Shown here: positions 1-64,000 of the stretch, piece by piece
How positions within the stretch are numbered: position 1 is the stretch's first letter
How the letters are laid out: every line of letters starts with the position of its first letter
IMG/VR virus record: IMGVR_UViG_3300031758_000013
DNA from: an uncultured virus (IMG/VR IMGVR_UViG_3300031758_000013)
Taxonomy: Duplodnaviria > Heunggongvirae > Uroviricota > Caudoviricetes
DNA length: 64,000 nucleotides
Reading direction: 5' to 3' (one strand)
Notes under the pieces: generated by a model
Seen by the model: only the letters and a program-made list of their open reading frames with translations
Told to the model about the DNA's origin: nothing
Databases searched by the model: none
Position numbers and translations under genes: made by a program

Positions 1-1588
1 CAGCATCCGATGGAGGACTAGTAAACACAGAAGTATAAGGAATTGTAGCACCGAGTAATCCAACTTGAATATTTCCCGTGCTTGCTACTGCAGGATCATT
101 ACTAATACTTTCACTAATATTACTTCCAAAGAAGCACTGTTCTGCGCCACTCTCAGAAAATGAAGATAAAATTGGTGAAATATTTCGTGCAGTATCTTCA
201 CGATTAAATCTTACAATAGTATTACGATAAATGTAACCATTTTCAACATGAGGACATGTTAAACCATTAACCATTGCGGTTGATGCTACTATATTACCAA
301 CAATTCTTAAATTACGATATTTGTATCCATCATCTGATTCCATAAAAATACCTTGAGTACTTCCACGAGTATCACCAGAATAGTAAATATTACGTTCAAT
401 TATAAGAGGAGCAGTCCAATCTGCTGTAGCTCCTACAGGAATCCAAGTTTGAATAAAGTCTGAGTGTGGATCACCAGCATCTCCTCCACTCGCGAACGAG
501 CGTGAACTAATAGTGTCTTTAATAGTAATAGATTTATTGCCACCTTGTGAACCTGGTATTACCCAATGGTCTCTATAGATACGATCTGACATACAATTCG
601 TAATACTTAAATCTGATGATTGACTGAAAGAAACAGCACTATCAAGATCACGAAATTCACATTGATCCCACGATTGAAGAGCATTAAATGTTAATCCGCC
701 AGCACACGAAACACCAGGAACTGTATATAGAGTCATCTTGGCCTGGCCAGTCCAAGTTATAACTTTAGAAAGAGCTCCAGTTGATCCATTTACCGCTGTA
801 GTCGCTGTAGAAGTACCACCAGACGTGATTGTAGTGCCAGTAATAATACCACCAGACACAGTCATAGTGCAAACCGGAGCAACAGAAAATGTTGCTACGC
901 CAGAAACATTATTAAATGTCAGACTATGCGTACCATCAGATACTAAACCGGCAACATTATTACGACTGATAATAAGTGATGTAACAACTCCTGAATCATT
1001 AAATTGAGGTAGTATGCATGCATATTCTGGATAATTGGTATTACAATTGTAATCATTATCGTAAAGAAGTCCTGTACTACCCGGTCCGCCGTATCCACCT
1101 TTAAATTGACAATTTTGCCAATGATGTGCTCCATATGTTCCAGATGAATAGCGTATCGGTCCCGAAGAGGAATCAGACCATACCGTTGATACAAATTTAA
1201 TATTTTCAAATCGTATATTACCAGTTGATGCTAGTGATAAACGATCCCAGACTGGTGGAACTGCGCTGTTAAGAGCTACAAATTTTACTGTAGTTGTAGG
1301 AAATAATGAAGTTATAGTTCTTGTTCCAAAAGAACCGCTCATAGCAATTGTTTTACCAGAAAGTGTTGCTGATCCTAGCGCTAGTACAGCAGTAAGTTCT
1401 GTATCATCTGTAACATAGTAATCAGGTGCAGCTCCACCACTACCACTAGTATAAGTAGGAATCCAGTCGCTGTCACTGGTATACATGTACAGAGGTCTAT
1501 CTTCCCACGCAGAGCCATTCCAGCGCTGAGCTATCTTCCATTCCCAAGAAGATCCATTCCATTTTTGTACAAACCCACCAAGTGTCAT
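1..1588 (-). CDS. Partial tail-fibre-associated adhesin / beta-helix depolymerase-like protein (runs off window start; absent from ORF track)
   Basis: ATG at 1588 right after the 1591 stop. Starts MTLGGFVQKWNGSSWEWKIAQRWNGSAWEDRPLY, the same N-terminal module as 2434..3429. Downstream segments such as LRIVGNIVAST..HVENGYIYRNTIV look like a parallel beta-helix. Confidence 0.65.
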   Translation of the reverse strand, partial: MTLGGFVQKWNGSSWEWKIAQRWNGSAWEDRPLYMYTSDSDWIPTYTSGSGGAAPDYYVTDDTELTAVLALGSATLSGKTIAMSGSFGTRTITSLFPTTTVKFVALNSAVPPVWDRLSLASTGNIRFENIKFVSTVWSDSSSGPIRYSSGTYGAHHWQNCQFKGGYGGPGSTGLLYDNDYNCNTNYPEYACILPQFNDSGVVTSLIISRNNVAGLVSDGTHSLTFNNVSGVATFSVAPVCTMTVSGGIITGTTITSGGTSTATTAVNGSTGALSKVITWTGQAKMTLYTVPGVSCAGGLTFNALQSWDQCEFRDLDSAVSFSQSSDLSITNCMSDRIYRDHWVIPGSQGGNKSITIKDTISSRSFASGGDAGDPHSDFIQTWIPVGATADWTAPLIIERNIYYSGDTRGSTQGIFMESDDGYKYRNLRIVGNIVASTAMVNGLTCPHVENGYIYRNTIVRFNREDTARNISPILSSFSESGAEQCFFGSNISESISNDPAVASTGNIQVGLLGATIPYTSVFTSPPSDA

Positions 1589-1590
1589 AT

Positions 1591-2433
1591 TTAACCGATT
1601 CCTATTACAGTTGCATTATATCCAGTATCTGGAGTTGCTGACTGCAGCCCTCTTACCCACAATTCTGTCCCAGCAGGCAGAGGAGAGTACGCTTGCCACG
1701 TATTACTCGAAAAGAAATCTGAATGTGATTCACCTGTTCCGATACTGGACATATGAGTATTTATTATATTTTTGGTAGTAACATCGCCGTGTGCTAGTTG
1801 TATAAAAAGTGTACCACCAGTAACTACGGTGTTGTTATCATAATTTACTCCAAGTTGCCACCACCAAAGAGGATTTGTTGTAGTTCCTAGACTTGTCCAA
1901 CTACCATACGTTGCATTACCGAGTGTAAAAGAAGTGCCGGTAGTGCCTGATGTATATCCAATAGTTTCTGAAAAGGTTCCTATTGGTGAATTCATAGTGG
2001 TTGGCTGGCCCCAGAACTCAATTATATATCGAGCTCTATGCTCGTTTAAAGAACCTGTCGTAGGAGAAGCTGCTCTTATAGCCACTGATGATCCAGCCGG
2101 AACTGTTATTGGAAACACATAGTCTTTCCCTCTATTTGATACACTTCCGGCACCGCCGGCAGTAGCATTTGATATTATAGCTGTGTAACTAGTACCTCCA
2201 GCAGTATCAATACCAATATCAAATGTAAGTTGAGGCGTAATGCCGTTACCACCCGCATTAACAATTATCAAATTAATTAAATAACAAGTTTGAGCTATAT
2301 TAGCAGCAGAAGCAACTTGTGTCCACGAACCCTTGGTATTATTGTATCCAGGAACAACCTGAGTTCCGAGGGTGCTGTTCGGCACAGCAGCTAGATTAGT
2401 ATAATAAAAATTATATTTTGTTGGAAAAAGCAT
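1591..2433 (-). CDS. Virion fibre-associated protein, paralog of 2434..3429
   Basis: Shares DIGIDTAGGTxYTAI, GTFxETxG and LWVRG motifs with the neighbouring ORF; two internal repeats; lies in the fibre cluster. Confidence 0.6.
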   Translation of the reverse strand: MLFPTKYNFYYTNLAAVPNSTLGTQVVPGYNNTKGSWTQVASAANIAQTCYLINLIIVNAGGNGITPQLTFDIGIDTAGGTSYTAIISNATAGGAGSVSNRGKDYVFPITVPAGSSVAIRAASPTTGSLNEHRARYIIEFWGQPTTMNSPIGTFSETIGYTSGTTGTSFTLGNATYGSWTSLGTTTNPLWWWQLGVNYDNNTVVTGGTLFIQLAHGDVTTKNIINTHMSSIGTGESHSDFFSSNTWQAYSPLPAGTELWVRGLQSATPDTGYNATVIGIG

Positions 2434-3429
2434 TTATCCACCCGTTCCTATTGCTACAGCATTAAATCCAGTAGTGGTAGCCCCCGAGGAGGCCACACCT
2501 CTTACCCATAATTTACTACCAGCTACTACAGGATAATATGGTGCTTCTGAATTAGTATCTGTACTATCTTGCCAAGCTTCATTTGAAGTCATAAATGAGT
2601 ACATCGTCCCGTTAATAATTTGCTTATTATTATCATCACCTGCTGGTGACCAAGCCAGTTGAAAATAGTAATGTCCGCCAGTAACAGCAGTCTCGCTGGT
2701 CTGAACTCCTAATTGAAAGTGCCATAGGTCACTTGCTGTCGTGCCCAACTCAACATATGATCCCCAAGCACCGTCTCCAGGAGTAAAAGAAACACCAGCA
2801 GAATTAGTTATAGTTCCAACAGTTTCAGTAAACGTTCCATATGGTACGCCAGCCGCGGGATTTGCTCCGCCAATGGCATCAAATACTATTCGAGGCCCGG
2901 TTCCAAGCGCAGAATCAGCACACTGAACTCTAGCGGCAATAGATGAACCCGATGGTATATATCTGGGAAATCTAAAGCGTCTACCAGAGTTCGAACTGCC
3001 ATTCGTGCCGCCCATTGCTAAATTGGTTACAATGGCGGTATAGTTAGTGCCGCCGGCTGTATCAATACCAATATCTAATAACATATTTCTATTTGTGGCG
3101 GCGGTGGATCCGGAGTGAGTCCAAAAACGCCAATCATATATATTCTGAGTTATATTTGCTGCTGCAGAAATTTGTTGCCACGATCCTTCATTATTATTGA
3201 TACCCACAACCACGGCGAGGCCAACGTTAGATCCAGTAGTACCCCAGTTATTATATCTAAACGTATAAGCAGGCACTAGTCCAACAGTATCACTCCAAGC
3301 CGCTTTCCATGCGCCGGTATCTTTCCAATAAACTGGTCTATCATCCCATGTGGCACCATTCCACACTTTAGCAGTTCTCCACTGCCAATCAGAACCATCC
3401 CATACTTTTACAAATCCACCGTATGTCAT
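2434..3429 (-). CDS. Fibre-tip adhesin-like protein with N-terminal W[DN]GxxW module
   Basis: N-terminus VKVWDGSDWQWRTAKVWNGATWDD; body paralogous to 1591..2433. Confidence 0.6.
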   Translation of the reverse strand: MTYGGFVKVWDGSDWQWRTAKVWNGATWDDRPVYWKDTGAWKAAWSDTVGLVPAYTFRYNNWGTTGSNVGLAVVVGINNNEGSWQQISAAANITQNIYDWRFWTHSGSTAATNRNMLLDIGIDTAGGTNYTAIVTNLAMGGTNGSSNSGRRFRFPRYIPSGSSIAARVQCADSALGTGPRIVFDAIGGANPAAGVPYGTFTETVGTITNSAGVSFTPGDGAWGSYVELGTTASDLWHFQLGVQTSETAVTGGHYYFQLAWSPAGDDNNKQIINGTMYSFMTSNEAWQDSTDTNSEAPYYPVVAGSKLWVRGVASSGATTTGFNAVAIGTGG

Positions 3430-3441
3430 TTATTACCTATT

Positions 3442-4461
3442 TTATGAATTAATAGCTACTCGCGATCGAGATTTATATTGAACAATAATCAAACCATTGC
3501 CGCCACGGCCTCCATTACCACTCGCCGCTACAGCAGAGCCACCGGATCCACCGCCGCCGCCGGGCGATCCTAGTGCTCCGCCACCTACACCTCCGGTCGT
3601 GCCACTGTTATTTGTGCCACCTCCGCCACCACCACCGCCACCGGCACCGGTGGTGCCACTTGCTGGAGCTCCGTTTAAGAAGTTTTCAGTAAACTGTGTT
3701 CCTTCACCACCGGCCGATCCTGCATATGCAGTTGCATTGTTAGTGTTGCGGCCATTTCCGCCGCCGCCGCCGCCTCCGTTTGTTCCAGCAGTTGATGTTA
3801 CACCACCGGTGCCGCCGGCCGCTCCTGCATAAGTTAAACCACCATTACCGCCAGTTGAGCCAGATCCATTACTACCAATTCCTCCGGTACCACCACCGCC
3901 ACCGCCTCCACCGTCAGCAGCGTTTGTTCCATTGCCACCCACACGACCAACACCTAATCCAGATCCAGCAGATCCTCCTCCGCCTCCTCCAGATCCGGTA
4001 GTAGCTCCGCCAGATCCACCTGCACCACCCGCAACAGTTGTTGTACCAATTGCACCGGTAGTTGAACCACCAGCGCCGCCCGTTCCGCTCGATGCACCTG
4101 TCCCGCCATTCGCCAGAGCACCCTGAGCCGTTGTCGTTGGTGCAGTGTTTGCGCCTGAAGCATTCAACCATGTAACTCCACCGGCACCACCAGTACCAGA
4201 TGCTGTTGTTGCACCAGTTCCGCCTAATCCGATGTTAAAGTAAACCAGCTGGCCAGGAGTTAATTGTACAGCAGTAGATACAGAATATCCACCTCCGCCA
4301 CCACCGCCCCAAGATGCACCATTGTTAGGACCTCTTGAACCGCCAGCTCCAGCACCAATAACTGTTATAGTAGCATTTGAAGTAACTTCTATACCAGTCG
4401 GAACAGTCCAACTACTAAATCCAGTTGTTGTAAAAACTTCTACTATTACTATATCAGTCAT
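3442..4461 (-). CDS. Glycine-rich tail-associated protein
   Basis: FTTTGFSSWTVP...GAGAGG...GGGGGG...GGRGGNGLIIVQY, typical of the phage glycine-rich domain. Confidence 0.7.
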   Translation of the reverse strand: MTDIVIVEVFTTTGFSSWTVPTGIEVTSNATITVIGAGAGGSRGPNNGASWGGGGGGGYSVSTAVQLTPGQLVYFNIGLGGTGATTASGTGGAGGVTWLNASGANTAPTTTAQGALANGGTGASSGTGGAGGSTTGAIGTTTVAGGAGGSGGATTGSGGGGGGSAGSGLGVGRVGGNGTNAADGGGGGGGGTGGIGSNGSGSTGGNGGLTYAGAAGGTGGVTSTAGTNGGGGGGGNGRNTNNATAYAGSAGGEGTQFTENFLNGAPASGTTGAGGGGGGGGGTNNSGTTGGVGGGALGSPGGGGGSGGSAVAASGNGGRGGNGLIIVQYKSRSRVAINS

Positions 4462-7400
4462 TACGTAAACCTCAACGTACCGTGTAGTTCATTAACTGTG
4501 CCTGTAACTGCATTAACAGTGACCCATATAAACGAAGCAGCAGTTGGTGTACTGTTAGTAAATGATGTTAACGTATTACCATTTGTAGTATTAGAAATTG
4601 CCATATTACTTTGAATTACTGTTGCTGAAGCTCTACTATTACCCCACGAGAAAGTAACATTTGCATTCGGTGTGGTACCTCTGACTACAGTTCTTATTTC
4701 AGCTAATGTAAGTGCAGTATTAGACCAAAGAATTGTAACTTCATCGCCAGCACCCGGAGAAAGAATTGTAAACGATTTAGGCCCTAGCAACCCCTGAGAT
4801 CCGACAAATCCTACAGATCCAGTAAAGCCAATAGATCCAGTAAACCCTACTGAGCCAGTAAATCCAATATCACCTTTTGATCCAACAAATCCTACAGATC
4901 CTGTGAATCCAATAGACCCTACTGAGCCAGTAAATCCAATATCACCTTTTGATCCAACAAATCCTACAGATCCTGTGAATCCAATATCACCAACTGATCC
5001 TGTAAATCCAGTACCGCCGGATCCGACAAATCCTACTGATCCAGTAAATCCAACTGAGCCGGTAAATCCTACAGATCCAGTAAATCCTATCGAACCCGTG
5101 AATCCCACAGAGCCTGTAAATCCTGCTCCAGCTGAACCCGTAAATCCAGTTCCTCCAGATCCAACAAATCCTACTGAACCGGTGAAGCCAGCGCCGACAG
5201 ATCCTGTAAATCCATTAGATCCTGGAGATCCGGTATAACCAATAGGAGCTAGACCGTCTGAATCAATCCATACATCATTAACTGCTGGAGATTCTGGTGC
5301 AGTTGTTTGTACAGTAATGCCTGTTGCACCTTTAGATCCAGTAAATCCAATCGATCCTGTAAATCCTGTACCACCAGAGCCAACAAATCCTACTGAACCA
5401 GTAAATCCAGCTCCAGCGGAACCAGTAAATCCGATCGATCCTGTAAATCCTTCAGATCCAACAAATCCTACTGAACCGGTAAATCCAGCACCAGCTGAAC
5501 CCGTAAATCCAGTACCACCGGATCCTACAAATCCAACTGAACCAGTAAATCCAGCACCAGCTGAACCCGTAAATCCAGTACCGCCGGATCCGACAAACCC
5601 AACTGATCCTGTAAATCCTGCTCCTACAGAGCCTGTAAATCCAGTTCCTCCAGAACCAACGAATCCTACTGATCCAGTAAATCCTGCGCCGGTTGATCCA
5701 GTAAATCCTATCGAACCCGTGAATCCATTCGATCCGGAAAATCCATTCGATCCAGCAGATCCAGTATAACCAACTGGCGTTGTTGCATCAGAATCAACCC
5801 ACAAATCATCTACAGCTGGAGCCACAGGAGCTGTAGATGATACTGTAATTCCTTTAGAACCAACAAACCCTACTGAACCAACAAATCCTACAGACCCTGT
5901 AAATCCTATAGACCCTGTAAACCCTATGGATCCAGTAAATCCAGATGATCCTGTAAATCCTATAGACCCTGTAAATCCTATAGACCCTGTAAACCCTACA
6001 GATCCTGTGAATCCAGATGATCCTGTGAATCCAGATGATCCAGTGAATCCTACAGATCCTGTGAATCCAGATGATCCTGTGAATCCAGATGATCCTGTGA
6101 ATCCAGTAGAACCGGTAAACCCTACTGATCCAGTAAATCCAGACGATCCAGTGAATCCAGATGATCCAGAGAATCCTACAGATCCTGTGAATCCAGATGA
6201 TCCTGTGAATCCAAGATTACCAACTCTTGAAAAATTGACTGCTAAAGTTGCTAAGTTTGTAGGTAATGATCCTGAAACATATGCCACTGGAATTTTATAA
6301 TATCCAGCGCCAACAGTAACACCACCAGTCACATTGAATATATTGACTGTAGTACTTCCAGCAAGATTACCAATAATGGTTACTTGACCTCTCACTGTAT
6401 TGGTACTATCATCCCATGTATCATACCATGCAGTTTGAGTAACGCCCGCCGCGTCGATATTATCAATAAAGAGTTGTGTTACAGATGCTATATTAGTGTT
6501 ACTATATGCAACAATACCATTGCCAGGATCAGCATCAGTAGTAGTGGTGGTGAATGCGTATCGAACACCACCTTTGTCACCCACAGATCCGACAAACCCT
6601 ACTGATCCAGCGAATCCAACAGAACCAACGAATCCTACAGATCCAGAGAATCCTACTGATCCAGTGAATCCTGTAGATCCCGCAAATCCAACAGATCCTG
6701 TAAATCCGATTGATCCCGCAAACCCAACAGACCCGACAAATCCAGTAGAACCAACAAATCCTACTGAGCCTGTAAATCCAACAGAGCCAGCGAACCCTAC
6801 TGATCCAGTAAATCCGATTGAACCGGTGAAGCCAGTTCCTGTAGATCCTGTAAAGCCTACAGATCCAACGAATCCAGCTCCTGTTGATCCGACAAAACCA
6901 ACAGATCCAGTGAAGCCGGCTCCTGTTGATCCAGTGAATCCAACACCCTGTGAACCTGTAAATCCAACAGATCCAGTAAAGCCGGCTCCAGCAGATCCTG
7001 TATATCCTAATGCACCAGTAGCACCAGATAAGTTAACAGTCCATGAAGAAAATGTACCAGAACCACTAGTTAGTGTAACGTTAACAATAAGCTGTCCAGT
7101 ACCACTATTATAACTGGTAACAGTACCTTCCATGTAGTTATTGACATCGGCAACAATTTTAACTGGCTGAGTTGGTGTGTATGCTAAGTTTAAACCAACA
7201 GTAAATGTTTTTGAGCCAGTTCCAATTGTGTTATTGGTAGAACTGGTAGTAAGATACGTATCACCCTTGGAGCCAGTGAAACCTGATGAGCCAGTGAAGC
7301 CAGTTCCTGTAGAACCAACAAATCCTACTGATCCAGTAAATCCTGTTCCAGTTGATCCTACAAATCCAACAGAGCCAGTAAAGCCTACACCCTGAGATCC

Positions 7401-8048
7401 TACAAATCCAACTGATCCAGTAAATCCTGTTCCAGTTGATCCTACAAATCCAACAGAGCCAGTAAAGCCTACACCCTGAGATCCTACAAATCCAACTGAT
7501 CCAGTAAAGCCAGCTCCAGCAGATCCTACAAACCCTACTGATCCAGAAAATCCTACTGACCCTGTGAATCCAGATGATCCAGTAAATCCTACAGATCCTG
7601 TAAAGCCTATGGATCCAGTAAATCCAGCTGATCCATTAAACCCTACTGAACCAGTGAATCCTCTCGAACCGTCAAACCCTTTTGATCCAACAAATCCAGT
7701 TCCAGTAGATCCTGTAAATCCAGCTGATCCATTAAACCCTACTGAACCAGTGAATCCATCTCCGCTTCCACCACCAGTACGCCAATATACTGTAGTTCCA
7801 TTAGAACTAAGTACTTGGCCATTTGATCCAACAGCACCATTGGCTACAATAGATTGTACAGAAAGAGTTGAAAGATTACTACCAACTTCAAAAACAACAC
7901 TGCCATTCGACACGTGAATTTTTTGATCAGTCAAGTTAATGGCTAACTCGCCGGGATAAATATATTGGGTATTTGCGGTATTAGCCGCTTCTGGCAATCG
8001 CCCTGAAACTGAAGTTCTTTTATGAACAATAGGTATCGTATTTGCCAT
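4461..8048 (-). CDS. Collagen-like (GFTGSx)n long fibre protein
   Basis: Probable start MANTIPIVHKR at 8048 (track start 8084). N-terminal GELAINLTDQKI anchor motif, long Gly-X-Y arrays interrupted by globular domains, two internal TAP..D[LV]W[VI]DSD motifs. Confidence 0.8.
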   Translation of the reverse strand: MANTIPIVHKRTSVSGRLPEAANTANTQYIYPGELAINLTDQKIHVSNGSVVFEVGSNLSTLSVQSIVANGAVGSNGQVLSSNGTTVYWRTGGGSGDGFTGSVGFNGSAGFTGSTGTGFVGSKGFDGSRGFTGSVGFNGSAGFTGSIGFTGSVGFTGSSGFTGSVGFSGSVGFVGSAGAGFTGSVGFVGSQGVGFTGSVGFVGSTGTGFTGSVGFVGSQGVGFTGSVGFVGSTGTGFTGSVGFVGSTGTGFTGSSGFTGSKGDTYLTTSSTNNTIGTGSKTFTVGLNLAYTPTQPVKIVADVNNYMEGTVTSYNSGTGQLIVNVTLTSGSGTFSSWTVNLSGATGALGYTGSAGAGFTGSVGFTGSQGVGFTGSTGAGFTGSVGFVGSTGAGFVGSVGFTGSTGTGFTGSIGFTGSVGFAGSVGFTGSVGFVGSTGFVGSVGFAGSIGFTGSVGFAGSTGFTGSVGFSGSVGFVGSVGFAGSVGFVGSVGDKGGVRYAFTTTTTDADPGNGIVAYSNTNIASVTQLFIDNIDAAGVTQTAWYDTWDDSTNTVRGQVTIIGNLAGSTTVNIFNVTGGVTVGAGYYKIPVAYVSGSLPTNLATLAVNFSRVGNLGFTGSSGFTGSVGFSGSSGFTGSSGFTGSVGFTGSTGFTGSSGFTGSSGFTGSVGFTGSSGFTGSSGFTGSVGFTGSIGFTGSIGFTGSSGFTGSIGFTGSIGFTGSVGFVGSVGFVGSKGITVSSTAPVAPAVDDLWVDSDATTPVGYTGSAGSNGFSGSNGFTGSIGFTGSTGAGFTGSVGFVGSGGTGFTGSVGAGFTGSVGFVGSGGTGFTGSAGAGFTGSVGFVGSGGTGFTGSAGAGFTGSVGFVGSEGFTGSIGFTGSAGAGFTGSVGFVGSGGTGFTGSIGFTGSKGATGITVQTTAPESPAVNDVWIDSDGLAPIGYTGSPGSNGFTGSVGAGFTGSVGFVGSGGTGFTGSAGAGFTGSVGFTGSIGFTGSVGFTGSVGFTGSVGFVGSGGTGFTGSVGDIGFTGSVGFVGSKGDIGFTGSVGSIGFTGSVGFVGSKGDIGFTGSVGFTGSIGFTGSVGFVGSQGLLGPKSFTILSPGAGDEVTILWSNTALTLAEIRTVVRGTTPNANVTFSWGNSRASATVIQSNMAISNTTNGNTLTSFTNSTPTAASFIWVTVNAVTGTVNELHGTLRFT
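4790..7760. repeat. 18-bp-unit degenerate coding repeat arrays (GFTGS[VISA]) with a near-exact 84-bp tandem duplication at about 7327-7500
   Basis: Recurrent gatccagtaaatcc units. Confidence 0.85.
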
Positions 8049-8092
8049 ATGGTCTCTTCTGCAGATATATATCTTGTGCATCAACTATTTAG

Positions 8093-8120
8093 TTGACATT
8101 TATTTAAAACTATTTATAAT
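8093..8120 (+). promoter_or_regulatory. Sigma70-type promoter for the 1571-aa gene
   Basis: TTGACA (8093-8098), 16 nt spacer, TATAAT (8115-8120); ATG at 8130. Confidence 0.7.
8111..8118 (-). promoter_or_regulatory. T4-type late promoter TATAAATA for the collagen fibre operon
   Basis: Exact TATAAATA on the minus strand upstream of the fibre gene. Confidence 0.7.
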
Positions 8121-8129
8121 GGATCTAAT

Positions 8130-11100
8130 ATGAAGATTGCTTTTATTGATACACTTGGCTTGACGTATGATGGATCTACTCTTTCAAAGAGAGGTCTAGG
8201 TGGATCCGAATCTGCTGTAATTCGTATGGCTCATGAGTTAGCTCAAATTGGATTTGATGTTACAGTATTTAATGATTGCACGTCTGATGAATCACAATCT
8301 GGTATATATCATGGAGTTACGTACACTCCGCTTGAAGCTGCTACAATAGCTCAAACTCCATTTGATGTTTGTATAGTTTCTAGATCCATTCGGCCATATT
8401 TCGAAAGCTGGTATGTTTGTGCAACAGCACGACATAAAGTTCTCTGGATGCATGATACCTTCTGTGAAGGTGATAATGAAATTGAAAATCTTATTGTCCA
8501 GGGAAAAATTGATGAAATCTTTACTCTTTCTGATTGGCACACTGGTTACGTAACGCACGCAGATCATGGTCGGCGACGTAACTTTGATATTCTAAAAAAT
8601 CATATCTTTATGACTCGCAACGGAATCGGGAATATGAATCCCGGTTGGATTGATGTTCGTGAAAAAGATCCAGATCTATTTGTATTCAATGCTTCAGTCA
8701 CAAAGGGCATGGTTCCACTTGTCAAGCAAATCTGGCCAAAAGTAAAAGAACGTATTCCACAGGCAAAACTTAAGATTGTTGGTGGATACTATAAGTTTCG
8801 TGAAGCTTCTGGTCCAGATCAACAACAAAAAGACTGGACAGAAATGTCCTTACAGCATGGTAAAAATATAGATTTTACTGGAGTAATTACTCAACAAGAG
8901 ATTTCCGATATTTTGCGTGAAGCAAGTTATATGATTTATCCGGTTGGGTTTCCAGAAACATTTGGTATCTCAACACTCGAAGCACTAGCTCACAACGTTC
9001 CACTTATTACATGCCGGTTCGGCGCTCTCGAAGAGACTGCTATTGATCTTGCTTCATGGAAGATTAACTATCCAGTCGAGCCAAATTGGGCTTTACCATG
9101 GCTTGATCAAAATTCACAGGTAGATATTTTTGTTGACGCAGTAGTGAATGCGTATAATAACAAGTATCTGCATCAACAAAAAATGTATGCTTGTAATCAA
9201 GTCAAAGATATTTGCACCTGGGATACTGTTGCTCTACAGTGGAAGCAGCATCTCTATCATAAGCTCGGTGAATACCTGCCTGTTGATGAATATCGTAAGG
9301 TAACAAAGATCAACGACAAGGTTCGTAGAGTATTCAACCGGCGATTCTTGAATAAAGAAGAGATGCGTGAATCATGCCAAAGTCCTTTTTGGCCAATCTC
9401 GATTATTACACCGGTCTATAATGCAGAGAATTATATTGTAAAATGTATTGCTTCTGTTGCACAACAGGACTATCATAACTACGTGATGCATATCATCGAT
9501 GATTGCTCTACTGACAATACGGCGCAAGTAGCACAAGAGTATATTGACTCTTTACCAGAGGATATTCGATATAACTTTGTTCTTCATAGAAACGGTGAAA
9601 ACCTTGGAGCCGTCTGCAATCAGGTGAACACCATCGAAAAAGAGTGTGGCCATGATATAGTCATGCTACTTGATGGAGATGATTGGCTGATCAACGATCC
9701 GAATCTATTCCATAAGTACAATAACCTCTACAATGAAGGCGCAGAGTTTACTTACGGATCTTGTTGGTCTGTAGTAGATAGTATTCCTCTCATTGCTCAG
9801 GAGTATCCACCTGAAGTAAAGAAATCAAAGACATATCGAGATTATAAATTTAATTGGAATATGCCATACACTCACCTGCGTACATTTAAAGCTCATTTGA
9901 TGCATGACTTTTTGCGGGCAAATGGTAACTATGCGTTCAGAGATGAAGATGGCAATTGGTTGAAGGCGGGTGGAGACACTGCAGTATTCTATTCAATGAT
10001 TGAGGCTGCTGATCCGGATAACGTCGTATGTGTTTCTGATATTGTGTATAATTATAATGATGCTAATCCACTTAATGATTATAAAGTCAATTCTACTGAA
10101 CAAACAAAAACTGCTACTAAAGTATTGAATAAAATTCCAAAGATTAAATCTAAAGACTATAGTGCAATATTACAAAGATTAAGAGAGCTTCATGATCAAC
10201 GATTGCTCCCACAACAACACGTAGATTATTTGTGGAAAATGAAGAACACGGGTGTTGAGCCAAAAGTAATTTACGATATTGGTGCCTGTGTTCTTCATTG
10301 GACAAACAGAGCTAAACAAGTATGGCCGAACTCCAAATTTATTCCTATTGAAGCAATGGAGGAAGTTGGTGAATTATATGCTGAAAGTGGATTTGATCAA
10401 TACGTAGCCGGCTGCATACTCAGTGATAAGCAAGAAGAAGTATACTTCTATGAAAATCTAGAGCACCCAGGCGGCAATTCTTTATTTAAAGAAAATGCTC
10501 AATTATCGCCTCGGGCAGAAGAACTTTTTCCGGAAACTAGCAAAGTAAAAAGAACTACACAAACACTCGATAACATCGTTAATATTATGAATTTGCCAAA
10601 GCCTGATCTGATTAAAATGGATATACAAGGCGCAGAATTAAGTGTATTAAAAGGTGCGCACAATACTCTTACACACTGTAATCATTTAATACTAGAATTA
10701 CAGCATGTTGACTATAACTTCGGAGCGCCGAAAGCTCAAGAAGTAATTGAATATCTAAAAACTATTGGATTCAATCTTGTGAACGATGGAATGTTTTGTG
10801 AAGGTGATCTTAAAGTAGACGGTGATTATCACTTTGTCAAGGAAAATAAAAATACTTTAAAAGATGATGAACAAAAGTTTTCTGTAGTAGTTCCTACTAT
10901 GTGGAAGTGTGATCAATTTAAAGACACTCTTCAAAAATTAATTGACTGTGATGTTGTTGATGAAATCATGATATATGATAACAATCCAACGGCCGCATTT
11001 GATCTGCCTGAAAGTAAAAAGATTGTATTACTGGGCACTGGAAAAAATGATTATGTAAATCCAGTTTGGAATGAGTGTACTAAGCGAGCTAAGAATGATT

Positions 11101-12845
11101 ACGTCTTACTCTTGAATGATGATATCGATTTTGAAATGGATATTTTTGAGAAAGTAAGACCATTTGTTGCTAATACAAATAATGGAGTTATAGGACTGTG
11201 CGCTGGATTAGAGCAATTTAATCAGCCAGTAGTTACGGATGGTTCTATCGATATCATCGTACCTCCTCAGGGATATCACCATTTTGGTTTTGGTTGTTTG
11301 ATGTTTGTCAACAAGAAAAACTGGAAAGATATTCCGAAAGAACTAAAGGTTTACTTCGGGGATTACTATATCTGGGATTACTGCATAACTCAAAATAAAC
11401 AGCCATACATTATTACTAACTTTGCTTACACTACAAAATGGGCCCAAACCACCGGTGCTATTTACAACGAAATATCTGAAATGCATGAATTTGAAAAGAA
11501 AGCATACGAGAATATTTTACACGATCTACATTCAGGCGAAACAAGAGAGGAAGTTAACATTACTAAAAATATTTTGATCGCTATTCCATGTAAGAATGAT
11601 ATCGAAGCTGATACCTTTAAATCAATCTATGATCTCATTATTCCAGAAGGATACAAAGCTCATTTCCAGTACTTTTATGGCTATGCTGTAGATCAGGTAC
11701 GTAACCTTATTGCTGAATGGACTATAAAGGGATATGATTATCTATTTGCAGTAGATCACGATATTGTCTTTGCTCCGGATACTCTACAGAAGTTGTTAGA
11801 TGCAAAGAAGCCTATTGTATCTGGAATCTATCGTCAAAGACTCGAAAAGCAAACAATTGAAGTTTATGATCGTGATTATCGTCATCTTCAATATGAAGAT
11901 CTTCATGGCAAGGGATTGATAGAAATTGGTGGGTGTGGATTTGGATGCGTACTTGTTCAAAAAGAAGTTTTCGCTAACTTAAAATATCCACACTTTGTAT
12001 ATCATCAGGCCTTAAATCACGCTAATACTTTTAGTGAAGATCTTGATTTTTGCAAAAAAGCAAGAGAAAAAGGTTATACCATTTGGTGTGATACGTCAAT
12101 AGTATGTGGACATGTTGGCCAAAAAATCTGGTTGCCAGAATTACCAAAGACAGAACCAGAAGTATCACCACAACTTGCTCGCTTGCGTGAATTGCGTAAC
12201 ATGGATCTGTTTCCACAAGACCATGTTGACTATTTAAAGAGTTTGAAAAAGAGTGGATTTAATCCAAAAGTAATTTACGATATCGGAGCGTGTGTTCTTC
12301 ATTGGACAGATAAAGCTCGTACGATTTGGCCAGATGCTAAGTACGTTGCATTTGATGCTATGGACGCCGCGCAGTTAATTTATCAAGAAGACGGCCTCGC
12401 ATACGCATGCGGTGTTCTTGGAAGTGAAGATAATAAAGAAGTAGACTTCTGGGAAAATACAGATAACCCTGGTGGCAATTCAGTTTATAAAGAAAATATT
12501 GAATTAAGTCCGCTCGCAGATCAATTATATAGTAAGCCAGTTAAAAAGTTAACTGGAAAACTAGATACTGTTATTAAGATGTTTGATTTCCCTACACCAG
12601 ATCTTATTAAGATGGATGTTCAGGGTTCTGAATTAAATGTTCTGAAAGGAGCAACTAATACTCTTAAAAATTGTGATCACATCATTTTAGAAATGCAAAG
12701 CGTGGATTATAATAAAGGTGCACCAAAAGTGCAAGAAGTTATCAAGTATCTGAATTCTATCGGGTTTGAAAACAAGTCAGGCATGTTCTCTGGTAATGAT
12801 ATCGATGGCGATTATCACTTTGTTAGAAAGTTCCGCCGTCAATAG
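8130..12845 (+). CDS. Multi-domain glycosyltransferase/methyltransferase (GT4 - GT2 - FkbM - GT2-like - GT2-like - FkbM)
   Basis: GLGGSESA...ETFGISTLEALA (GT4); ISIITPVYN...IIDDCSTD...LLDGDDW (GT2); two copies of VIYDIGAC...PDLIKMD[IV]QG[AS]EL (FkbM); SVVVPTMW..LLNDDI; FAVDHDIV..GCGFGCVLV..SEDLDFC. Confidence 0.85.
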   Translation: MKIAFIDTLGLTYDGSTLSKRGLGGSESAVIRMAHELAQIGFDVTVFNDCTSDESQSGIYHGVTYTPLEAATIAQTPFDVCIVSRSIRPYFESWYVCATARHKVLWMHDTFCEGDNEIENLIVQGKIDEIFTLSDWHTGYVTHADHGRRRNFDILKNHIFMTRNGIGNMNPGWIDVREKDPDLFVFNASVTKGMVPLVKQIWPKVKERIPQAKLKIVGGYYKFREASGPDQQQKDWTEMSLQHGKNIDFTGVITQQEISDILREASYMIYPVGFPETFGISTLEALAHNVPLITCRFGALEETAIDLASWKINYPVEPNWALPWLDQNSQVDIFVDAVVNAYNNKYLHQQKMYACNQVKDICTWDTVALQWKQHLYHKLGEYLPVDEYRKVTKINDKVRRVFNRRFLNKEEMRESCQSPFWPISIITPVYNAENYIVKCIASVAQQDYHNYVMHIIDDCSTDNTAQVAQEYIDSLPEDIRYNFVLHRNGENLGAVCNQVNTIEKECGHDIVMLLDGDDWLINDPNLFHKYNNLYNEGAEFTYGSCWSVVDSIPLIAQEYPPEVKKSKTYRDYKFNWNMPYTHLRTFKAHLMHDFLRANGNYAFRDEDGNWLKAGGDTAVFYSMIEAADPDNVVCVSDIVYNYNDANPLNDYKVNSTEQTKTATKVLNKIPKIKSKDYSAILQRLRELHDQRLLPQQHVDYLWKMKNTGVEPKVIYDIGACVLHWTNRAKQVWPNSKFIPIEAMEEVGELYAESGFDQYVAGCILSDKQEEVYFYENLEHPGGNSLFKENAQLSPRAEELFPETSKVKRTTQTLDNIVNIMNLPKPDLIKMDIQGAELSVLKGAHNTLTHCNHLILELQHVDYNFGAPKAQEVIEYLKTIGFNLVNDGMFCEGDLKVDGDYHFVKENKNTLKDDEQKFSVVVPTMWKCDQFKDTLQKLIDCDVVDEIMIYDNNPTAAFDLPESKKIVLLGTGKNDYVNPVWNECTKRAKNDYVLLLNDDIDFEMDIFEKVRPFVANTNNGVIGLCAGLEQFNQPVVTDGSIDIIVPPQGYHHFGFGCLMFVNKKNWKDIPKELKVYFGDYYIWDYCITQNKQPYIITNFAYTTKWAQTTGAIYNEISEMHEFEKKAYENILHDLHSGETREEVNITKNILIAIPCKNDIEADTFKSIYDLIIPEGYKAHFQYFYGYAVDQVRNLIAEWTIKGYDYLFAVDHDIVFAPDTLQKLLDAKKPIVSGIYRQRLEKQTIEVYDRDYRHLQYEDLHGKGLIEIGGCGFGCVLVQKEVFANLKYPHFVYHQALNHANTFSEDLDFCKKAREKGYTIWCDTSIVCGHVGQKIWLPELPKTEPEVSPQLARLRELRNMDLFPQDHVDYLKSLKKSGFNPKVIYDIGACVLHWTDKARTIWPDAKYVAFDAMDAAQLIYQEDGLAYACGVLGSEDNKEVDFWENTDNPGGNSVYKENIELSPLADQLYSKPVKKLTGKLDTVIKMFDFPTPDLIKMDVQGSELNVLKGATNTLKNCDHIILEMQSVDYNKGAPKVQEVIKYLNSIGFENKSGMFSGNDIDGDYHFVRKFRRQ

Positions 12846-13035
12846 TACCAATTATGTAAGTAGCATCTAATGGTGTTACATCATATTTGTTAGTATTGGA
12901 ATTATATACAAGAGTAGCACCATTTACTCCGTTTGCTACATTCACATCTGGTATGTCTTCAATAGTAGTAATAGTAGTTAAACCAGTTCTAGCAAATATT
13001 TTTGTGTCCTGCGTCAACTTTGCTCTATAGTTCAT
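12823..13035 (-). CDS. Small virion structural protein
   Basis: DIPDVNVANGVNGATLVYN...IDGGTF, a motif common in T4-like aquatic phage structural genes. Confidence 0.6.
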   Translation of the reverse strand: MNYRAKLTQDTKIFARTGLTTITTIEDIPDVNVANGVNGATLVYNSNTNKYDVTPLDATYIIGTIDGGTF

Positions 13036-13361
13036 CGTGTGACCCCTGGAGTTACTGTAACAATACCCTCAATTATTCTAATAATAGTACCAACATCGCT
13101 CGTTAGTTCACAATCATACATATATCGCCCTGGTGAAATAGTATTTGTGGTATTAGCACTCATAGATAGAGTAACAACTCCGGTTGTTGGAGAAATAGAA
13201 GTTGAAAATGAGTATGCTGTTAACGAAGTGTAATGCTTACGCATTTGAGCATTGGCAGTATAGCCAGTAAGATTAATAACGTCATCATTATCGTCAGTCA
13301 CTTCAACGGTTGCGCTAAAGCTAGCACCTTGATCAATTACCATGTTTGCTTTAAGTGACAT
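13032..13361 (-). CDS. Conserved Ig-like virion structural protein
   Basis: ANMVIDQGASF...NLTGYTANAQMRK...GRYMYD...RIIEGIVTVTPGVTR. Confidence 0.7.
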   Translation of the reverse strand: MSLKANMVIDQGASFSATVEVTDDNDDVINLTGYTANAQMRKHYTSLTAYSFSTSISPTTGVVTLSMSANTTNTISPGRYMYDCELTSDVGTIIRIIEGIVTVTPGVTR

Positions 13362-13892
13362 TTATTCTTCCATTAAGTTGATTACGTATGCTTTTAAACC
13401 GCTCGCATCAGCCTTGAGTTTAAAACCAATACTATTAGGATCGTTTATAACTACAGGTGTATCATAGTATTTATTAAAAGATCCGAAGTGAGTTCCAACT
13501 GCAATTGCGGCAGGAGATTCAGGATTGAATAATGTTATCAATCCTGCGAATCCTTCACTTCTTACATACTCTGAATTTTTTTGTTGGAACTCTTCTGAAT
13601 ACCACCAGGCTCGAGAACCAGATTCTGATTGACCATAAATTGGATGCCTATGGAACATATATAACTTTCTATCATATTTAAAATCATTATAACTTGCAAT
13701 CCCAACAGTATAATCATTTACATCATAGCGAATGATAGGATAATCTTTGAGATCATCTATTAAAGCCGCTTTCAGAGCAACATCTCCCATGCGCTGTCGC
13801 TCTTTTGAAATATATGCATATGCTTCATTATATAGTCTATTTAAAAGCTCGTCAGATAGATCTTCAGCATAAACTTTGGTAAGAGTTAACAT
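13362..13892 (-). CDS. Hypothetical protein
   Basis: 176-aa ORF abutting its neighbours. Confidence 0.55.
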   Translation of the reverse strand: MLTLTKVYAEDLSDELLNRLYNEAYAYISKERQRMGDVALKAALIDDLKDYPIIRYDVNDYTVGIASYNDFKYDRKLYMFHRHPIYGQSESGSRAWWYSEEFQQKNSEYVRSEGFAGLITLFNPESPAAIAVGTHFGSFNKYYDTPVVINDPNSIGFKLKADASGLKAYVINLMEE

Positions 13893-13901
13893 TATATATC
13901 C

Positions 13902-14438
13902 TTATACAAGCTGAACATTATGTATTTCGTTATCAGCACCAAATGGATTTGTAGTTGGAACCGTGTCTCCATTATCATTGAACCATAGAAATGTAGTAGA
14001 ATTGCTTCCACCATCATATGTCCCAGGTACTGCATTTGTAATGACTGATCCATCAAATAAAATTGATTTAGATCCGGCTACATTTCCTGGTAATCGTACA
14101 TTAAACTTATAATCAGGTTGGCTAACATCATAAAAAGTACTTTGCCAGTAACACGAATATGGAGCAAGATCTATGATCGAGCCATCATAACTTCCATATG
14201 GTCCATATGAATCACCGCTGTCATAGCCATGTTCTGATATAATATAACCTTCAGTTCCTTTACCGCCGGGCTGAAGGAAACCATCATTCCCAGTAGTAAT
14301 ACTACAGTTTAAGAATTCTTTCCAAGCAGAACCATTCCAAACTTTAGCACCTTTTGCTTCTAGCCAAGAAGATCCGTTCCAAGCTTTTTTTTGAGGAGCT
14401 AAAACCCAAGAAGATCCATTCCATGCATATAATGCCAT
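13902..14438 (-). CDS. Fibre-tip adhesin-like protein with triple WNGSxW N-terminus
   Basis: AWNGSSW..KAWNGSSW..KVWNGSAWKEF; stop/start overlap with the upstream collagen fibre gene. Confidence 0.65.
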   Translation of the reverse strand: MALYAWNGSSWVLAPQKKAWNGSSWLEAKGAKVWNGSAWKEFLNCSITTGNDGFLQPGGKGTEGYIISEHGYDSGDSYGPYGSYDGSIIDLAPYSCYWQSTFYDVSQPDYKFNVRLPGNVAGSKSILFDGSVITNAVPGTYDGGSNSTTFLWFNDNGDTVPTTNPFGADNEIHNVQLV

Positions 14439-15637
14439 TAGATCTTAATCCAAATATCGCCTTGGTTAGAAGCGGTTGGTGTGCCAGATTGAACAAATAC
14501 TTGTCCACCACTAGTATATCCACTGGTTACATGTCTAAGAATAGGAGCAGCTGCTGTTGCTGCATCTCCCTTAGATCCAGTAAATCCAGTTCCACCAGCA
14601 GTACCTTGTGATCCAACGAATCCTGTAGCACCCTGTGATCCAGTGAATCCAGTAGCACCAGTATTTCCTACTGAACCAGTGAAGCCAGTAGCACCGGTTC
14701 CACCAGTTCCACCAGCAGTACCCTGTGAACCAGTAAATCCAGTAGTACCAGGATCACCAATGGTTCCTCGTGAACCGGTAAAGCCAGTCCCACCGTTTGT
14801 TCCAGCAGTACCCTGTGATCCAGTAAATCCGGTAGCACCAGTAGAACCAGGATCACCAATGGTTCCTCGCGATCCAGTAAATCCAGTTCCACCAGTTCCA
14901 CCAGCAGTACCTTGTGATCCAGTAAATCCAGCGCCTACTGATCCAGTAAATCCGGTTCCACCAGTTCCACCAGCAGTACCTTGTGATCCAACAAATCCTG
15001 TAGATCCAATAGAACCAGTAAATCCAGTTCCACCAGTAGAACCAGCAGAACCAGTCCAACCAATATTACCCTGTGATCCAGTAAATCCTATAGATCCAGC
15101 CGATCCTGTAAAGCCTATTGAACCTGTAAAACCAGCGCCTTGTACCCAAGAAACGTTGAATCCATCAGTTTTTAAATAATAACCTGGTAAACCTGTTTGA
15201 GTTGGCAAAAGATTATTAATTGCAGTAACTGCTGTATTTCCACCGGTGCCACCACGAAGAACTGGTAAAATACCATCACCAACTGATGATGCATTTACAT
15301 AAAGCCCGGTAGAATTTGCTATAATACCAGATTGCGCTCTGATATTAATTAAAACACCGTTTGCAGTAACAATAGAATTAGCGAAATAGAGATTTCCAGC
15401 ATAAACATCAAATGTTCTACTAGTGTTACCCAGAGCTTTACCGTTAGCAGTAGGAATTAAGTCGCCTGCAATAGATGTGTTACTATAGGTAAGATTCCCA
15501 GTAACGTTTAAGTCACCTTCTACACTGAGCGTTTGCTTAACAATGGCGTGAGCATTGATCGTGGCGTTTGCTTGAAACAGCGAAACACCATCTGTTACTA
15601 ACAATCCATTATCGATTTTAAAATTAGTATTCGCCAT
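14438..15637 (-). CDS. Short collagen-like (GFTGS) fibre protein
   Basis: GFTGS/GTAGGT Gly-X-Y array; C-terminal VQSGTPTASNQGDIWIKI. Confidence 0.75.
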   Translation of the reverse strand: MANTNFKIDNGLLVTDGVSLFQANATINAHAIVKQTLSVEGDLNVTGNLTYSNTSIAGDLIPTANGKALGNTSRTFDVYAGNLYFANSIVTANGVLINIRAQSGIIANSTGLYVNASSVGDGILPVLRGGTGGNTAVTAINNLLPTQTGLPGYYLKTDGFNVSWVQGAGFTGSIGFTGSAGSIGFTGSQGNIGWTGSAGSTGGTGFTGSIGSTGFVGSQGTAGGTGGTGFTGSVGAGFTGSQGTAGGTGGTGFTGSRGTIGDPGSTGATGFTGSQGTAGTNGGTGFTGSRGTIGDPGTTGFTGSQGTAGGTGGTGATGFTGSVGNTGATGFTGSQGATGFVGSQGTAGGTGFTGSKGDAATAAAPILRHVTSGYTSGGQVFVQSGTPTASNQGDIWIKI

Positions 15638-15644
15638 GTTGACC

Positions 15645-17486
15645 TTACTTGATTAGATGTGCTACAACTTTTACTGCTGAGTTTGCTACAGATTGTACAA
15701 GATATAGATTAACATTGGCAGTATCTGTGTTTGCCGTAAATGTTCCGAGTGGAGATGAACCACCATTTGATGATACAGTACCGTATACAGTTATAAATGC
15801 ACTGGAAGAATTATCATGAGCAAGAACTAGTTCAGAAAGTTGTGTGTTTCCATTTTTGACTTGTACTTCAAATTTACCAGAAGAATATGTTGCTTTCGGG
15901 AATCTATAAACTAATACTGATCCAATTGTAGATCCGACATCAGCGTTTGCAGCTACATCAACAACATAATCTGTTTGGAATGTTGTTGTGTTTGCAATAC
16001 TTAATGTATTTGATAGAGTCGTAGTACCAAGAACCGTAAGAGTTCCGTCAGTCTCAATAGCAGTTGAAGTAATAAACGTATTAACTGTTGTGTTGCCAAC
16101 ATTAATTCTAGCGGTTGTTAAGTTGACATTCGCGCCGACGTTGATTGTCGATGAAGCGTTAGCTGTAGGAGTATTAATATTACCTGACGCTGTAGTGAGA
16201 CCGGTAATGCCGAGTGTGCTCAGAGCATTCGCTGCGCCTGAAACTCCAAATGTACTTAATGCATTGGCTGCACCAGAAACTCCAAACGTACTTAATGTAT
16301 TAGCTGCACCGGTCACTGAAAGAGTATTTGATAAGACGGTTGCACCAACAACAGTAAGTGTGCCATCGGTTTCAATAGCAGTTGAGGTGAGGAATGTATT
16401 AACTGTAGTATTACCAACGGTAATTCTAGCAGTTGTCAGATTTACGTTTGCGCCGACGTTGATTGTCGATGAAGCGTTAGCTGTAGGAGTATTAATATTA
16501 CCTGAAGCTGTAGTGAGACCGGTAATATTTAATGTATTTGATAATGTAGCAGCTCCGAGCACAGTGAGTGTGCCATCGGTTTCAATAGCAGTTGAAGTAA
16601 TAAACGTATTAACTGTTGTGTTGCCAACATTAATTCTTGCAGCTGTCAGATTTACGTTTGCGCCGACATTTACCGCGGATGACGCGTTAGCCGTCGGAGT
16701 ATTAAGATTACCAGAAGCGGTAGTAAGTCCAGTAACAGTTAATGTATTTGATAACGTAGCCGCACCAGTCACTGCAATTGTGTTTGCAAAGTTGGCATTC
16801 GAAACTACATTTGCAGCACCACTAATAGTTAGATAGCTGGTTGGTGTAATTGTAAGATTTGCTGTGCCAGTCCAAGATCCATTGCCAACTACACTGCTGA
16901 ATGTTGAATTGCCGACATAAAGAGATGTAGCATTTCCATAAACATTAGCACCAATGGCTACAACTGTAGTATTACCAACAAAGAGACCTGTGTTAAAAGC
17001 AGTCGGTGTGATGTTTGCTGTAGATGTAGTATTTGCAATTTGAATGCGGCTAGGTGAAATATTTGTGTTGACAGTACTGCTAGATTGTGTTATAATCAGA
17101 CTACTGTTTACAATAGAATTAGCTGTTCCTAAGCCGAGATAGATACCAACAGGACCTAAGAAGCTATTGGAAGTGGTGTTACCAACTAGTACTCGTATAC
17201 CAGCATCAGCAGCAACGTAAGCAGTAGCATTTGTAGTTATAACTAGATTTGCTGAAAGACCGTTAACATTGCCGCCACGCAGTGCATTAGTAACAACTAA
17301 GGTGTTTGCTCCAAATGTACCCCACAGCTGACCAGTTCTACTGATTGTAGAATTGCCAGTGCTGCCAACAGTGGTATTTGCTGTAACAATTTCAGTCGAC
17401 AGAGAGTTTAGTAACTCATTTGTTTTGAGTAACCATATTTCAAAGCTGTCAGTAATGATATCAACATTAGCTACTTGTCTAGACAT
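15645..17486 (-). CDS. Fibre-like structural protein with three long internal repeats
   Basis: Three copies of TGLTTASGNxNTPTANASS...TSTAIETDGTLTV; Thr/Asn/Ser-rich. Confidence 0.7.
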   Translation of the reverse strand: MSRQVANVDIITDSFEIWLLKTNELLNSLSTEIVTANTTVGSTGNSTISRTGQLWGTFGANTLVVTNALRGGNVNGLSANLVITTNATAYVAADAGIRVLVGNTTSNSFLGPVGIYLGLGTANSIVNSSLIITQSSSTVNTNISPSRIQIANTTSTANITPTAFNTGLFVGNTTVVAIGANVYGNATSLYVGNSTFSSVVGNGSWTGTANLTITPTSYLTISGAANVVSNANFANTIAVTGAATLSNTLTVTGLTTASGNLNTPTANASSAVNVGANVNLTAARINVGNTTVNTFITSTAIETDGTLTVLGAATLSNTLNITGLTTASGNINTPTANASSTINVGANVNLTTARITVGNTTVNTFLTSTAIETDGTLTVVGATVLSNTLSVTGAANTLSTFGVSGAANALSTFGVSGAANALSTLGITGLTTASGNINTPTANASSTINVGANVNLTTARINVGNTTVNTFITSTAIETDGTLTVLGTTTLSNTLSIANTTTFQTDYVVDVAANADVGSTIGSVLVYRFPKATYSSGKFEVQVKNGNTQLSELVLAHDNSSSAFITVYGTVSSNGGSSPLGTFTANTDTANVNLYLVQSVANSAVKVVAHLIK

Positions 17487-17695
17487 TAATTTCTTCCGTT
17501 AACTAACTGTAATAATAGACTTTTGATATCACGAAGATCGTTTTCAACTTCATCTATTCTTTTACATAAACTGTTATTCTTTTTATTCGCCTCACGAGCA
17601 GCTACGAACTTTTTATATTCTTCTTCATTGGTGTTTATAATAACACCACTGTTAGTGTCTTTAACATAACCATGGTGATCTGTTTTCGCTAGCAT
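17486..17695 (-). CDS. Conserved small protein following the VrlC-like genes
   Basis: GYVKDTNSGVIINTN plus a C-terminal coiled coil. Confidence 0.6.
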   Translation of the reverse strand: MLAKTDHHGYVKDTNSGVIINTNEEEYKKFVAAREANKKNNSLCKRIDEVENDLRDIKSLLLQLVNGRN

Positions 17696-19770
17696 TATGC
17701 GGACACTCCAATTACCTGAAGCTGTTCTACTCTTGGTATAACATGTGTTGTTTCAGAAAGTAGAACAACTTTAAGTTGCATTGTATTATACGTATCAAAT
17801 TCAGTATAAGACGAAGTTACATATCTAGCAACATTATCATTAGCAATGTTATTCCATGCTGTATTCTTATATTTTAATTGATCAACATTAACATCACCAA
17901 TAATGTTCACATTAGTGATTGGTTTAAACGTTGTAATAGCTGTGGTGTTAACACTAGCAACTGGAAATACTTGATGATTTTCTGTAGTAAGAACACTGTA
18001 TACTCGAATAAGATCTCCAACAGCAATATTACCAACCTGAGAGAGAGTAGTAGTAATTGTATTGCTACTCAGAGTAGTCTGGAAGTTTCCAGCTAAACTT
18101 GAACTGACTTCAGGGTATTGTGGAAGTGAATAAGTATATTCCCAAATATCTCTAGGATCTTCAGTACTATATCGAGCAGTGTTATTCTTTAACTCTAATG
18201 GCGACCATGACTTATCATCAAATGCTTCTTTGTCAGCCGAGTTATGAAGCTTGGCGTAAACTTTAATCTGAGTTCCTGCAGGGCGATACGCTGCAAGATA
18301 TACAACGACGTCTTCAGCATATCTACCTTCACCAAACTGAATCTTCTTAGAAACATATTTAGATTTAGCAAGTCCATTGCGATCTACTTCAGTATCATAA
18401 TTAGCAATTCCACCACGCGTGGTTGTAGTTACATTATTAATATCATTCTGATAGAAGAAGAAATCTAATTCGCCGGTATCAATATATGGCACAGAGAATC
18501 GATTAACATCAGATGTAGTTACATTGAATGTTATATTAGCAACAGCAGATTTTCTGTTTGCACCATATAGATTAGAGTTATCTACTTCTAAAGATCTTGA
18601 AAGAATATATGATGCTCGAGGAGCACTATTGAATTTTAATAGTTCTAAATTAGTAGAAGTTGCTGGCATTTGATTAGACGAATTAGCAATATTGTAGTTC
18701 ATAGTATATGTAGAACTAATAGGATTTCCAACTAAGAAGCTCGGTTTGAAGTTATCTACTTGGAATCTATCAATTGTTGCAACATTAGCAGAAGCGCCGG
18801 ATCGAATTCCAGTAATTCTTGTTCCGACTGCAAATTTAGAAGTAGTATTAGCTGAAGAATCGACTAAATACACTTTATATTTACTATAATCTGTAAAATA
18901 CACAGTGGCCACCGGTGGAACTTTAAATCCAATACCAGTTGCATTAAAACTAGGATATCTGTCAACGGTGATTGACGTGTCACTATTAATATTAGTGATA
19001 GTGACAATATCTCTATTACTACCATCAATTAATACAACCTTATTATCAATAGCATAATTGGTAAAAGTTGTTGTAGTTCCAGTGATTATATTATTTGAGT
19101 TTGTGAATGTTACTGTGCCTGTAGCATTAGCAACATTCGAATATACCCACTCACCACCAATAAGAGAACCAGAAGAAGTATTGTCAATTGTAAAGAATTC
19201 ATATTCTTTATTCACTAGTGGAATTGTTATATTATTAGCAACAAATTGTGCTACTTTAACTCTAAATTTAAGATCTTTATCACTTAACTTATCATAACTA
19301 TCAAAGTTTGTTGATTTATAAAGATACCCATCAAATCTAGATTGTGAACCAGGAGAAGCAATATTAGTTGCTCCTCCTGCACTAATTATTCTATCACCCT
19401 GAACGTTAGTCCAAATATCATACGCTGGATCGTTATACTTTATAGCAATTCCATAAAAGCTACCAGTCTTAACTCTGACCGGATTAGAAAATCCAACTAC
19501 TGTAGGAGTCTGAGCATCATTACTAATATTAACAGAATCGTATTCAATAAACTTTACGGAATTTAATAGTGTAGAATTTGGAAGTGGCGCATCATTTTCT
19601 ACAGTACAAATCCAGACGTTCAGTCCTGGTTTTGCAGTACCACTAATATTAGCATTTTCTACTGGCTTTGCTTTAAAAAATAAATCAATAGACGTTAACA
19701 TGATTTCAGTCGCGTTAGCAACTGTTTCAGGATTTACGTAAAACGTTTGGATGTAGTCAAAATTAGACAT
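17695..19770 (-). CDS. Virion structural protein resembling the C-terminal part of DUF4815/VrlC-like proteins
   Basis: IQTFYV..LTSIDLFFKAKP..DLKF..SKYVSKKI..IKVYAK..EYTY..MQLKVVL..PRV. Confidence 0.65.
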   Translation of the reverse strand: MSNFDYIQTFYVNPETVANATEIMLTSIDLFFKAKPVENANISGTAKPGLNVWICTVENDAPLPNSTLLNSVKFIEYDSVNISNDAQTPTVVGFSNPVRVKTGSFYGIAIKYNDPAYDIWTNVQGDRIISAGGATNIASPGSQSRFDGYLYKSTNFDSYDKLSDKDLKFRVKVAQFVANNITIPLVNKEYEFFTIDNTSSGSLIGGEWVYSNVANATGTVTFTNSNNIITGTTTTFTNYAIDNKVVLIDGSNRDIVTITNINSDTSITVDRYPSFNATGIGFKVPPVATVYFTDYSKYKVYLVDSSANTTSKFAVGTRITGIRSGASANVATIDRFQVDNFKPSFLVGNPISSTYTMNYNIANSSNQMPATSTNLELLKFNSAPRASYILSRSLEVDNSNLYGANRKSAVANITFNVTTSDVNRFSVPYIDTGELDFFFYQNDINNVTTTTRGGIANYDTEVDRNGLAKSKYVSKKIQFGEGRYAEDVVVYLAAYRPAGTQIKVYAKLHNSADKEAFDDKSWSPLELKNNTARYSTEDPRDIWEYTYSLPQYPEVSSSLAGNFQTTLSSNTITTTLSQVGNIAVGDLIRVYSVLTTENHQVFPVASVNTTAITTFKPITNVNIIGDVNVDQLKYKNTAWNNIANDNVARYVTSSYTEFDTYNTMQLKVVLLSETTHVIPRVEQLQVIGVSA

Positions 19771-19792
19771 TAATTCCTCTTAATCTTTTGTT

Positions 19793-19800
19793 TATTTATA
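19793..19800 (-). promoter_or_regulatory. T4-type late promoter
   Basis: TATAAATA 23 nt upstream of the ATG at 19770. Confidence 0.65.
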
Positions 19801-19804
19801 TTAA

Positions 19805-22800
19805 TCAAACTAACTGCTCGTAGTTATCAGATAAAGATTTAAACCCACCTGAGTAAGTAACGTTTTTAGTATCAATAGCATCATTGATAGCTTGTGAAGT
19901 ATACGTATCAGTTGTTTGAGTAGTTATGGTATAATCAGTTGTGGTTGAGGACATCGTGGCAGTTTGTGTTGAATTCAAGCCAGTTGTAGTTCCATAGTCA
20001 TATGGAATATAGCTGTAATATTTAATGCCAATTGAACCTGATGCATCTGAGTTGCCATCATATGATTGTACAGAAAATACTTTAGTTCCTGCAGCAGCAG
20101 CAGCGAGCTTGTTTCTTTGCTGTAAATCAGATGTAGCTTCATCGATTCCAGCATCATAGTAGAAGTCGAAATTAAGAATACCATTGACATCTGATAGTAG
20201 ACCAGATGTATTAGTTGTAGATGTTCTTGTCTGTGAACATTTACTTGTCTTATCTTCATTGTCAAATATAAATTTGTGATATGTATTCGGTTTTAGTCCA
20301 GTAATCGAAATACTAAATCTTTGTGCATCAGCTATATAATCACCAAGGTTTATCGAACCATAATAATCAAAGTATGCAAATTGATTAGAAAGCATAATCG
20401 TAAAATCTGCTGGACTGACTTGATAAACTAGACCATTGTAGTCAAAGTTAGCTGCATTTGGCACAATCTTTGTAACAGTTGTTACTACATCTGATGGATA
20501 GTATAGTTTAAATCCAAATGTACCGGCTTTGGCATCCTGGAATAGACCACTATCAAACTTACCTTTATAAATGCGTAACTTATAGTAAATACCATCATTT
20601 GGACTATGAGTCCAAAGAAGTTTGAAGTGATCCTGAATCCATCCACCAACTGGACCAGTTGATTTGCGCTCCATAGAACCAGGGTGTTCGATCTTTCTTC
20701 CATCATTTAGAACAGACAGATTCTTTGCAGTAATATCTGTTGTAGTGATAGGAAGAGCTGATGCTGAGTTGTATGTTGAAATATACTCTCCACCAGCAGT
20801 TGAAGATTGGAATACTTCAAGAGCAAGATCATTATCGCGCCCGTTAATATAAAATTCTACTGGACCTGATAGTGCACTAAACGTATAGAAGAACTCTTCA
20901 TAAACTGAACCAGTGCTACTCAGAGAAGTACTGCGCTGAGACTGAAGTGCAATAGATGTCTGTTGAGTCACAGTGGTTACTGTAATTGGACCTTCTACAG
21001 TACCATCAGTTGCATCATTTTGAGAAATAAGAGTAAATTCATTGTATGGAAGAGTCACAACTCCGGATGATCCATCATCCGGACGGAAAGAAAGATTCAA
21101 TTCTGACAGCCGCGGCCAAAGTTGATCGTCTTTAATTGTAGCATAAAACTCAGGATTACCAAGATCTGCATAGTTATAATCTGTGAATGGATCAACAAAG
21201 AAACCAAAGCGGAAGCGATCTATCAATGAATCAGCTGAAGAAGGAATAAATCTAGACTTGGCTAGAGCTTCTGCTAATGTGAATGATACGTAATATTCAA
21301 GATCTTTGATTCTCTTTTCAAGAGAAGCGATGTCAGCCATTTTGTACCCCTTGACCTGAATACGCGATCGGTCAGTGGTACCAATATTAGAAGTTACAGT
21401 GTAAAGCCCTATTCTACGCCCATAAGATTCTGTTGCTATCTTTGTATCAATGATTTTTGCCATATCATTTGAAAGAGATTGCGGCAATGAAGGGTACGGA
21501 GGAATAGTTAGAATTTGTAGTGTTAAACTATTCTTTGGCTCCGGTGGAATATCACTAATAAATCCACTTTTACCAGTACGAACAATAAATTGTCCTGTGC
21601 TGCTTAGAACAACACGATCTGATCTACCAAGATAATATTCTATGCTTGCAGTTAGATCTGTATCCGGCGTTGGGAAATACTTTTCAGATGCTGTAAAGCG
21701 ATCCGCTGAAGCCGGTTCACCGGGGTTAATAATACTAGCAGCGTTTGCTCCAGCAGCAACTGTTGAAATTTCTTTAATTAAATTAATTGTATTTGCTGAG
21801 CGCGGCCGGAAATCATATTGATCACGAAGATCATAATAAACTCCACTTGTTCCAAGCATTTCTGGAATTTCTAGTGTGTGAATGCTCGATGATACAGAAA
21901 GAGCATCAAAATTTAAAGTATCATCGATAGTATAAGAACTAACAGTTTTTACACCAATATCACCGCCACTAAATACATCATATTTTATAAGTAGTACAAC
22001 ATCAGTTCCAAGTTCAACGGCCCGTGGCTTTCTATATAGATAAGAAGTATCTAGATAGTCTTCTTTCTGATTGGTGTCAATGTAGAAATCATTTGTAATA
22101 TCTGTTACACCATATGTATTAGCAGTAAAGAAGATTGGTTGACCTGTGAACGTATGATTTTCTGAGGTGGCAGAAGCAGTAATAGTTAAATTGGCTCCAC
22201 CACGAGTAGAAGCAAGAGCCATACCAGTACTATTTGCGTATACAGCATAATATGTTGCTGCTCCAGAAAGTCCTCCAAGCGTTGTAGTAGAGTTTGCATA
22301 AACAAAAGAATCTCCATTAGCAAAAGGATTGTTGCTGACTTGAATAAACGCGTTTGCTGTAGCTGAATTTATAACACCAGTATTTGCATTGAAAGTCTTA
22401 GCTACTGAAGCGCCATTGGCCGAATATACTTTTGTTAAGCGGAACGCATCAGATACTCCAAGAGCCCATGGTCCACGAACTGAACCAGAATTATTAGAGC
22501 AAACTACACGAGTATAAACTCCACGTTCACTAGTTTTACCAGTTGAGCTTACATTTACTCGAGTAGCGTTATATGTAATCATTAGATTTGCAGATGATGA
22601 TGCATTACTCGTATTAGCAATATTACTTCCCAGATAAATTGTCATCTGTTGGCTATTAGACACATTTACGTTTGCCCATCGCGTAGATTTTGTCGACAAT
22701 GATATAGGAACATTCTTAGGGAAGTACATTGTAGCACTACCACCAGTGAACGTTTGTCCTGGCCCAGCTGTAAGAATCATTGATGACGTATTGGTAACTT

Positions 22801-25135
22801 GTGCAATTTGTTTGATTGTGACACTGCCATTTGTGGAATTAGCAAATCTAACAAAGTCGCCCGCGCTAAATGTAGCAAGAAGATTAGCACCACCAGTTCC
22901 AGTGACAATAGTATTTGATGTACTGCCTGTACCAACAGAAACAGTTCCCGTTATTGGCGTTGATGATTGATAATCAGCAGTTGGAACAATAAGAAGATCT
23001 TTTTCTGCTGCTTGGCTTAATGCGCCAGTATATGGGAAATTGATATCGGTAGCAGTTGTTAAACTAACATATCCAGTAGTATTAGATGTAGCACTTTCAT
23101 TTGTTGTTCTGTATGTATATGAAATATTTGAAACAGATTTAAGAGCAGGCACTGAACTGTATAGCAGCGAATTACCAGAAGAATCTTCAAGTACTGCAAA
23201 TCCTCCATCACCAATTACTATATCAGCAACACCATCATTAGTGCCATTGTAATAAACAGAGCGAGTTGCACCAAAGTTTTGCCCGCTGTTCATTACTATA
23301 TCAAATAGATATAATCTATAGACAGCGTTAGCTGTGCCGGGTTCTCCAGATTCTAATATCATAGAGCGAATACGAGCTTCGCCAATCTTATTTGCTGGTG
23401 AAGAAATTGCACTTCCGGCCGACGACGTAATATACGTAACGGCTGCAGAATGAAGTTCTATTAAACCACCAATGTTAAATCCAAAATATCCACCGAGTTC
23501 TTTTACACGAACAAAGCTACCGATACCAAGACGAATCTTAGCACTGGTGTTTGTAGTAGTAGAAGTTCCTTTGTTGATATTAGATCTATACTCGTATGTT
23601 TCTACTCGATGCCCATTAATATATGCTTTACCCGGATCAATATTAATCTTAAATAGTGAAGACGTTTCAGAAAATACTGACGAATCTCTTGTAGAAACAA
23701 TAAACTGATCGAGTACGTAATTGCCAGACTCTTCATATGTTCTCTTGGCCATTTCATCGCCAATTACATTATAAACAGTACTCTGACTTTGTCTGTATGG
23801 TCTACCACCAGCAAATTCCAAAATTGGAAGAAAGTCAGTATTAGCATCTGCAATATCTTTATCAAGAACAGTAAGTTCTGGAGTTAACTTAAGTCTATCA
23901 GCGCCCGGCGCAGCATAGTTATATGTTCCAGTTGCATTATCAAGAAGAGAAGTATCTTCGTTGCTGTCGATCAGATCTTCAGCAGTATAAAAACCAACAG
24001 ATTTATCAAAATCAGTATTTGAATATTTACTTACAACTACGAGTTGAGAAGATACTCGCGAGAAGAATCCCTTCTGGTAAATAGTACCCTCGTCAACAGT
24101 TACACCATATCCAGCACCAATTGGTTGAAGTGATGCATTAGCAACAGAAATAGTAGCAGCATAGTTAAGAGCTGTTACATTTAGTGTATCAATTTGAGTA
24201 CTAGTTAAGCCTGATGTTGTTAACTTCATAACAGTGGTATGTGGTTCTACATAATAACCAGAGCCCTGACTAGTAACAGAAATAGATGTAATCTTACCAA
24301 GACTGTCTGTTAATAGTGAACCACCAGCACCAGTACCAATAACAGCTACAACTTTCGCACTGTTTGCAGTAGTTGCATTTAAAATTGATTCTCCAGCAGA
24401 AACTCTCCATTTTATTGTATTTGCTGTGATAAGATCAGCAGAAAGAGGTTTTACTTTTAGAACAAGTGCACTAGTATTTGCTGTTGTATTAGCTTCAATA
24501 ATAGTTAAATTAGCAACACCATTTTGAATTACTTGACCGGCAACAAACGCGTTTGTTGGAAACGTTTTACCACCAGTAGTATTTTGCACAGCAAGAGCAG
24601 AAACAAAAACGACTCCATCATTATTACTAAATGTTGAAGAACCATTAATAACAAGAGTTTCAAATAAAGGATACTGTGGACTATATACAGTAAGCGTCTC
24701 GCCGGCTGAGAATGTTGCAGTGTTAGAATTGTCACCAGATGAATTATATTTTACATACAGTGTATTTAGATCTGGAACTCGAGTTTCAAATCCAGCAACC
24801 GTTTTTACAATATAACCTGTTACATTAGAACTATTACGAACTGATAACCCTTCAAATGCAGTTACATTAACTTGAGTACCATCTGTTTCAACGTCTTTAA
24901 TTTTTACATAAGGAAGAACGGGATGGCGAACAATATTACAGCCTTCAATAATCGTGCCGCGCTTGAAAATATTATCACCAAATTTTTCAATTTGATTTTG
25001 TAAAATTGACTGTAACTGATTCAGTTCTCTGGCCTGCACCGCGACACCCGGCTTAAAAAGAACGCGATAGTACTTATTAGTCGGATCGTAGTCGTCGTAA
25101 TATGGAAAGGTGTTTAGGTCTGTCTGCAGAGCCAT
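19805..25135 (-). CDS. DUF4815 / VrlC-like large virion structural protein
   Basis: LNTFPYYDDY..YYRVLFKPG.AVQARELNQLQSILQNQI; APGADRLKL; RTYEESGNY; LEKRIKDLEYY; RFRFGFFVDPF. Confidence 0.8.
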   Translation of the reverse strand: MALQTDLNTFPYYDDYDPTNKYYRVLFKPGVAVQARELNQLQSILQNQIEKFGDNIFKRGTIIEGCNIVRHPVLPYVKIKDVETDGTQVNVTAFEGLSVRNSSNVTGYIVKTVAGFETRVPDLNTLYVKYNSSGDNSNTATFSAGETLTVYSPQYPLFETLVINGSSTFSNNDGVVFVSALAVQNTTGGKTFPTNAFVAGQVIQNGVANLTIIEANTTANTSALVLKVKPLSADLITANTIKWRVSAGESILNATTANSAKVVAVIGTGAGGSLLTDSLGKITSISVTSQGSGYYVEPHTTVMKLTTSGLTSTQIDTLNVTALNYAATISVANASLQPIGAGYGVTVDEGTIYQKGFFSRVSSQLVVVSKYSNTDFDKSVGFYTAEDLIDSNEDTSLLDNATGTYNYAAPGADRLKLTPELTVLDKDIADANTDFLPILEFAGGRPYRQSQSTVYNVIGDEMAKRTYEESGNYVLDQFIVSTRDSSVFSETSSLFKINIDPGKAYINGHRVETYEYRSNINKGTSTTTNTSAKIRLGIGSFVRVKELGGYFGFNIGGLIELHSAAVTYITSSAGSAISSPANKIGEARIRSMILESGEPGTANAVYRLYLFDIVMNSGQNFGATRSVYYNGTNDGVADIVIGDGGFAVLEDSSGNSLLYSSVPALKSVSNISYTYRTTNESATSNTTGYVSLTTATDINFPYTGALSQAAEKDLLIVPTADYQSSTPITGTVSVGTGSTSNTIVTGTGGANLLATFSAGDFVRFANSTNGSVTIKQIAQVTNTSSMILTAGPGQTFTGGSATMYFPKNVPISLSTKSTRWANVNVSNSQQMTIYLGSNIANTSNASSSANLMITYNATRVNVSSTGKTSERGVYTRVVCSNNSGSVRGPWALGVSDAFRLTKVYSANGASVAKTFNANTGVINSATANAFIQVSNNPFANGDSFVYANSTTTLGGLSGAATYYAVYANSTGMALASTRGGANLTITASATSENHTFTGQPIFFTANTYGVTDITNDFYIDTNQKEDYLDTSYLYRKPRAVELGTDVVLLIKYDVFSGGDIGVKTVSSYTIDDTLNFDALSVSSSIHTLEIPEMLGTSGVYYDLRDQYDFRPRSANTINLIKEISTVAAGANAASIINPGEPASADRFTASEKYFPTPDTDLTASIEYYLGRSDRVVLSSTGQFIVRTGKSGFISDIPPEPKNSLTLQILTIPPYPSLPQSLSNDMAKIIDTKIATESYGRRIGLYTVTSNIGTTDRSRIQVKGYKMADIASLEKRIKDLEYYVSFTLAEALAKSRFIPSSADSLIDRFRFGFFVDPFTDYNYADLGNPEFYATIKDDQLWPRLSELNLSFRPDDGSSGVVTLPYNEFTLISQNDATDGTVEGPITVTTVTQQTSIALQSQRSTSLSSTGSVYEEFFYTFSALSGPVEFYINGRDNDLALEVFQSSTAGGEYISTYNSASALPITTTDITAKNLSVLNDGRKIEHPGSMERKSTGPVGGWIQDHFKLLWTHSPNDGIYYKLRIYKGKFDSGLFQDAKAGTFGFKLYYPSDVVTTVTKIVPNAANFDYNGLVYQVSPADFTIMLSNQFAYFDYYGSINLGDYIADAQRFSISITGLKPNTYHKFIFDNEDKTSKCSQTRTSTTNTSGLLSDVNGILNFDFYYDAGIDEATSDLQQRNKLAAAAAGTKVFSVQSYDGNSDASGSIGIKYYSYIPYDYGTTTGLNSTQTATMSSTTTDYTITTQTTDTYTSQAINDAIDTKNVTYSGGFKSLSDNYEQLV

Positions 25136-25151
25136 TTAATTAAAACTCCAA

Positions 25152-27518
25152 TTAAAATTCTAAGATTATTTTTATAATTTCTGATTTGTTGCCAGCTCTA
25201 GTAATAGCATCTAAGTTTTCAATGTATAGAACTTGCCCACTGCCAACAACAAAGTCTCCAGGATATTTATTAGTTAGATTTGTTAACGATGCTAGAGATG
25301 TTGTGCCAGAAATATTTCTATTCAAATTGAATGTGCTAAATTTATTACTGATATACATAATATCATCATCAACACCGCCATTAATTTGAATACTGTGAAA
25401 AGCCCCTCGCGGCTTTGCATATTCAATAAGGCTGTCCTGTTCAATAACTTCATCATTCAAGAATGGTGTACCACCGGGATAATTTCCTACAAGTCTAGTA
25501 AGCTGCACAGCTGTAGTAAAAGCACCGGCTGTTTTACCATTTACTTGAATGGGAGTCGTTTCAATAATACTAGTAGCACCTGAAGATACACCAACAATTT
25601 TTGACTCAGCAGCAAACACTCCAGTAACGTTTGACAAAGTAAGTAGCCCAGCACTAACTGAAGTTACTTCACCAAAAGCCTGCAACTTTAAAGCTGAAAT
25701 TTCGCAGTTATTAGCTGTAAAGTGAGAATTAGTAGTAGCAGTAATTTGATAGTCTTGTGGAACATTACTCACAACAGAAAGATAGTTATTACTTCCTGAT
25801 GTAACTAAAACATAATCATTAACAGAAAAACTGTCTTTAAAAGTAGGAGTCTGCGGATTAGCTAATGAAGCTAAAAGTTGACCACCAGATCCAGAAGTGG
25901 CAGTAACTAGTAAAGTAGGAACACTAGTATAATTGTTTCCCTGATTCGTAACAGTGACCGATGTAATTACATTTGCTGTTAAACTAACAGTTGCTGCAAA
26001 CCCTGACCCACCGGTTCCGGTATTATTTGCGGTTACAGCCACGTCACTCGAATAAACACTTCCTCCATTTGCTATAGCAACTGTTGAAGAAATGCGGCCT
26101 TGATCTGTTTTAACAATATTAGTGCTATCAGTAACAACACTTACATTTCCATTCAGCTTAAGTTGCTTAAACTGATATACGTACTCACCGATTTGGAAGT
26201 TACCAATAGTATTAGCTGATCTAAGAGTAAGATCAACATTCGTATAAAGCGGATTTTTAATTAACCCGACCTGTCTAAAATCATTTTCGGTCGGTATTGC
26301 TCCGCCTTCACTATCTGTAAAAGCAGTACTAATACAAATTCTTTTAGCGCCGAATTCTGTTACTGGATCAGATCCATGTCCACCAATTGGCGAAATAATT
26401 GGCTGTAATACAGCTGCCTCGAAAGTGCTTGCTCCAGAAATAGACGCTGGTAAATTAATAAAGACGCTATCAATAGTTATTGGAAGTGTATTAGGAGTCT
26501 TACCGACATATGATTCACCATAGCGATATCCAGCTCCAACTTTAAGCATTTCAACTTGCATAATACTGTTTGAAGAACTACTATCGATAATAGCCATTCC
26601 TTCAGCCGCTGTTGTTTCACTTCCGTCACCCCATACGTATATGTATGGATATATTTCATACGTATCACCAGCAGCTGGAGCTGTTGTAAATGCAGAATCT
26701 AGTATAAAGATCTTTTGTCCACCTACTCCACGATAATCTACAATTCGACGATGTTGTCCAGCAGCACCCGCACTCGATGTTTTGATATTGATTACGCATC
26801 CAGCATAATAATCATCTTCTGCTACAGCGTCGTCCGGAGCTCCATATATGTTATTCACACCTCCAACGGCAAGATCTGTTGTTCTAAATGTAGCATCTTC
26901 AATATAATTGTCATATCCCTTTCCAGCACTAACAATATCTATAACTTCAATTGTGCCCGGAACTGCCGCTGCTTGTATCGTAGTATTAGCAATAATTGGA
27001 ATATAACTCTTTGTAGCAAAATTTTCATACTGTGTTTTTGTAATGCTATACATGTACTTCCAAATATAACCATCTCCAGTTGGATACGGAGTTGTTATTT
27101 TTAGTGAAGGAGCACTAGTAGAATTTGTTTGAATTGTTGCATTACTAGAATTAAATATACACTTAAAAACGTTATACTCTGTACCCTCATCGATTAAAGT
27201 ATAAAATTTCTTACTGTAGAGATCTCCATCTGTATGATCATACTTATTATAAAATGTATTTGCTGTCCAAAGATATTTAGGAATACAGTGCACAACATCA
27301 CTTGAAGAAATTCTTTTAGCAAAAATCATGTTATCATAAACATCTAAGTTTGTAGACTTAAGACTGTCTGTAGGAGTTGTCAGAGTTGTATCACTTCCAG
27401 GATAAGGAGTGTGCTTGCCTGCGAAGACAAAGTAGTCGTTATTAGCAAAAGAATCGACAAACGACGCTGCGCTTTCAACATTAAAATTAGTTGTTACAAG
27501 TTTCTGAGTAACTGACAT
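25152..27518 (-). CDS. gp8: Baseplate wedge subunit (gp8-like)
   Basis: GDGYIWKYMY, GGHGSDP..E, NDFRQVGLIKNP, C-terminal EIIKIILEF. Confidence 0.75.
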   Translation of the reverse strand: MSVTQKLVTTNFNVESAASFVDSFANNDYFVFAGKHTPYPGSDTTLTTPTDSLKSTNLDVYDNMIFAKRISSSDVVHCIPKYLWTANTFYNKYDHTDGDLYSKKFYTLIDEGTEYNVFKCIFNSSNATIQTNSTSAPSLKITTPYPTGDGYIWKYMYSITKTQYENFATKSYIPIIANTTIQAAAVPGTIEVIDIVSAGKGYDNYIEDATFRTTDLAVGGVNNIYGAPDDAVAEDDYYAGCVINIKTSSAGAAGQHRRIVDYRGVGGQKIFILDSAFTTAPAAGDTYEIYPYIYVWGDGSETTAAEGMAIIDSSSSNSIMQVEMLKVGAGYRYGESYVGKTPNTLPITIDSVFINLPASISGASTFEAAVLQPIISPIGGHGSDPVTEFGAKRICISTAFTDSEGGAIPTENDFRQVGLIKNPLYTNVDLTLRSANTIGNFQIGEYVYQFKQLKLNGNVSVVTDSTNIVKTDQGRISSTVAIANGGSVYSSDVAVTANNTGTGGSGFAATVSLTANVITSVTVTNQGNNYTSVPTLLVTATSGSGGQLLASLANPQTPTFKDSFSVNDYVLVTSGSNNYLSVVSNVPQDYQITATTNSHFTANNCEISALKLQAFGEVTSVSAGLLTLSNVTGVFAAESKIVGVSSGATSIIETTPIQVNGKTAGAFTTAVQLTRLVGNYPGGTPFLNDEVIEQDSLIEYAKPRGAFHSIQINGGVDDDIMYISNKFSTFNLNRNISGTTSLASLTNLTNKYPGDFVVGSGQVLYIENLDAITRAGNKSEIIKIILEF

Positions 27519-30500
27519 TTATTCCTCGACCGTCTTTGTTAAATAGTGGCCAGATGATGGAGCTCCACTATCTGTAGTATTAGCTGTTATATTTATAGGA
27601 GTTCCATTGGCAGTTAATGATAGTTTAACTGTTGTACCAGAAGTCTGAACAATATAATAACTAGTATTATTAGCAAGGCCAGACAATACAGTATTTGATG
27701 TAGCAGTTGTGTATTTTACTTGATCGCCGTTGGCAAATGGATTAATTGTACCAGTACTAATAGTTTCATTTCCTGAATTTACATCACTGTATGAGTTAAA
27801 TTTAATTTGCTGACCAGTAGAGATCTCAGATAATGTAACTGGTAAACTGTCTTCTTCTATAATCACGGCCGATCCAAAGAACTTAGTACCAGCAGTATGC
27901 ATAACTTTCTTAAACATATCAGCATAGTAATCAACCGATATCTTAGATAGAATTTCGTATGAATATTCTTGATAGTAATCACCATCATGTACGTACATAT
28001 CTTCTGAAAGGAAGCCTTTAGTACTCTTATAATATCCCTTGCTTATTCCATTTCCATCATTCACTACTTTAATAGTACCAGATCGCAGTCCATCTGCAGA
28101 GGTGTATTGCACAACATCTCCATTAGAATAACCAATTCCAGAATCGATTACTTGTAATGAAGTAACTTGTCCACTAGCTGTAATTACGTTTGCTTCAATT
28201 ATGGCATTTAATCCAATTGGATATACAAGACTAAGATCTTCCTCTACTCCAACAACATTAGCAGTAACACCAGAAACAGAACCGACTAAAAGAGTATTTG
28301 CTTGAAATGTGTTTTCAAAGGTGAGTCTTTTTACGTGTACTGTAGTTGTATTTGCAGCTTTAACAATTCCCTTTGCTGTAGAAGTAATTTGATATAAAGC
28401 AAAGCTTTGTACATTTCCAGTGACATATGGATTTGTGTAAGAATATAATGCGTTAGCAGTAATAGTTCCTGTATTACCAGAAATTCTTACATAATTATTT
28501 GATCCAATTGTATAAACTGATTGAACTAAAGCATTTACAACTGGAGCACTGTTAACATACACGGAATCGCCTGGTAAGAATCCAGGAATAGTAGAGAAGT
28601 TATGTGATTCTGCAACACCAGCTGTAGCATTGATTGCTAAAGCAGATCCACCCACTGTAAGAGAAAGCTTAAATCCTACACTATTAGCACCGACAATATA
28701 ATATGCCGTGTTATTAGCAAGACCGGCGATGACAGTATTAGATGTTGGAACTCGGTATATGATTCTTTGATTATCAACAAATTCACTCGCATACTTTGCT
28801 AAATTATGACCATTTGAGGCTGCATTATAATATCTTAGATAGTGTCCTGCATCTCCTGGATTTAAAGCAGTAATATCAACATTCGCTCCACCAGCACTCG
28901 CTGATAAAGCTAAACCAGAACTATTTGCATAACGAACATAATACAACTCATTATTTGACAAGCCAATAACAGCGGTACTTCCATTAGCAGTAAAGTATCT
29001 TACTTGATCACCATTTGCAAAGAGTGTATTTGCAGTAGCAATTGTAATAAAATCTGTTGTTCCATTTACTGCAGTATTGGAATTGAATATAACTACATTT
29101 GATGCTTGTGTAATATTAATATTTGCTGCACCCGCCGTACTAGAAAGTGTAATGCCGGATGAGTTTGAATGAGCTATATAATAGAACGAATTATTTGATA
29201 GTCCAGTTAAAGCCGTGTTTCCAGCAGCTGTATAATAGCGAACATAAGTATTTGATGGATAAGATGTATCAGCGCCAGCGATCGCAATGAAATCAGTATT
29301 GGAATTTACATCATCTGTAGTATTAAATACTACTGTGTTTGATATATAAAGAACAAAATCATTAGAACTTTGAATTTCATCTTTTGTGTTGACATTGAAG
29401 TTCTTTTCACTGTACGTATTTCCATAAACACCATTATCTACTTTAAGGTCATAATATATTAGATTTGCAAATGTCTGTTGAACTCTTTCGCCGACAGCAT
29501 ATACGCCAGTAGTGTTTGCAATACTAATAATAAAATCTTTACGACCAAATGCAGAAATGTATGGTTGGTATGCTAGAACATAAGGATCAACATTATAACC
29601 AGATCCAGGGTCGACACCACTCAATGATCCAATTGTACCAATGTTGAATTGACCAAATGTTAAACATGAATATATTGTATTCTTAGCATCACCCTGTGGA
29701 TTCTTTGGAAATCCATATGCTGCGGCTGTAACTGGAAGAGGAGTGTATGCTTGATTTGCAATTGCTAGTGTAGTATAAGCCGTGACTGCACTGATTGCAG
29801 TATTAGTGGTGGCGCCATACTTGATAATGTTGCTGTTAGCGTATACAGTATTGCTTACTGCGCCGCCCGTAATACTTAAAGTATTATGATTATCTTTAGT
29901 GCGAAGTACGCCAGTGCCAACTTCAAATACTGTAGCATGAGCTAACTTATAAAAATAATGGCCTTCTTGAGTTATTTTATTATTAGCAAAAGTAGAGTAG
30001 TTTGTTGTATTAATATGAGTAGTTTTATTTGCTGGATATGATAAAATAAGACCGGTTGTATTAGTTGATACAACATAGTAATAGTCATCGCTGACTAGGC
30101 CATTTAATGCGGTATTACCAGTAGCTACTTCGTACTTAACAATATCACCAATTGTAAATTTAGAATTGGCTGTTGGTATTGTAAAGAATCCAGACGTTGC
30201 GTTTACTGCAGTATTACCATTGAATGCAATTTTATTGATAGTTTGATATACTCTATCGCCGATGGCAAATCCGGTGTTTGATGCAACAGTAAGAATTTTT
30301 CGATCATAATCAAGTGTGGCAACACCATTAGAATTAAGAAGATCGGTACCAATGAATATCGATTCTTGATCACCAAGAGTACCAACATTAAACCCAGCGC
30401 CAGATCCAAAACTTGTAGATACTGGAATTCCAGATGTATTTGTTGTCTGTGTGAATATTCTACTATACTCTGAAGCTACATAATCGCCACCAGAAACATT

Positions 30501-32195
30501 AGATGTATATGTTTCTATAGTTGCAATAGAAGTATTTGCGTCCGTGTATAGTTTTTCTGTTTCTGTAAAGTATCCAGTAATAGGAACAAATGTAAGATTA
30601 CCAGTGTTAGTACCAGCGTCGTGCGATACTGTTAATAGAAGGCCTTCAGCAACCTTCTGCCCACTAGAATTATAACGATAAATTCTTTTACTATCAGGCA
30701 GCTGATTATTATTAGCCGATGAATATTTTATAGTGCTAATTGATTTTCTGATTTCGTAAACACCGAGTGTTAAATCTACTTGATCGACGTTTGCAGAAAT
30801 AGATGAATCACTTGTTACTTCTAATCTTTGGCCGGGCGCAAATGATCCAGCTGCACTATTAACAACAAGAGTATTGCCGGCGTCGATCTGTACAATACTC
30901 TGAATTGTTGCAGTAGCAATAACATCAGAAGTATTCTTATAAAGAATTGATTGACCGACTTGTAGTGTACCAATTTGATCTTTAACAAATACAGAATATG
31001 TTTGTGGAATTCCCATTACTTTACCAGTAATGGTTGCATCCAATGTAGAGTTTGCGTATAATGATTTAGTATTTGCTGAAGTATAATACGTTACAGAATT
31101 GGTGAATACGCCATTTACATGTGAAATTACTGCTGTGCCATTTGCGTTATTCTGAACTATACTCAGAATATTGCCGGCTCCAGATAGTGCTCCATTAGCA
31201 GCATATCTATAAACAGTTTCGCCTACGGCAAGATTTGCAGTAGCACTAGTAAATGTCATATTAATAAGAGGCTGTACAGCCTGATCAAACAGCTTAAAGT
31301 AAGAACCACCGCTAGTAGTAGTGGTGTTTTGTAGAGATATTACTTTTTCAGAAATAATAGAATCGGCATCTACCGTGTATCCATAACCACCATCAATAAA
31401 GATAAAGTCAATAATTCCAGAAGCTTCGCTCACAGCTTCGACTCGAGCTAAGCCACCTTCTCCAGAAACAGATCCGCTAAATGATACAATATCACCAACA
31501 CTAAAATCGCGACCACGATCTTGAATAATAACTCTTTTGATAGAACCAAGAAGTTGAGCTCTTTTAGTTCTATCAAATACAGGTGTGTTGTTAATATTTA
31601 AACCGAGAAGTTCACCATTTATGAATTGGCTCTGTATATTACTAATGTATAAAATATCTATATAGCCAACTGCAGTACGACGACGAATATACTTTTCAAC
31701 AAAAGCTTTAGCACCAGAGATAGCACCAATAATTTGCTTTCCGACGTAATCGATATTATAACGATTATGAGTAACTTCTAAATACTGTGGTCTTTCCCAT
31801 ACACCATCTGAAGTGCGCAGAATATTATCAGCAGGATAGCGAATTTCGGCTGATGTACCATATACTAATTTAAAGAACAAGTCAATTGATCGTTCTGTGC
31901 CTTTTGACCGATATAGATCTAAAGCATTTTTGACAAGCAGTTGTTTATTTGTAGCAGTATCAAATTGAATGTTGTTTAGATATTTTTCTTTGAACTGTAA
32001 AATAAACTCATCAATAGTAGTATCAATATCTCTGTATTCTGGTAGTTTACGGGCTTGATAGATAACATTATTTGAAGTTTCTAACCACTCGTAATATGCT
32101 TTGACAAAAGCAATAAACTGTGGGCCCTCTTCTTTATAAAAAGAAGGAAACTGGTTCTCTACAAGAGGAGAAATAAGTGATTCTATTTTCTTCAT
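27519..32195 (-). CDS. gp7: Baseplate wedge initiator (gp7-like) with repeated beta-domains
   Basis: LYRSKGTERSIDLFFKLVYG; YYQEYSYEI...HTAGTKFFG; lies between gp6 and gp8. Confidence 0.75.
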   Translation of the reverse strand: MKKIESLISPLVENQFPSFYKEEGPQFIAFVKAYYEWLETSNNVIYQARKLPEYRDIDTTIDEFILQFKEKYLNNIQFDTATNKQLLVKNALDLYRSKGTERSIDLFFKLVYGTSAEIRYPADNILRTSDGVWERPQYLEVTHNRYNIDYVGKQIIGAISGAKAFVEKYIRRRTAVGYIDILYISNIQSQFINGELLGLNINNTPVFDRTKRAQLLGSIKRVIIQDRGRDFSVGDIVSFSGSVSGEGGLARVEAVSEASGIIDFIFIDGGYGYTVDADSIISEKVISLQNTTTTSGGSYFKLFDQAVQPLINMTFTSATANLAVGETVYRYAANGALSGAGNILSIVQNNANGTAVISHVNGVFTNSVTYYTSANTKSLYANSTLDATITGKVMGIPQTYSVFVKDQIGTLQVGQSILYKNTSDVIATATIQSIVQIDAGNTLVVNSAAGSFAPGQRLEVTSDSSISANVDQVDLTLGVYEIRKSISTIKYSSANNNQLPDSKRIYRYNSSGQKVAEGLLLTVSHDAGTNTGNLTFVPITGYFTETEKLYTDANTSIATIETYTSNVSGGDYVASEYSRIFTQTTNTSGIPVSTSFGSGAGFNVGTLGDQESIFIGTDLLNSNGVATLDYDRKILTVASNTGFAIGDRVYQTINKIAFNGNTAVNATSGFFTIPTANSKFTIGDIVKYEVATGNTALNGLVSDDYYYVVSTNTTGLILSYPANKTTHINTTNYSTFANNKITQEGHYFYKLAHATVFEVGTGVLRTKDNHNTLSITGGAVSNTVYANSNIIKYGATTNTAISAVTAYTTLAIANQAYTPLPVTAAAYGFPKNPQGDAKNTIYSCLTFGQFNIGTIGSLSGVDPGSGYNVDPYVLAYQPYISAFGRKDFIISIANTTGVYAVGERVQQTFANLIYYDLKVDNGVYGNTYSEKNFNVNTKDEIQSSNDFVLYISNTVVFNTTDDVNSNTDFIAIAGADTSYPSNTYVRYYTAAGNTALTGLSNNSFYYIAHSNSSGITLSSTAGAANINITQASNVVIFNSNTAVNGTTDFITIATANTLFANGDQVRYFTANGSTAVIGLSNNELYYVRYANSSGLALSASAGGANVDITALNPGDAGHYLRYYNAASNGHNLAKYASEFVDNQRIIYRVPTSNTVIAGLANNTAYYIVGANSVGFKLSLTVGGSALAINATAGVAESHNFSTIPGFLPGDSVYVNSAPVVNALVQSVYTIGSNNYVRISGNTGTITANALYSYTNPYVTGNVQSFALYQITSTAKGIVKAANTTTVHVKRLTFENTFQANTLLVGSVSGVTANVVGVEEDLSLVYPIGLNAIIEANVITASGQVTSLQVIDSGIGYSNGDVVQYTSADGLRSGTIKVVNDGNGISKGYYKSTKGFLSEDMYVHDGDYYQEYSYEILSKISVDYYADMFKKVMHTAGTKFFGSAVIIEEDSLPVTLSEISTGQQIKFNSYSDVNSGNETISTGTINPFANGDQVKYTTATSNTVLSGLANNTSYYIVQTSGTTVKLSLTANGTPINITANTTDSGAPSSGHYLTKTVEE

Positions 32196-33991
32196 TATTC
32201 TCTGATCTGCTCAATTGTAATATTTAAATCTGGTTCAATAATATTTAATATTACATTTTGAATAGCAGTAATATCGCGTGAGCGCGGTTCAGCATATATT
32301 TTAAATGATGTGCCAAAATAATTTTGAATAGTTAGATTGTTTAATCTTACTATGCCAGCATCATAGTCAACAGTACCAATATCGATAATTTTTTTATGAT
32401 TACTTCCAACCTGAGTAACAATTCTTAATAGCCCGTCACCATTATCTTCAATAACACAGTTTTCAATTCCATTATATGTAAATGGTGTAGAAGTAATAGC
32501 ATGAACATCAATAACAGGATGCTCATCTGCAAGAAGTGGAATTTCTTGAGTTAAAGCATTTTTAAAGTCTACTGTAAGATTTAACGGTATATTTAAATCT
32601 GGAGTAAGATACTTTACTAGCAATACATCTGTTTCATTACTAATAATACTAGAATCTGTAGAGTCTATTGCTTGTACTAGTTTAGAATATCTGAAAGTTC
32701 TAGAAAAACTATTTAAACTAGTCGAAGCATAGTTTAAAATAGTATCGATAACATACGTACGAATATCTTCTGGGTTTAAGCCAGTGCGGTTAATATTGTA
32801 TCTTATGATACTATCAATTTTAAGATATGTATAATCTGGATTAATAAAGATTGGTTCCATTGCCACAGATGATCTAGATCTTAAAAATCTTTTATATTCA
32901 TCTTCTTTGATTTTTGGCAACCCATCAATCTCTGTAAGATCAACAGACACAAAGATGCGGCCATACTGAGGAGGTGTAGCATCTTCTCCACCGTATGCTG
33001 TGACTGTATTAATTTCAGGATAATTAGCTTTTAATAGATTTTCATAATCATCAGCAGTGATCGCTCGCTCTTGAGCAGTGAACGCTCTTGGCGCATTGAA
33101 TTTAATAGAATTTAGATCTTCAGCAACTGCACCATCAGCAGCGCTACTAATTGTAGTAACAACTACATCTGCTTCATTATCAATTCTACCGGCGTTGATG
33201 AATCTAAAGCAACCATTCGGTAATTCACCATTTGATATTCTATATTCAATAACAACGATTGCATTGTTTTTTGGCTTCCGGCCTACAACACCATCGCCAA
33301 AAACAACCTCGTATAAATCACCAACGCCCGGTTGAACAAAAAATACAGTAGAAGTTTCATCGTAACCAAACAATGAAGTTGCTCTAGAATATTCTATATT
33401 TACAGATCCATTGTCTTCAAGTACTGTAACAGATAAACTTGATACATCTACATTTTTATTATTGATTTTATATATCAGAGGATTGCTATAGTTAATAGCA
33501 TAAGTATCGCTTAAGTAGTTACCTTCGTAAATAGTAATAGTATCACTAACAAAAGCTCCATTTACTTTATTTGAAAGTATGATATTTTCTGTTGTATTAA
33601 ATGAAAATGAATAATCATCTATTCTTGTTATAAAAGAAGTACCCTTTGGTATTACAATAGAGTTTTTATTCTGATCTGTTGGTGTAATTGATAATTGAAT
33701 ATCTGCTTTAGCGGATGTAAATGATCTTGGAAGATAATTAAGCTCTTTGGCGTGTGAAATAACGCTGTCGCGCAACTTCGCCGAGTCCAGAAACATTTCA
33801 TTTCCGACCATATTTAAATAAAATGCATTTTGATATGTGTTATATGCAAGAACGTCTAATAGAACTGACAGGTTACTACCATCAAAATCGTAATCTTTAA
33901 ATTCTTCTTGTTCAGTCAAATAAGTTTTGAGCGAAGTTTTGATTGAATCAAAGTCTAATTGAGTTAAAGCTATACTTGAGTTTGCAGCCAT
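32195..33991 (-). CDS. gp6: Baseplate wedge subunit gp6
   Basis: LDFDSIKTSLK..DYDFDGSNLSVLLDVLAYNT..FGDGVVG..AQERAITADDY. Confidence 0.9.
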   Translation of the reverse strand: MAANSSIALTQLDFDSIKTSLKTYLTEQEEFKDYDFDGSNLSVLLDVLAYNTYQNAFYLNMVGNEMFLDSAKLRDSVISHAKELNYLPRSFTSAKADIQLSITPTDQNKNSIVIPKGTSFITRIDDYSFSFNTTENIILSNKVNGAFVSDTITIYEGNYLSDTYAINYSNPLIYKINNKNVDVSSLSVTVLEDNGSVNIEYSRATSLFGYDETSTVFFVQPGVGDLYEVVFGDGVVGRKPKNNAIVVIEYRISNGELPNGCFRFINAGRIDNEADVVVTTISSAADGAVAEDLNSIKFNAPRAFTAQERAITADDYENLLKANYPEINTVTAYGGEDATPPQYGRIFVSVDLTEIDGLPKIKEDEYKRFLRSRSSVAMEPIFINPDYTYLKIDSIIRYNINRTGLNPEDIRTYVIDTILNYASTSLNSFSRTFRYSKLVQAIDSTDSSIISNETDVLLVKYLTPDLNIPLNLTVDFKNALTQEIPLLADEHPVIDVHAITSTPFTYNGIENCVIEDNGDGLLRIVTQVGSNHKKIIDIGTVDYDAGIVRLNNLTIQNYFGTSFKIYAEPRSRDITAIQNVILNIIEPDLNITIEQIRE

Positions 33992-34428
33992 TATCTTGCT
34001 CTATAAAGTGTTAAATTAAGTGCGACAGGATTTACACTATTTATTATCTCAAAATAGATGTATATATCATAGGCGTGTCTAGATTCATTTGCCTGAACGA
34101 TAATATCGACTATTCTAGCTCTTGGTTCATATTGGCGAATAGTTTCATCTATAGTCTTTTTTATTTCTTCTGAAATAGCATTAGATATGTTTTCAAACAA
34201 AAGACTTTTGATTCTGCACCCAATTTCTGGCTGAAACATTCTATCATATTTTTCAGTAAGAATTAAATTACGAATAGAACGCTTTACAGATTCTTCATTA
34301 ACATATTTTGCTAAGCGCTTGTTTTGAGGATGAGCATTAAAATTAGTATAAAAGTCACTGTAATACGGCTTCTTAGCAGAAGCTACTTCTGTTCTAGTAA
34401 TTTTATTTATTCTGGTGACATCGACCAT
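33991..34428 (-). CDS. gp25: Baseplate wedge subunit gp25
   Basis: SVKRSIRNLILT..RMFQPEIGC..LLFE..YEPRA. Confidence 0.9.
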   Translation of the reverse strand: MVDVTRINKITRTEVASAKKPYYSDFYTNFNAHPQNKRLAKYVNEESVKRSIRNLILTEKYDRMFQPEIGCRIKSLLFENISNAISEEIKKTIDETIRQYEPRARIVDIIVQANESRHAYDIYIYFEIINSVNPVALNLTLYRAR

Positions 34429-34448
34429 TTAAATCTCTTTTCTTTTAT

Positions 34449-35264
34449 TTATTTGACCGGAGGCGATCCAGAACGGCTATGCTTATGTTTTTGTAAAGAA
34501 ATACCATCTGATATAATGTCACCATCAGACTTTAATTCTCCTGTTAATTCAACATCTCCATCAATGTATATCTTACCGGTCATACCAATATCTGTTCCAC
34601 TAATATTCACAACACCAGACTTAGATACTAAATCAATGTCACCATCAGAAGTAATTTGGATCTTACCTTCATTTGATAAAATTTGAAGATCACCCTTGAT
34701 AACACTAATAGAATGATCATTAATAGTCACACTAGTAGAATCTTTTACTGACTTCGTAATAATGGTACCATCAGGAAAGATCTCAATATATGATCCAGAC
34801 TTATGATAAACATGAACTCGCTCAGCTGTTGGAGTATCATCAAGTTCTAGAACATGCCCGCTTTCAGTTGTAATAGTTTTATTATATGGATATTTAGCAG
34901 CGTATTTGGTTTTCTTTTCTCCGAGTTCTTCTACATAATCTTTTTCAACTGGGCCGTTACCTCTAGCATAACTTGAAACCGAATGATTCGAATCATCTAC
35001 CGCATAAGGAAAACTACCAATAATGTAAGAAAGCTTAGAGTCGACTCTAAAACCAAATACCTTTGAGTCTTTACTCAACCCAACGGCCGACACGCCTATT
35101 CCTTTTGCATTTGCTCCAGTGGTTGGCATAACAATATGGCACCAAAATAGATTATTATTAGATTCTAAAGAATGACCAATAAGTTCTTTTACTTTGATCC
35201 GGCCCATCTTTTGTGGGTCATCGATGTCGACAACTTCACCCTGGAACCAGCGTTCAATATTCAT
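34449..35264 (-). CDS. gp5: Baseplate spike gp5-like protein without a lysozyme domain
   Basis: WFQGEVVDIDDPQKMGRIKV OB-fold; YPYNKTITTESGHVLELDDTP..ERVHVYHKSG; C-terminal HKH. Confidence 0.8.
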   Translation of the reverse strand: MNIERWFQGEVVDIDDPQKMGRIKVKELIGHSLESNNNLFWCHIVMPTTGANAKGIGVSAVGLSKDSKVFGFRVDSKLSYIIGSFPYAVDDSNHSVSSYARGNGPVEKDYVEELGEKKTKYAAKYPYNKTITTESGHVLELDDTPTAERVHVYHKSGSYIEIFPDGTIITKSVKDSTSVTINDHSISVIKGDLQILSNEGKIQITSDGDIDLVSKSGVVNISGTDIGMTGKIYIDGDVELTGELKSDGDIISDGISLQKHKHSRSGSPPVK

Positions 35265-35276
35265 TCTATAATTCCT

Positions 35277-36560
35277 TTACGCATAAGCTCTTGGAGCCTC
35301 ACCACCATAACCATCTTTTACAATCTCTAGTGCTTGCAAGTAATCAGAATTTTCACCAAATGTTAATAAATGCCGGCACTTAGTAACTAGATAATTACCA
35401 GCGGCTACAGAATTGGTATCAACATATGATCTGTCTTCACCCAAGGTGAGTGCATTAAATTCTGGAATCTTTGCAGTAATCACGTCTCCGATAGTTATTG
35501 TAGTATCACCATATATTGTAATTTGTGCAATTGTATTAAACAAGAATGAAAGATAATATGGTCTTACTGCTGCAGCATAAGCAGACTCTGCTGTTTCTAT
35601 AGTAGGATCATACCGGTATTCTATAATCCTACCTTCACTCTTTGACAACTCATTTTGTGCTGCTGTAGACGATGACTCAGAGCCTTTATTCAATTGAATG
35701 AAACTAAGCGTTTTTGGATTTACACTAATATCTTCAATTTCTTGAGTATTAATATTAATCTTTCTTACTGTAACCTTTCCTGCGCCGAGAGCTCGAGTAA
35801 CATTGGCATTCCCAGTTTGAATTGCTTTAAATGCTAAAATGTTTCTCCATGAAGTGCCTTCCATACTAATATTAGATACAGTAGATTGAGTGAAGAATTT
35901 ATCACCAATTTTAGTAAGGCCCTCTTTAACTAATCCTTCAAAAGATTTAAAATGGTATCCTTTAGTGTTTTCAAAGAATAAGAAACAGTGTCCCTTAAAT
36001 TCTGAAGACATTGCTTTCAATCTAATTTCGTCGATTGCAGTAAAAGGATTCACAATAGTAAAATTAAACGCGTGAAGACCTTCAGTCTTTTCTAGGAAAA
36101 TCGGTTTCTTCGTCTCTATACCATCTGCTGACTGAAGAATAGTTGCTATCATTCTTTCACATTCTATCTTTTTCTTTACCAGCGACATGTTCTTCTTTTG
36201 TGATGACACTAGAGCTTCTTTTGAAACGCACGTAATTTTGTAGACAATTCCCTTGTCATCAGGAAGAGTGTCTGCCGGATCTACAATAATAGGGTAAAAA
36301 GTATACTTTACTGAAGCTTCTGCGTTATCATCATATGTAGTAAATTCAAGATCGATACTTTGCTCTAAAAAATTAAAATGATCAAACATGCCAACTTTAT
36401 CTGATATAATAAATTCTGCAATTACAGTTGGCTCAAGTACACTTTCATATATGTCAGCCATCGCACAGTATGGTGTAAGCCCCAGTTTTCTTCCACCGGG
36501 CACACTCATTTTGAAGTTTATAAGTTTGAATTTACCTTCACGGTACTGCGTTGGCGTCAT
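35277..36560 (-). CDS. Baseplate hub protein (gp27-like)
   Basis: IYES.., FLFFENTKGYHFKS, IYGDTTITIGDVI, GNYLVTKCRH; lies between gp53 and gp5. Confidence 0.65.
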   Translation of the reverse strand: MTPTQYREGKFKLINFKMSVPGGRKLGLTPYCAMADIYESVLEPTVIAEFIISDKVGMFDHFNFLEQSIDLEFTTYDDNAEASVKYTFYPIIVDPADTLPDDKGIVYKITCVSKEALVSSQKKNMSLVKKKIECERMIATILQSADGIETKKPIFLEKTEGLHAFNFTIVNPFTAIDEIRLKAMSSEFKGHCFLFFENTKGYHFKSFEGLVKEGLTKIGDKFFTQSTVSNISMEGTSWRNILAFKAIQTGNANVTRALGAGKVTVRKININTQEIEDISVNPKTLSFIQLNKGSESSSTAAQNELSKSEGRIIEYRYDPTIETAESAYAAAVRPYYLSFLFNTIAQITIYGDTTITIGDVITAKIPEFNALTLGEDRSYVDTNSVAAGNYLVTKCRHLLTFGENSDYLQALEIVKDGYGGEAPRAYA

Positions 36561-37387
36561 TGTTTAAGTTGCTCAATAAATGTTTTTTCAATATCCGGAA
36601 CATAACTAGACTTGATCATAGTAATATACTTCTTAAGCTCATTTTGTTCTTCTTCATAATCATAAGCATACACAGGAGCCCAGAAATTCTGTTCTTCAAT
36701 TGTAATATTTTCTTTCAGCGTTATAACATCTGTAATATTTTCAGAGGTAGAAACTTCAAAATCACTTTCTATATGCTGAACAATAAGAATACCAGCATCA
36801 TCGTCTTTAGATACTAGTGTTCCGGAAGCAGCAGTGGAAGTTTGGCTAATAATATCGCCAACATCAAAAGAAGAAATATCAATTGATACAGTTAACTGTA
36901 CAATTCTATTTGTAGAAGCGATCCAATCTTCTTTTACTCGTTCATAGCCAACTATCTGTGATGTTATATTAAGTCTCGGCTTCCAGTATTTCTTGATGTT
37001 CGAACTTAGATTGTCATACACTGATTCAGAGATTAAACTTTCATCAGGAGCCCAGTCATTTCTATAAAATAAAATTAAGCTTCTAGCTAATTCTATAGAG
37101 CCATATTTGCCAATTATATAGTTGTTGAAGTCTTGATTTGATTTATAGTAATCATGATATGGATCTACAATACTATTGGCCATATAGATTAACCAATCGT
37201 ACTGTGAAGAATTATAATAATTAAAAGAAAGAATGTCTGGTCTAGTACTACCTTCTTGAAGAACATAGTCAAAATTAACATAAATATCTTTTTTAGTTTT
37301 ATCTGTAAAATCTACTCGCGCTAAAATATTCTTAGCCGGAGTGCCATTATAATCAACAAGTGGAAATCTGTTAAAATACTTACCCAT
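36557..37387 (-). CDS. gp53: Baseplate wedge protein gp53
   Basis: YFNRFPLVDY..RPDILSFNYY..YDWLI..N.IVDPY..YDYEEEQNE. Confidence 0.85.
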   Translation of the reverse strand: MGKYFNRFPLVDYNGTPAKNILARVDFTDKTKKDIYVNFDYVLQEGSTRPDILSFNYYNSSQYDWLIYMANSIVDPYHDYYKSNQDFNNYIIGKYGSIELARSLILFYRNDWAPDESLISESVYDNLSSNIKKYWKPRLNITSQIVGYERVKEDWIASTNRIVQLTVSIDISSFDVGDIISQTSTAASGTLVSKDDDAGILIVQHIESDFEVSTSENITDVITLKENITIEEQNFWAPVYAYDYEEEQNELKKYITMIKSSYVPDIEKTFIEQLKQ

Positions 37388-37389
37388 GA

Positions 37390-38607
37390 TTATTTAGCAA
37401 CTCCTTTAGCAACACCTGTGTAAATACTTGCTACTAAGCCTTTACCTTCATCTATAGCCGATCCTAATCCTATTTTACGAGCCCCTGCCTCTGCAGCATC
37501 TTTAAAGTTCTCAAGATTATCTGGGCGGCCGCCGGACTGTAGTCCATAATCACGAGCCGTCTGAATTTCGGTTTCAAGTAACTGTATTTCTAATTGAATC
37601 ATGGTAGGCTCTCTCGAGCCAGCAAAGAATGAAGGTATACCGGCTGGAGCATAGTTAACAGACACACTTTTGATCAAACATTTTTTAAAGTTTATAAGTG
37701 GTTCGTTAAATCCCATCAACGCAATTTCAACCATAGGAGGATACTGGAGCGCTGCTGTACCCGTAGTACTGTAATTTGGTAAAGAATTCTTTTTAATCTC
37801 ATTAACAATTGCTCTAAGATTTTTGCTTTCTGCTGGATTTCGCGGTGCAAATGTCCATTGGAACGAATGAGATCTCAGTTCAACACCAGAGAATATTGCT
37901 TGCAAATGTGGATTAGGAACTGCACCTAGTGCCTGACCGAGCGCATCAGCTCCAGGGCCTTCGAGTGCTTGAGCAAGCTTTGCGTATAAAATAGCAAACT
38001 CCGTGCCCTGCACAGCCGTCCCGGCGCCTCGAAGGAGATCAAAACCAGCATCTGCTAATCCACCAGCAACACCGCCCATTTTAGATGAATTAACATCCAG
38101 CTCGAACGTTTCTTTTAAATCTCTTGGAACTGGAAGATGTATAGTTTTAAATCTTTTAAAGACTGCTTGCATCTGTGGGCTCGGTCTTTCATAGCTCTGA
38201 AAGTCTAAAGCCATGTAATATTGCCCCATTTGATCTGGGAATTGCATCACCGCGGCCGAAGAAATATCTGTTGTGTTAATTTTTTGCATAGCATCTAAAG
38301 TAGTTTCAGCACTTCCTGCTAACATATTTTGTTCTATTTCTCTAGGCGAAACGCGATTTTGTTCCGATGTAGAAGTTCTGAAAAAATCATCTGCTCTTCC
38401 ATTTGAAAACGCATCACCAAACCTAGACGACAAATCCGAAGTCACAGCAGAAGACAGACCTACTTTATTTAGACCTTTTGCAAAAAGATCTTCTACCGCA
38501 TTTTCAAGCTTTTGTTCCACCTTATTGATAGCACTATTCACTAGTCTATTAGCAATACCTCCGAGATCTTTCTTAAAGCTTTTGATATTTAGATTGATAA
38601 TTGCCAT
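37390..38607 (-). CDS. gp48: Baseplate tail-tube cap gp48
   Basis: NPHLQAIFSGVELRSHSFQWTFAPRNPAES..YP..VNYAP..LETE. Confidence 0.8.
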   Translation of the reverse strand: MAIINLNIKSFKKDLGGIANRLVNSAINKVEQKLENAVEDLFAKGLNKVGLSSAVTSDLSSRFGDAFSNGRADDFFRTSTSEQNRVSPREIEQNMLAGSAETTLDAMQKINTTDISSAAVMQFPDQMGQYYMALDFQSYERPSPQMQAVFKRFKTIHLPVPRDLKETFELDVNSSKMGGVAGGLADAGFDLLRGAGTAVQGTEFAILYAKLAQALEGPGADALGQALGAVPNPHLQAIFSGVELRSHSFQWTFAPRNPAESKNLRAIVNEIKKNSLPNYSTTGTAALQYPPMVEIALMGFNEPLINFKKCLIKSVSVNYAPAGIPSFFAGSREPTMIQLEIQLLETEIQTARDYGLQSGGRPDNLENFKDAAEAGARKIGLGSAIDEGKGLVASIYTGVAKGVAK

Positions 38608-38635
38608 GACTTCTCTTCTTTGAAAGTTCTCTAGT

Positions 38636-38647
38636 TATTTATAAATA
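38636..38647. promoter_or_regulatory. Palindromic divergent late promoters TATTTATAAATA
   Basis: TATAAATA on both strands at the gp48/gp4 divergence point. Confidence 0.8.
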
Positions 38648-38652
38648 GATCT

Positions 38653-39093
38653 ATGGCGTATAAAGGCAAATTTAAACCAATTAATCCTTCAAAATATAGA
38701 GGTGATCCTACGAACATTGTTTATCGTTCGCGGTGGGAACTTGTTTATATGTCTAGATTAGACAAAGATTCAAGTGTTCTAGAATGGGCGAGTGAAGAAC
38801 ACGTGGTTCCTTATCGTTCGCCTATTGATAATAGAATTCATCGATACTTCGTAGACTTCTATATAAAAAAGAGAATGCCAGATGGTAACGTCAAGTGTGC
38901 TCTCATTGAGATTAAACCTAAAAGCCAGACAAAGCCTCCAGCTGTAATAAATAAACCAAACAAGCGTTATATCAATGAAGTGATGACGTGGGGAATTAAT
39001 GAAGCTAAATGGAAAGCTGCTACAGAATTCTGTAGAGATCGTGGCTGGGCATTTGAAATTTTAACCGAAGATCATTTAGGACTGAAATTCTAG
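38653..39093 (+). CDS. gp4: Head completion nuclease gp4
   Basis: YKGKFKPINPSKYRGD..YRSRWE..HRYFVDF..EIKP..NEAKWKAA. Confidence 0.9.
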   Translation: MAYKGKFKPINPSKYRGDPTNIVYRSRWELVYMSRLDKDSSVLEWASEEHVVPYRSPIDNRIHRYFVDFYIKKRMPDGNVKCALIEIKPKSQTKPPAVINKPNKRYINEVMTWGINEAKWKAATEFCRDRGWAFEILTEDHLGLKF

Positions 39094-39692
39094 TGGCAAC
39101 TATATTTGATACAATCATCACTCAGGGTGTTCGTTCTGGACAGATTCCGGCGCGTACTCAAGCGTCACGTGATTGGTTTCGCGATACTGCTGCTAAAATG
39201 AGAACCGTAAATGAAAGATCACTTATGAAGGGTGATCAGGGTAGATTGGTTGCTAAACCAATTATTGGCTCGATGTATATGTTTAATTATGATCCTAAGT
39301 GGAAAGATGAACTTCCATATTATGATAGATTTCCTATGGTCTTTCCATTTCGTAAAGTTCCAGGTGGATTTTATGGAATCAACCTTCACTATCTTCCACC
39401 GCAACTCAGAGCAAAACTAATGGATGCTCTGTATGATTATGCCAACAACACTCGCTACGACGAGTCAACAAAGATCAAATTAAACTATCAGCTTCTCACA
39501 AGCATTTCAAAGATGAGATTCTTTTCGCCTTGTGTAAAGCATTATCTAGATGAGCATGTACGTTCTCGTTTTATGTATGTGTACCCTTCTGAGTGGGACA
39601 TTGCTCTCTTCTTACCAACAGAACGTTTCGCCAAGAAGTCGAAGACTCAGGTATGGAACGATTCAAAGAGAATGTTAGGGATTAGAAAGTAA
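39093..39692 (+). CDS. gp2: DNA end protector gp2
   Basis: YDPKWKDELPYYDRFP..GINLHYLPP..CVKHYL..LPTERF. Confidence 0.9.
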   Translation: MATIFDTIITQGVRSGQIPARTQASRDWFRDTAAKMRTVNERSLMKGDQGRLVAKPIIGSMYMFNYDPKWKDELPYYDRFPMVFPFRKVPGGFYGINLHYLPPQLRAKLMDALYDYANNTRYDESTKIKLNYQLLTSISKMRFFSPCVKHYLDEHVRSRFMYVYPSEWDIALFLPTERFAKKSKTQVWNDSKRMLGIRK

Positions 39693-41065
39693 TGGCAGGA
39701 TTACGCGAACAGGCTGAAAGTGGATCCACTACGAGTGCTCTTAATGCACTGCCAGGTGCTAACCAGAGTGTGGCTAAATACGGCCGCGAAAAATATGGGG
39801 CGGCTGCTGGAAAAGAATTTGATAAGTGGGCTGCGACCAAAGAAGGCCAAGCACAAATTGCTAAAGCTGAAAAAAATCTTAGAGCAGGGTCAAATACTCG
39901 CGGGAATGCTCGTGGATCAGTTAATTATCGAGCTCAAGCTGTTGCAAACCAAAGATCTGTTTTTGAAGAAACGTACATAAAAGAAAAAGTTAGACTTGGT
40001 GCAACAACAACTAATAAAGGCGCTGGGCGAGGGTCTGGTGCGACTGGGGCTAGCAGTTCATCTTCTCCAAGTAAAAATCAACTTCCACAACCAAGCACTG
40101 AAACACTTCCTCCAAGTTTAGAAAGTCTTTCTAAGTCAGAAATAAATCAAAAAAGTAGAATTGAAACATATGGCTCTAGCCAGACTCAGGTTTTCAATAT
40201 AAACAGTTTCAGATCAGAAATTAATAATAACGATGTTTTGCCGTCACATTCATATTTAGTTACTTTTTCACCGTTTAAAATGGGATTTCCGGAAAATGAA
40301 CCTCTAACTAATTTTGTAATAAACAAAAGAAGTACATTGATGATGAGATGCGAAAGTATTGTTCTTCCAACTCCATCATTACTAGAAGAAGAAAATATTC
40401 GTAGATATGGATATGGTCCGGTGGAAAAGGTTCCATATGGTGTTCAGTTCAGTGATGTTTCAATAACATGGTTAGTTGATGGCAATTCTGAAATTATTGA
40501 TTTCATGCACCAATGGATGAACACAATTGTTATGCATGACTCACCAAATGCTAATATGTTACAAAGTACTAATGAAGGTGCTTTCCGCGACGGACTGGGC
40601 ACATATTTCCCATTTGAAGTTGGATATAAAGACGGATATGCTAATCCAATTGTTAGAGTTTATGTTTATAATAGACAACAACAGACTGTAACTGAATACG
40701 AAATGTTTGATGTATTTCCAATGAATATTCAATCACAAAATCTTGCCTGGGCAGACGAAAATCAAGTTCAAAAGCTTACAGTGAATTTTGCATACACAAA
40801 TATGAGAGTTAAAGCTCCTCGTGCGACTGATGCATCACAACAGTATGATAATATTGAAGCTTTAGTGAGTCCATTAGAAGAAAGAAAGCAACCAACTGAT
40901 AAGGGCGGCCGGGCTGCGGCAGATAGATTTGATTCGCCAACTATGGAAGTTATACAAAATTCTATAAATTCTAGTAGCCCAAATTCAAATGAGAATATAC
41001 CACAATCACCAACATCATCACAATCCGCTGTGCAAGGCTTAATTGTTCGAACCTTCAGCGCTTAA
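39692..41065 (+). CDS. gp54: Tail-tube initiator gp54-like protein with N- and C-terminal extensions
   Basis: CESIVLP..YGPVEKVPYG..FSDVSIT..WMNTI..VFPMNI..LAW..KLTVNFAY. Confidence 0.7.
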   Translation: MAGLREQAESGSTTSALNALPGANQSVAKYGREKYGAAAGKEFDKWAATKEGQAQIAKAEKNLRAGSNTRGNARGSVNYRAQAVANQRSVFEETYIKEKVRLGATTTNKGAGRGSGATGASSSSSPSKNQLPQPSTETLPPSLESLSKSEINQKSRIETYGSSQTQVFNINSFRSEINNNDVLPSHSYLVTFSPFKMGFPENEPLTNFVINKRSTLMMRCESIVLPTPSLLEEENIRRYGYGPVEKVPYGVQFSDVSITWLVDGNSEIIDFMHQWMNTIVMHDSPNANMLQSTNEGAFRDGLGTYFPFEVGYKDGYANPIVRVYVYNRQQQTVTEYEMFDVFPMNIQSQNLAWADENQVQKLTVNFAYTNMRVKAPRATDASQQYDNIEALVSPLEERKQPTDKGGRAAADRFDSPTMEVIQNSINSSSPNSNENIPQSPTSSQSAVQGLIVRTFSA

Positions 41066-41092
41066 TTATTGAAAACATAATGGAGTATTATA

Positions 41093-41800
41093 ATGCCTCT
41101 ACCAAAAATTGACCAGCCACTATTTGATATGATTATTCCTTCAACTGGAAAGAAGGTTACATTCCGACCTTTCCTGGTCAAGGAAGAGAAGATCCTTCTC
41201 ATTGCTCAGCAAAGTGGTAATGATAGTGAAATCATCAGAGCTATTAAGCAGATTTTAAACAACTGTATTCAAGATCATCTAGATCTAGATACATTAGCGA
41301 TCTTTGACCTTGAGTATGCTTTTCTTAAGTTGCGTTCAAAGTCAGTAAACAATGTTGTAAAATTATCTTATCGTGATACTGAAGACGATGAAGTATATAA
41401 TTTTGAACTTGATCTTGATACTATTGAAATTGAAATGCCAAAAAACATTAATTCTAAAATTGAAATCAATGATTCTGTTGGTATGACTATGAAGTATCCA
41501 TCCGCATCTATTACTGATAAAATGAGTGGTTTTGAGAATGAAGTTGATCTCATGACATTCTTCATTGTTAATTGTATCGACACAATCTATGATGAAGATA
41601 CCGTGTATGTTGCTGATGATTTTAGTGAAGAAGAGATCTCTGAGTTCTTAGATGGATTAGATGTTAAGACATTCGAAAAGATTCGCGAGTTCTTTGAGAA
41701 CGTTCCACGTCTATATCATAAGATTGAATATACTAATTCTATTGGAAGTGAACGATCAATTGAATTGGCGAGTCTCAAAGATTTTTTTATGTGGGGCTGA
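41093..41800 (+). CDS. gp26: Baseplate hub subunit gp26
   Basis: MPLPKID.P..PSTGKKVTFRPFLVKEEKILL..DLEY.FLKLRSKSV. Confidence 0.9.
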   Translation: MPLPKIDQPLFDMIIPSTGKKVTFRPFLVKEEKILLIAQQSGNDSEIIRAIKQILNNCIQDHLDLDTLAIFDLEYAFLKLRSKSVNNVVKLSYRDTEDDEVYNFELDLDTIEIEMPKNINSKIEINDSVGMTMKYPSASITDKMSGFENEVDLMTFFIVNCIDTIYDEDTVYVADDFSEEEISEFLDGLDVKTFEKIREFFENVPRLYHKIEYTNSIGSERSIELASLKDFFMWG

Positions 41801-41973
41801 GTCATACGACTTTAGCAAGATACTATTCTATGATATTTTCTTTAGCTCAGCATCATAAATATTCGATCAGTGAAATTGAAGGTTTGATACCATACGAGAG
41901 GGATCTCTATGTTGATATGTTATTAGAATTTTTAGAACAACAAAAACAAGAGATAGAGAGTAGAAAGACGTAA
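41791..41973 (+). CDS. gp51: Baseplate hub assembly catalyst gp51
   Basis: FSLAQHHKYSISEIEGLIPYERDLYV. Confidence 0.8.
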   Translation: MGLSHTTLARYYSMIFSLAQHHKYSISEIEGLIPYERDLYVDMLLEFLEQQKQEIESRKT

Positions 41974-44048
41974 TGCTCGGACAGATCGCAGCAAAATTAG
42001 GAATAAAAGCTGTAGGCACTGCCGAAAGTGCTTTAGCTGGAGCCGCAGGTGCTGTAGTTAAAGCCGGTCAAGCATTTGGAATGGCTGGTAGAGCACTTGC
42101 CAGGGCTGGCCAGAGTACTTCTAACAGAGCTTCAACATCATCGAGTAATAGAATTACTAGCAATCTGGGAATGGCTGGAACTGCTGGAAAACAAAAGATA
42201 TCTGGTGGTGGAACTTTGCCGGCTCCGAAATCTATTGCAAAGCCACAAGTATCTACAAAGATGCCAACAGAAGCTCTATTAGATACGGCTGTAAAATATC
42301 TAGTATCGATCGATAAATCGCTTAAATCACAGCTCGAATTTGAGAGACGTTCTTACCAAGAGCAGACTCAGATTGAAAGAGAAGCAATTATTGAAAGTAA
42401 GCCAGCCACCACTTTTACAGATATTAAAGACAGACTATCTGGTTTGAAATCAGATGTTAAAGACAATGCTAGTGCGGCAGCGTCAATCGCCAAGTTTGCT
42501 TTAGTACTCGGCGGTGTTGGTGCTTTAATTGCTAGTGCGTTAGACCAAAAAGAACTTAATGCATTAAAAGAAAATGTTGAACAATTCAAAACAAAATTTA
42601 GCTGGTTAGGCGATCTAGCTGCTATGATTCCTGCGGGTGGTATTTTCGGATTCTTATTTGGCGGTAAAGGTCTCAAGGGAAGATTAAAGGGTGGATTAAT
42701 CGGCATTCTTGCTGAAGCAGTTGCTTTAACTGTATACAACCGAATGACTGGTCAAGGTGGAGGAGATAATACTGCTGTAAACTTGGCCGCGGCTGGTGGT
42801 ATAGGCTACCTTGGATTCCGAGGAGCAAAATCTGCTGTTGGTATTTCACGAAAAGTGGCTGCTGCACGAGGAACAGGAGCTGCGCTTCAGGCAGCTACAG
42901 GGTTTGCTGGAAAACGAGCAGCAGTAGGATCAGTAGCATTCTTAAAGGGACCAATGTGGAGAAAGTTTTTAGCCTTTCTTCTAGCGCGTGGTAAAAAAGA
43001 ACTTGTAAGAAAAATAGAACAACGTATAGCTATTAGTTTAGCATCAGGCGCAGTAGCTGCTACTGGTGTTGGAGCCGTCTTTGGAGCTATTGGATTTCTA
43101 GTGAATCTTGGATTTAGTTTATATTTGATGTATGAAATTTATGGGTTGTGGAAAGAGTTTATCGCAGGAAGCCAAGCTGACAAGGCTGGTGTTGGTGATG
43201 CCGAGATAGTAAAAGAGATTAACAGCCCAGATGCCATGGCAACTAAGGGATCTATTTCTGGTGCGCCACAAGGAACTGGAAATCTTCCACCGGTTCCAGC
43301 AGATATTCAAAAGATTTTAGCTGCAATTAGAACAAACGAATCTAGTGGAAACTACGGTGAAAATTCATACAAAGCTGGAAGCAGTGCTTCTGGTGCTTAT
43401 CAATTTTTAGATAGCACTTGGAAATCACAAGCTGCTAAAGCAGGAATTGGAACAGAATATTCTAGAGCGTATTTAGCACCTCCGGAAGTTCAAGACGCCG
43501 TCGCTGCTAACTATGTAAAAAATATCTTAAGCATGCCAGACGTAGCTGGTGATGTTTCTAAAGTTCCTCTTGTTTGGTTTACTGGTAATGCGCAAGGTAG
43601 GATATCTGCTCGAGCACAGAGTGTGAACGCTGTAACTCCTCAGCAAGTACAAGCCAAATTTATGAAAACATATGATGGTGGAAAATTTGCTTCTTCTTCA
43701 TACAATTCTTCACCGGGTGTATCTGGAATGATAAATGCTGGAGTTGAAAAGATGGGCGAAGTATTCGGTATGCTTGGTTCAGCTATTATTAAGCCAGGTG
43801 TGCGTAGAGATTTTATTCCAGCTACTCCTAATGCTTCAGAAAAAATCAACAGCGAGTCAATGAAACTTCAGAACGATATTACGTTTGGTATTAAAAAAGA
43901 AAAGAGCAAATCTGCAATTACATCTCCTACAATTCCAGCTGGAATATCGCGTGGAGGTTCTGTAAAATCTATATCTAATTTAGATCCTAATTATAAAAAT
44001 GCTAATGTTTTAACAAAATATTTAGCACACTTTAGGTATGCCGAATGA
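41973..44048 (+). CDS. Tail hub / tape-measure-like protein with lysozyme-like (transglycosylase) domain
   Basis: Ala/Gly-rich with hydrophobic segments; IRTNESSGNY..SSASGAYQFLDSTW..QD. Confidence 0.7.
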   Translation: MLGQIAAKLGIKAVGTAESALAGAAGAVVKAGQAFGMAGRALARAGQSTSNRASTSSSNRITSNLGMAGTAGKQKISGGGTLPAPKSIAKPQVSTKMPTEALLDTAVKYLVSIDKSLKSQLEFERRSYQEQTQIEREAIIESKPATTFTDIKDRLSGLKSDVKDNASAAASIAKFALVLGGVGALIASALDQKELNALKENVEQFKTKFSWLGDLAAMIPAGGIFGFLFGGKGLKGRLKGGLIGILAEAVALTVYNRMTGQGGGDNTAVNLAAAGGIGYLGFRGAKSAVGISRKVAAARGTGAALQAATGFAGKRAAVGSVAFLKGPMWRKFLAFLLARGKKELVRKIEQRIAISLASGAVAATGVGAVFGAIGFLVNLGFSLYLMYEIYGLWKEFIAGSQADKAGVGDAEIVKEINSPDAMATKGSISGAPQGTGNLPPVPADIQKILAAIRTNESSGNYGENSYKAGSSASGAYQFLDSTWKSQAAKAGIGTEYSRAYLAPPEVQDAVAANYVKNILSMPDVAGDVSKVPLVWFTGNAQGRISARAQSVNAVTPQQVQAKFMKTYDGGKFASSSYNSSPGVSGMINAGVEKMGEVFGMLGSAIIKPGVRRDFIPATPNASEKINSESMKLQNDITFGIKKEKSKSAITSPTIPAGISRGGSVKSISNLDPNYKNANVLTKYLAHFRYAE

Positions 44049-45865
44049 CTCCAGTAACAATTGGCGATCAAAAATTTATTAAAGACTTTAACAAAGGCTG
44101 GATTGATTCTAAAACCAAGCAGCCAGCTGATAAGGGATTAATTCGCCTACTCGACAGTTTGGTTATAAATGAACCTGTTTTAAAAAAACTTCGAGTGAAG
44201 ATTGATACTACTGTAGAACCAGTATTAATCAATGGGCAGAAGTTTGTTTATGATGTTAATCAGGGATGGATTGACCAAAAGACAAAAACTCCAGTTCCAC
44301 CAAGTTTTCAAATCACACTGAATAATGCCGTAGGAAAACCAACTGTTCCTAATGTGTCAGCTTCGATGGGCATGGCTGGCATTGCGGGGATGCAACAAAC
44401 AAAAACGACAGTAACTCCACAAGTTCAAAAGACTGGTGGAGGAACATTAGTTTACAGTAATGTGAATATCAATAAACCTATCGTAAAAATGATAGGAGCT
44501 CTAGCATCGATTGATGGGTTCTTAAAGCAAAGACTAGATAATCAAAAAAACATTGCTAAAAATAACTTATTGTCTATTAGAGAAGCTCAAATTGAGAATA
44601 TAAGTCAAGATGCACAAACACAAAGTGTAAAACCAGATGCTGAAAGAATAAGTGGATCTTCAGCCGGTTTACTCGGTCTTGGAGCTTTAGCTTTATTAAC
44701 ATTAGATCCAGTACAAGAAGCAATAAAGAGTGTTGTTAATGGTGTTGTAGAAACTGGCAAGTTTATCACCGGTGTTGTGTCAACCATAAACAAAGCATTT
44801 ACATTTCTTCTTGGTAGTAGCGCTGTTGATCCTACTGCAACAGAATCACAATCTGAAAATGGTGCTAAAACACCGACTCCCGATGCGCAGCCAGTTACTA
44901 CAGAGCAAAAGCCTTCATTCTTTGCGAGTGTAGGAGCGGGTGCAGCAACAGGAGCAGTAGTTGGATCTATAGTTCCAAGAGTGGGTATGGTTGCCGGCGC
45001 AGTTGTGGGTGGCGGAATTACTGCTTATAAGCATTTTACTTCTAGTGGATCTACAACAAGTAATAGTTCCTCAACGTCGTCATCTGCGCCGCAAGCAACT
45101 CCAGCACCAAATGCTACACCACAAACAACTTCAACTCCAGCACCAAATGCTACACCACAAACACAATCAACAGCATCAGCACCAGGACAAATTCCTAAGA
45201 ATGATATTGTAGCTCTTGGAAATTACTTAGCATCAATGGGTGCTGACAAGAGTAAGATGGAACATCCAACTCTGAGCGGAAGAGTTGGAGATCATAGTCA
45301 AAACTCAAGACACTATAGAGGCATGGCGATCGATGTCAATTTTCCTGGCCCGAACGAAGGTGCAATTCTTGATGCTTTAGAACCACAGTTAAGAGCTGCT
45401 GGCTATAATACTATTTGGCGCGCCAAAGGCCATGAGACACATATGCACGTGTCTGTGGGCGGTCGCGAAGGTCGTGGAAGCAGTACTACTGGCGATGCCA
45501 ATAGCCTTATGAGCGTGGCATCTGATACTGTTAACATGGGCATGGAAAAGATCGGCGAGTTGTTTGGCATACTAGGTTCGACTATTATTAAGCCGGGGGT
45601 TCCTCGAGGCAAAGTAGACTATTCAGAAGCAATCGGTGCTGCAGCTGTACAAACAAATGCTGAGATAGCAGTATCTAAAACACCCAAAGCTCTGCCTAAA
45701 ATATCAATTCCACGAGCTCCAAATATTAATAGATCTAATACTGGCACAACACAAAATCCGGCAACCTCTACAGATAAAAATAGCGTCTATTATTATTTGA
45801 GACGCTTTGGTTATCAAGATTTAAATGTTGGCGAGTCGCCATTAGTTAAAGCAACGGTAGCTTAA
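44045..45865 (+). CDS. Paralogous tail hub protein with M15/LAS-type peptidase domain
   Basis: HSQNSRHYRGMAIDV...HETHMHVS zinc-peptidase motifs; shares blocks with 41973..44048. Confidence 0.65.
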   Translation: MTPVTIGDQKFIKDFNKGWIDSKTKQPADKGLIRLLDSLVINEPVLKKLRVKIDTTVEPVLINGQKFVYDVNQGWIDQKTKTPVPPSFQITLNNAVGKPTVPNVSASMGMAGIAGMQQTKTTVTPQVQKTGGGTLVYSNVNINKPIVKMIGALASIDGFLKQRLDNQKNIAKNNLLSIREAQIENISQDAQTQSVKPDAERISGSSAGLLGLGALALLTLDPVQEAIKSVVNGVVETGKFITGVVSTINKAFTFLLGSSAVDPTATESQSENGAKTPTPDAQPVTTEQKPSFFASVGAGAATGAVVGSIVPRVGMVAGAVVGGGITAYKHFTSSGSTTSNSSSTSSSAPQATPAPNATPQTTSTPAPNATPQTQSTASAPGQIPKNDIVALGNYLASMGADKSKMEHPTLSGRVGDHSQNSRHYRGMAIDVNFPGPNEGAILDALEPQLRAAGYNTIWRAKGHETHMHVSVGGREGRGSSTTGDANSLMSVASDTVNMGMEKIGELFGILGSTIIKPGVPRGKVDYSEAIGAAAVQTNAEIAVSKTPKALPKISIPRAPNINRSNTGTTQNPATSTDKNSVYYYLRRFGYQDLNVGESPLVKATVA

Positions 45866-45899
45866 AAAGAAAGGGGACCGGTTTCCCAGCCCCCTTTCC
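45864..45899 (-). terminator. Rho-independent terminator after gp32 at the convergence point
   Basis: GAAAGGGG/CCCCTTTC hairpin followed by a T-run on the minus strand. Confidence 0.75.
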
Positions 45900-45905
45900 C
45901 ACCGA

Positions 45906-46814
45906 TCAATCTTCGTCAGAAAGCCACTTCATGAAGACGGCATCTTCTTCATCATCTTCGGTACCGAGCGCTGCAGTCGCTGGAGCAGTAGTTGCTGCTG
46001 ATGTCGAAAAGGTTGGAGCCGGAGCCTTATACTCTTCTTCATCAAGAGCAACTCCACGAACCTTTGGTGCTGCGACAGAAAGTCCTAGGACATTGTTGAG
46101 ACGCGTCTTTAACTCATCATATGACTTAAAGTGCTTTGGATTGACAAGATCTTGCAATGGATGCTCCTGCTTGTAAATCGCTTCAAGCTCAGCGTCATCA
46201 TTCGACAGTGGTGCGGGAGAGTCGAATTCAGACTTATCGTAGTTGCGGTAACCCTCAACCTTACGGATCTTGAGCTTGAAATTAGCACCCGTCCAAAGAT
46301 CGAACGGATTTACTGGCTTCTCGTCCTGAAATTGAGGGTTCATCAGATCGTTCAGCTTGTCAAAGATCTTCTTGCCATACTTGTACAGGAAGACCTTACC
46401 TTCGTTATCACGATTTCCCGGATCACTGACAACGTAGATATTAGAAGTATAAGAAAGGCGGCGCTTCTGTTCACGTGCCTTTTCCTTATCGGACTCAAGG
46501 CCCGTATTCCATAGAACGGAATTATGCTCAGAAACTGGATCGTTCTGGCCAAGAGTGGTCAGAGACTTTTCAATATACCAGAGACCGGTTGGTCCTTTAA
46601 AACCATGATCCCAGATGCGAACAAATGGGAGATCCTCACCACCCGGAGGCGGAAGGAAACGAATGACTGCATAACCATTTTCAGCCTTATCGAGAGTAGG
46701 CTTCCAATACTTATCATCATCACCACGGTCATATGTGGTAGTCTGCTTTTGTAGCTCCTTAGTGAGCTTTTCAAACGAGGTTGCAGACGAACGCTTAAGA
46801 TCAGCAAAAGACAT
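45906..46814 (-). CDS. gp32: Single-stranded DNA-binding protein gp32
   Basis: NGYAVIRFLP..HGFKGPTG.WYIE..NEGKVFLYKYGKKIFDK..GANFKLKI..NYDKSEF; acidic tail. Confidence 0.95.
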   Translation of the reverse strand: MSFADLKRSSATSFEKLTKELQKQTTTYDRGDDDKYWKPTLDKAENGYAVIRFLPPPGGEDLPFVRIWDHGFKGPTGLWYIEKSLTTLGQNDPVSEHNSVLWNTGLESDKEKAREQKRRLSYTSNIYVVSDPGNRDNEGKVFLYKYGKKIFDKLNDLMNPQFQDEKPVNPFDLWTGANFKLKIRKVEGYRNYDKSEFDSPAPLSNDDAELEAIYKQEHPLQDLVNPKHFKSYDELKTRLNNVLGLSVAAPKVRGVALDEEEYKAPAPTFSTSAATTAPATAALGTEDDEEDAVFMKWLSDED

Positions 46815-46821
46815 AATTAAT

Positions 46822-46880
46822 CTCCTTATATGTCGTTATATTTCGTTATATTCGTTGTATTTGTCGAGAACTTCTCAACG
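46822..46880 (-). promoter_or_regulatory. Putative gp32 autogenous translational operator
   Basis: Hairpin GTTGAGA/TCTCGAC followed by ATA[CT]AACGA x3 running into the SD (ATATAAGGAG). Confidence 0.55.
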
Positions 46881-46886
46881 TCTTAT

Positions 46887-47627
46887 TTATCCAACTCTGT
46901 AGCTAAAAACATTAGGATTTAATTTTCCTACTGCTACATAAATTGAATCTAGGAATGATTGATCTGTGTATTGATATCCAAGATCATTCATAAACTGTTG
47001 TTGCTCAGGGCTGTTAAACCTTTCTGCAATAATTACTGGTTTATACTTTTCAATAGTGGCTTTAGCGCCCTCAAGAACTCCTTGCTCAAATCCTTCTACA
47101 TCGAGTGCAATAAGATCACATTCGGCCAAATTTAAAGAATCGATTGTCATCATAGGAATATTAAACTGCTCAGATGGCGGTTGAAGAATATTCATTCCGA
47201 TGTTTAAATCATTAGTACCAGGTCCTTCTTGAGGAACACGATATAAACCAACAATACCATGGCCATGACCAAGAGCTGCATTCAGCTTAATAACGTGATC
47301 GTATGGATTGTTGTTCACCATGCATGTGAATGCAACTGGTTCTGGTTCAAAAGCAAAAACGTGCTTGAATCGCTTAGCATACAGTCTAGCATACATTCCA
47401 CAGTTTGTACCTGCGGTTACTACTGTACCATAATTAGTAATGTGTGTAAAATACTTGTGTACGTGATGATTGTTCCAGTGTTCAATTACTGATTCAAAGC
47501 ACACTTTATCTTCTTTGATCCAGTACCAATTGGTTTCACCTTCAATCTCAACATCACGAATCTCTATATTAGCAAACATAATTAAATCACTGATTTTGCT
47601 GAAAGATATTTTGCTCCTCCATCCCAT
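46887..47627 (-). CDS. FkbM-family methyltransferase
   Basis: VTAGTNCGMY..AFEPEP..TIDSLNL..DLIALDVEGFEQGVLEGA. Confidence 0.8.
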   Translation of the reverse strand: MGWRSKISFSKISDLIMFANIEIRDVEIEGETNWYWIKEDKVCFESVIEHWNNHHVHKYFTHITNYGTVVTAGTNCGMYARLYAKRFKHVFAFEPEPVAFTCMVNNNPYDHVIKLNAALGHGHGIVGLYRVPQEGPGTNDLNIGMNILQPPSEQFNIPMMTIDSLNLAECDLIALDVEGFEQGVLEGAKATIEKYKPVIIAERFNSPEQQQFMNDLGYQYTDQSFLDSIYVAVGKLNPNVFSYRVG

Positions 47628-48466
47628 GGCATAAATGGGATGTCAGTATATTCAATTGTTCGATTTTCTTCAATTTGAGGAATAAAAACATCTCGAATAT
47701 ACTTCTCATTGTCAATACCAAAAATCTGATTAGAGTAAGCAATGAGCCAATTCTTTGTTTCACCGATCTTTAGCATAATTTCATCGCGAAGTTCAAGTGG
47801 CATTTCAGTAAATGACCAAGTGCCAATCATTAGATCTGCATTGCACAGATCATTCACATCAGAAGTATGCACGATGTTGGTATGACCTAGTTCATTGTGA
47901 TACCACTTCTGAATTGCTCCAACTTCAGCAAAATCATAAATGATATACTTACCCTTAAATCCAAGCTTGTAGACGATATCGGCCATGTCGCCAATGCCAC
48001 CACCAAGTTCTACAATTGTATCGAGCTTTTCTAGTGACTCTGGTGTCCATCCATTAATTAGAAGATGAGCCATATGCTGAACACGATTCATTGTTGTTGT
48101 AAAATCTTCAAATAGATTATACATACCACGATCTTGCTCAGTGATACCAATATCAGGATCTTCAAGAGCATAACGAACCTTTGCGTTTTCCTTCCACTGA
48201 AGGACTGCAGCAAAGTAATCAAGGAACCGAGCACGAGTCATAAAAGGAACTGACATCACAGAAGCCCAGACTTTGAATCTTTCCTTAGGAAGATTTTTAA
48301 AGTCTTCAGCAAACACTTCACACATTACAGTCCAGTAATTATCTTTACCGGCCTGCTTAGCGGCGAGCATTTTTTCAAATAGATGTTTTGAAGAAGCTAA
48401 AGGTGCCGGAGCAGTCATTGCCGGATTCGCTGGTTCAGTAGAGTAACGAAAATATTCAGACATCAA
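47582..48466 (-). CDS. Putative sugar O-methyltransferase
   Basis: IVELGGGIG..YIIYDF..Q..DLMIGTWSFTEMP. Confidence 0.65.
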   Translation of the reverse strand: MMSEYFRYSTEPANPAMTAPAPLASSKHLFEKMLAAKQAGKDNYWTVMCEVFAEDFKNLPKERFKVWASVMSVPFMTRARFLDYFAAVLQWKENAKVRYALEDPDIGITEQDRGMYNLFEDFTTTMNRVQHMAHLLINGWTPESLEKLDTIVELGGGIGDMADIVYKLGFKGKYIIYDFAEVGAIQKWYHNELGHTNIVHTSDVNDLCNADLMIGTWSFTEMPLELRDEIMLKIGETKNWLIAYSNQIFGIDNEKYIRDVFIPQIEENRTIEYTDIPFMPWDGGAKYLSAKSVI

Positions 48467-49041
48467 TCACCTGCAAATTTATCTTTCAGTATCTTACGAC
48501 ATTTAAATGCATCATAATGAAAGAATGGTTTATATTTAGATAACTTTTTATATATGCTTGGCCAAAGTACCGTATCTTCAATCTTCTTATTCCAGTGACT
48601 AAAGAAACCAAGAATATCATTCAGAATAATAATAGTTTCAATAGATATTTGACGCCGCAAGTATTGTTTAAGTAAATATGGATGTTGTCCATTCTTTACA
48701 ATAACATTAGTATCAAAATCTGTCAACAACTTATTTAGATCTTGCTCAAAAATATAAGTCAAAGACTGTTGCCGCATGAGCCATTCAGAATAAACTTTCT
48801 CTGAATCATCGTTAAAGAGATCACCAACCCACTTGAGATCACCATCTACAAAATTGGCTACTAGATATTTAAGTGGATCTTTATGCTTGGATAGTTTATA
48901 GAATTGATACTTATCTTTGCGAGTCTCAAAGCTAGTTTGGCTTGCACCGATTTTGCCGTTGTACTTGATATAATCATAATTGTCTGTAGTAAAATGGTTC
49001 TTAACAGCAAGAAAAGTCTTATAACTCTCGAACGGTGTCAT
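48463..49041 (-). CDS. gp59: Helicase loader gp59
   Basis: YKTFLAVKNHFT..YDYIKYNGK..RKDKYQF.KL..ISIETI. Confidence 0.9.
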   Translation of the reverse strand: MTPFESYKTFLAVKNHFTTDNYDYIKYNGKIGASQTSFETRKDKYQFYKLSKHKDPLKYLVANFVDGDLKWVGDLFNDDSEKVYSEWLMRQQSLTYIFEQDLNKLLTDFDTNVIVKNGQHPYLLKQYLRRQISIETIIILNDILGFFSHWNKKIEDTVLWPSIYKKLSKYKPFFHYDAFKCRKILKDKFAGD

Positions 49042-49289
49042 ACTGGAAGCCTCGCAGACTTTGGCAAATAATTCAAATCTTCAGCGGCCGCTTGAATCTT
49101 AGACCTAATCTTGATATTATTTTTAATGATAGAAGCAGCCGCTTCAATCTCTATATTATTCTTTTCACAGAGGTGGACGACGGCATCCATATAATCAAGT
49201 TTGTATTTTACTACTAGTATTTCTACTTCTTTAATAAACTTCTCATTCGACATAGTCTTTTGTAGAATAACGTCGTCCACCATAATCAA
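49038..49289 (-). CDS. gp33: Late transcription coactivator gp33
   Basis: YMDAVVHLCEKNNIEIE..IRSKIQAAAEDLNYL..ARLPV; adjacent to gp59. Confidence 0.85.
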   Translation of the reverse strand: MIMVDDVILQKTMSNEKFIKEVEILVVKYKLDYMDAVVHLCEKNNIEIEAAASIIKNNIKIRSKIQAAAEDLNYLPKSARLPV

Positions 49290-49868
49290 TTATCCTCGAT
49301 AAAAAATGTGAGCACCAATTTTAGCAGTGCGATCAAAAACTCTACCCCATGATGGACTTACATAGTCCGCATGATAGAACTTTGCACCTCTTGTTACGTC
49401 ACCGTAATTTCCTAGGTACACATTTTCAGCGATCTCTTTGGCTTTGCGATATGCAGCCAGATCCTGAATTCGCTTTCCTCCTTCACACTTCCATGAAAAC
49501 TGGCATACGCCTCTGGCCTTCTGATTGATGACCGCACATGGTGTTTTTGGGAAGCGTTTGTCTTTTACGCGGTTCAACACGACGTTGTTGACCGCAATCC
49601 TGCCCTTATAGGGTTCATGACCAGCTTCAAAATATGTATTCTCGGCCATGCATTGGATTTGTTGTTTATCGTAAGCGCTGAGATAAACAGGCTTCTTTAC
49701 GATCTTTTCTTTTTCTATTACTTGAATTTCCGGAACCTTAATCACCTTGACCTCTGGTTCTTTCTGTGGAGTTGCAAGAGCTACACTCGTAACTGCAATG
49801 GCTCCTAGGAAAAAACCTTCACCCCAACGCAGATAAGGAAAGTCCTTCCTGTTTTCGAAAAGTTTCAT
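49290..49868 (-). CDS. SleB-like cell wall hydrolase (Hydrolase_2) with N-terminal hydrophobic segment
   Basis: CMAENTYFEA..GRIAVNNVVLNRV..FPKTPCAVI..CQFSW..GAKFYHADYVSPSW..IGAHIFY. Confidence 0.9.
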   Translation of the reverse strand: MKLFENRKDFPYLRWGEGFFLGAIAVTSVALATPQKEPEVKVIKVPEIQVIEKEKIVKKPVYLSAYDKQQIQCMAENTYFEAGHEPYKGRIAVNNVVLNRVKDKRFPKTPCAVINQKARGVCQFSWKCEGGKRIQDLAAYRKAKEIAENVYLGNYGDVTRGAKFYHADYVSPSWGRVFDRTAKIGAHIFYRG

Positions 49869-49871
49869 TGT

Positions 49872-50112
49872 ATCCTCTAATCTTAAATGATCTTGGCAAA
49901 CAGAGACTGCTTTAAAGGCATCTCAGCCTAACAGTTTGTCCGTCGCTATGAGAAGATACAAAATGAAATAACGAAGGTATCTTCCATCCATTTCCCTCTT
50001 ACTGGAAATGCAAAATCATTATGGTTTCGTCAGTAGTATCTTAAAGATACTGCTCTCTAGCCCTAAGACTTGAAGCTTTGTAAGAGTCAATAGAGGTTGA
50101 ACCTCCGTTGCG
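49872..50112 (-). ncRNA. Highly structured leader / candidate ncRNA upstream of the SleB gene
   Basis: At least six stems, e.g. GAGGT/ACCTC, AGTATC/GATACT, CATTTCC/GGAAATG, GAAGATAC/GTATCTTC, GAGA-TGC/GCA-G-TCTC and long-range ATGATTTTG/CAAGATCAT. Confidence 0.5.
49923..49991 (-). CDS. Candidate 22-aa hydrophobic uORF MDGRYLRYFILYLLIATDKLLG
   Basis: SD AAGAGG just upstream; the ATG lies in the CATTTCC/GGAAATG stem. Confidence 0.4.
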   Translation of the reverse strand: MDGRYLRYFILYLLIATDKLLG

Positions 50113-50118
50113 ATATTT

Positions 50119-50126
50119 TATTTATA
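50119..50126 (-). promoter_or_regulatory. T4-type late promoter for the structured leader and SleB gene
   Basis: Exact TATAAATA. Confidence 0.7.
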
Positions 50127-50137
50127 CCATATATTAA

Positions 50138-50303
50138 GTTGCCGGATTCTGTTTCGAGGCTCCGGCGGGCCCAAGAGGTCATGCCGCTAGGCGGATACCT
50201 ACAACGCTATCGTTATCGTTAGCATTTGTGTTTAATGGCAACTTTGCCAAGCAATCAGTCTCGAACCGCCCTATTCCGTCCCAGTCGATCCTATCTCACC
50301 CCC
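50138..50303 (-). ncRNA. ssrA: Two-piece (permuted) tmRNA, coding piece; tag (A)ANDNDSVVGIRLAA
   Basis: 5' GGGGGTGAGATAGGATCGAC; tag ORF 50223..50179 ending LAA-TGA; 3' GCCGGA..AACAGAA..TCCGGC. The 3' end is approximate. Confidence 0.92.
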
Positions 50304-50716
50304 GTCATAAATGATCTTGTCTTTCGACCTTGACCTTTTGCCCAACCTTCAGGAGGAATCTGACCTTCTCTTAAACAACATTTCTGAGTTGGATCTTCTG
50401 GATTATGAAACCATCTTAATCCACCAGTTCCAGTTGGCTTAAACTCTCCGGGCTTTGGTCCACGCCTTGCAGTTTTGTTAGCGTTTCCTTTAGCCGCGCC
50501 TCGTTTGCCAGCCTCACTTAGCATTTCCTTAACAAGTTGTTCTTTACTTATTAAGCCAGAAAGTCCCAACCATGCTAGTCGATCTTCCCATCTGCCATGT
50601 TGTTCGTAGAGAATTCTATGAGCTTCTGCATGTTCTTCAACAGTTAACTCAATCAAATTCTCTGGGTCATCAGTTCCACCCAAATACTTAGGCACTTTAT
50701 GATGAATATGCTTCAC
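50291..50716 (-). CDS. HNH homing endonuclease inside the tmRNA intervening segment
   Basis: HIHHKVPKYLGGTDDPENLIELTVEEHAEAH (HNH); C-terminal W.HN..PEGW.KG motif; GTG start with AAGGAG SD. Confidence 0.85.
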   Translation of the reverse strand: MKHIHHKVPKYLGGTDDPENLIELTVEEHAEAHRILYEQHGRWEDRLAWLGLSGLISKEQLVKEMLSEAGKRGAAKGNANKTARRGPKPGEFKPTGTGGLRWFHNPEDPTQKCCLREGQIPPEGWAKGQGRKTRSFMTGVR

Positions 50717-50723
50717 TTAATCT

Positions 50724-50753
50724 CTCCTTCCTAGTTATTTATAAAACTAGGAT
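50724..50753 (-). promoter_or_regulatory. Late promoter TATAAATA (50743-50736) within a hairpin overlapping the HNH RBS
   Basis: TCCTAGTT-TTATAAAT-AACTAGGA, then AGGAGAGATTAA GTG. Confidence 0.75.
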
Positions 50754-50774
50754 CTTAAAGACTAAGATCACTTA

Positions 50775-50840
50775 TGGTGGAGGTGACGGGTACTGCCCCC
50801 GTGTCCTCAGAACCTTTATCGTTGATTGTCAACAACTGAT
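50775..50840 (-). ncRNA. ssrA: Two-piece tmRNA, acceptor piece
   Basis: GAC-ACGGG-GGCAGTA-CCCGT-CACCTCC-A-CCA. Pairs with GGGGGTG giving G3.U70; 5' ATCAGT is complementary to ACTGAT in the coding piece. The 5' end is approximate. Confidence 0.92.
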
Positions 50841-50846
50841 ATACTA

Positions 50847-50875
50847 TATATAATCTATTCTTGTTTAAATGTCAA
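50847..50875 (-). promoter_or_regulatory. Sigma70-type early promoter of tmRNA
   Basis: TTGACA-17-TATATA. Confidence 0.7.
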
Positions 50876-50878
50876 CAC

Positions 50879-51316
50879 TTAATTGCACCAAGATTGCTTT
50901 GCATCACCAAAATATTCTCTAGCATATCCGTTGGCAATTAACTGAGTTCGAAGACTCTTACCATCAAGAATCATGTCACCCAGCACTCGGCCACCATACT
51001 TATCCCAATCATATAGGATATATCTAACTTTCACCGCTTTGGCCACTAGATCCTTTGTAAAGGCGCTCGCTGCTTGACCCTTTTCATCTTCTGCGGGACA
51101 CTGCGCACGAAAACCTTTTTCTGGAGTATCTACACCATAGATACGAACTGAAATTTGCTTCTTAATTGGTGCTGGCACCCAGAGTGCTTCAATCTGTATA
51201 GTATCACCATCAGTTACTTTAATAACTTTGGCGTTATAAGCTTTACCAACCGGCGTCTTCTGTGCAAACACTGGAGTGGCCAGCGTCAGCGCTGCTAGAA
51301 CAATAAACTTCTTCAT
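50879..51316 (-). CDS. Secreted thermonuclease (SNase-like)
   Basis: Signal peptide; VTDGDTI..VRIYGVDTPE..DKYGGRVLG..LIANGYAREY. Confidence 0.85.
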   Translation of the reverse strand: MKKFIVLAALTLATPVFAQKTPVGKAYNAKVIKVTDGDTIQIEALWVPAPIKKQISVRIYGVDTPEKGFRAQCPAEDEKGQAASAFTKDLVAKAVKVRYILYDWDKYGGRVLGDMILDGKSLRTQLIANGYAREYFGDAKQSWCN

Positions 51317-51325
51317 TTAGTTTCC

Positions 51326-51661
51326 TTAATTGCAGCGAGTTTGCCAATAGACGTAGCGCTCTCCGCGATACCATTCTGTCACCTGCTCGCGTACACAATA
51401 GCGTCGATCGTAACGATTATCAGGCGGATAATACTGATTATCATATTCACGACTACGATCCCGCGAGTCTCGCTGACTGGAACTAATAGTGCCTACTACA
51501 ATTCCGCCAAGAATAGCGCCGCACAACCAGCCACAGCCAGTGTTACGATCGCGATCTCGATGATTGTATTCTCTATGGTGTCGATCGCGATTTTCACGAG
51601 CGATGGCTGGAGTGGCAATAAGCATGCTACCAACAATCATAGATACAATAAACTTCTTCAT
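51326..51661 (-). CDS. Secreted/membrane protein with glycine-zipper segment
   Basis: Signal peptide; GAILGGIVVG. Confidence 0.6.
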   Translation of the reverse strand: MKKFIVSMIVGSMLIATPAIARENRDRHHREYNHRDRDRNTGCGWLCGAILGGIVVGTISSSQRDSRDRSREYDNQYYPPDNRYDRRYCVREQVTEWYRGERYVYWQTRCN

Positions 51662-51855
51662 AATTCTTCATCCATTTCAATAAACATAACTCGTTTTCGT
51701 GGATCGCCTTCTGTGATACAACTCGTAAGTATAAGCGCCTCCTTATAATTTTTTGTATGAAATTTTACTGGAAAGACGATCTCGTCTTCCTCAGTTTCAA
51801 TCATCATTCCAACAAAGTAAACGCCATTTTGTTCTACCATACGTTTATTTATCAA
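51658..51855 (-). CDS. Hypothetical protein
   Basis: ORF overlapping both neighbours by 4 nt. Confidence 0.5.
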   Translation of the reverse strand: MINKRMVEQNGVYFVGMMIETEEDEIVFPVKFHTKNYKEALILTSCITEGDPRKRVMFIEMDEEL

Positions 51856-51968
51856 ACGTGCGTATCATCATAATCATTATCAAATTGAATATAACCACGA
51901 TAACTGATATAACTGATGATTGCACACACAATCACCAGTATACCAGCTGCAATCACTTCATTAGTCAT
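51852..51968 (-). CDS. Small membrane peptide (38 aa, MTNEVIAAGILVIVCAIISYISYRG...)
   Basis: TAATG coupling with the upstream DUF932 gene; one TM segment; absent from ORF track. Confidence 0.5.
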   Translation of the reverse strand: MTNEVIAAGILVIVCAIISYISYRGYIQFDNDYDDTHV

Positions 51969-52915
51969 TACACAGCATCTGCAAATTCAACCGCGGTTTC
52001 TAGTGCTCGAGTCTTAAGATTCTTGTTTGAACCATACCAGGCCGAGGTAAGACGGTTGTCAGTAGAACGACCAATCATGTGATCAGTCATAAACGTGACA
52101 GCGTTGAAAGCCTGCCACCAGCTACCCTCAGCAAATTCAGCACCTGGCTGCTGGTCCATAATTTCCAGAGCGATGCTAGCATTCTTGCTGATTTCCTTCT
52201 TGGAACCAGAGACAGGGAAAATGCGCTTGAAGTAATCAACAATATTTTCATCGTTGAAACGCTTCGAGCCAAGATAAGCAGCCATTTCCTTGTACTTGGC
52301 AAGCTTTTCCTTTGCAACGCCAAGAGTTTCCTTGACCAGCTCAGGATCGAATTCGCGACGGTGGCTAACCTTGACGATCTTGCTCGACTGAGTGTTGAGC
52401 GACAGAGTCAGAGTGTTGTTGCAAACCACACGAATCGGAGTAAAGCGAACGTCGATCGACCAACCATACTTGTGTGGATTCGTGAAGAGGAGGTAGGATT
52501 CAACAGCATCGCCATTGAAGAGCTCGAAGCTTTCCTTGACCTTAGCAAGAGCCCAGACAAGCTGGCCGTCACGAAGTGAACCAGCGGTGTGCATTTCCAT
52601 TTCACCAGCGGCGACGAAATCGTTGAAGAACTCGAAAGCCTTTTCGTTCTGGTTCGGAATCCAGTCGTTAGTGATTACGTCGAGGATCTTGTTGTCGACG
52701 TCACGAACCAGAGCTGAGTGACCGACGTCAACCTGCTTACCAGCGATTTCGGCAAAGGCAGGAACTGGAGTCACGCGCCAGTCAAGACCGGCTGCCTTGA
52801 GCATATCATTCGGAGTGATATCAGCCGGAACTTCCGTACCAAGACCGTGCCAAGGAGTTTCACCAGCATAAGCCATCGAAGCCTTGCCATCCATAAATTC
52901 AATCATATGTGCCAT
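51968..52915 (-). CDS. DUF932 / TIGR03299-like phage protein
   Basis: MAHMIE..AYAGETPWHGLG..AGLDW..TAGSLRDG..TPIRVVCNNTL..WQAFNAVT. Confidence 0.85.
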   Translation of the reverse strand: MAHMIEFMDGKASMAYAGETPWHGLGTEVPADITPNDMLKAAGLDWRVTPVPAFAEIAGKQVDVGHSALVRDVDNKILDVITNDWIPNQNEKAFEFFNDFVAAGEMEMHTAGSLRDGQLVWALAKVKESFELFNGDAVESYLLFTNPHKYGWSIDVRFTPIRVVCNNTLTLSLNTQSSKIVKVSHRREFDPELVKETLGVAKEKLAKYKEMAAYLGSKRFNDENIVDYFKRIFPVSGSKKEISKNASIALEIMDQQPGAEFAEGSWWQAFNAVTFMTDHMIGRSTDNRLTSAWYGSNKNLKTRALETAVEFADAV

Positions 52916-52942
52916 AACAAAAACCTTTCCAATTGATAATTA

Positions 52943-52971
52943 AGTATAGTCTATTTTCAAAATAATGTCAA
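52943..52971 (-). promoter_or_regulatory. Early sigma70-type promoter
   Basis: TTGACA-17-TATACT. Confidence 0.75.
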
Positions 52972-52979
52972 CTGTTAAA

Positions 52980-53243
52980 TCACATTGCAGCTATTTTATT
53001 CATTATAGCCAGCACACTATCAGTATCCTGCCAGCCATCAACGTCATCATTACTGCCAAGCTTCACCCAGTTACCATCGGCATCCCAAGCAGCAACTTCA
53101 GCAGAAACAAACCCAGTGTCAGCAGTACCCGTCGAGTACGTCCCGTCACCCATAGCCAAGGATACAGTATAGCCATTAGCGAACTTCATAGAGAAGTTGC
53201 TCTTAGCACCACCAGACCAGTCAAGAACACGAACTTTAAACAT
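52980..53243 (-). CDS. Hypothetical early protein
   Basis: Probable ATG at 53243 with GAGG SD; FANGYTVS..AEVAAW..DDVDGWQ. Confidence 0.6.
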   Translation of the reverse strand: MFKVRVLDWSGGAKSNFSMKFANGYTVSLAMGDGTYSTGTADTGFVSAEVAAWDADGNWVKLGSNDDVDGWQDTDSVLAIMNKIAAM

Positions 53244-53257
53244 AATAAATTCCTCAA

Positions 53258-53350
53258 TTATGCGGGAAGAGTCTGTTGAATTTCCCACAGTGTAATCATA
53301 GCAAAAACAAAAATACCAGAGCCAAGAAAAATCAAAATGTTCTTAATCAT
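53258..53350 (-). CDS. Small membrane peptide (30 aa, MIKNILIFLGSGIFVFAMITLWEIQQTLPA)
   Basis: GGAG SD directly behind an early promoter; absent from ORF track. Confidence 0.5.
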   Translation of the reverse strand: MIKNILIFLGSGIFVFAMITLWEIQQTLPA

Positions 53351-53375
53351 GACAATCTCCATTCCGTATATTCTT

Positions 53376-53404
53376 AGTATAGTTTATTTTGATAATAATG
53401 TCAA
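53376..53404 (-). promoter_or_regulatory. Early sigma70-type promoter
   Basis: TTGACA-17-TATACT. Confidence 0.75.
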
Positions 53405-53409
53405 CAAAA

Positions 53410-53613
53410 TTATGCATGTTCCATATAATTAATCATGCGATCAATGATCTTTTCAAAATCATCATCCGGATGCAGATACTGATCAATGCAAATATCGTTA
53501 TACAGCTCTGTTAGAACAGTCTGAGTCTCTACACCATGAGTACCAGAGATACCTTCATAGACAAACTCAAAGGGATCATCCTGAGCGACAATATATTCAA
53601 ACAACCGAGTCAT
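53410..53613 (-). CDS. Hypothetical early protein
   Basis: Translationally coupled small ORF with GGAG SD. Confidence 0.6.
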   Translation of the reverse strand: MTRLFEYIVAQDDPFEFVYEGISGTHGVETQTVLTELYNDICIDQYLHPDDDFEKIIDRMINYMEHA

Positions 53614-53843
53614 TATGCAATCTCCTTGATAGGATCATCCCACCTAGTAGGATACCCAGCAGCGCAGTTAGACCAATCGCCGGCCGGCTTCTTAACAAGA
53701 TAATTATCAAAATACTTATCTTCGAGCTGCATAAGTCTATAGAACTCAGTCCAGCAGGCTTCTCGAGTGCCACTAAAAATTGATGAAGTGGAGGTGATTC
53801 CATCTTCATAGAATCCATTGATGATATGTACTTCGTAAGTCAT
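53613..53843 (-). CDS. Hypothetical early protein
   Basis: Translationally coupled small ORF. Confidence 0.55.
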   Translation of the reverse strand: MTYEVHIINGFYEDGITSTSSIFSGTREACWTEFYRLMQLEDKYFDNYLVKKPAGDWSNCAAGYPTRWDDPIKEIA

Positions 53844-54025
53844 TATTCGACTCCCACAAAATTGTAGCGGCGAGCATGGCTTTCCATGATCGCTCGAGCT
53901 TCCGGAACTCGAAGAAGAATATCTTCCATGGCACCTTCTAAGTAGCCGAGCTTAAAGCTAGTCGAAGCTTTCTCCGAAACACCGAGTTCTTCAGCAATAT
54001 GATCGATCAGCTTTACAATAAACAT
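53843..54025 (-). CDS. Hypothetical early protein
   Basis: Translationally coupled small ORF with GGAG SD. Confidence 0.55.
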   Translation of the reverse strand: MFIVKLIDHIAEELGVSEKASTSFKLGYLEGAMEDILLRVPEARAIMESHARRYNFVGVE

Positions 54026-54303
54026 TATGCAAACTCCTTTTCACCACGAGCAATTTGAATATCAACATCACGAAACATTACTACAAACTTATACATTGCC
54101 AAGCAATTACCAGGAATGCGGGCAAAGCAATCACGATTGAACTTGGTATAACAAACCGTAATCCACGGAATGACGTCACCATTTGCATTTTCTGCATAGT
54201 CAATTTTAGTGACTTCACCTCGAATCGTACCAGCAGCAGATTCGTAACGAACACGATCACCAATGAGAACAGTCTTAGGAGCAGTCATAATGTTTTCCTT
54301 CAT
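54025..54303 (-). CDS. Hypothetical early protein (SH3-like)
   Basis: IGDRVRYESAAGTIRGEV; first gene after a promoter. Confidence 0.6.
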   Translation of the reverse strand: MKENIMTAPKTVLIGDRVRYESAAGTIRGEVTKIDYAENANGDVIPWITVCYTKFNRDCFARIPGNCLAMYKFVVMFRDVDIQIARGEKEFA

Positions 54304-54316
54304 TCCTTATATTGTT

Positions 54317-54345
54317 AATATATCAAAACTTTCATATAATGTACA
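54317..54345 (-). promoter_or_regulatory. Early promoter variant
   Basis: TGTACA-17-TATATT. Confidence 0.55.
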
Positions 54346-54346
54346 C

Positions 54347-54381
54347 AAAAAAATGCACTCAGAATCAACCGAGTGCATTTT
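54347..54381. terminator. Inverted-repeat terminator
   Basis: AAAATGCACTC/GAGTGCATTTT stem with A/T tails. Confidence 0.7.
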
Positions 54382-54399
54382 AGTTTTGATTTAAAACAA

Positions 54400-55092
54400 T
54401 TACTTATAAAGTTTGTGATATGATCGAACTAAATCAACAGCCTTTTCAATATAATTTACAGGCCTTTCAACAAACACCTGAGGCTCAATTTCATCATCAA
54501 CGCCGATGATGATAACAATATCCTTCACACCAATTCCAGTCATCTCCCATAGCATGTAAGCATAAAGACTACACTGTAAGAAGTAACCTTCAATCCAATC
54601 TTTTCTCTTACGCTTAGCAGATGTCTTATAATCAATAATGGATAGTCTACCATCATAGTTAGCAATCAAATCACACGTTCCAGCAATCTTGAGCCGGTGA
54701 CTAAAGAGTGTGCATTCTGTTGCACGAATCATATCAACCTTTTCATCAAGATTTTTCTTAATTTGATTAAAAATCATCATGTTATGAGGCATTGACATGT
54801 CGACAGTTTCACCAAGAATGTACTTTTCGCACATAGTATGGATAAACGTCCCACGAGATGCGGCTCGCGATGAAACCCTATTGGCTTCCTCATTCCCGAC
54901 TCTCTTACGCCACTCGTCAAGGGCGGTCTTGTCAGACATCTTTCCGAGCACAGTAGTTACTGATGGATAGCGTTCACCAGTAGGAGTCTCGTACAAACGA
55001 GCAGTTTCTCCGTCAATACGATTCAGATGTACAAATTCGAGTAGATCGAATTCAAAATCTTTACGGCTGTAGTCCAAGCTTTTGGCGAGCAA
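54400..55092 (-). CDS. PD-(D/E)XK exonuclease
   Basis: YPSVTTVL..WRKRVG..RGT.IH..IAGTCDLIA..IIDYKTS..YFLQ..AY. Confidence 0.85.
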   Translation of the reverse strand: MLAKSLDYSRKDFEFDLLEFVHLNRIDGETARLYETPTGERYPSVTTVLGKMSDKTALDEWRKRVGNEEANRVSSRAASRGTFIHTMCEKYILGETVDMSMPHNMMIFNQIKKNLDEKVDMIRATECTLFSHRLKIAGTCDLIANYDGRLSIIDYKTSAKRKRKDWIEGYFLQCSLYAYMLWEMTGIGVKDIVIIIGVDDEIEPQVFVERPVNYIEKAVDLVRSYHKLYK

Positions 55093-55138
55093 TTATGTAT
55101 TCCTTCACAAGTTTAGAGCGCACGATATCGGCCTCTAG
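55061..55138 (-). pseudogene. Orphan duplicate of the phoH 3' end (LEADIVRSKLVKEYIIARQKLGLQP*)
   Basis: Matches the PhoH C-terminus IEDIVRSSIVKRYIVARHKLGMS; out of frame with phoH. Confidence 0.75.
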
Positions 55139-55142
55139 ACAA

Positions 55143-55901
55143 TTAAGACATTCCAAGTTTATGTCGAGCAACAATGTATCTTTTAACTATAGAACTTCTT
55201 ACAATATCTTCTATTTCAAAATCAATAAATTCAAAATCAGGAATGTTTTGAAGAATTTTCATGAAGTTAATAAGACCTGAATATTCCTTTCTTCTTTCAG
55301 AAGAAAGATCGTCTTGTCTAAAATCTCCACAAAATACAATTCTACAATTTTTACCAATACGAGTCATCACACTATGCAATTCTTGATCTGCCATATTTTG
55401 GCATTCATCGACAACAATATAACAGTTGTTCAATGTGATACCACGAACAAATGAAGTGCTCATGAATTCAATAGCATTCTTTTGCTTTAGAATATCGTAA
55501 GCGTCTCCACGTTCGAACAACTCACCACAAATAGCATAGTAGGGAGCTTCATAGACCTTCATCTTCTCTTTCTGAGATCCTGGTAGAAATCCCATATCGC
55601 GAGTTGGAACTACAGAACGAACTACGTAGATCTTTTCTTGTTCACTATTTCCAGACATTAGATCATTGATTGCTAGATACATGGAGAGAAAAGTCTTACC
55701 AGTTCCAGCCATACCATGAAGCATCAGATGTTTACCATCACGAAAAGCTTCAAATGTCTTTTTCTGATTATCAGTAAGTGGATGAACTCGTTTCAAGTTA
55801 AAATTTGGAGAGTTGAAAGTTGGCTTATTGTTGATCAGTTCTTGTTCTCCGTTTTGACGTAGAATTCTTTTCTGTCTTTTAGTAAGTCTTGCTTCGGTCA
55901 C
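55143..55901 (-). CDS. phoH: PhoH-family ATPase
   Basis: GMAGTGKT, RDMGFLPG, FVRGIT, VDECQN, TRIG, GDFRQ, DIVRS. Confidence 0.92.
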   Translation of the reverse strand: MTEARLTKRQKRILRQNGEQELINNKPTFNSPNFNLKRVHPLTDNQKKTFEAFRDGKHLMLHGMAGTGKTFLSMYLAINDLMSGNSEQEKIYVVRSVVPTRDMGFLPGSQKEKMKVYEAPYYAICGELFERGDAYDILKQKNAIEFMSTSFVRGITLNNCYIVVDECQNMADQELHSVMTRIGKNCRIVFCGDFRQDDLSSERRKEYSGLINFMKILQNIPDFEFIDFEIEDIVRSSIVKRYIVARHKLGMS

Positions 55902-55910
55902 GAGTCATCC

Positions 55911-56210
55911 TTATTTTTTATTTTTGGCTTTGTTAACGGCGTCGCGAGTCTTTGAGGCTTTAATGCTCTTATCTCCATATTGTTGAGCGAGTGGAGAGGT
56001 TGGGTTTGCGTTACCAATCTTATTTAACAGATCGTTAAAACCACTATCAGTCTTATGAGTAACGCCTGCTATTCCAGAAATGATAGCAGGCGCGCCTATA
56101 ACTAACTGTGCATGAGGATTAGCAACTAGATATTCGTCTTTTCCAGACATAGTGAGGAACTCTTCCCAGATTTCTCCGGTGTCTTTGTTCCTGAACTCAT
56201 AAATTGGCAT
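55911..56210 (-). CDS. FmdB-like small regulatory protein
   Basis: MPIYEFRNKDTGE..GFNDLLNKI. Confidence 0.6.
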   Translation of the reverse strand: MPIYEFRNKDTGEIWEEFLTMSGKDEYLVANPHAQLVIGAPAIISGIAGVTHKTDSGFNDLLNKIGNANPTSPLAQQYGDKSIKASKTRDAVNKAKNKK

Positions 56211-56374
56211 TAATAATCTTCTTCAATTACGTTGAAGATTGCATTTTTATTACCAGATCGAAGAGCAGATTTAAGCCGTTTTTCTTTTAGCTTCTGCCCA
56301 TGGTCTTCATGATAACTCTTGACTTCATCATCATAATTACTATACTTACTGTTACGCTTGATAGACTTACTCAT
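56210..56374 (-). CDS. Hypothetical 54-aa protein (MSKSIKRNSKYS...)
   Basis: Fills the gap between ORFs; TAATG coupling; absent from ORF track. Confidence 0.5.
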   Translation of the reverse strand: MSKSIKRNSKYSNYDDEVKSYHEDHGQKLKEKRLKSALRSGNKNAIFNVIEEDY

Positions 56375-56783
56375 TGATTAAACCCGGAAATGCTAGGTTG
56401 ACGATTTTGGTTGAAAGAGTACTAGAAAGTAGCTTGTCTTTTACTTGAATAAGCAGAGCGGCGTCTTTAGGATCAATTGATTCTAATAGTCCAATAAAGA
56501 GCATCTCTCTCTTAACTCTATTAAGATTAGGAGCATTACCTAGTAAATACAAATAAAGTGTTCGACACTCTGCATATAAGCGACCTTCAAGATCAACAAG
56601 TTCACATGGTGTATATGGAGGTGCACCTTCAGGAAGATCCCACTTTACGCCTGGAACAAGAGCAAGTTCTAAAATATATTTTAGCTGTTCACTCTCATTA
56701 TTTCGTAAGTACTGAACACGATCTTCGACACTCTCAATATTAGAGGCTGTTTCAATGATTTGTGCAATAGATAATTTTAGCAT
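56367..56783 (-). CDS. Conserved T4-like phage hypothetical protein
   Basis: WDLPEGAPPY..KREMLFIGLLE..AFPGL. Confidence 0.7.
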   Translation of the reverse strand: MLKLSIAQIIETASNIESVEDRVQYLRNNESEQLKYILELALVPGVKWDLPEGAPPYTPCELVDLEGRLYAECRTLYLYLLGNAPNLNRVKREMLFIGLLESIDPKDAALLIQVKDKLLSSTLSTKIVNLAFPGLINE

Positions 56784-56785
56784 GT

Positions 56786-57637
56786 TTAAAACTCATTAAT
56801 ACTTTCGATAAGATTTTTAAGACGCTTCTCAATGAAATAATTGAAAAGTTTGCTGCGATCTTTTCCATTCTGAGCGACAAATTCTTCTTCGATACGATCA
56901 CGAAGATCTTCAGGAATGAAGTCAAGATCTACAAGTTGCTGGTTACGAAGATAACCACGAAGCATATGATCATCACAAAAATCTCGAGGATTCATAAGAA
57001 TCCACTGATCAAGCTTCTTTTGGCTGATGGGCTTTTGACGCGATCCGACGACAAAGGTATTATCATCAGAAAGAAAATTAGGTACTCCATCGCCAGTATC
57101 ACCACGCATAATATGTTCACGAACAAATCTATCTGGATCGTTAGTGATGCGCCACTTCTTTTGTACCGGATCATACTGCTTGACGTTATTATAACGCTGT
57201 AGTTGAACGAAATCCTTATCACCAGATAAGATCAAAATTGGCTCTGATGTATTACCAAACTTATGAACTAAAGTTCCGATGATATCATCGGCTTCAGCTC
57301 CATCGATCTGAATCACACGATATGGGAAATACTCCTTTAGTTCATCACGAACCTTATTTAGAGTATCAAAGATCTGAGACCAGTTAAGCTCAGACTTTTG
57401 TCGATTCTTACGACGATTAGCCTTATAGTAAGGAAAGATTTCACGTCGCCAGTTATTACCGGCATCACATGTAATAATCATTTCACCAAACTGATTCTTA
57501 AACTTCATGTTATATGAACGAATCGAATTCAGAATCATATGGCGAAGAAGATCTTCTTCGAGTTCAGTATTAGTATGGTTTCCAAGTTGGACCATTAGGT
57601 TAGAAATCATCACCTGAGACAGATCGACGATAATCAT
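56786..57637 (-). CDS. rnh: RNase H / 5'-3' exonuclease
   Basis: WRREIFPYYKANR, GAEADDIIG, ILSGDKDFVQL, GDTGDGVPN. Confidence 0.92.
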   Translation of the reverse strand: MIIVDLSQVMISNLMVQLGNHTNTELEEDLLRHMILNSIRSYNMKFKNQFGEMIITCDAGNNWRREIFPYYKANRRKNRQKSELNWSQIFDTLNKVRDELKEYFPYRVIQIDGAEADDIIGTLVHKFGNTSEPILILSGDKDFVQLQRYNNVKQYDPVQKKWRITNDPDRFVREHIMRGDTGDGVPNFLSDDNTFVVGSRQKPISQKKLDQWILMNPRDFCDDHMLRGYLRNQQLVDLDFIPEDLRDRIEEEFVAQNGKDRSKLFNYFIEKRLKNLIESINEF

Positions 57638-57643
57638 GATATA

Positions 57644-57997
57644 TTACTCTTCATCAGTTGTTGGAATTTTGTATGTGTATTCGACTGTACTATCTTCATT
57701 ATAACTAAAATCAAAAATATTGTCAACCATTTTATGAAAGGGATGTTCAAGACGATATTGTCTACTTATCATAGACTTAGTTGATTCCATAATCATTGCT
57801 ACATCTTTAATGAATTCATCAGAAGTAACATCAAGCCCATAAGAACCAAATAGATGAATGAACTCAGGAACGATGTCGGCCATGACTCCTTCCACATGAT
57901 CTTTTCGAGTCTGAGTTACTTTATCAACAATCTCTTCTACGGTCTGCGGAGGAGATTCGCGTTTAAATCCTGGAAATGGTATAACGTTATCTGTCAC
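57644..57997 (-). CDS. Hypothetical protein
   Basis: DNVIPFP N-terminus; coupled to the upstream gene. Confidence 0.6.
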   Translation of the reverse strand: MTDNVIPFPGFKRESPPQTVEEIVDKVTQTRKDHVEGVMADIVPEFIHLFGSYGLDVTSDEFIKDVAMIMESTKSMISRQYRLEHPFHKMVDNIFDFSYNEDSTVEYTYKIPTTDEE

Positions 57998-59085
57998 TTA
58001 ATAATCCTTAATAGAATACATTCTTGATTAATTCTACCATTAGGCTGACTTTCCGATGTCTTTATATTTGACATAAACGACCTCAGACCAACTCTGCCTG
58101 CTGACAAGAGTTCCGTCAGCGACTCTTCTGGCTTCCTTAGAGTCTTCGACATACTGGATTCTACATCCCAACCAGTAAGAGTCGTTCCCTTGACTTGAAT
58201 ACCCGCAGGACCCACTGCTAGATATTGAATCAGTTTCCGATATTTGGTGTTGTATACCCATAGTTGCTGGCACCCAATAATTTCTGCCGGATGAGCAGAG
58301 ACAATCTTAAGAGAAGGTTCTTCCTTCTGGTACTTCAGGTTCTTGACGAGATCAACAGCCGATTTAGCTTTCTTCTCACGCGGCTTACGAACCTTTACTA
58401 CCTTCTTGTTATTTAGGTAACGATCGATGTCAGCGAAGAAATTGTTCCAAAAATTAGTCCAAAACTTTTGGCGCTTACCATACGCTTCGTTTACTTGTTC
58501 ATCATTTGATAGAATCTCTTCTAACTGAGGACGATAGTGATCAGTAACAATATTTAAAATTTGAGGGTTGAGTTCATTGGCTTGGCAGAAGGTGTACATG
58601 GAGAATTCTTTACCATCCATGACCAGATCAAGCTCTTCTTCAATGTTGGTGATAATTGCATTAGCCTTATCACGAACACGAGCCTGAATATCTACTGGCT
58701 TAGCAGTATCTTCAACTTCTTCTTGCTTAACGCGTTCACCTTCAGCAAACAATAGGTCAAGCTGTTGATTAAAGAAGTTCATCGATGATTCTGAAAGTGT
58801 ATTGCCATTCATCATCATACGAGCCTGCCAACCAATAGTAGTTGGAATCTTGTACTTAGAGCAACGCTTTACAGCTTCAATTTGAGCCTTCTCAAAGCCA
58901 GACTTTTTCATGTGCTCAAGAAGCCAATCACGTGCCTTCTCATGATCATACATGTAATTATACCAGTTGAGCGCATGAGTTGTGTCAGTGACTACAACTG
59001 GTTCTGGACCATAGTGCTTCTCATCAATCGACTTAATAACCACACGAGACTTCTGCTTTGGTTTTGCTTTCAACTTAATAGCCAT
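57994..59085 (-). CDS. Conserved T4-like phage hypothetical protein
   Basis: ALNWYNY..LWVYNTKYRKL..VKGTTL..KTLRKPE..NGRIN. Confidence 0.7.
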   Translation of the reverse strand: MAIKLKAKPKQKSRVVIKSIDEKHYGPEPVVVTDTTHALNWYNYMYDHEKARDWLLEHMKKSGFEKAQIEAVKRCSKYKIPTTIGWQARMMMNGNTLSESSMNFFNQQLDLLFAEGERVKQEEVEDTAKPVDIQARVRDKANAIITNIEEELDLVMDGKEFSMYTFCQANELNPQILNIVTDHYRPQLEEILSNDEQVNEAYGKRQKFWTNFWNNFFADIDRYLNNKKVVKVRKPREKKAKSAVDLVKNLKYQKEEPSLKIVSAHPAEIIGCQQLWVYNTKYRKLIQYLAVGPAGIQVKGTTLTGWDVESSMSKTLRKPEESLTELLSAGRVGLRSFMSNIKTSESQPNGRINQECILLRIIK

Positions 59086-59209
59086 TAATAATCACCTTCT
59101 TCACACGACGAAAAGATCCCTTGCCCTTCTTAGCAGGAATCAGCTTAGATTTATGTACGCGACCAACTACTCGAGCGATCGGGTTTCTGTTTTTAAGTTC
59201 TACTTTCAT
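59075..59209 (-). CDS. ArfA-like ribosome rescue peptide (44 aa)
   Basis: MKVELKNRNPIARVVGRVHKSKLIPAKKGKGSFRRVKKVIINGY; KKGKGS[YF]xR is the ArfA core motif; absent from ORF track. Confidence 0.6.
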   Translation of the reverse strand: MKVELKNRNPIARVVGRVHKSKLIPAKKGKGSFRRVKKVIINGY

Positions 59210-59216
59210 AATATTC

Positions 59217-59245
59217 AATATATTATAGAACATAAAAAATGTCAA
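59217..59245 (-). promoter_or_regulatory. Early promoter, predicted to give a leaderless transcript
   Basis: TTGACA-17-TATATT, with 7 nt to the ATG at 59209. Confidence 0.65.
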
Positions 59246-59862
59246 CCACTATTTTTCGTGCGAAGATATTTTGCGATCATATGCATAATTGCTTGGTGCA
59301 CATCTTCAGTTGCTTCGTATTCATGAATATCTACATGAATAGAAATATCAGCTAACTCGCGAGCTTTGCCTCCATTAAATCCAGTCAGAGCAATAGTTTT
59401 CATCTTGAGTTCTTTTGCTTTTTCTAAAGCTTTTACAACGTTGGGTGAATTACCACTTGAAGAGATAGCCACTAAAATATCATCTGGTCTACCAAGCTTA
59501 TCTATCTGAAAGGAATAGACATCATCAAACGAGATATCATTGCCAATTGCAGTCATGAGTGGAATATTAGCAGCGAGTGAAATTACACGTGGCTTAAAGT
59601 TAAGACGAGAACATCCCTTTGTATAGTCACAGGCCCAGTGCTGAGCAATTGCAGCAGATGCGCCATTTCCAATTGTAAAGATATTATTATAATAGTGAGT
59701 GAGTGATGCGATATAGATTAGATCTGCCGCCTTTTGAACTTGCCGGCGATCTACAGAATCAAATCCATATTTGATAGTCTGAACGTGCTGATCATAGATA
59801 ATATCTAGAAGATTAATCTCTGTAGACAATTCTTGCTCCTTCGTGTGAAATACCCACATCAA
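59242..59862 (-). CDS. gmhA: Phosphoheptose isomerase (SIS domain)
   Basis: IGNGASAAIAQH..TAIGND..ISSSGNSPNVV..ALTGFNGG..EDVH. Confidence 0.85.
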   Translation of the reverse strand: MMWVFHTKEQELSTEINLLDIIYDQHVQTIKYGFDSVDRRQVQKAADLIYIASLTHYYNNIFTIGNGASAAIAQHWACDYTKGCSRLNFKPRVISLAANIPLMTAIGNDISFDDVYSFQIDKLGRPDDILVAISSSGNSPNVVKALEKAKELKMKTIALTGFNGGKARELADISIHVDIHEYEATEDVHQAIMHMIAKYLRTKNSG

Positions 59863-60763
59863 GACAGGTACGATCTGAGAACTCGTGTCGAATCTTTTCT
59901 TTAGATTCTGTGAGAGCTAGTATATAACCACCTCCACCAGCACCTAACAATTTAGCACCAAGTGCTTCTGCTTCTTTACACCGTTCATACATATTATCTA
60001 TATCGTTATTCGATATTTCATTACTCATTTGTTTCTTAAGAACCCAAGCAGAATTAAGAAGTCGACCGTATTCAAGTGGATTTACTTTTTGAGTGCCTTG
60101 CATCTCTGCTATACGAGCGAGTTCACGAATAGTAAAAGTCTTAGCTTCAAAATTAATACTATCTAAAATCTTAGATGCATGATGTTCCATATTTGTAGGA
60201 ATCAAAATCATATAGTTCTCGATACTATTCGAATCAAGGCGCTTTACATCAACTCTTCCTTGGCCAAGATCATTAGCGTACTCAATGTAGTTCATACCAC
60301 CAAATGCAGATGCAAACTGATCTTGCATGCCAATATTCCAGCCACACAAATCAATTTCAATATGGCATGCAGTTTTTGCTACTCCATATGGATTTATATA
60401 TTCATAACCAAGGTATGCACTGAGCGCCTTGACAAGAGCACACGCAAACGCTGACGATCCACCAAGACCATTTCCAATCGTCGGAATATCTGCAAATGAA
60501 GTGATTTCAATATTTGACTTAATACCAAAAAACTTGAGAGCATTACGAACAATATCGTTCTGAATATCTTCTACATTTGTCACAAGTTCTTGTTTTGAAT
60601 AAGATACTTTAATGTGTTTATGTGGTGTCTGCATGACTGCTACGTAGACATACTTATCAATAGCAGTAGAGATTGTAGCGCCACCCCATTGAGCAAAGTG
60701 AGTAGGAATATCACTACCCCCACCGAAAAAACTAACTCTGAGTGGTGCCTTGGATAAGATCAC
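59813..60763 (-). CDS. hddA: GHMP kinase, D-glycero-D-manno-heptose-7-phosphate kinase-like
   Basis: KAPLRVSFFGGGSD..ADIP..GLGGSSA..GMQDQ..GAKLLGAGGGGY. Confidence 0.85.
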   Translation of the reverse strand: MILSKAPLRVSFFGGGSDIPTHFAQWGGATISTAIDKYVYVAVMQTPHKHIKVSYSKQELVTNVEDIQNDIVRNALKFFGIKSNIEITSFADIPTIGNGLGGSSAFACALVKALSAYLGYEYINPYGVAKTACHIEIDLCGWNIGMQDQFASAFGGMNYIEYANDLGQGRVDVKRLDSNSIENYMILIPTNMEHHASKILDSINFEAKTFTIRELARIAEMQGTQKVNPLEYGRLLNSAWVLKKQMSNEISNNDIDNMYERCKEAEALGAKLLGAGGGGYILALTESKEKIRHEFSDRTCLDVGISHEGARIVYRD

Positions 60764-61787
60764 GGTGTTGTTCCTTTAATGATGCAATAAGACCCTTCCA
60801 CTTCGGCATAATTGATTCCCAAGAGAATCGAGTATCAGTATAAGTTTTAATAAAACTTAGAAGGTTTGTTAAGTCATTATTTTGTATGTTTTCAATAGCA
60901 TACATAAGAGTATGAGCGAAAATATTAGCATGAAGATTTTGATCTTCATGATCTCCATCATATTGTACTGTTAGACCACCACATGTATCAGAAAGAGCAG
61001 AGAAGTTAGGGTGAACAGCCAAACAACCAGCAGACATAGCCTCGATAAGAGATCTGCATGAGGTTTCAGGCCAGATACAAGGGTATGCAAAAATGTGTGC
61101 TCTTTGATATGCTGCACGAACTGTCTCCTGATCTGCCCAACCATGATAGTTAATTTGTGGGTGTTCTTTCATTCTCTTGAAGAGAGGTTCATATTGTTGA
61201 TCTCTGCTTTCCCAGCCTGGACCATAGATACCAAACGATGAGAAAACATCTAGTTCAATGTTTGGATACCGTTCAGCTAAAGCACAGAACACAGGAACTA
61301 GAATCTCTAGTCCACGATGAGGTGTGGATGTATAAATGAGACGTATCTTATCCTTTGGCTTTTCAACAAATGGAATTGGTTCAACACCAGTTTCAATAAC
61401 TGATGACTGATGACTATATGGAACTCCAAGATAGTCACGATACTGTTGATATTGCCAGTTGCTGCTAAAGACCAACTTATCAAAGCGTTCTCTTGAAGCC
61501 GGGTCTTTAAGATGTGCAGCTTCTGGGTCGAGAGGTAAATCGTGGAGATGATAGATCTTAATTCGGTTAGGATCAAGGTCGCGGACGCGAGCAGTGATAA
61601 TTTGAATACCATCGAGCTCTTCCCTTGTAAGTCGATTGAAGAGGCCTCGTGTGGTAAGTTCTGTTCCACCATTCGACTCCTTGTTGAGCTCATTCAATTC
61701 AATTAGATCTTCATTATTCATCAATATCTCCGATAAATTCACGGTCAGCAAGGAAGAAGTACTCTTTATCATTGAAAGCTTTATCAT
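60732..61787 (-). CDS. GT4-family glycosyltransferase
   Basis: GGTEL..LIYTSTPHRGL..AYPCIWPETSCRSLIEAMSAG; likely start near MNNEDL. Confidence 0.85.
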   Translation of the reverse strand: MIKLSMIKSTSSLLTVNLSEILMNNEDLIELNELNKESNGGTELTTRGLFNRLTREELDGIQIITARVRDLDPNRIKIYHLHDLPLDPEAAHLKDPASRERFDKLVFSSNWQYQQYRDYLGVPYSHQSSVIETGVEPIPFVEKPKDKIRLIYTSTPHRGLEILVPVFCALAERYPNIELDVFSSFGIYGPGWESRDQQYEPLFKRMKEHPQINYHGWADQETVRAAYQRAHIFAYPCIWPETSCRSLIEAMSAGCLAVHPNFSALSDTCGGLTVQYDGDHEDQNLHANIFAHTLMYAIENIQNNDLTNLLSFIKTYTDTRFSWESIMPKWKGLIASLKEQHRDLIQGTTQS

Positions 61788-62055
61788 CGATCCATATATC
61801 GTATGACGGCTTTCCTAGACGAACTTCGTGGAACTTGCATCCCCAGTCATTTAGTTGTTGGTTGGTAAGTTCGGTCCAGTCGATTCCCGACCCTGAACCA
61901 CGGGCAGTCCAATAGATGATGGTGTGCCCTTGATCGTATAGTTTATTTATCTCTTCGATACGATGATAGAATGGGATGGACATATCATAACGATGTACAT
62001 CATTGATCTTAGGTGTCAGACAAACAGTCTGGTCAATGTCTACCATATAGATCAT
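61714..62055 (-). CDS. HAD-family phosphatase
   Basis: DIDQT, WTARG, KP..IDDK. Confidence 0.75.
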   Translation of the reverse strand: MIYMVDIDQTVCLTPKINDVHRYDMSIPFYHRIEEINKLYDQGHTIIYWTARGSGSGIDWTELTNQQLNDWGCKFHEVRLGKPSYDIWIDDKAFNDKEYFFLADREFIGDIDE

Positions 62056-62372
62056 GGTTCTTCACTAAATCCAATAATCGAATCATAGCGGAATGAACGC
62101 CATCCCTGGGCTTCTACATCCCATACTGCTAAAACGTCTGGATTCGGAGTCTTCTTTTGTACCGCTTCTTCAATATCAGTCTGAGCTGGAAGAAGATCTG
62201 ATTTTAATGTACAAAGCATCTTACGCTCTGTACCATCTTTCTTTACAAAAATTACCTGAACGACGCTCTTATGAAGAGCTTCTTTTAAGTAATTATTCTG
62301 CCAGGAAGTGCTGCTCTGGTCTGTTGTAGTATTCAATGAGTTTGTCATAACCACCAACCTTATTTTCATCAA
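62052..62372 (-). CDS. SH3/Sm-like beta-barrel (WYL_2-like) protein
   Basis: FVKKDGTERKMLCTL..VWDVEAQGWRSFR. Confidence 0.7.
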   Translation of the reverse strand: MMKIRLVVMTNSLNTTTDQSSTSWQNNYLKEALHKSVVQVIFVKKDGTERKMLCTLKSDLLPAQTDIEEAVQKKTPNPDVLAVWDVEAQGWRSFRYDSIIGFSEEP

Positions 62373-62544
62373 TAATAATAAAAGGAACTGTCTTTACTTC
62401 TGGAAAGATACTAATGAATTCTTCTCTAGTCAAATCAACGCCAATCTTCATTTCTGTGTATGACTGTTGCTTAAGACTAAAGAAGTTTTTTGCCTGCACA
62501 CAATACGGACAATTGTCTTTTGTGTAAAGTACAATATTACTCAT
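62293..62544 (-). CDS. Glutaredoxin
   Basis: YTKDNCPYC..TVPFI..VGGY; probable start MSNIV at 62544. Confidence 0.85.
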   Translation of the reverse strand: MSNIVLYTKDNCPYCVQAKNFFSLKQQSYTEMKIGVDLTREEFISIFPEVKTVPFIIIDENKVGGYDKLIEYYNRPEQHFLAE

Positions 62545-62803
62545 CAGAACTCTTTCCTTTATAGAGATTAGATGTAGCGCGAGGATCGCCATAAACTTCA
62601 TTAGCGCGCTTCTTTACAAAGGGCATATTCTTAGAAATTCCACGAACGGTGATCCAAGGATTCAAGCCTTTCTTCCACGCAGCAATCTTATTCAACGCAC
62701 TTTCAATTCCAGCTCGAGCGCTCCGAGCTTCTTTAACACCATTCACAACAGATCTCCGCTGTGACTTCGAAGTCAGCGCCTTACGAATTTTCTTTTTACC
62801 CAT
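62537..62803 (-). CDS. Basic conserved hypothetical protein
   Basis: AWKKGLNPWITV..PFVK..YGDP. Confidence 0.6.
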   Translation of the reverse strand: MGKKKIRKALTSKSQRRSVVNGVKEARSARAGIESALNKIAAWKKGLNPWITVRGISKNMPFVKKRANEVYGDPRATSNLYKGKSSDE

Positions 62804-63354
62804 TATGTATTCTCCTTAGCAGCATTCCAACAATTACCATATCTACTCACGTGATTTAAACTATCATTTACGGCTCGATATACTGGCTCATGATTATAAT
62901 CATGTCCTGCAATAATACCACCCGGTTTAACTTTTGGTAACCATGCTGCAATATCTGCAACTACAGAATCATAGTCATGTGCAGCATCAATAAAAACAAA
63001 ATCAATACTGTTGTTAACATATGTGGCCGCGGCAGCTACACTTTCTGATTGAGTAACGTTATAATAACCTTCAACTGGCGACATGTTCGCTTTAAAAGCA
63101 TTATATAGTGTATTATTGATTACGTCTAGATCTCCAGATAATTCTTCACTTCCCAAAAAATTATCGATAGCATCAAAACGAATATCTTTACCACTATTAA
63201 TAATTTCAACAGCCATAAAGGAAGTCGATCGGCCTTTCCATGAACCAACTTCTACAAAGTGAGCTGGCGATGGTGACTGGCGAACAATATCAGAATAAAA
63301 GCTAAAATCAACTTCATTAAAATATCCTTCGACATTATTAGCAAAATGTTCCAT
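62803..63354 (-). CDS. Class I SAM methyltransferase (Methyltransf_24-like)
   Basis: VEVGSWKGRS..FVFIDAAHDY..WLPKVKPGGIIAGHDY. Confidence 0.85.
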   Translation of the reverse strand: MEHFANNVEGYFNEVDFSFYSDIVRQSPSPAHFVEVGSWKGRSTSFMAVEIINSGKDIRFDAIDNFLGSEELSGDLDVINNTLYNAFKANMSPVEGYYNVTQSESVAAAATYVNNSIDFVFIDAAHDYDSVVADIAAWLPKVKPGGIIAGHDYNHEPVYRAVNDSLNHVSRYGNCWNAAKENT

Positions 63355-63363
63355 TATGTATCC

Positions 63364-63459
63364 TTACTTTTTGTTTTTCCGACCATTACGGGCTTTGCGC
63401 TTTGTCGAACCAATTTTACGACGACCTTTACGAGGGCGATTCTTTGACGGATGTGGCAT
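63364..63459 (-). CDS. 31-aa Lys/Arg-rich peptide MPHPSKNRPRKGRRKIGSTKRKARNGRKNKK
   Basis: GAGGTG SD; promoter TTGACA-17-TATATA at 63520-63492; absent from ORF track. Confidence 0.6.
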   Translation of the reverse strand: MPHPSKNRPRKGRRKIGSTKRKARNGRKNKK

Positions 63460-63490
63460 TTTTCACCTCAGTTATAATATGTTATAAGTA

Positions 63491-63877
63491 TTATATAATA
63501 CTTTTCTCAATTAATGTCAACTCATTTTCTCTATCTATATACTTATACTCTACTTTAGTGGGATTCCATTCTTCAATAGCATCAAATACATCTTGAATAT
63601 TGAGTGCACTGCATGTGTATACGTCAAGTTGTGCTAGAGCAGGTTCTGCTTCATCCCAAACATGAAGAGCAATATGAGAAGTTTCGATAATAGTTACAGC
63701 AGTTAATCCTTGATTACCAACCATATCAGAATATACTGCATATGGACCCATAAGTATGTTCATGCCAATCTTATCGACGAGATTTCTCATCCAGTCTTTT
63801 ATTTCGTGTGGCAAATATGGAGGTTCGCTCAGCTCTGCTCTTACAATTAAATGCTTATGTTCTAATATCTTACCCAC
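63491..63877 (-). CDS. speD: S-adenosylmethionine decarboxylase
   Basis: KHLI..GLTAVTIIETSHIALHVW..QLDVYTC; probable GTG start at 63877. Confidence 0.85.
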   Translation of the reverse strand: MGKILEHKHLIVRAELSEPPYLPHEIKDWMRNLVDKIGMNILMGPYAVYSDMVGNQGLTAVTIIETSHIALHVWDEAEPALAQLDVYTCSALNIQDVFDAIEEWNPTKVEYKYIDRENELTLIEKSII

Positions 63878-63878
63878 C

Positions 63879-64000
63879 TCATAAAGTCTCCTGTTCGGGG
63901 TTAAAGAGTAGAGCCTTGACATGACTCGCTTGAATTTTACAACTTACCCAGTTATTGTAAAATTTTGGATCTAGTATTGCATCATGATCAAAAATATACT
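63879..64000 (-). CDS. C-terminal fragment of a conserved T4-like phage protein (possibly an endonuclease)
   Basis: ..AILDPKFYNNWVSCKIQASHVK..* read in from the window end. Confidence 0.4.
   Translation of the reverse strand, partial: YIFDHDAILDPKFYNNWVSCKIQASHVKALLFNPEQETL

Follow-up and report, generated by a model that had tools for sequence, protein, structure and literature searches.

Homing endonucleases are thought to persist in harmless hiding places, namely introns, inteins and intergenic gaps. T4-like phages carry free-standing homing endonucleases known for 'intronless homing' (e.g., SegF), and in phage Aeh1 the ribonucleotide reductase gene is split by MobE. Two systems described for tmRNA genes are close to the locus presented here. 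The OM43 phage Melnitz and the pelagimyophages, all aquatic myophages, encode two-piece (permuted) tmRNA genes (PMC9004378), while group I introns with LAGLIDADG homing endonuclease genes occur in the T-loop of tmRNA genes (PMC11915505). The available portion of the former source, in which tmRNA genes were surveyed by ARAGORN, does not use the terms HNH, homing or intervening; that of the latter names a tRNA-Ala gene and a repetitive element as spacer contents, with no endonuclease gene in the spacer among them. Our literature search found no description of an HNH homing endonuclease in the spacer of a phage two-piece tmRNA gene.

The window, a 64-kb stretch of DNA from an uncultured freshwater T4-like phage, carries on its minus strand a two-piece (circularly permuted) tmRNA gene (Table 1). 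We consider it probable, at roughly 80%, that this is a functional-looking phage gene of the alpha type whose spacer, predicted to be excised, has been colonised by a free-standing HNH homing endonuclease cassette. An alpha-type two-piece tmRNA had been proposed from the sequence alone (hereafter the sequence-only reading), and a check against Rfam bore this out, with two models covered in full and above their gathering thresholds: RF04321 (tmRNA_permuted; 79.9 bits against 47, model positions 1-213) and RF01849 (alpha_tmRNA; 62.0 bits against 50, model positions 1-355). ARAGORN, the second program suggested, reported 0 tRNA and 0 tmRNA in the window; we attribute this to a limitation of the tool with long spacers and did not count it against the gene. 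As far as the available portion of PMC9004378 describes them, the genes of Melnitz and the pelagimyophages resemble the present one in belonging to aquatic T4-like phages and in having an alpha-type permuted ssrA behind a sigma-70-like promoter, with an ANDN-type tag. They differ in that ARAGORN fails on the window's gene, and in the glutamine riboswitch, of which the window holds none at the Rfam gathering score.

Table 1. Positions of the tmRNA gene parts and of the HNH cassette within the window.
Feature	Position	Strand	Basis
Promoter-like pair upstream of tmRNA gene: TTGACA (50875-50870), 17-nt spacer, TATATA (50852-50847)	50847..50875	-	Read from sequence
tmRNA acceptor piece (predicted 5' end = start of RF04321 match, 50837)	50775..50837	-	Rfam and sequence
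T-arm: ACGGG, GGCAGTA, CCCGT	50802-50798, 50797-50791, 50790-50786	-	Sequence
Acceptor 3' strand CACCTCC, then ACCA	50785-50779, 50778-50775	-	Sequence
Intervening segment (spacer), 471 nt, predicted to be removed in maturation	50304..50774	-	Insert in both Rfam alignments
Spacer-closing helix, 5' strand TAAGTGATCTT	50764..50774	-	11 consecutive pairs with 50318-50308
Hairpin CCTAGTT / TTATAAAT / AACTAGG; ribosome-binding stretch GGAAGGAGAG directly after	50730..50751	-	Sequence and fold
TATAAATA, across hairpin loop and 3' strand of stem	50743-50736	-	Sequence
HNH endonuclease ORF, 141 aa, GTG start	50291..50716	-	Stop TAG (50293-50291) inside coding piece
Spacer-closing helix, 3' strand AAGATCATTTA, then TGAC (50307-50304)	50308..50318	-	Sequence, pairing and fold
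tmRNA coding piece, begins GGGGGTG	50137..50303	-	3' end = end of Rfam alpha_tmRNA match
Tag reading frame GCT...TGA, encoding ANDNDSVVGIRLAA followed by the stop	50179..50223	-	Translation; RF04321 match ends on TGA stop

The permuted order is evident, the acceptor piece with its T-arm and encoded CCA lying 5' of the coding piece on the same strand. All coordinates of the sequence-only reading agree with the minus-strand sequence, which has the promoter-like pair, each element of the T-arm, the acceptor strand and CCA, the GGGGGTG start of the coding piece, the tag and the 471-nt segment between CCA and GGGGGTG where that reading had put them. The promoter-like region aligns with that of relatives, the ACA of the first hexamer being invariant; a strict sigma-70 scan does not call the pair because the last base of its second hexamer is A. 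GGGGGTG and CACCTCC form an acceptor stem with 7/7 positions paired and a G.U at position 3, as had been proposed, and the stem forms when the 704-nt precursor is folded without constraints (z-score of the fold -7.5). The G3.U70 pair is the alanine identity element. The tag frame opens with the Ala resume codon and closes with the stop; both the coding piece as a whole and its tag region resemble those of the HNH-free relative L068. In the nearest virus record (G001) the region has no match, either by Rfam family or by DNA.

In metagenomic data such an arrangement could arise through assembly, an unrelated HNH gene being set between two tmRNA fragments in a chimeric contig, all the more as co-occurring phages share conserved, repeated tmRNA pieces and many related contigs are present. 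This is scarcely credible here: in two runs, DNA contigs span the two junctions with 0 differences (X1 record 6; X9 records 18 and 19), separate viral contigs (L088 and L122/L126) show the same arrangement at 99-100% identity, and 17 diverged alleles share the architecture. The junctions are real. Contigs from RNA libraries join part of the ORF to the coding piece; they carry no end information and may include carried-over DNA. The mapping used contigs only, which places RNA ends, strand and level outside its reach, and stretches without RNA-contig cover were given no weight. A joint of 50307 to 50774, considered as an HNH-free form of the same strain, was rejected, as it comes from a diverged relative with 8 differences in 67 nt.

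The spacer is exceptional in its length. Spacers of 18-264 nt account for 114 of the 116 measured, and the remaining two are those of L075 (464 nt) and of the window (471 nt). It is closed by a helix of 11 bp that also appears when the 704-nt precursor is folded to minimum energy without constraints, and an equivalent helix exists in HNH-free alleles. The HNH ORF is located in the loop of this conserved helix, and AAGATCATTTA, one of the two strands, doubles as codons near the C-terminus of the protein. At least 9 consecutive pairs are present in 14 of 17 HNH-bearing alleles. At the Rfam gathering thresholds the two tmRNA families are the only ones called in the 64-kb window and no self-splicing intron family is found in the spacer, so that removal would rely on tRNA-type processing. 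The locus thus falls outside the intron-encoded class, its spacer ending in a simple helix and its ORF lacking a surrounding ribozyme. With the introns described in the available portion of PMC11915505 it shares a homing endonuclease gene placed within a tmRNA gene, in RNA missing from the mature molecule; it differs in being without a ribozyme, in encoding an HNH rather than a LAGLIDADG enzyme, in occupying the spacer of a permuted gene and in its predicted removal by cellular tRNA-processing enzymes.

Within the loop, the cassette comprises the TATAAATA-bearing hairpin, then a ribosome-binding site and the ORF. The hairpin is visible at the equivalent position in other cassettes, and the motif TA[TA]AAATA lies 26-43 nt 5' of the start codon in 13/17 alleles. 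We considered TATAAATA as a late promoter and set this aside: it shows no enrichment in the window (7 found, 7.02 expected), so the late-promoter idea draws solely on the conserved position in cassettes, and we retain TATAAATA as a conserved cassette feature. The window's ORF starts with GTG, as opposed to ATG in the 12 other cassettes with ORFs read. The sequence-only reading had placed a 141-aa HNH ORF inside the spacer; the ORF is confirmed, but its end enters the coding piece, the last four codons and the TAG stop overlapping the first 13 nt of that piece and overrunning the predicted RNase P site. The description of the spacer as a 'silent' insertion site therefore needs qualifying for this 13-nt extension. 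Across the 17 alleles, the stop codon lies one base before the predicted RNase P site in 8 and beyond it in 8 others, the window included.

This overlap, together with a lower RF04321 score than in an HNH-free relative (79.9 against 100.5 bits) and two mispaired T-stem positions at the mosaic junction of one allele (L132), could be taken to mean that the insertion inactivated the tmRNA, a 471-nt spacer blocking folding or processing and a decaying gene merely hosting the nuclease. We regard this as rather unlikely. The penalty for a long insert is expected to explain much of the loss in score, and the window shows no damage to the acceptor stem, its G.U pair, the T-arm, the CCA, the closing helix or the tag frame. 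Tag frames are likewise intact, and end in AA, in 18/18 HNH-bearing alleles, and the closing helix is maintained by differing sequences even though one of its strands is coding.

Several lines of evidence bear on the encoded protein. In an alignment of 49 sequences N20, H29 and H33 are invariant, giving a conserved H/N/H motif. The protein matches PHROG 655 'homing endonuclease' (E 1.8e-11) and, in profile comparisons, the HNH domains of solved structures (6me0_C, E 1.5e-4; Cas8f-HNH, E 2.5e-3), while its Pfam HNH score of 19.6 bits lies under the cutoff of 21.4. The predicted model superposes locally on the colicin E9 DNase (34 columns, rmsd 0.7); a Foldseek search of this model against the PDB gave 0 matches at E <= 0.001. 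Taken from motif, profiles and model, a homing endonuclease with a beta-beta-alpha-metal HNH core is predicted. Its N-terminal half is part of a large phage family whose members in T4-like phages and cyanophages bear the annotation homing endonuclease, and in its C-terminal half residues ~100-135 form a beta hairpin in the model. Values of dN/dS are 0.10-0.31 (pN 0.19-0.27, pS 0.58-0.80), which indicates that the protein is under purifying selection.

The sequence-only reading of a homing-type HNH gene in a two-piece tmRNA spacer is supported by homologues found at the same spot in many viral permuted tmRNA genes. Using Rfam scans and an acceptor-pairing test with a random-position control, we found tmRNA halves flanking 24 of 27 viral loci with full-length homologues, 5 of 53 loci matching the N-terminal half only, and 25 of 2000 random positions. 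Sequence-only HMMs built from pattern-selected tmRNA pieces were too restrictive, failing to detect several genuine examples. A tmRNA spanning the HNH gene exceeds the Rfam gathering threshold in L075, L122, L123, L124, L127, L131, L133, L134, L136, L139, L180 and L165; L129 and L132, also scanned, lie on the same contigs as L123 and L124. To compare spacers with tmRNA pieces we used blastn HSPs, global pairwise identities being gap-inflated and uninformative. The pair L133-L138 is 81% identical over 489 nt and has no aligning DNA in the flanks past the tmRNA gene, and the pair L133-L139 likewise lacks alignable flanks; in several contig pairs the cassette is the sole common DNA. The tmRNA genes that host it vary in their T-arms (GGCAGTA, TTCGA and GCAAAT types). 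The same insertion site in otherwise unrelated genomes points to horizontal spread.

One genome each of 185,579 prokaryote species yielded no full-length homologue and 4 partial matches, and all 43 matching deposited phage records cover less than 80% of the protein. In a blastn search of the 801-nt region against deposited phages, the matches comprise solely the HNH part of Synechococcus phage S-SKS1, where SWZG_00073 ('homing endonuclease') is 69% identical over residues 1-68 (DNA 72.6% over 212 nt). What is common to the two is the catalytic N-terminal half only; SWZG_00073 sits between protein genes, and Rfam called no tmRNA near it (L121).

Among relatives keeping the same locus the gene is sporadic. 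The sequence-only reading had predicted HNH-free alleles with a short spacer, and these exist: L068, L049, L022 and L045 are syntenic, lack the HNH gene, have spacers of 67-95 nt and are 76-79% identical to the window in their flanks, while the syntenic L129, L131 and L132 have the HNH gene. With the nearest HNH-free flanks only 76-79% identical, the alleles compared document no recent gain or loss, and inside the window's own phage group the pattern may reflect vertical descent and repeated loss. L129, L131 and L132 have a foreign T-arm and/or acceptor stem within an otherwise window-like gene; alignments with relatives revealed no obvious converted tract in the window's own acceptor stem and coding piece.

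The purifying selection on the protein could also indicate a domesticated phage factor instead of a selfish gene, acting in tmRNA maturation, host takeover or DNA packaging and using the spacer for co-expression with the tmRNA. Such a role would fit the very constant position of the gene in 17 alleles, where the hairpin and the ribosome-binding site ahead of it are conserved too, and also the end of the ORF, whose overlap with the processing site might link translation to maturation. We nevertheless find domestication distinctly unlikely, given that the closest syntenic relatives have an intact tmRNA without the HNH gene, that the cassette is all that several contig pairs have in common, that the N-terminal half derives from a large family of annotated homing endonucleases, and that L148 has a related gene right next to, rather than inside, a complete tmRNA gene. 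The HNH gene looks selfish. Its family, which recurs at this position in many further tmRNA genes of phages, is best read as free-standing homing endonucleases that specialise in the spacer excised from two-piece tmRNA genes in phages. This reading builds on the observed anatomy, presence/absence pattern, same-site recurrence, selection on the protein and intact tmRNA features. Like the free-standing endonucleases of T4-like phages, the gene is of the HNH type, has its own expression signals, lies between conserved sequences and is sporadic among relatives; the mosaic T-arms and acceptor stems of L129, L131 and L132 may reflect co-conversion of neighbouring sequence. It differs from the T4-like endonucleases in being harboured inside a stable-RNA gene and in having an ORF whose end is made up of spacer-helix sequence and the 5' end of the tmRNA. 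The insertion breaks up no protein-coding gene, since the tmRNA comes in two pieces anyway.

For RNA processing, the translated message, the cleavage target and homing, we infer the following scheme. The precursor can still fold the acceptor stem and T-arm, and RNase P-type cleavage in front of the coding piece, together with trimming to the CCA, would discard the nuclease gene without splicing chemistry. Three messages could serve for translation of the nuclease: the precursor, the spacer once released, or a separate transcript. During co-infection, the enzyme would go on to cleave tmRNA alleles of relatives that lack the HNH gene, and repair by recombination would carry the cassette across, at times with neighbouring tmRNA sequence. 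The set of nucleases probably recognises highly conserved sequence of the tmRNA gene. More speculatively, and as a tentative extension only, the tmRNA spacer could be a third self-effacing harbour beside introns and inteins, cleared by tRNA-processing enzymes and closely co-evolved with one HNH family. On this view, alleles whose stop precedes the predicted RNase P site would release a spacer with its reading frame whole, and in those with an overrunning stop, as in the window, processing would leave the nuclease with a non-stop mRNA; nuclease expression from the latter alleles would compete with tmRNA processing and be policed by the tmRNA whose gene carries the cassette.

Phage tmRNA counts based on ARAGORN (e.g., PMC9004378) may under-count genes of this kind, since the program missed the present one. 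The locus also provides a natural test of the spacer length tolerated by the maturation of two-piece tmRNA. It suggests a further hiding place for homing endonucleases, a stretch of a stable-RNA precursor that is predicted to be trimmed away by the cell, and the association is not a one-off oddity, being recurrent and site-specific across many phage tmRNA lineages.

The locus was first described in a sequence-only reading as a two-piece phage tmRNA with an HNH gene in its spacer, for which Rfam's alpha_tmRNA model and ARAGORN were named as checks. The observation is real: all of the features named were found on the minus strand where they had been placed (see table). An Rfam scan of the 64-kb window returned exactly two matches at gathering thresholds, both at this locus: tmRNA_permuted (RF04321; 79.9 bits, gathering 47) and alpha_tmRNA (RF01849; 62.0 bits, gathering 50). 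Each covers the whole model, with about 470 nt handled as an insert. ARAGORN did not report the tmRNA gene in the window, and the usual phage annotation route would therefore miss it. Neither ARAGORN nor Rfam found a tRNA gene in the 64 kb; this T4-like phage has its own tmRNA, yet no tRNA gene was found, and in the related contigs L127, L133, L143, L165 and L030 a tRNA lies directly downstream of the tmRNA.

Features of the permuted tmRNA gene and its nuclease cassette
Feature	Position	Strand	Basis or remark
Promoter-like pair	TTGACA 50875-50870, 17 nt, TATATA 50852-50847	-	read from sequence
T-arm ACGGG / GGCAGTA / CCCGT	50802-50786	-	read from sequence
CACCTCC-ACCA	end at 50775	-	read from sequence
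Intervening segment, 471 nt	50774-50304	-	read from sequence
Hairpin CCTAGTT / TTATAAAT / AACTAGG	50751-50730	-	27 nt before ORF start codon
HNH ORF, 141 aa, GTG start	50716-50291	-	ORF in insert
GGGGGTG, start of coding piece	50303	-	read from sequence
Tag frame, ANDNDSVVGIRLAA*	50223-50179	-	translation

The two ends of the spacer pair with each other (TAAGTGATCTT, 50774-50764, with AAGATCATTTA, 50318-50308) over 11 consecutive positions, and this closing helix stacks directly on the 7-bp acceptor stem. When the 704-nt precursor was folded without constraints, the T-arm formed, as did the acceptor stem and closing helix, with the 471-nt loop between their strands (z-score of the fold -7.5, with 20 shuffles as comparison). 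The 3' strand of the helix is coding: it belongs to the HNH ORF, which continues across TGAC and ends 13 nt into the coding piece at a TAG stop (50293-50291); the protein's C-terminus (...MTGVR) is read from tmRNA sequence. Upstream, the cassette hairpin bears TATAAATA, followed by GGAAGGAGAG. The closing helix, its coding strand, the overlap of the ORF with the coding piece and the hairpin are anatomy that the initial description had missed. A second TATAAATA in the window (50119-50126, minus strand) lies directly past the 3' end of the tmRNA gene and precedes a cell-wall hydrolase gene (49868-49290). TATAAATA also appears as the second promoter hexamer of the tmRNA gene itself in the relatives L049, L131, L022 and L129.

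Nuclease-free alleles with short spacers, implied by the interpretation of the spacer as an insertion site, do exist. An acceptor-piece pattern scan of viral contigs yielded at least 120 loci; among the matches listed, 114 of 116 measured spacers (window included) are 18-264 nt long, the only long ones being those of L075 (464 nt) and the window (471 nt). In four loci, L068, L049, L022 and L045, the sequence to either side of the tmRNA gene aligns with that of the window (76-79% identity downstream, 69-76% upstream), with alignments that break at 50773/50774 and restart at 50308-50312; their spacers, which lack the nuclease, measure 67, 82, 95 and 76 nt, respectively. The ends of short spacers pair as well, in the same design as in the window. 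Among the matches listed, 70 of 88 distinct spacers of 40-299 nt end in TGAT and 37 of the 88 have at least 8 consecutive end pairs in a fixed register, a level reached by 5.4% of controls combining 5' and 3' ends from different loci. Given that short nuclease-free spacers share these paired ends, the cassette occupies the loop of a spacer helix that is conserved and was there before it. In L030, a stretch of 144 nt (about 532-675, on the strand opposite its tmRNA) is 69% identical to the window's HNH gene and lies about 830 nt upstream of a nuclease-free tmRNA gene with a 65-nt spacer.

The encoded protein matches PHROG 655 'homing endonuclease' (E 1.8e-11); its Pfam HNH match is weak (E 0.001, 19.6 bits, under the 21.4-bit cutoff). 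With a profile built from 49 relatives, HNH domains were hit in a group II intron maturase (6me0_C, E 1.5e-4) and in Cas8f-HNH fusions (E 2.5e-3), and the 49-sequence alignment shows no variation at N20, H29 or H33. In the AlphaFold model (mean pLDDT 84.4, pTM 0.52), a core of two strands and a helix at the N-terminus is accompanied by three helices, a linker of poor prediction quality and, at the C-terminus, a beta hairpin. Foldseek gave no match to the model at E <= 0.001; it did align the core structurally with the colicin E9 DNase, over 34 columns at an rmsd of 0.7, and with related HNH nucleases. Compared with twelve homologues, pN (0.19-0.27) lies below pS (0.58-0.80) and dN/dS is 0.10-0.31 (9 of 12 comparisons, those with unsaturated dS), from which it follows that the gene is kept as a protein.

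The same nuclease family occupies other phage tmRNA spacers. A protein search placed 455 of 487 candidates at E <= 1e-5; about 47 of the 120 matches listed are full-length, the others matching in the N-terminal catalytic half only, and several full-length relatives end in residues that are the translated tmRNA 5' end. Of 431 relatives from a profile-guided scan of viral contigs, the best 80 loci were analysed for flanking tmRNA halves. The criterion was a 7-mer followed by ACCA on the upstream side and, where the ORF ends, a second 7-mer that begins with GG and pairs with the first at every position. Such halves flank 24 of the 27 full-length-match loci and 5 of the 53 N-terminal-only loci, those 5 belonging to one lineage (L165 and relatives); the control gave 25 positives in 2000 random positions. 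Among the three full-length exceptions, L142 is truncated by the contig start, with the coding piece present, L156 is without a tmRNA, and in L148 the gene stands immediately upstream of a complete tmRNA (spacer about 11 nt). The L148 ORF (2501-3088; 195 aa, 44% identical) overlaps at its end the promoter-like TTGACA-17-TATAAT of the permuted tmRNA just downstream (3120-3305); the family can therefore adjoin a tmRNA gene and not only occupy its inside.

Rfam tmRNA matches above gathering span the HNH gene in L075, L122, L123, L124, L127, L129, L131, L132, L133, L134, L136, L139 and L180 (L129 and L132 being the same contigs as L123 and L124) and in L165 (RF04321, 52.8 bits); L135 (46.0 bits) and L159 (45.8 bits) fall just short of the 47-bit threshold. 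L138, L140, L142, L143 and L176 give partial matches, none spanning the HNH gene and all below gathering save one of 49 bits in L138. Across 17 distinct HNH-bearing alleles the spacers measure 464-642 nt. Fourteen of the alleles have 9 or more consecutive pairs in the closing helix, with differing sequences, and in 13 TA[TA]AAATA precedes the start codon by 26-43 nt. In 8 of the 17 the stop codon finishes a single base ahead of the coding piece (TGA within a conserved TATGAT; L075, whose stop was read separately, included); in another 8, the window among them, it lies 7-40 nt within that piece, and in one it falls earlier. Tag frames ending in AA occur in 18 of 18 alleles, L165 included. The nuclease of L165 (HNH 2501-2965), L166, L171, L172 and L173 is a second lineage in a tmRNA spacer, having only the N-terminal 79 residues in common with the window protein (63%) and a different C-terminal half; its tmRNA gene has the window's acceptor stem, CACCTCC/GGGGGTG. 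L143, L144 and L145 carry a 207-aa relative (40% identical) in a 642-nt spacer, with an unusual T-arm read by eye (TTGGC/TTCATCG/CCAA); Rfam finds only their coding piece, under gathering.

Several observations point to mobility. The tmRNAs hosting the cassettes are not one lineage: three T-loop types occur among them (GGCAGTA, TTCGA and GCAAAT), and their acceptor stems differ. In blastn, L133 is 81% identical to L138 over the entire 489-nt spacer and 80% identical to L139; these matches and that to L140 reach a few tens of bases into the tmRNA and no more, with 0 to 8 nt aligned in the flanks past the gene. L129, L131 and L132 alone have flanks in common with the window, aligned over 2340-3214 nt; blastn found no flank DNA in common with L075, L127 or L133. 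Within the window's own phage group, the genes of L129 and L131 resemble that of the window except for a different T-arm and acceptor stem. In L132 the sequence changes from the window type to the L131 type partway along the 3' strand of the T-stem, with two positions mispaired, and a matching patchwork appears at the coding-piece 5' end. Such mosaicism in L129, L131 and L132 would fit co-conversion around a homing site. No mosaic tract was seen in the window's own allele, and recent gain or loss is not documented, flank identity to the closest nuclease-free relatives being no higher than 76-79%. The chimeric T-arm of L132 (around 2420-2442; window-like up to the T-loop, L131-like after, ACGGG facing CCCAC, Rfam score low at 55.8 bits) may be a recombination scar at the homing site or an assembly chimera.

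The tmRNA neighbours in the window are genes of a T4-like myovirus, including a gp59-type helicase loader (48463-49041) with best phage matches of about 45% to cyanomyophages, a secreted-looking SNase homologue, a cell-wall hydrolase and a DUF932 protein. The SNase homologue (50879-51316, minus strand; 145 aa, Pfam SNase E 5.4e-11, hydrophobic signal-like N-terminus) ends 3 nt ahead of the promoter-like TTGACA, and directly upstream of it is a 111-aa ORF (51326-51661) with a similar N-terminus (MKKFIV...). Two adjoining methyltransferase-like genes (46887-48466, minus strand; FkbM-type, E 2.1e-14, and a weak O-methyltransferase-type match) adjoin the helicase loader. No full-length HNH homologue was found in 185,579 prokaryote species (one genome each), the four matches covering 77 residues or fewer, and of 43 deposited phage records with a match, none reaches 80% coverage of the protein. 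The region occurs in sequencing runs labelled freshwater, lake, aquatic or 'fungus metagenome'. DNA contigs from two runs (X1 record 6, 50241-50819; X9 records 18 and 19) span both spacer junctions with 0 differences, and the same runs contain contigs of short-spacer relatives, whose loose ends are, by eye, L107-type and L080-type spacers. Exact matches that run from part of the ORF into the start of the coding piece come from two RNA-library contigs (X16 record 14, 50253-50457; X15 record 11, 50302-50452); as contigs do not reveal RNA ends and DNA may have been carried over, they say nothing firm on processing.

Of the mechanism proposed, the anatomy, distribution, selection and mosaicism were observed, and the other steps are inferred. 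A sigma-70-like promoter would drive the precursor, in which the acceptor stem and closing helix would hold the two pieces together, and tRNA-type processing (RNase P at 50303/50304, 3' trimming to CCA) would release the spacer. The message for the nuclease may be the precursor, the spacer once released, or a separate transcript that begins at the TATAAATA hairpin. The third is a weak option in the window because the motif is not enriched there (7 observed, 7.02 expected). In the window allele, processing would strip the stop codon from the nuclease message, a loss that might limit expression. As the spacer is hypervariable, the nuclease would have to recognise conserved tmRNA sequence on one or both sides, and repair from a nuclease-bearing allele would copy the cassette.

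Two-piece tmRNAs of aquatic myophages have been published (PMC9004378); the words HNH, homing and intervening do not occur in that paper, whose survey used ARAGORN. In a 2025 tmRNA database paper, LAGLIDADG genes are reported only in group I introns of tmRNA, and the permuted-spacer contents reported are a tRNA-Ala gene and a repetitive element (PMC11915505). 'Ends of the line for tmRNA-SmpB' holds nothing on an endonuclease in the permuted tmRNA spacer (PMC4131195). Full-text searches, in which few subscription journals were covered, gave no description of an endonuclease gene in such a spacer. The nearest functional analogue is the free-standing homing endonucleases of T4-like phages. The interpretation that the nuclease sits in a segment removed during tmRNA processing is supported by comparative evidence at the level of sequence. 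The locus would be best filed as a free-standing homing endonuclease combined with a phage two-piece tmRNA, both of known kinds, the permuted tmRNA spacer being a harbour for a homing endonuclease that is new to the literature searched.

What the first reader, a model, noticed from the sequence alone, without database searches (positions are those of the whole stretch)
50291..50308. HNH stop codon lies inside the tmRNA, so maturation would make its mRNA a tmRNA substrate
Seen: the ORF ends ATG ACG GGG GTG AGA TAG. G1 of the coding piece (50303) is the third base of ACG, and the TAG is nt 11-13 of the mature RNA. Inference: RNase P cleavage of the early precursor leaves a non-stop HNH message, so any protein made from it would be tagged and degraded by the tmRNA released from the same transcript. 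The late transcript starting near 50735 lacks the acceptor piece, cannot form the tRNA-like domain in cis, and should keep its stop codon. This would be a self-contained early-off/late-on switch for a toxic nuclease.
Basis: inference. Interest (0 to 1): 0.85.

Follow-up and report, generated by a model that had tools for sequence, protein, structure and literature searches.

The report
Homing nuclease gene inside phage tmRNA
A selfish-looking HNH nuclease gene sits in the cut-out spacer of a T4-like freshwater phage's two-piece tmRNA gene and its last codons run into the mature RNA, but relatives show that this overlap is incidental rather than a conserved switch.

Summary
A 141-codon HNH gene (50716..50291, minus strand) lies in the 471-nt intervening sequence (IVS) of a circularly permuted tmRNA gene. 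It ends ATG ACG GGG GTG AGA TAG. G1 of the coding piece is 50303, and the TAG is nt 11-13 of the mature RNA.

The proposed non-stop/tmRNA-tagging switch is only partly supported. Among 18 distinct relatives with the same gene in a tmRNA IVS, 9 have the stop inside the mature RNA (+10 to +38). In the other 9 it lies in the IVS (-4 in 7, -15 in 2). These stops pre-exist in nuclease-free tmRNA genes.

Three things are conserved:
- a hairpin that buries the ribosome-binding site and carries a T4-type late promoter (TATAAATA) in its loop;
- an IVS-closing stem whose 3' arm encodes the last codons of the ORF;
- presence/absence polymorphism at orthologous loci.

This is the known I-TevI/mobE style of control, placed in a new niche. 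Non-stop tagging of leaky early product would follow from the sequence in this phage, but it shows no sign of selection.

Earlier notes of this scan saw nuclease genes in phage tmRNA spacers on other DNA. My literature searches found no published description.

The parts
50847..50875 (-). sigma-70-like promoter of the tmRNA precursor: TTGACA (50875-50870), 17-nt spacer, TATATA (50852-50847)
   Evidence: Read. The simple scan did not call it, because its rule needs T at position 6 of the second hexamer. It is conserved in the orthologous loci L077 and L031. Its function is inferred.
50775..50840 (-). tmRNA acceptor piece (T-arm, 3' acceptor strand CACCUCC, discriminator A, CCA at 50777-50775)
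   Evidence: Rfam alignment. Identical to L077 over this stretch.
50304..50774 (-). intervening sequence (IVS), 471 nt, removed on maturation; holds the HNH gene
   Evidence: HEG-less relatives have an IVS of 5-155 nt, median 82.
50764..50774 (-). 5' arm of the IVS-closing stem (UAAGUGAUCUU)
   Evidence: Pairs with 50318-50308. Duplex of the IVS ends is -17.9 kcal/mol against a shuffle mean of -5.5. It is kept in the fold of the 543-nt precursor (z -6.5).
50716..50766 (-). two-tier hairpin; inner stem UCCUAGUU/AACUAGGA, outer stem CUUAGUCUUU/AGAGAUUAAG; sequesters the Shine-Dalgarno sequence and the first base of the start codon
   Evidence: 72-nt fold -21.3 kcal/mol, z -5.0. Equivalent hairpins are found in 8 of 8 other relatives folded.
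50736..50743 (-). T4-type late-promoter motif TATAAATA in the apical loop of the hairpin
   Evidence: Exact in 15 of 18 embedded relatives. The count in the window (7) equals chance (7.0), so the support comes from its position and conservation, not from the count.
50291..50716 (-). HNH homing-endonuclease-like ORF, 141 aa plus TAG
   Evidence: Pfam HNH 19.6 bits, below the 21.4 cut-off. PHROG 655 'homing endonuclease', E 1.8e-11. A profile of the family hits the HNH domain of a group II intron maturase, E 7.5e-4. Seven of 8 relatives tested pass the Pfam cut-off.
50308..50318 (-). 3' arm of the IVS-closing stem (AAGAUCAUUUA), inside the last codons of the ORF
50291..50303 (-). overlap: the first 13 nt of the mature coding piece (G1 = 50303) carry the last base of ACG, then GGG GTG AGA TAG of the ORF
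50137..50303 (-). tmRNA coding piece; tag frame 50223..50182 (ANDNDSVVGIRLAA), stop TGA 50181-50179
   Evidence: About 93% identical to L077 and L031.

Best explanation
A free-standing-type HNH homing endonuclease gene (HEG) has colonised the intervening sequence of a T4-like phage's permuted, two-piece tmRNA gene. That spacer is discarded when the precursor is cut into acceptor and coding pieces, so it works as an intron-like safe site.

The gene sits in the loop of the stem that closes the IVS. It brings its own late promoter, placed in the loop of a hairpin that buries its ribosome-binding site. In the early precursor, made from the sigma-70-like promoter, the hairpin forms and the gene is silent. 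Ribosomes therefore do not run through the closing stem and acceptor stem that the processing enzymes need. Late transcripts start inside the hairpin, have a free ribosome-binding site, lack the acceptor piece and are translated.

The ORF has no stop of its own. It reads out through the 3' arm of the closing stem until the first in-frame stop that the tmRNA sequence offers. In this phage that is the TAG at nt 11-13 of the mature RNA.

A consequence follows for this phage and for half of its relatives, but it shows no sign of selection: a spacer released by RNase P carries a stop-less ORF, so any leaky product would be a trans-translation substrate.

Shown here: the anatomy, the conservation of the hairpin, promoter motif and closing stem, the variable stop position, and the presence/absence polymorphism. 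Inferred: the timing of transcription, RNase P cleavage at G1, nuclease activity and homing.
For: Identity of the parts:
- tmRNA.
- HNH.
- T4-like phage: one search gives matches annotated as baseplate wedge subunits, baseplate hub with tail lysozyme, head closure, DNA end protector, ssDNA-binding protein and DNA helicase loader.

Mobility:
- The orthologous loci L077 and L031 have the same flanks, an identical or 1-nt-different acceptor piece and a coding piece about 93% identical, but an unrelated IVS of 71 or 67 nt.
- Of the 109 loci in which both IVS ends could be placed, only 1 (L037, the same contig as L001) has the long IVS.
- A DNA run holds a contig that joins 50307 to 50774, across the IVS.
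- Homologous HNH genes stand free elsewhere: L004, Synechococcus phage S-SKS1 annotated 'homing endonuclease', and many loci. In two cases they sit just upstream of a tmRNA gene with a short IVS (L147; L221).

Regulation:
- The hairpin with TATAAATA in its loop and the Shine-Dalgarno sequence in its 3' arm appears in 9 of 9 loci folded, with different stem sequences.
- TATAAATA is exact in 15 of 18.
- The same design is described for I-TevI, I-TevII, I-TevIII, segB and Aeh1 mobE. There the ORF's 3' end enters structured RNA, and loss of the hairpin impairs td splicing (review PMC2988022, passages read).

Read-out:
- The closing stem has 8-17 bp in 17 of 18 loci, and its 3' arm lies within -24..-4 of G1.
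- The fold of the 543-nt precursor keeps the T-arm, acceptor stem, closing stem and ribosome-binding-site hairpin (z -6.5).
- Stop positions: +10, +11, +13, +13, +22, +25, +31, +34, +38; -4 in 7 loci; -15 in 2 loci.
- 97 of 108 HEG-less relatives already have TGAT before G1. L077 and L031 already read ATG ATG GGG GTG AAC TAG.
Against: - No transcript ends, cleavage sites or protein data exist. One search returned assembled contigs, which cannot show starts or ends.
- The window's HNH scores below Pfam's cut-off (19.6 against 21.4).
- TATAAATA is no more frequent in the window than chance (7 against 7.0). No T4-type late-transcription gene (gp55 or gp33 class) was looked for, and the genome is not held.
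- Endonuclease activity and the homing site are unknown.
- All 18 ORFs end within -15..+38 of G1, and 16 of 18 would lose their stop or keep it with only 1 nt behind it after cleavage. That could be read as selection for an ORF end at the cut site rather than as simple compaction.
- The closing stem is not supported in L222.
Confidence: 0.7

Rival explanations
1. The stop codon is placed inside the tmRNA as a selected switch. RNase P cutting of the early precursor makes a non-stop HNH message, and its product is tagged by the tmRNA released from the same transcript and then degraded. Late transcripts lack the acceptor piece, are not cut, and keep the stop.
For: - The sequence geometry is exact.
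- The late-promoter motif lies downstream of the acceptor piece and is conserved (15 of 18).
- Nine of 18 relatives also stop beyond G1, and 7 more stop 1 nt before it.
- Two unrelated ORFs in other IVSs also run across G1: a DUF6356 ORF in L025/L034/L105 and a 57-aa ORF in L012 and five others.
- A review states that the permuted precursor is 'probably' processed by RNase P and tRNase Z (PMC3985003, passages read).
Against: - The overlap is not conserved. Nine of 18 have a stop in the IVS. L126 and L128 keep 12 nt behind it.
- L216, the relative that shares the window's inner hairpin and short C-terminus, stops at -4.
- L002 and L210 share the same 3' closing-arm sequence and differ by TAG/CAG at the tmRNA site, which moves the stop from +10 to +22.
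- The stops used are pre-existing tmRNA or IVS sequence.
- The ribosome-binding-site hairpin lies wholly inside the IVS. It would silence both the precursor and the excised spacer, making the switch redundant.
Confidence: 0.13
2. The HNH protein is not selfish. It is a phage tool tied functionally to the tmRNA, for example a nuclease aimed at the host's or a rival phage's ssrA gene, and it is kept in the IVS for co-inheritance.
For: The family keeps turning up at tmRNA and tRNA genes. Eighteen distinct ORFs lie in an IVS. Two lie just upstream of a tmRNA gene (L147, L221). A weaker relative sits in a tRNA array (L149, 40% identity). The catalytic motif is intact in all aligned members.
Against: Only 1 of the 109 related phage tmRNA genes with placed ends carries it. 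Close orthologues do without it. This sporadic pattern, together with the free-standing homologues elsewhere, is the usual signature of a homing gene. Conserved RNA genes are typical homing targets. No test of target specificity was possible.
Confidence: 0.1
3. The ORF is a decaying relic, and its run into the tmRNA is the result of a lost stop codon with no expression at all.
For: The window's protein lacks the ...KNPGLNFHxKK segment that most relatives have. It scores lowest on Pfam HNH.
Against: - The reading frame is open over 141 codons, with the HH...N...H...H motif intact.
- L216 shares the short C-terminal form.
- A copy 99% identical is present on an independent contig (L001).
- The hairpin, late promoter and Shine-Dalgarno sequence are intact.
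- RNA-library contigs 100% identical cover parts of the ORF in three runs. This is weak evidence, because DNA carry-over is not excluded.
Confidence: 0.05

Closest known systems
[quoted passage not shown] Review by Edgell, Gibb and Belfort 2010, PMC2988022; passages read.
   Same: - The nuclease gene is nested in RNA that is removed from, or embedded in, an early transcript.
- A late promoter is placed so that only late transcripts escape a hairpin that sequesters the ribosome-binding site.
- The ORF's 3' end runs into structured RNA needed for maturation of the host gene.
   Different: The host RNA is not a self-splicing intron. It is the spacer of a circularly permuted tmRNA gene, removed by tRNA-processing enzymes. 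The two flanks are never rejoined. Cutting at the 3' flank would remove the stop codon in half of the lineages.
Homing endonuclease genes in group I introns of tmRNA genes (intron form, T-loop; LAGLIDADG genes in 36 of 883). PMC11915505; passages read.
   Same: A selfish nuclease gene rides inside a tmRNA gene without destroying it.
   Different: Here there is no intron. The gene is HNH rather than LAGLIDADG, and it sits between the acceptor and coding pieces. In the passages I read, that paper reports for permuted IVSs only a tRNA-Ala gene and a repetitive element. Its supplementary tables were not opened.
Permuted two-piece tmRNA genes of alphaproteobacteria and of aquatic phages (Rfam RF01849 and RF04321). 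Melnitz and pelagimyophages, PMC9004378; passages read.
   Same: Gene order is acceptor piece, then IVS, then coding piece. There is a G3.U pair and an ANDN...LAA tag. The host phage is T4-like.
   Different: The IVS is 471 nt, against a median of 82 nt in 108 HEG-less relatives. ARAGORN, used in that paper, finds nothing here.
Trans-translation of non-stop mRNA (tmRNA-SmpB tagging). Review PMC3985003; passages read.
   Same: An ORF that loses its stop by 3' truncation is the textbook substrate.
   Different: Here the truncation would be made by maturation of the tmRNA itself, and the substrate would be the tmRNA's own spacer. This is untested, and relatives do not conserve the arrangement.

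Membership tests
Circularly permuted (two-piece) tmRNA gene | The acceptor piece (T-arm, 3' acceptor strand, CCA) is encoded upstream of the coding piece, and the two form a tRNA-like domain. | tested here: met
   RF04321 scores 79.9 bits (gathering 47) and RF01849 62 bits (gathering 50), both full-length model matches. The 7-bp acceptor stem can be read.
Circularly permuted (two-piece) tmRNA gene | G3.U pair for alanine charging, and a tag reading frame that ends in hydrophobic residues plus a stop. | tested here: met
   GGGGGUG pairs with CACCUCC and gives G3.U. The tag is ANDNDSVVGIRLAA followed by TGA. The tag is close to that of L077 and L031, whose coding pieces align at about 93%. The role of G3.U in alanine identity is recalled knowledge.
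Circularly permuted (two-piece) tmRNA gene | The precursor is cut into two RNAs: RNase P at G1, and 3' processing after CCA. | not testable with these tools
   Only contigs were available. A review calls this processing 'probable' (PMC3985003).
HNH (beta-beta-alpha-metal) endonuclease | HNH motif recognised by curated profiles. | tested here: inconclusive
   The window's protein scores 19.6 bits on Pfam PF01844, below the 21.4 cut-off. Seven of 8 relatives tested pass. PHROG 655 matches at E 1.8e-11. A family profile hits the HNH domain of a group II intron maturase (E 7.5e-4) and Cas8f-HNH (E 1.4e-3). The HH...N...H...H columns are invariant in 5 of 5 aligned sequences.
Homing endonuclease gene | Sporadic presence or absence at an otherwise conserved, orthologous site. 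| tested here: met
   The window compared with L077 and L031. One of 109 related loci with placed ends carries it. A DNA contig joins across the IVS.
Homing endonuclease gene | The protein cleaves the gene-less allele near the insertion site, and the gene is over-inherited in crosses. | not testable with these tools
   This needs enzyme assays and phage crosses.
T4-type hairpin-regulated late homing endonuclease genes (I-TevI class of control) | A late promoter lies inside or next to a hairpin whose 3' arm sequesters the ribosome-binding site, so that only late transcripts are translatable. | tested here: met
   This test covers sequence and folding only. Nine of 9 loci fold this way, z -3.4 to -7.4. 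TATAAATA is exact in 15 of 18. Stem sequences differ between loci while pairing is kept.
T4-type hairpin-regulated late homing endonuclease genes (I-TevI class of control) | The phage uses T4-type late transcription (gp55/gp33/clamp) that recognises TATAAATA. | not tested
   The window has T4-like structural and replication genes, but no late-transcription gene was sought, and the genome is not held. All 7 TATAAATA sites in the window fall outside the ORFs of 110 aa or more listed; five lie 5-79 nt upstream of such an ORF, and the one at 50126 lies about 250 nt upstream.

The most novel reading that the evidence does not exclude
Maturation of the phage tmRNA acts as a fail-safe on its own passenger. 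RNase P cutting at G1 strips the stop codon from any HNH message still attached to the precursor, or in the -4 class leaves it only 1 nt from the 3' end. Nuclease made too early would then be tagged by the very tmRNA released from the same transcript and degraded. Late, acceptor-less transcripts escape the cut. On this reading, 16 of 18 family members end their ORF within 4 nt upstream of the cut site or beyond it because that placement is selected. The IVS would then be a general site where phage cargo genes (HNH, DUF6356 and others) are put under processing-coupled control.
Probability: 0.15. Interest if true: 0.8.

Novelty: new variant of a known kind. Interest (0 to 1): 0.55.

Why it matters
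It adds a third way for a selfish nuclease gene to live inside an essential RNA gene, beside introns and inteins: the discarded spacer of a permuted tmRNA. It also shows that the T4 recipe of a late promoter inside a hairpin that buries the ribosome-binding site has been carried into that niche.

It gives a natural test bed for how translation and RNA processing compete on one molecule. In half of the lineages cleavage removes the stop codon, and in the other half it does not, so the set amounts to a ready-made comparative experiment.

On the practical side, standard tmRNA finders miss such genes. ARAGORN found nothing here, so phage tmRNA counts are underestimates.

Tried and rejected
- ARAGORN on the window found 0 genes.
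- The window's own assembly is not held. The nearest record, G001, has neither the tmRNA nor the flanking DNA, so it says nothing about this locus.
- blastn against the phage collection found only the S-SKS1 HNH gene and an ssb gene. No named phage carries this locus.
- My guess that the 57-aa ORF in the L012 IVS is Bfd-like got no Pfam support, so I dropped it.
- A riboswitch in or near the tmRNA, as reported for Melnitz, was not found. There was no Rfam hit at gathering score in the window or in 20 relatives. An E-value scan of 49860-50140 gave only noise.
- The count of TATAAATA in the window is not above chance, so I do not use it as evidence.
- Read laying gave only assembled contigs, which show no starts, ends or strand. 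A 151-nt RNA-library contig that ends at 50302 is of read length, so its end carries no weight. Uncovered parts carry no weight either. The organism labels of the DNA runs (several say 'fungus metagenome') were not interpreted.
- Keiler 2000 (PMC16621) and Sharkady and Williams 2004 (PMC516066) are not held. What I say about them rests on citations in the reviews I read and on recall.
- Four literature searches found no paper that describes an HNH or homing gene in a permuted-tmRNA IVS: 'permuted tmRNA' + phage; 'two-piece tmRNA' + 'homing endonuclease'; tmRNA + 'intervening sequence' + HNH; pelagimyophage + tmRNA. The five hits were judged from titles and abstract starts only.

Full report
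**What is there**

On the minus strand Rfam finds a complete circularly permuted tmRNA gene. tmRNA_permuted RF04321 scores 79.9 bits against a gathering score of 47, over 50837..50179. alpha_tmRNA RF01849 scores 62 against 50, over 50879..50137. Both alignments carry one very long insertion between the CCA end of the acceptor piece and the GGGGGUG that opens the coding piece. ARAGORN reports nothing.

Reading the sequence gives these parts:
- The acceptor piece ends with CACCUCC-A-CCA at 50775.
- The intervening sequence (IVS) is 50774..50304, 471 nt.
- G1 of the coding piece is 50303. GGGGGUG pairs with CACCUCC and gives a G3.U pair.
- The tag frame is GCU AAC GAU AAC GAU AGC GUU GUA GGU AUC CGC CUA GCG GCA UGA. 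This reads ANDNDSVVGIRLAA, with the stop at 50181-50179.

The only sizeable ORF on that strand in the IVS is 50716..50291: a GTG start, 141 codons, ending ATG ACG GGG GTG AGA TAG.

**The ORF is a real HNH gene**

- The window's protein scores just under Pfam's cut-off (19.6 against 21.4 bits).
- It matches PHROG 655, 'homing endonuclease', at E 1.8e-11.
- Seven of 8 relatives tested pass the Pfam HNH cut-off.
- A profile of the family aligns its HHxxPxxxGGxDxxxNLxxL...H core to the HNH domain of a group II intron maturase (E 7.5e-4) and to Cas8f-HNH fusions.
- The closest named homologue is annotated 'homing endonuclease' in Synechococcus phage S-SKS1, where it stands free.

The window is from a T4-like myophage. 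One search gives matches annotated as baseplate wedge and hub, head closure, DNA end protector, ssDNA-binding protein and DNA helicase loader. Near-identical DNA is held by runs labelled freshwater and lake metagenomes, among others.

**Relatives without the nuclease**

Twenty of 20 checked are permuted tmRNAs by Rfam. Both IVS ends could be placed in 109 of the 120. The IVS runs from 5 to 155 nt (median 82) in 108 of them. Only L037 has the 471-nt form, and it is the same contig as the 99%-identical L001.

L077 and L031 are orthologous loci. They have the same upstream and downstream flanks, an acceptor piece that is identical or differs by one base, and a coding piece about 93% identical. 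Their IVSs are unrelated and measure 71 and 67 nt. In one freshwater DNA run a contig joins 50307 to 50774, that is, across the IVS. This presence/absence pattern at an otherwise conserved site is what a homing gene leaves behind.

**Relatives with the nuclease**

Protein-guided scans of viral and metagenome contigs gave 18 distinct HNH ORFs, counting the window, that lie between the two pieces of a permuted tmRNA. A spanning Rfam match passes a gathering score in 13 of them. In the other five (L129, L213, L215, L218, L222) the match is weaker or partial, but the acceptor piece, G1 and the tag frame can be read directly.

Their proteins are 46-83% identical among the nine compared. The tmRNA pieces around them differ widely, at 51-79% identity.

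The window's tmRNA pieces are far closer to the HEG-less L077 and L031 than to any HEG-bearing allele. This argues for gain or loss of the whole IVS cassette rather than long co-divergence.

Two more members of the family sit just upstream of a tmRNA gene with a short IVS (L147; L221). Many others stand free elsewhere.

It is not. I count the first base of the stop relative to G1 (+1).
- Nine ORFs end inside the mature RNA: +10, +11 (the window), +13, +13, +22, +25, +31, +34 and +38.
- Nine end in the IVS. Seven end at -4, the TGA of the motif TGAT that precedes G1. Two end at -15, inside the closing stem.

The class changes between close relatives:
- L128 (-15) and L130 (+31) are 80% identical.
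- L002 (+10) and L210 (+22) share the same 3' closing-arm sequence and differ by TAG/CAG at the tmRNA site.
- L216 shares the window's inner hairpin sequence and its short C-terminus, and stops at -4.

The stops are not brought by the nuclease gene. Ninety-seven of 108 HEG-less relatives already have TGAT before G1. L077 and L031 already read ATG ATG GGG GTG AAC TAG. The picture is an ORF without a stop of its own that reads out until the first stop the tmRNA sequence offers in whatever frame it happens to be.

**What is conserved**

First, a stem closes the IVS. The first bases after CCA pair with the last bases before G1. There are 8-17 pairs in 17 of 18 loci, each with a different sequence, and L222 is the exception. 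The 3' arm always lies within -24..-4, which places it in the last codons of the ORF. In the window the arms are UAAGUGAUCUU (50774-50764) and AAGAUCAUUUA (50318-50308).

Second, a hairpin stands just upstream of the start codon. Its apical loop holds TATAAATA, and its 3' arm covers the Shine-Dalgarno sequence up to the start codon. All 9 loci folded show it (z from -3.4 to -7.4, with stems of different sequence). TATAAATA is exact in 15 of 18.

Third, a fold of the 543-nt stretch from the T-arm to 34 nt past G1 keeps the T-arm, acceptor stem, closing stem and hairpin together (z -6.5).

**Comparison with what is known**

[quoted passage not shown] In those cases:
- early and middle transcripts form a hairpin that sequesters the ribosome-binding site;
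- a late promoter starts transcription within it, so late mRNA is translatable;
- removing the I-TevI hairpin reduces td splicing.
(review PMC2988022, passages read)

Homing genes in tmRNA have been reported only inside group I introns in the T-loop: LAGLIDADG genes in 36 of 883 intron-form sequences. For permuted IVSs, the passages I read report only a tRNA-Ala gene and a repetitive element (PMC11915505; supplements not opened). Four full-text searches found no description of a nuclease gene in a permuted-tmRNA IVS.

Three earlier notes of this scan describe nuclease genes in phage tmRNA spacers on other genomes. One of them also reports the closing stem with the gene's last codons in one strand. 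They agree with what I found here independently.

**How it most likely works**

The early precursor starts at the sigma-70-like promoter (TTGACA, 17 nt, TATATA, 50875-50847). It folds with the ribosome-binding site hidden, so ribosomes stay off the closing and acceptor stems. It is then cut into the two tmRNA pieces, probably by RNase P at G1 and by 3' processing after CCA (review PMC3985003).

Late in infection, transcription from TATAAATA (50743-50736) should start near 50730. That gives a short leader with a free Shine-Dalgarno sequence and no acceptor piece, and the nuclease is made. All of this is inference from sequence and from the T4 precedent.

The spacer released by a cut at 50303/50304 carries an ORF with no stop, so leaky translation would feed trans-translation. 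But the hairpin stays in the spacer, and half of the family does not share the arrangement. I therefore rate it as a by-product, or at most a lineage-specific fail-safe.

Expression data are weak. RNA-library contigs 100% identical to the window cover 50253-50457 (which spans G1), 50302-50452 and 50494-50658, in three runs from three studies. Contigs cannot show ends or strand, and DNA carry-over is not excluded.

**Verdict**

The underlying object is a homing-type HNH gene in the spacer of a permuted phage tmRNA gene, under I-TevI-like control. It is a new variant of a known kind and, as far as my searches reach, unpublished. Within this scan it has been noted before on other DNA.

Noticed in passing
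L025/L034/L105 (IVS of about 155 nt) and L012/L071/L073/L086/L100/L119 (IVS of about 133 nt): Other phage tmRNA spacers carry other small ORFs that also run across G1 into the coding piece. One is a 57-aa ORF matching Pfam DUF6356 (30.3 bits, cut-off 24.4; its stop is at +31). The other is a Cys-rich 57-aa ORF with no Pfam match (stop at +49). The spacer therefore looks like a general cargo site.
   Followed up: partly
The tRNA-like and tag regions are nearly constant. The spacer is hypervariable, from 5 to 155 nt, and each one is closed by its own stem. TGAT precedes G1 in 97 of 108.
   Followed up: partly
L147 133-627 and L221 1201-1653: Members of the same HNH family sit immediately upstream of a tmRNA gene that has a short spacer. 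In L147 the stop overlaps the start of the Rfam match. A weaker relative (L149, 40% identity over its tblastn match) lies inside an array of 12 tRNA genes.
   Followed up: partly
window 49960-50126 (minus strand): A second TATAAATA (50126-50119) lies just after the tmRNA. It is followed by an element of about 110 nt that is conserved in relatives (L005, L007, L020, L031, L077). It begins with a GGAGG...CCUCC hairpin and then AUUGACUCUUACAA. It folds well (z -4.3) and matches no Rfam family. Relatives' versions appear in RNA-library contigs.
   Followed up: partly
window 50137-50879: ARAGORN reports no tmRNA here, and Rfam scores drop by about 20 bits compared with HEG-less relatives. Surveys that rely on ARAGORN will miss tmRNA genes with long spacers.
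   Followed up: yes
window 50882-51316 and 49293-49868 (minus strand): The tmRNA is flanked by a secreted-looking staphylococcal-nuclease homologue (Pfam SNase, E 5e-11) upstream and a SleB-type cell-wall hydrolase (Hydrolase_2, E 1e-24) downstream.
   Followed up: no
L126 1146-1203: In some loci the 5' arm of the IVS-closing stem and the 5' arm of the ribosome-binding-site hairpin use the same bases (CUUUGAGCU in L126). The two helices are then mutually exclusive there. Closing the spacer could in principle open the ribosome-binding site.
   Followed up: no
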